Source: Eledone cirrhosa (Eukaryota). From it: a stretch of DNA of 64,000 bases. Position numbers and translations under genes: made by a program. The stretch is taken from the NCBI GenBank assembly GCA_964016885.1, contig OZ024755.1, positions 9,176,001-9,240,000 on the forward strand, written 5' to 3'. This document shows positions 1 through 64,000 of the stretch, in pieces (the stretch's first letter is position 1; each line of letters starts with the position of its first letter). The notes below the pieces were generated by a model. That model was given only the letters and a program-made list of their open reading frames with translations. It was not told the origin of the DNA and did not search any database.

Positions 1-418
1 ATTTCCATTTCGCTAAATAAAGATCGAACTATTCTTGTTTTTCCAATACTATGTAGTATGTACAAGGATGCTTTATGTTTTGCAAAGTCTCTACACCGCA
101 TATTAATTGTATAATAGTTGAATATAATCTGGAGAAAATACACTCATGATGCGAAAAAGTGGATAGATTCGTCAGCACGTCTTTCCCACATACGGCCGAA
201 ATGTGATTCATTTTCCATAGGCGATTTTGTCGACTTTTTCTGTTTCAAGGAATTATATCTCCGATTTACGTCAACTATTATATAGTGAATATGTATTGTA
301 GTAACATCTCCAAAAAACAAAACATACTCTCTTAAATTTCAATCTCACTTAACACTGTTTAAGCCTTTCGTTGTTTACATATACGTCGTATATTTTGTTT
401 CCATATTTTAGAAGCGTT

Positions 419-590
419 GAAGGGTTGATTAAGGAGCATGTTACTGGATTAGGATAAAGAGGTGTTGAAGAGTTGATTAAGGAGGGTGTGGTTATATTGG
501 AATAAAGAGGAGTGGAAGAGTTGATTTGAGGAGGGTCTGATTCTATCAGGATAAAGAGATGTGAAAGTTTTGATTGAGGAGAGGGCAACT
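419..590. repeat. Diverged ~48-bp tandem repeat (~3.5 units)
   Basis: The motif GAAG(A/G)GTTGATT..GGAG...GGATAAAGAGG recurs at about 419, 468, 516 and 564. Related sequence occurs at ~2230-2330. Confidence 0.7.
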
Positions 591-1149
591 CTACTACAAT
601 GAAACCCTTTTTTCGTACAATACTGTCTAGATTATATCATTTAGTCTGCTGATATACTTATACTTTGTTTCTCTGAACAGAATTTCTTACACACAAATCT
701 TTCCTTCGCAGAGATGCTTGTTCGTTCTTAGCATGATTTACCAGTGATGTAAATATTCTCTTCTTCTAGTGGTAAATTGGCAAAGGCGATAGAGCTTCGG
801 GTTAAATGCCTTAATATTTATTTCTGACACCTGAGTTCAAATTTCAGGAGCAATAAATAAAGTACTAGTCCATGGTGAACTGGAGGAGTTGTTAAAGAGT
901 CGGATACGATACTTTGCAGTATCTTTCCATTTTTGTACGTTATTAGTTGAAATCCCTCCTCCTTCTACAAGGAATTCCGACAGACATATGGAAAGAAAGA
1001 GAGAGATGGAGAAAGAAAGAGAAAGAGAGAAATAGATAGATAGATAGATAGAAGAGTGAAAAAGGAGAGAGTGTGAAAGGAAGGGAGAGAGAAAGGGAGG
1101 GATAGAGAGAGAGAGAAAGAGAGAGAAAGGGAGAAAGAGAGAGGTGATC

Positions 1150-1305
1150 GCAGTACTGGATTAATACTGCATTTATTGAACTCGAAAGGATGAACAGCAA
1201 AGGTAAAGTTGAGCACAACGGGATTTGAACTCAGAGTGCAGAAACCGGGACGAATACTGCAAAACATTCTATACGACGTTCTAACGACTTCACCAATTTA
1301 CCGCC
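1150..1305 (-). mobile_element. tRNA-derived SINE family 1, old copy
   Basis: The reverse complement has a GGCGGTAAATTGG head, a GAGTTCAAATCC B box and a degenerate TTCATCCTTTCG core. Confidence 0.8.
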
Positions 1306-1646
1306 CATACAAGCAATATGGACAATATAATAACTATCAGTTGTACTTACCGGGAACGTTTCGTTTCGTTTCCTTTTGTTTGTATTCGAAAGTTCAATCC
1401 ACTCTGTTTTGTTAGTACCACATGCTCACCTTATTTATGCACATGTTGTATATTATTACAACTATAATACATCAAATATGTGTCAGTTATACTTACTGGG
1501 GTCGTTATGACATCACTTTCCTCATTTTTCTTTTTCCGGTTAATTTTAGCTTTGCTTTTCGTGATATTATAGGATATATTTCAGATTTTATACAAAGCTA
1601 TATTTCCATAGGTCTGTTGTTATGTAACCTGGACCGGATGTATTTG

Positions 1647-1647
1647 T

Positions 1648-1703
<56 letters not shown>

Positions 1704-1713
1704 TTATTATTAT
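1647..1713. repeat. (TAC)n/(TAT)n microsatellite
   Basis: Read directly from the sequence. Confidence 0.95.
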
Positions 1714-1900
1714 GGTGGATTGGCAGTATCGGTAGAGGGTCGGACGCCATGCTTTGACGCATAGAGTCACGGCCCTTTCCAATCTGAGTTCAAATCCCGC
1801 TGAGGTTAACTTTGCCTTTCATCCTTACGGGGTCGATAAAATAAAGTACCAGTAATACACTGGGTATTTGCTGGCCTTGTGCCAAAAGTAGAAACAATTA
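1714..1900 (+). mobile_element. tRNA-derived SINE family 1, young subfamily, near full length
   Basis: Pol III A-box-like TGGCAGTATCGG, B box GAGTTCAAATCC, core AACTTTGCCTTTCATCCTTACGGGGTCGATAAAATAAAGTACCAG and tail GTAGAAACAATT(ATT)n. About ten near-identical copies occur in the window. Confidence 0.92.
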
Positions 1901-2719
1901 TTATTATTATTATTAATATTATTATTGCATTGGCTGAAATGTTAGAGCATCGAGCAAATGTTTACAGTATCTATTCCGGCTCTTTATGTCTTTATTTCAA
2001 AATATAGTTGAATATAATTAGAGCAATGACACCGTAATACAGAAAGATTGGACAGGCCTATCTTCATTTTTCCAACTCAAGGGGCTATATCTATATCTAC
2101 AATATTATTCAACTGTCTTGTACTGTCGTAGCAGCTTTTGCCAAAAGTATAACATTCTTAAACTTCAATTTTGCTACATGCTTCTCAAACGTTTCATTGT
2201 TAATATTAATGTAGTATATTTCATTTCGATATTAAAGGAATGGTAAGGCGGAGTTAGGAAAGTGTGACACGATTAGAATAAAGAGGTGTTGAAGGGTTGG
2301 CTGAGAAGAGTCGGACTATATTAGAATCAAACCCGGTTTCTCACAATATCCTACAGTTGTAGTAGCCTTTGCAAAAAGTAAAGCATACTCTTAAATAAAT
2401 AAATATACAAACACACATGGTGTATTATTATGGTTGATATTCACAAAACGTTACTTTCAGAAGAAGAAAATGGTGGTGTTACTGACTTGTTAACGGATGT
2501 ATTGGCTTGTTAACGGATGTATCGTTCTTACAACAAACTCTTGACGCCATAATTATTGCAAACTACTGATTTAAGTCTTTGTTCTCTCGTTTATTTATTA
2601 TTCTACTCTTGCTACTGGACATCTTTCTGTACAGGAAAAATATACAAACATAAATATAACATGCATAAAATAATGTTTTTTATGTATGTAAATATGAATG
2701 TACATACACTAACACACAC

Positions 2720-2835
<116 letters not shown>

Positions 2836-3032
2836 GTACACAGATGTATTTATGCATATATGTATATAGTGAGCGAAGAAACGTGTATGGATTTATAAGT
2901 ATATATATATATGTGTGTTTGTGTGTGTAGTGAGTGGGTGTGTATATATACAAATGCATGTGTAATAAATAAGTGCATATATAATATAATTTTTTGTGTA
3001 CGTACGAATATCTAAGTACGTATAATATATAT

Positions 3033-3080
<48 letters not shown>

Positions 3081-3486
3081 CATACATACACACATACATG
3101 TGTGTGTATTAGTGAGTTATTTTTTTGTGGGGGGGGGGGGTATGTTTGCATATGTGCGTATATGTGTGACTGGGTTTGTGTGTGTGTATATATGAAATAT
3201 ATTCCCACCTGGTTTCACTAATTCTATATTTTTATATTTGTAATATTTATGTTTTCTCTTTGTGCCTTTATGTTTATGTTTCGATTTAGCACACACACAC
3301 ACGCACACACACCTCCCACACACTCCTCCCACACACACATGCGCATATACACACGTACAGATACACACGCTCATATATATTGACATACACATACACACAC
3401 ACAATAAACTGCTTGTTCTATTCTAAGTCATTTTCCTAAATCTTTCATTTGTCATTCTATGTCTGGTATAATCTCTCTTCTCTTAT

Positions 3487-3556
<70 letters not shown>

Positions 3557-4054
3557 TATGTATATATATATATATATAGATAGAAATCTTTCGCTTGTCT
3601 CTCTTTCTCTCTGTATATATATAAGCACATATGTATATATGTATGTATGGTGGGTGGCCCTGTGTGTGGGTGGCTTTGTGTGTGCATGTGTGTGTGTGTT
3701 GGTCTGTTGAAACACAAGCTAAACATACATACACACACGCAGTAGTATATTTATATTTTTTCTTGCGACTTTGGCGGTGGCTATTCGGTGTGTGATGGTT
3801 TAGTCTATTTAAATGCACTTTCTATGTAAGTTCTTACATCATCCATCATGTTCCTCAACCATCCAGTATCCATTCCGTGAAACTTTAAATTCTGATCGGG
3901 CCGTAGGGGCAGCGTAGTGATGTAGAAAATATATTGGGTATTGAAACCTACCATTGCATATATCTCTTCTCGTCTGATCACAGCAGATCTCTTCCAGAAA
4001 AGAAAAGAGTTAGAGATAAAGAAAAGAAGTACGAAAGGGATATAAAGGAATAAT

Positions 4055-4140
4055 ACCAGATTGGTATTTCATTTATCTAATTCGAAATTATGAAAGGCAA
4101 AGTGGCCCTTGGTGGGATTTTATCTCAGAACGTAGACAGC
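4055..4140 (-). mobile_element. SINE family 1, degenerate copy
   Basis: ATGAAAGGCAAAGTGG...GGGATTTTATCTCAGAACGTA is the reverse complement of the core and B box. Confidence 0.65.
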
Positions 4141-5427
4141 AGTCAATATTTTGTGGCAGTATTTATTGTTTGAGGAGAATACTGTTGTTTCTATGGTGCT
4201 GGTGGCTATGTTTATTGTGATTGTAATGGTTATTATGGTTGTAAGAGAGAAAGCATATGTTGCATTAGTTTACCATATGACTCTTCAGTGTTATTCATTA
4301 TAATAGAAAGAAGCTTTGCTTGTGATTGTGCTGTTCGTAGTGTTTGTAGAAACTAGTAATTCTGCTGATAGGAGTACAGGAGCTAACAGAAAGGCTTGAA
4401 GGACTATAATCTTGAAGCTGCTACAAAATTCATGTAGTCTAAAACAGTATTCATTACACACACATATATCCACACACGTACGCACACACACACCATTTAT
4501 AATAGGAATAAAAAGAGTTTAAAACTAAAGAAAAACTCGGTGTTAGATATTAGAGTACAATATATATATATATATATTGTACCAGTTTTTAATAAATGCT
4601 TGTATAAATGTATATGAATATATATTTATGTTTACCGGACTGCAAGCTATCGCTTTTTAAGAGTATTTACTATTAATTAAATTAACACAGTACAATTTGA
4701 AGACAAAAGGGTGTTGAAGATGGAAATTCGGATTTTATGTTTCCTCAGTTGAGATATCGTTAAAGTTTCTATTTATGTAGATGGATAGTTGTCAACTATA
4801 TCACCTTGGGGTAAATACCCTGTTGTACAGGTGTGTAAACTAGCCTATAACTAGTCCAATATTGCTCTAGCGTGTTAAGCTTCTGCTTGCTGTTGTTGAC
4901 TTTATCTGATATGCTTTTACTCACTCTTCCAGGTTCAGCCTTTGTGATTTGATAAGTCTGGTTGTGAGGTTATAAACACTTTACGCATTATGATCATTGA
5001 TAGTTACATAAGGTATTCGAGTACAGAAATACATACATCCTTATCTACGAGAAAACTCAAGGCTATGATTTCTTGCTTCCTTAATTATGCAGCAGGATAT
5101 TTGCTTGCTGATATGACATATATGTTAATATTTCGGTCTATTAAACCTGATTAGCATACTATGGTGTAATGTGTATGTTTTCTATTGCTAACTAAGTGTA
5201 AACATTCAATTTATTAGACATTTCTGCATACAGTATTCAATAAATCACCTATTAACAAACATAAATTCAGTTATTACATACAATTTGCCTGTCTTATCCA
5301 TATGTTGTTGTGGTGTTCCAGATCTTACGTCTCCGCTAAGGTTTTGCTTGTCCACACTTCGATTCTTTCTCATCTCTATACAAAATTCCTCGTAGAATGC
5401 TATTGGATCTTATTATATGACCATAAG

Positions 5428-5535
5428 TTCAAATCCCGCCGAGGTTAACTTTGCCTTTCATCCTTACGGGGTCGATAAGATAAAGGACCAGTAATACATT
5501 GGTTAATTGCTGGCCTTGTGCCTAAAGTAGAAACA
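5428..5535 (+). mobile_element. SINE family 1, 5'-truncated, with 16-bp TSD
   Basis: Starts within the B box. Flanked by ATTATATGACCATAAG at 5412-5427 and 5536-5551. Confidence 0.92.
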
Positions 5536-5691
5536 ATTATATGACCATAAGAATTTCTATTTAAAATCTCACTGAAAAGTATAAACAAAATAAATTAAAT
5601 ATAAAATAAATCTATTTAAAGTATGTGGGCATGTTGTGTCAAATGTAAACAAACAAACATGAAAATTTGTCATGCAGACCGTTCATTTTAG

Positions 5692-5778
5692 AAAACCATA
5701 CAACAAATGCACACATAAAATAATTAAACGTTTATGGGGGAAATGCATGCGCATACATGTGGTTTTGTTTGCGTGTGA
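5692..5778 (+). pseudogene. Exon-like segment encoding the N-terminal part (C1-C4) of an EGF-like domain
   Basis: TTCATTTTAG acceptor; translates as KPYNKCTHKIIK[R]LWGKCMRIHVVLFAC. The R (CGT) sits at the C2 position, giving a CLHGxC-like motif. The expected phase-2 donor reads ATATGT instead of GTATGT. Confidence 0.5.
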
Positions 5779-5804
5779 ATATGTAAGGGTAAGAGAAGAT
5801 ATAA

Positions 5805-5882
<78 letters not shown>

Positions 5883-6274
5883 GTGTTGGTGTCACGATAA
5901 AAGACAGGCAATAGACACTGTAAAATTGATGATGATAGGAAAGACATCCAACCGTAGAACACATACGAAATTAATAGTGGAAGGGACTCGTTAGTTGTCA
6001 GAGATATGACAACCTACACAGTTCTGGTTCCACGTCAACATTTAAACACGTAACTTACTTTTCCCCACTTTACAATGTAAAGTGAGGAAATGTTATATGT
6101 AGTTTTATGTAGCCCCAGACTCATCTGAGAGGTCAGTAAATATGATTAAGTATTCAGGTAGTCTGCGACGACCCGTCCAACCCTTGCAGAGGAAATGGAG
6201 GGCAAATGTTATTGATGATGATAATGAAGATGATCCTGATACATATATGTATATATATATATGCACATATATAT

Positions 6275-6368
<94 letters not shown>

Positions 6369-6388
6369 TGGTGTATGTCTTTATGTAA

Positions 6389-6438
<50 letters not shown>

Positions 6439-6740
6439 GTGTGTGTTTGTGCTTGTATGTATGAGTGTGTCAGCATATGCAAAATACACACATGAATATG
6501 TGTAGGTCTGTTCATGTAAGTCTCGTCTCATGCATGTATAAATATAGCTGCCATATGGTAACAGGTTTATTTTAATACACTTCTACGTAATATTAAGAAG
6601 CTGTATCGCAACTTGCAGCGTGTGTGTGTTTAGTTAAGAGGCGGTGTTTGAAATGTAAGTTACTCGGTTACATGCTGGAACGTACCAAAACATACACAAA
6701 CTTCCGCTATGGTCCATATACATGTGAATATAATTGTATG

Positions 6741-6795
<55 letters not shown>

Positions 6796-7155
6796 GTTTG
6801 TATGTGTGGGGTGTATGTTTGTTTGTGTAATTACATATATATATATGTGTGTGTGTGTATGAGTGTGTGTGCGTACATGCATACATATACATACATATAT
6901 CAAATAAATATGTTTAACCCTAAGTTTTTATCTTTTGTTTAAATTATACACGTTTGCCATGTCCTCTGTTCACAACCCATCGAATTATTAATTGTCAATG
7001 AGACCAGGAAATTATTTAATATAATATTGAATGTGTGGCAGGATAACTCAGATATTCTGTTGCCTTCTTGCAACAACGACTTCGATTAATTCCAAATTGA
7101 TATATATATATATATATATAAACAATCAGTAACTAAACATTACACACCAATCGAC

Positions 7156-7268
<113 letters not shown>

Positions 7269-7466
7269 ATATATATATATATATATAGTCTCATTTTCTT
7301 GTCATTTTCGTCTAATAAATGTACTCGATATACACCTTTGTATAGAATTTATATATATATATATTTTTTTTTTTTTTTTGCTCATCAAACCGGAATGTGT
7401 TGTCTTTGAGATTTTGAATCTGAAATTTTAATGGCTTAATAAACATTATGACTTTTTTATTTACAG

Positions 7467-7535
7467 TTGCAAGGCTGGTTATGTAGGTGAACGATGTGAA
7501 ATGATTGACCATGACTACTAAATATTATAAGTGAG
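7467..7535 (+). pseudogene. Exon encoding the C-terminal loop (C5-C6) of an EGFR-ligand-type EGF domain
   Basis: Strong acceptor TTTTTTATTTACAG and perfect donor GAG|GTAAGT. The phase-2 frame gives CKAGYVGERCEMIDHDY*, matching CxxGYxGxRC(E/Q)xxD of EGF/TGF-alpha. Confidence 0.7.
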
Positions 7536-7974
7536 GTAAGTAAAACCAAATAATATTCATATTGTTTTTCATATATTACACTCTTTAAAAGATGGTCGTT
7601 TGCCAAACTGAAAGAATATTTCTGTTACAATAATTTTAGTTAGCTCTAGTGACACATACAAAACCGCTGTTTTGATTTCATATCAAAAACCATGCTAAAC
7701 ATTTTCCCTTTTTTTTTAAAGACCGTAGGGTATGATTATAGAGATGTTTGACTGTTATCTATAACAAATGGGAGGGGAACTATCAGAGTTGTTAGAATTG
7801 TCGAATTAAATATTGTATACTTTCCAACCCTCGTCGCTCTGATCAATTTCTGCTGAGCACAAATTTGCTTTTTATCATTTCGAGGACGATAAAAAAAACA
7901 TCCCAGTGCAGTGCTGATGGTACATTCAAGTTCTATGTATTTTCCCTTTTGTCACATATTTTCTCTCTTCTTTA

Positions 7975-8420
7975 GAGGAAATAAGCCAGGATCAGACCTC
8001 GAGAGAGATAGTTTCCACCAATATAAAAATGCCTTAGGTGTCATGTCGATGCTATATGACACAAAAAAGGACTTAAGGGAAAAAGTCTCCCCACACATAC
8101 ACACTCACACGTATCCAGACACACAAAATCTAAATCTCACAAACATACACACAAACACATCCTTCCACACAAATGCCACCCCATACTCTCCAGCCCCTCT
8201 CCCCGGCCAGACCTTTCGCTCACCACGCCCATCACTTCTTTTTTTAACTTCCTTCCCTAAACTTCTCACACTACTCATATGTCTATCTGTTCTCTCCTTA
8301 TCCGACCTTTCCTGAAGAAGCAGTTCTGTCCGAAACGTTGAAATCTCCCTTCCTCCAAGCGTGAACCTAATATAACTGTGTAAAATTGTCTCCTGTGTTT
8401 TGTTTGTTTCATTTATTAAC
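7975..8420 (+). mobile_element. Probable 3' end of a Penelope-like element with a degenerate hammerhead motif
   Basis: CTGAAGA...CGAAACGTT at 8312-8339. Shares TGTTCTC.CCTTATCCGA and AAGCGTGAACCTAATAT with the - strand copy at 56600-56711. Confidence 0.5.
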
Positions 8421-8674
8421 TAAGGGTTTCTGAACCTGGATTTATTCCATATCAATCAACTAGGTAGGGGGCTCCCTATTCTATAGGGGGTGAAATATAT
8501 GAACAGCTTAGGAGTTTTGAAATATATTTATTATTTGTTGCCCTTATTAGTTTTTCCTTTTCGTCGCAATATGTTAAATTATGCTAATTAACTTAATTGA
8601 CTGGTTAAATGCCATCTTTAATTGCAGCAATTGACTAATTATATTTGTCCCAAGGATATATTTATATATATAAT

Positions 8675-8801
<127 letters not shown>

Positions 8802-8970
8802 ATATGTGTATATATATATATATATAGATAGATAGATATATGTAGATTAGAATATATGTTCCATATATTCTAATCTAAAGCATATTACACGTCTTAAGCA
8901 TAATGTGTATGTTTAAGTTACATCTGAAGGAGGGAGACTAAAAGAGAGAAACGAATGATATATCATACAA

Positions 8971-9057
<87 letters not shown>

Positions 9058-9138
9058 TATAGGTATATATGTATCTATATATCATACATATATATTTGCA
9101 TATATATATATATACACACACACATATACATATGTATA

Positions 9139-9204
<66 letters not shown>

Positions 9205-9208
<4 letters not shown>

Positions 9209-9395
9209 GAAGGAATTGGGGTAAGGAACCAGATGGACCATAACGCACCAGAGTACTCAATACTTAGGGTAGTAGAGTGGGTAATAGGAAAAAGTATGAC
9301 CCCGACGGCAGAGCTCAAGCCATTTCGACGGCTATTTCTAGAAATAGCCGTCGAAACGGCTTGAGCTCTGCCGTCGGGGCCATACGTTTTCCTAT
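9205..9395 (-). mobile_element. Fold-back element family A, copy 1, in a (TA)n array
   Basis: About 80 bp of single-copy part plus a palindrome with 56-bp arms (9284-9339/9340-9395, 3 mismatches, no spacer). Homologous to 33046-33240 and 51868-52064. Confidence 0.85.
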
Positions 9396-9800
9396 ATATA
9401 TATATATATATATATTAATTTGTTCGTTGTTAAAGTGCCTCGCATAAGGAACAGCTGTTGAGAACAAAAGCCAATCGTGCAGACAGCATATGTATATACA
9501 TCACCTACCCTTAGCCACTAAAATACTGCAATCGCTCGAATTTCTAGTTTCTTCTCATATCTACTGAAAAAAAAAATACATTTTAGTAGTCGTCGTGTTG
9601 ACAGTTGATGAAATATTTCTTCGCTTGTCTTATATATATATATACATATATATATGCATGTGTCTGTCTGTGTGTGTGTGTGTGTGTGTGTTTACAACAC
9701 CTAAGGTATCCAGGACAAAGATTTCAATGAAGGTTAGCTACATATGTGCGTATATGGCAGTAATATTTTAATCAGAAACAATAGAACTATTATATATATA

Positions 9801-9976
9801 TTGTTTCTACTATTGGCACAAGGCCAGCAATTACCCAGTACATTACTGGTACTTTATTTTATCGACCCCGTAAGGATGAAAGGTAAAGTTAACCTTGGCG
9901 GGATTTGAACTCAGAATGGCAAGGGCCGTAACTCTATGCGTCAAAGCATGGCGTCCGATCCTCTACCGATACTGCC

Positions 9977-9982
<6 letters not shown>
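9801..9982 (-). mobile_element. SINE family 1, young, near full length
   Basis: Reverse complement of the 1714-type element, embedded in (TA)n. Confidence 0.92.
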
Positions 9983-10021
<39 letters not shown>

Positions 10022-10041
10022 TATATATATGTCTGCTTGTG

Positions 10042-10268
<227 letters not shown>

Positions 10269-10390
10269 TTATGCTTAGTGTGTAATCTATCTGTGGTACG
10301 AGAATGATTTATAATTTCTTAGAGACCACACAATGAGTATCAAACTTATGTTTTAGAAATGCAAAGCATCAAATCACGATATATTTCTCC

Positions 10391-10670
10391 TGACAATGTG
10401 TAAAATATATTGCCCTTTAAAATACATCGCTGCGAATTACAATTCTTAGTTTTTCATGACAATGTTTGCCTTTAAAATATATCATTGTGTATTACTATTC
10501 GAAATGTTTCATGGTAATGTGTATTTACACTCTATCGCCCTTTAATATCTATCGTTGTGAATTACTATTCTAAGGTCTTCATGGCAATGTTAAAAACATA
10601 TTTGCCTTTAATATAAATTCTATGCCTCTAATATAAATTGCTATTCTCTGTTTTTACGACAATGTTTACG
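10391..10670. repeat. Diverged tandem repeat, ~55-70-bp units x4-5
   Basis: CATG(A/G)CAATGT...GCCTTTAA..T....ATTACTATTC recurs. Confidence 0.7.
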
Positions 10671-10724
10671 TAGACGTCAATGACTAATCCAAATAGTTAC
10701 TGGGTCATTTTCTGATTTTAACCC

Positions 10725-11020
10725 TAAGTATAATGGTTAAGGTCTTGGGCTTAAAATCATAATGTCATGGATTCAATTCTTGGGCCAAATGGTGCGTTGA
10801 ATTGAGCAAAAAACGCTACATTTCCCGTTGTTCCAGTCAACTCCACTGTCAAGGGGTACCGGCACCTTTGCTGCATGGAGAGGTGTAAACCTGCGATGGA
10901 TAGACCTTATGCCCCGGGGAGGAGGAGGATGTTTTGTACTTACAGTCTGTTAATGCCAACGAAATCGGGATATGCTCCAGCCTACTAGACTACGTACTTC
11001 GGACAAAGTTAAACTTCTTT
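10725..11020 (+). mobile_element. tRNA-derived SINE family 2 (CORE-like), degenerate
   Basis: tRNA-like head TAATGGTTAAGG...GGATTCAATTC followed by TTGAGCAA...TTCCCGTTGTTCCAGTCAACTC. Confidence 0.65.
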
Positions 11021-11179
11021 TAATCCGAGATAGAGGAATTGATAGAGGAATTGGTAGAGTATTGGATCACAGACTGTCATACTAACATGACAATAATCCA
11101 TGATAACACCAGGTATTCCTCGATGGCTATAAATAACTTCCAGTTATACAGTTCAGTAATATTATAGAAGTGAGAGGTG

Positions 11180-11473
11180 TTTGACAACGAGTGATATTGT
11201 GGTTCGAACGACGGAACAGCCTTCTCGTAAAATTCTGTGCATGTGGCTGAGCATTCCACAAACACGTGTACTCTAAACATAATACTCGGTTTGTGGCATA
11301 GTTGGCCCTTTCAATTACAGATGTAACTCTTTTGTGCCATCTGAGTGAATTCTGGAGCAACGTAAAATAAATTGTCTTGCTCAAAGACACAGCGGACTGC
11401 CTAGACTGGGAATTGAATTCATGAACTTACGATCGTGAGCCTAAAGTCGTAACCACTGTGCTACGTTCCTTCA
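11180..11473 (-). mobile_element. SINE family 2 (CORE-like central domain)
   Basis: GTCTTGCTCAAAGACAC (reverse complement of a CORE-like GTGTC.TTGAGCAAGAC) and reverse-complement tRNA head GGAATTGAATTC...GTAACCACTGTGCTAC. Confidence 0.8.
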
Positions 11474-11884
11474 TAAATGAAAACAAAAAAAAACAGGAGG
11501 AATACTGCCTAGCTACCCACTGTTTCGTAAGCATGCAGTTTGGAGTGAATCCTCTACCCTCTCATTGTGAATGTAATGTAATTGTACCTCAAGACAAGTA
11601 ATTCTTCTATGAGAAAAAAAATAGAACCCCTGCAGATATTGCATCTGCAGGATCATTATAAGTCATATATCGCTCTGTGGTAAATGGTTATTTTTATTGA
11701 TAATGTGTTGTCTTAGATACCCACTGTTACCATTAGCTGGGAGCAGAATATATAACAGAGAATACAGTCTGTTACAGGTAGAGACAAAAATATGTGCTGT
11801 ATATATTGAATTTATTACACAACTACATAAAATGGAGACAACGCCTAATTCTCAAAATACATACATACTTACATACAAACATAC

Positions 11885-11951
<67 letters not shown>

Positions 11952-13549
11952 TGTGTGTGTGTTTAGAGGTAACGCTGACTCTGTAAATATATATAAAAAT
12001 ATATACTTTTCGTATATAAATATGTATAGATGTCAAATATACTTACTTCCCTGAAAATTGAAAAAATGATAAACTCCTTTAATCGATTTCTGAAATTAGT
12101 TGTATTCCTCGGAAGAAGGTATTTACCTCATCTAAACAACCACAAGGAAATGTACATTCGATGGCCTTTGAAATAGTTTCTGTCTACACTGGGACAATTG
12201 TCGACAATAGGCCATGGGAAATGATACTTGCATAAGATGCCTCGTAGTGGAATAGAACCCGGGACTTAATGGTTGTGAAATGAACAGTTTAAGCATTCGT
12301 GAAATTATATAAATCTTTTTTAAAAAGTGCTGGAGACGAATCCATCTTGGTAGGATATATTTAGCACTCACTTTATTGACTTCAGTAGAATTTAAGTATT
12401 TTACAGTGAAGATCCAAAGTAGAGTTACTGAAGCATTTAGATCGCTTCCAGTACCTCTGTTATGGCCATCCATCACTATTTTAAACCAATGAAGTCGCTG
12501 ACAACGATCTATCAAATAATGATTCTGTTTCCAAAATGAAAGATTGAATCTTTCTTTCTGACTGACATTAAATTATATTCCTTTATCAGCTGTCTGTTAC
12601 AAATATCAGCTCTAAACTCTAGGAGGAACGTGGCAAAGTTGAGAAACATGTTGTTCATGATGTGGTATGTTATTCTTTTTTTTTTTTTTAATTTCTAATC
12701 AATAGACGTAACTCATTTATTTTACAAACTTCGTATTACATCTTATAGGGCAAATAAACCACAGAAACACCCCATAAAACCAATAATAACAACAACACAT
12801 GTTGTATTGTGGTTTTCTATATATTTTCTTGTCCCCTGTGTCATAATTCTTGTCTATACAAAACACTGCTGTTGAGTGAAAATCAGTTGGCCATATAAAC
12901 AGTTGTGGGGATAGGGGAGAAATGAGGGCGGAGGCATTCTTGGTGGGCTAACACTATAATGACAGTACTTTAACACAAAGAAAATCATCTGTTATCAAAG
13001 CGTGAAATAGAACTGGCGCTTACGAATGACGTCATAATCTGGTTTGTCAGCGAAATATATATATGGTTAAAGCATATGTGTCTTCCATTTACTTAGAAAT
13101 ACACCCTTCTTAATATGTATAGTTTTGGTGTCGTCTAGATTCATTTGTTCGACTACATGTAAAAATGTTTGAGGTATATATATACGTACGTAGGCATATA
13201 CATATACATACACATATATATATACTCACACATATATATATATATTTATACATACACACACATAAATACATACACATAAACGCATATATAAGTGTGTATG
13301 TGTATGTTTGGATGAATATACAATAATATGCATAAAAGAATATAATGTGGAGCGTATGTATAGTTGCAATTACATATAAATATACACAAACATACATACA
13401 CACACATCAGTATATATATATTCTACAATATACTAAATTGAATTAGTCATAAGATCCAACCTACCTTCACATTCTCGAGGAATGTCCGCTCTTGTTCCTC
13501 AGAGAATTTGATTCAATTTCACGCTAGACTTGACCATTTTGTCTGTATC

Positions 13550-13813
13550 AGTCATGCGTAGCATTATTCTATTCCAAACTTTGGTGGTGTCACAAAGATG
13601 AGGAATTTCATAGAAGCTTTCTTTCAGAATCTTATGAAATTAGGTATTACCACATTGTCAGACCCTAGGCATATACTCCTTATTAGTCATGCGTAACTTT
13701 ATTCAATTCCAAATCTTGGTGGTAACACAAAGATGAGGAATTCCAGAGAAGCTTTCAGAATCTTATAAAATTAGGTATTACCACATTGTCAGAAGCTAAG
13801 CATATGCTCCTTT
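13550..13813. repeat. 135-bp tandem duplication (2 diverged units)
   Basis: AGTCATGCGTA...CACAAAGATGAGGAATT...AAATTAGGTATTACCACATTGTCAGA occurs at 13550 and 13685. Confidence 0.9.
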
Positions 13814-58244: not shown

Positions 58245-58531
58245 AAGTAACGAGACAAGAATATTGAAGTTTTGGGGCTAAATATAGCTGAGAAGATTGT
58301 TACTAAAATTGTCTATTCTATTTTCGGTGTTTATTGAGTCAAATATTGCCGGTTCACTACCCACAGATGGACCTGACAAATATTGTTCCACATCCTCCAT
58401 ACATTTGCTCTACTTCCGGTAAACAATTGCAACTCTCCTAACAACAAAATATAACAATTTACAAGGTCATATCGTGTATATTTGGTGGGCGACTAATTCT
58501 ACTACTTTGTTTATTATTTACGCTCTTGTCA

Positions 58532-58636
<105 letters not shown>

Positions 58637-58919
58637 TGTGCGAATATGCGTGTATGTGTATTTATATATATATATGAGTGTGTGCCTGCATGTATATATA
58701 TATATAGTAATAATAATAAATGTGAAGACTAAAATCCGAAGAGGGCTCGATAAGGATAATATACATATAAAAATATATAAAACCATAGAGCAAATTAATC
58801 TGTTATTTTAATAAATATATAAATATATAAATGAACATATGTAAAAAACGCATATACAAACACTCTCATACCAGCCACATATATATACACATACACACTC
58901 ATGAATATGTGTGTGTGTG

Positions 58920-59078
58920 TGACATGTCAGGTTCTTTGAATTACAGGTACAATTGACTTCTTTCTGGCTGAGTGGACTGAAGCAACGTGAAATAAATCCT
59001 CTTGTTCAACGGTTTGAGATTTAACTCGACATACCATTCAGATACGAAAATCCTAAAAATTAAACCAAGCGCTTTCAC
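58920..59078 (-). mobile_element. SINE family 2
   Basis: TTTGAATTACAGGTACAA...GCTGAGTGGACTGAAGCAACGTGAAATAAA. Confidence 0.78.
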
Positions 59079-59202
59079 AGCTGGAACAAACACCGTAAAA
59101 TATTTTGTCTGTTTGATAAGTATATCTAAGATTACTATATATATATATATATATATATAGTAATAATAAATGTGAAGTCTAAACTCCGAAGTGCTCGATA
59201 AG

Positions 59203-59223
<21 letters not shown>

Positions 59224-59243
<20 letters not shown>

Positions 59244-59568
59244 AGAGTTAAACAAGGTTCAATGAATACATCAAAGAATGAGTTTTACTATAGATTGGAA
59301 GCACTCAAGAAAAATATTTTCCAGAGTTATTAATATTAATTCAAAATATTAACAAAATAGATATTCTTGTGATCAATTATATTTTATTATACATATTTCA
59401 GAGGTACTGAGTTAAGTTCAACAGTACGTCCTCATCAGATAAAATAAAATGATACATGACATACCCTGACATAGTAGATGGTTAAGATTCAATCAAGGTA
59501 CTACCTCTGAAATATGTATAATAAAATATAATTGATCACAAGAATATCTATTTTGTTAATATTTTGAA

Positions 59569-59574
<6 letters not shown>
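59224..59574. mobile_element. Fold-back element with 73-bp arms, between TA arrays
   Basis: 59334-59406 versus 59502-59574, 1 mismatch. The spacer has CTGATGAG on the - strand (59431-59438). Confidence 0.8.
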
Positions 59575-59607
<33 letters not shown>

Positions 59608-59719
59608 GTATATATATGTGTATATATATGTATATATATATAAGTTGAATTATTTCTAATAATAACTACCCTTACCATCAGAATTATTAATATCATTTTA
59701 TCCCCAATAGAAAATATTC

Positions 59720-60090
59720 CTCATTATCAACATCATTACTTTCATCCTCCTCAGCATCATCATCATCATCATTATTATTATTATCGTTATCTTAATCTTA
59801 TAATCATCTTCATCATTTCTTATCATCATCATCATCATCCTCTTGTTATTATCATTATTATTATTATTGGTAACATCTTCACCTTCATTGCTAGCATCAT
59901 CATCATCATCATCATCACCACCATCATCACCATCGCCATCATCACCATCGCCATCATCATCATCATCATCATCATCATCACCACCACCATCATCACCATC
60001 GCCATTATCACCATCATCATCATCATCACCACCACCATCATCACCATCGCCTTCATCATCTCCATCATCGCCATCATCACTATCATCTCG
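59720..60090. repeat. (CAT)n/(CAC)n trinucleotide array
   Basis: Read directly from the sequence. Confidence 0.95.
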
Positions 60091-60318
60091 TTGTCTGCAT
60101 CATTAAGGAAATCGTTATTTTTACCTGTCTGTTACAGCCACCATGTAGGTCTACCTAATCTGGAATAACTAACTTACTCTTCTCTATCATACCAATCTTA
60201 TTATCTACCAATCAACTCCGCTCATTCTGCTCACGTAAATCGAGGAACGCACCAACACATAAGAGTCATAAACAGAAAACAAAATACGTCTTTATAATTC
60301 ATACACTCACACATACAT

Positions 60319-60373
<55 letters not shown>

Positions 60374-60417
60374 CAGTATATATATGCACACACGCATATA
60401 TATACATTCATACATAG

Positions 60418-60451
<34 letters not shown>

Positions 60452-60670
60452 GCATGTATGTATGTATGAATGTATATATATGCGTGTGTGCATATGTGTA
60501 TGTGTGTGTCTGTGTGTTTGTATGTATTAATATAGTTAATACGTGTACGAATGTGTAACATCGTATAACATCTTGATGGGAGATATTGCTAGAGTTATGG
60601 GTCAGAAATTCTCAAATATGTCACCATAATTCGCATCTTTCTTCGTCAGTACTACTACTCTTTGACTTAC

Positions 60671-60904
60671 AGAATTTGGAATTTTCCAGTTCTGCTGCCA
60701 GTTACAGTAGATAGCTGCGAGGAAAGTCTGGCACCTTTACGTAAGTCTTATAAGGTAGACCATACAGATCGAGCGATCTGCGCTTCGTACAACCATTTTA
60801 GGTCTGACAGTCTTTTAGTTGTTGTTATTGGCTTTTCCAAGCCGTCCACATCTTCCTTCGAGACTTGAGATAAGAATCTCCGTCTCCCCTCGGAGATTTG
60901 TGAT
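60671..60904 (-). other. Candidate 234-bp exon with one in-frame stop
   Basis: Acceptor CCTTCTATTCAG and donor TCT|GTAAGT. The phase-2 frame reads SQISEGRRRFLSQVSKEDVDGLEKPITTTKRLSDLKWLYEAQIARSVWSTL*DLRKGARLSSQLSTVTGSRTGKFQI. Confidence 0.4.
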
Positions 60905-61139
60905 CTGAATAGAAGGTCGTTTGTAGCTGCATACATTCTACTTTCCCTGCTAACCTGATATAAACCTTTCTAAATGCGAACAAATGAATATATCCAATGA
61001 CTACATGTTCACACTGGTTCATTCGGAAAAGTTAGTCGTTACCTATCAGACAGCTGGGACTGTCTGATTTGTCTTTTGAGGCTTTCACACCCCTTCTATC
61101 AGTTGTTGTTGGTTCTTGTTGATCTCATTATATACAATA

Positions 61140-61179
<40 letters not shown>

Positions 61180-61183
<4 letters not shown>

Positions 61184-61292
61184 TAAAAGGAAAAGAAAAT
61201 GCTGACAAATTGTTCCCAGTGAAAAATAGTTTAATTAGGAATAAGTAAAAATTAGTAATAAGTATTGGTTAGTATTCAGTTTTGGTTTTAAG
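61180..61292 (-). mobile_element. Second copy of the 31185-31296 element end
   Basis: Near-identical reverse complement, abutting (TA)n. Confidence 0.8.
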
Positions 61293-61674
61293 ATATATAT
61301 ATGATAGTTTGTAAAAATGTTTACATAGATCTATATGATATACATACCAACACACGCATATATATCCTAGAAACGATCGTAAAATGATGAATTTTTTAAT
61401 ATAAGGAACTGTTTCTTTGTTTTTATTCATTGTTTTTATTAATTTTTATTAATATGTATGTATATATATATATATATATATATACACATTTTTTAAATAT
61501 ATGTATGTATATATATATTTGTATAAGTATATATATTGTATGTATGCATATGTATATATATGTGTGTGTGTGTGTGTGCGTGTATTCGAATATACACGCA
61601 TATATAAGTATATGTATAAGATTACATTTGTTTCCTTTGTTCAAAGAGTGTCATCAATGTATGTATGTATATGC

Positions 61675-61705
<31 letters not shown>

Positions 61706-62144
61706 CGAGCGCGCATGTGTGTGTATGTGTGTTTATGTGCGCGTGTGTATGTGCATGTGTGAATGTTCTGGCGTCTTGTTATCTGAATTTCTTTTATTTT
61801 GTTGTTGTTGTTGTATAGAAACATTTTATGCGTATTTGCACGGTTGTCTGTTGCATTGGAATGGCTATTTTACTAATGATAACTTCATTAGAAAGAACTA
61901 CTGTCTGTAGAAAATGTAACTTAAATATATAAATATATATACATGACTCAATGTTCACTAATGTTTCTATCATACCTAAAGCACTCTACGATGAATTAAC
62001 CAACTTTTCGCAAACGGTTTTGGAGATTTATCTCTAATTTATTGTTCTGGAGATCATAAAGGTAAAAGAAAAAAACGTATATCTTTCGCAAGTGTATATA
62101 TATATTCATACTAAACATAGAATTTCTAAAGTGGGGATTTATAT

Positions 62145-62360
62145 GGCTCTGTGGTTAAAGTGTTTAGCTCAGGATGGTAAGTAAAGGCAGGGAATTCAAT
62201 TTTCGGTGGTGTGTTATGTTCTTGAGCAAGAAAAACTAAATTTTCCCTGAGAACTACTTTAAGGGGTACACGTGTTTGTAGAGTGTTCAATACATGTATG
62301 ATTAGAATGTTCCGTTGATCATACAACTGGAACAAACGTCCTCGGAACCGACGGGGGTGC
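62145..62360 (+). mobile_element. SINE family 2
   Basis: Head TGGCTCTGTGGTTAAAG, then GTGTTATGTTCTTGAGCAAG and TGTTCCGTTGATC. Confidence 0.75.
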
Positions 62361-62787
62361 AATACATACATATATATATATGAAAGTGGGGTAAAAATCT
62401 TTCATGGGAGCATTCAGAATATTTATTTTAAAGTTTGACGTGAAACTGTGATTAAACGGTTCGCTCATGCTGCATATATACATATATATATATATAGGTA
62501 TCGGTATATTTTCGTAGGGGTACATGAAGCATCTTGCAATATAAGTGTATGTTCAATCACACGCCTAACGTTTGTAAATGGAAATTACTAAAAAGACGTA
62601 GAAAAGGGAAAAGGGACTGTTCTAAAGTTCATGGTGGGTAAATAAGCTAATTCTGACGATAACTAATTAATCACTAATTCAAACATGACACACCGTGTAA
62701 CTAACCTATAGTCACTAATTTGTATTGCTTCATGTACATATCTATACACTCACACATACATATATTCAGTCATATATATATATATAT

Positions 62788-62827
<40 letters not shown>

Positions 62828-63468
62828 GGGGGGGGGGCAGACAGACGGACAGACTGACAGACAGACAGGCATACAGGCTGACACAGAGAGAGAAATGGGA
62901 GGGGGGAGAGGAAGAGAGCGAGAACAGACTATATTCACAATTCTCAGCGCTATTAATAAATATAAACAGAAATATATCATAACCATTCCCTTTCCTTTTT
63001 TTTTCAACCCCTTTTAATATTGAGCCATACGATATACGCGAACTCCCCCTTCCCATCCATCCCCCGCTCCCCCATTTATTTATTTTTCAGATTCCTGGCT
63101 CGGTTCCCAAAATACCGTTATTGTCCCTGGTCATAATATAGATGTTTTACGAATAAACATTATCGCCCAATTCGGTTGCCTGTTTACAGTTTCTTTTATT
63201 ATAATTATTATTATTTATTTATTTATTCTGTAATAACTCTATCTGAGTCATTTTATGGTACATCCTAGCGCCTGCGATTCTTCCAGTACATAATAGTAAC
63301 ACGATTTTTAACAGAAATAGAAATATCGAAATAAGCTACCATAGTACAATGTCTATATATTTGTGTGCCGTTTCGTGGGTAATGGCGAACGGCTGGTTGG
63401 TTGTCGTTAATTTAAAGTTAATTATTATAATCTCAACAGATATATTTACGTATTCCAAGGTGATGAGA

Positions 63469-63563
<95 letters not shown>

Positions 63564-63778
63564 ATATATATAGACATATATATATACATACATACATAAT
63601 ACATATACATATATATATATACATATATCCATACATATATACATACATATATATCCATACATATATACATACATATATATATATACATATATACATACAT
63701 ATATATATATACATATATACATACATATATATATATACATATATACATACATATATATACATATATACATACATATAT

Positions 63779-63833
<55 letters not shown>

Positions 63834-63842
63834 CATATATAC

Positions 63843-63889
<47 letters not shown>

Positions 63890-63930
63890 TATACATATAT
63901 ACATATATATACATATATATACATATATAC

Positions 63931-63975
<45 letters not shown>

Positions 63976-64000
63976 TATACATATATATATATATATATAT

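Follow-up and report, generated by a model that had tools for sequence, protein, structure and literature searches.

A TA-Embedded Repeat Family with a One-Sided Tail and Mirrored Arms in Eledone cirrhosa, a Probable Penelope-like Stub

In insertions of Penelope-like elements (PLEs), an inverted, 5′-truncated copy can lie beside the main one, with a tail of 30-40 bp at one end; the Naiads, which include five cephalopod families, favor (TA)n targets, and some of them carry partial hammerhead cores (PMC8557442). Head-to-head junction palindromes and solo pLTRs are described from Adineta vaga (PMC3846280). The protein of the anole element Poseidon cuts and extends both target strands and uses two start sites on the RNA, the interval between them corresponding to the tail, and ribozyme cleavage is dispensable for this reaction (PMC11167929). 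According to a review, transcripts begin inside the upstream pLTR (PMC6765202). Hammerhead motifs set close together on opposite strands have been reported previously (PMC4209133; 10.64898/2026.07.22.740005), and a paper on the repeats of Octopus vulgaris counts 31 recently active Penelope-like families (PMC13282606). 

How PLEs form inverted ends and tails is still open: self-priming was proposed for A. vaga (PMC3846280), the Naiad study calls for mechanistic work (PMC8557442), and the anole study leaves the later steps unvalidated (PMC11167929). A family of short elements that combines very many junctions with two fixed starts and a single fixed stop would make fold-back and twin priming separable by copy counts within one assembly. 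Such stubs also bear on repeat annotation, where they resemble MITEs or microRNA hairpins. Here we analyze a family of this shape in a 64-kb stretch of the E. cirrhosa genome (hereafter the window). No published description of a TA-embedded family with a 78-nt tail and 56-bp arms was found in the accessible literature; the supplement of the O. vulgaris paper (PMC13282606), or its repeat library, may already contain the element.

Anatomy of the Repeat and Its Neighbors

Three copies of the repeat (c1, c2, and c3; Table 1) align from end to end at 86-94% identity. Each is an insert of about 190 bases in which a 78-nt unique tail leads into a palindrome; the arms measure 56, 56, and 57 bp and the centers 0, 5, and 5 nt in c1, c2, and c3, respectively. 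TA runs flank all three copies on both sides, as they do both loci with diverged relatives, against a background in which (TA)n runs of at least five units, with a margin of 3 nt, cover 16.8% of the window. The initial annotation of this DNA, which had recognized three copies with shared outer boundaries in (TA)n and palindrome arms of about 56 bp with junctions of 0, 5, and 5 nt, is thus borne out. The inverted repeat is not terminal, since the tail lies outside it on one side only; this is not the arrangement of a MITE with terminal inverted repeats. The whole unit has a predicted folding energy of -110 to -119 kcal/mol.

Table 1. Coordinates of the repeat copies, their parts, and other repeats in the window
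Feature	Coordinates	Strand	Remarks
Copy 1 (c1), whole unit	9206-9395		
Copy 1, tail	9206-9283	-	78 nt, one end only
Copy 1, left arm	9284-9339	-	Contiguous with tail; minus strand presumed to be the RNA sense
Copy 1, inverted tail-less arm	9340-9395	+	0-nt center; 3 mismatches to left arm
Copy 2 (c2), whole unit	33046-33240		
Copy 2, tail	33046-33123	-	33046 is fixed TA-joined end 1
Copy 2, weak stem-loop in tail	33095-33118	-	A/C-rich loop; z -1.33
Copy 2, left arm	33124-33179	-	33124 is fixed TA-joined end 2
Copy 2, hammerhead-like 3′ half	33144-33166	-	GAAA, 4-bp stem, 9-nt loop with palindromic hexamer, UC
Copy 2, center	33180-33184		Arm-ending hotspot across the family at 33178-33184
Copy 2, inverted tail-less arm	33185-33240	+	1 mismatch
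Copy 3 (c3), whole unit	51868-52064		
Copy 3, tail	51868-51945	-	
Copy 3, left arm	51946-52002	-	Second subfamily
Copy 3, center	52003-52007		5 nt
Copy 3, inverted arm	52008-52064	+	4 mismatches
Old diverged relative	31408-31671		Tail, arm, spacer of ~70 nt, inverted arm, in (TA)n; arms ~80% alike
Diverged relative, single tail-less arm	48089-48155	-	Between TA runs; also at 48297-48359 and 48489-48551
Dispersed family of ~180 nt	24068-24246, 38460-38631, 26161-26337, 54683-54861, 1716-1898, 9800-9982, 14941-15105, 56879-57034		

The arm motif occurs 11 times in the window (0.04 expected), and the diverged relatives at 31408-31671 and 48089-48551 had previously been overlooked. The latter belong to a 192-bp tandem (48089-48680; 2.7 copies, 100% identical) made up of a diverged tail-less arm, a TA run, and a 75-nt island of unrelated sequence; the tandem is either a recent duplication or an assembly artifact. 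About 25 nt ahead of the 48089 copy lies a short interstitial TTAGGG run of three units and a variant (48038-48063).

An insert unrelated in sequence (32251-32510) has the same anatomy: a 40-nt tail, arms of about 106 bp with 104 of 110 positions paired, a short center, and (TA)n on both sides. The window scan found no hammerhead core in it. A second Penelope-like family is the likely source of this stub, whose presence suggests that the genome routinely produces the tail-and-palindrome shape.

The window looks animal-like, with a GC content of 30%, many microsatellites, a SINE-like family, and the short TTAGGG run, and its DNA seems similar to that of octopuses. The SINE-like family is dispersed, about 180 nt long (82% mean column identity over eight copies, plus further fragments), and resembles a tRNA-derived SINE. 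Islands of 40-55 nt with a common core lie between TA runs (32948-33000, 36295-36350, 54217-54300, 58709-58746, 59160-59205, and 16528-16571) and are possibly another microsatellite-targeted stub. There is an imperfect inverted repeat, 81% alike over about 94 nt and lacking TA-run flanks, at 34557-34785, and an AT-rich stretch is present in opposite orientations at 31240-31342 and 61181-61292.

The Family in Public Reads

At least ten public runs contain all or part of the stretch, three of them with half its words or more; none is recorded as RNA. Reads were mapped at 82% likeness to a 139-nt reference consisting of the tail, left arm, and center of c2 (33046-33184). This unit is matched by 22,347 of 12,467,656 reads in run X11 and by 26,169 of 12,647,150 in run X13, about 0.2% of the reads in both, as well as by 22,617 of 16,285,364 contigs in contig set X1; contig set X5, which carries another label, yields 45 of 8,254,286. 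RAD libraries carry biases, and contig depth does not translate into copy number, but the repeat family is clearly very large.

The reads reveal two alternative fixed ends joined to TA, at 33046 and 33124, and the interval between them is the 78-nt tail. The second is sharp, with a (TA)n consensus ahead of it in 3,795 reads of X11, 3,453 reads of X13, and 278 contigs of X1. Loose ends disclose additional subfamilies just inside 33124. Where reads become loose beyond 33174-33183, still inside the reference, agreement is only 0.40-0.48, so that no single upstream continuation dominates there. A drop in RAD depth at 33172-33176 was rejected as evidence of truncation: it coincides with an AATT site like that at 33054, where molecules end, and both are presumably restriction sites.

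All junction counts rest on the 15 joints listed of 37. Fourteen of the 15 switch strand and represent 14 different inverted junctions. One end falls at 33178-33184 in 13 of these 14 and at 33172 in the remaining one, with the opposite end spread over 33098-33181. Under a rough uniform null the clustering at 33178-33184 has a probability of 3e-8, with the restriction that arms running past the end of the reference cannot be listed. By side lengths, the tail-bearing arm is the shorter in 12 of the 14 joints listed (one is symmetric, and one cannot be assigned), and in two listed joints the side has precisely the length of the whole tail-less arm (60 and 55 nt). Mapping favors this asymmetry, since tail-less arms below about 20 nt are invisible; four joints lie in the unbiased range, and in all three that could be resolved the tail-bearing arm is the short one. 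RAD reads, moreover, begin at fixed cut sites, several joints trace to a single start, and sequencing probably underrepresents perfect palindromes. In five of the 14 joints listed, the tail-bearing arm ends ahead of 33124 and so lacks the mirrored sequence altogether; as it now stands, such an arm cannot have templated its mirror.

The reads also account for the letters that the two arms share. The initial annotation held that c3 differs from the other copies at about five positions, each changed in both arms, and there are exactly five (c2 coordinates 33131, 33132, 33137, 33150, and 33175). A further eight differences are confined to one arm (three in c1, one in c2, four in c3), and none of these private changes is mirrored in the other arm. 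All five c3 letters are variants of the family at large, found by the thousands in RAD reads from more than 190 starts, with the exception of 33175; there the variant has at most 328 reads from 98-155 starts per RAD run, but T>A makes up 46% of the depth in X1. At 33131, A>C is carried by 7,842 of 10,443 plus-oriented X11 reads, and in X1 the share of the c3 letters extends from 1.4% (33132 A>G) up to 46%. Because the mirrored letters are common family variants and the private changes are never mirrored, the co-variation of the arms reflects the source subfamily rather than selection on a hairpin. There is no sign of conversion or selection keeping the hairpin matched after insertion, and the earlier suggestion of a hairpin retroelement under structural selection receives no support. 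Arms of c1 and c2 are 1-3 changes apart, and those of c3 lie 7-9 changes from c1 and c2 and 4 from each other. An arm tree of the three copies separates only the subfamilies and does not pair the c1 and c2 arms by locus.

The Hammerhead-Like Motif

Each arm had been described as carrying the 3′ half of a hammerhead ribozyme. A motif of GAAA, stem, loop, stem, and UH is indeed intact in five of the six arms; the left arm of c3 fails. Among 5,000 shuffles the motif recurs in 3.5% under a loose rule, in 0.7% with the C11.1 rule, a better match than chance would give, and in 0.02% when the palindrome is required, the last condition having been chosen post hoc. GAAA and UC are among the 23 columns invariant across nine aligned rows from five loci (hypergeometric probability 0.003 over 56 arm columns, for rows that are not independent). 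Variants number 2 of 36 in the motif region and 18 of 103 elsewhere, a depletion that is not significant (p 0.06). A duplex of two copies formed through the palindrome is computed at -28 to -32 kcal/mol, and GAAA folds into a competing local hairpin. Either transcript of a palindromic copy is predicted to form one long hairpin, and the folds predicted for the whole sense strand of c1-c3 are no more stable than those of shuffles (z 0.1 to 1.4).

The 5′ half of the ribozyme did not materialize. A CUGANGA core with helix II is absent from both strands of the 64-kb window; GATGA lies upstream in the 48089 copy, with no helix II that pairs. Rfam returned 27 weak hairpin matches and no hammerhead for c2, and none at all for the 48085 copy; over the window, the 150 matches listed of 703 are all of microRNA type and below the gathering score. 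The identity of the motif as a hammerhead, suggested by its resemblance in sequence, is therefore unproven, and neither a new ribozyme nor a selected hairpin RNA is supported; the motif is useful in pointing toward a terminal repeat of a PLE.

The tail has a weak stem-loop of its own. All four listed positions that vary by at least 3% in X1 fall among its eight unpaired positions (chance 0.007, post hoc), and it is not reproduced in the 31458 relative. By analogy with the AC-rich loop of Poseidon PAc, it could serve in protein binding.

Origin of the Two Arms and Comparison with Known Systems

We consider it probable that the repeat is a stub, made by a Penelope-like reverse transcriptase (RT) that copies just the short end of its RNA, with the mirror arm produced anew at each insertion; its membership in the Penelope-like elements is likely, though unproven. 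In the proposed mechanism, the enzyme would nick both strands of a (TA)n tract, as the flanks of the copies suggest. One strand would prime cDNA at site 1 (33046) and the other at site 2 (33124), leaving the 78 nt between them as the tail, a scheme to which the two fixed TA-joined ends point. The site-2 cDNA would be extended until it met a fixed stop near 33178-33184, probably the RNA 5′ end inside the terminal repeat, and the site-1 cDNA would stop variably or at that same place; the junction pattern in the reads is consistent with such a stop, whatever its cause. The cDNA ends would then be joined head to head, often over 0-3 nt of shared letters, and where both cDNAs had reached the stop a full palindrome like those of c1-c3 would result. 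Both arms would bear the same subfamily letters because both would have been copied from the same source RNA. The enzyme, the priming, the cause of the stop, and the sense strand, which we infer from the motif and the tail, are putative elements of this scheme. The tail-less single arm at 48089 counts in its favor, and the tail of 78 nt, compared with the published 30-40, counts against it, as does the fact that asymmetric joints with one end at the center could also arise by deletion once the copy is inserted.

Searches for a coding partner were negative. There was no Pfam match to RT or GIY-YIG among 27 of the window's 164 open reading frame stretches, which gave one weak, unrelated match. 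A weak Pfam match to COX2_TM on the plus strand at 30534-30854 (E 0.00017, below the cut-off) lies in a frame containing a microsatellite and is probably an artifact of composition. An open frame of 45 residues is at chance level, being equaled in 40% of shuffles; protein searches with it matched none of 725 and none of 7 candidates, and two matches among representatives were to unrelated repeat proteins and were dismissed as spurious. DNA pattern scans found no viral, metagenomic, or prokaryote genome match, and 49 metagenome matches to an 18-mer, the best of 23-27 nt, were set aside as chance. In published consensus files for Naiad, Chlamys, and Hydra elements, a comparison limited by line breaks and divergence, exact short motifs were absent or in unrelated places.

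A Penelope-like stub might instead acquire its mirror arm by cDNA fold-back, which we think unlikely: the first cDNA would reach the hotspot, turn, and copy itself as far as a TAT microhomology with the target, the hotspot possibly being a natural hairpin such as hammerhead helix II and asymmetric copies being later deletions. Self-priming has been proposed for junction palindromes (PMC3846280), the 13 bp around the center would fit the long helix II, with its G-C closing pair, of minimal PLE hammerheads (PMC4209133), and the right arm of c1-c3 terminates in TAT adjoining (AT)n. However, the tail-less arm at 48089 begins at site 2, where there is no first arm to copy, and no back-pairing is seen in its sequence beyond the hotspot; five of the 14 joints listed have a tail-bearing arm devoid of the mirrored sequence; and 33177, the sole c3 mismatch that possibly marks a native helix, stays below 3% in X1. 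The right-arm mismatches of c3, once considered as a native helix II with a start codon, were dropped, both being below 3% in X1. Since in those five joints the tail-bearing arm ends ahead of what its mirror contains, the reads lean toward two separately primed cDNAs. The initial annotation had offered, as one of two alternatives, a PLE end with its second arm synthesized at each insertion by fold-back at a fixed hotspot; reads and literature together make this the best fit, with separate priming favored over the fold-back itself.

It is rather improbable that the unit is a non-autonomous hairpin retroelement whose tail and two arms are copied together from a small number of masters with matched arms, its varied junctions being deletions of the center after insertion. 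Such copying would account for the common outer ends and near-identical centers of c1-c3 and would suit the strong fold of the whole unit. Repair of a break at the center of a palindrome would leave one junction end at the center, which is where one end lies in the junctions listed, and the asymmetric joints could be explained by post-insertion deletions in this way too. Against whole-hairpin copying stand the eight private changes, none of them mirrored; the sharpness of the 33124 end, which thousands of reads show joined to TA and which contrasts with the variable truncation of a 5′ end; the differing centers of c1, c2, and c3; and the presence of relatives with a single arm or a long spacer. 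The possibility of a DNA-based element (MITE-like, Helitron- or HINE-like, or derived from another fold-back transposon) targeting TA repeats, with a ribozyme match due to chance, would suit the TA target, the long inverted repeat, and a motif short enough to recur under the loose rule with its GAAA in a competing hairpin, but is very improbable given a tail outside the inverted repeat on one side only and a family with variable head-to-head junctions and single-arm copies, which to our knowledge are not features of MITEs.

Within the preferred reading, a Penelope-like stub with two separately primed arms, we tentatively raise the possibility that the family is a Penelope satellite, non-autonomous and SINE-like, about 140 nt long and with a 5′ end that is fixed. 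It would have shed half of its hammerhead and multiplied to very high copy number within TA repeats, and its junctions would record twin priming, the copying of one RNA from two start sites on opposite strands of the target. If so, the satellite would let the step that produces inverted pLTRs and tails be read out across the genome.

The closest described systems can be compared as follows. Like EN+ PLE insertion units with an inverted pLTR and a tail (PMC3846280; PMC8557442), the present family has head-to-head truncated copies, a junction palindrome, an extension at one end, and an AT-rich or microsatellite target; unlike them, its observed copies have no ORF or direct pair of pLTRs, its tail is 78 rather than 30-40 nt, its arms stop at one fixed hotspot, and its copy number is very high. 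With the Naiad clade (PMC8557442, Files S1 and S5) it shares (TA)n targeting and inverted structures. Some Naiads carry hammerhead cores or half cores off the full fold (“HHR_core,” “HHR_half_core”; PMC8557442); in Naiads the half-core label denotes a CUGANGA box situated in the 3′ UTR and separated by 35-50 nt from its second half, whereas the present family has the GAAA side alone. By eye, the 3′ ends of Naiad_Obim and Naiad_Ovul are unlike the present family, with no exact motif in a comparable place.

Poseidon PAc of Anolis carolinensis (PMC11167929) resembles the family in its AT-rich target and in two fixed ends that delimit the tail, reverse transcription in PAc starting downstream of the hammerhead; it differs in having a complete hammerhead and an ORF that begins in stem II, compared with a chance-level open frame and no homologue here. 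The minimal type I hammerheads of metazoan PLEs (PMC4209133) have in common with our motif the GAAA, the C11.1 position, a palindromic helix III able to dimerize, and the UC site, but include the CUGANGA core and helix II that are missing here. Non-LTR retrozymes (10.64898/2026.07.22.740005) differ further, as the present copies form no head-to-tail array of ribozyme units: they are dispersed and inverted, and the sole tandem, at 48089-48680, contains TA runs, an unrelated island, and no complete motif. The shape is thus largely of a known kind, that of a Penelope-like insertion unit reduced to its ends, and what is unusual about it is the length of the tail, a stop at a fixed place, and junctions that are one-sided.
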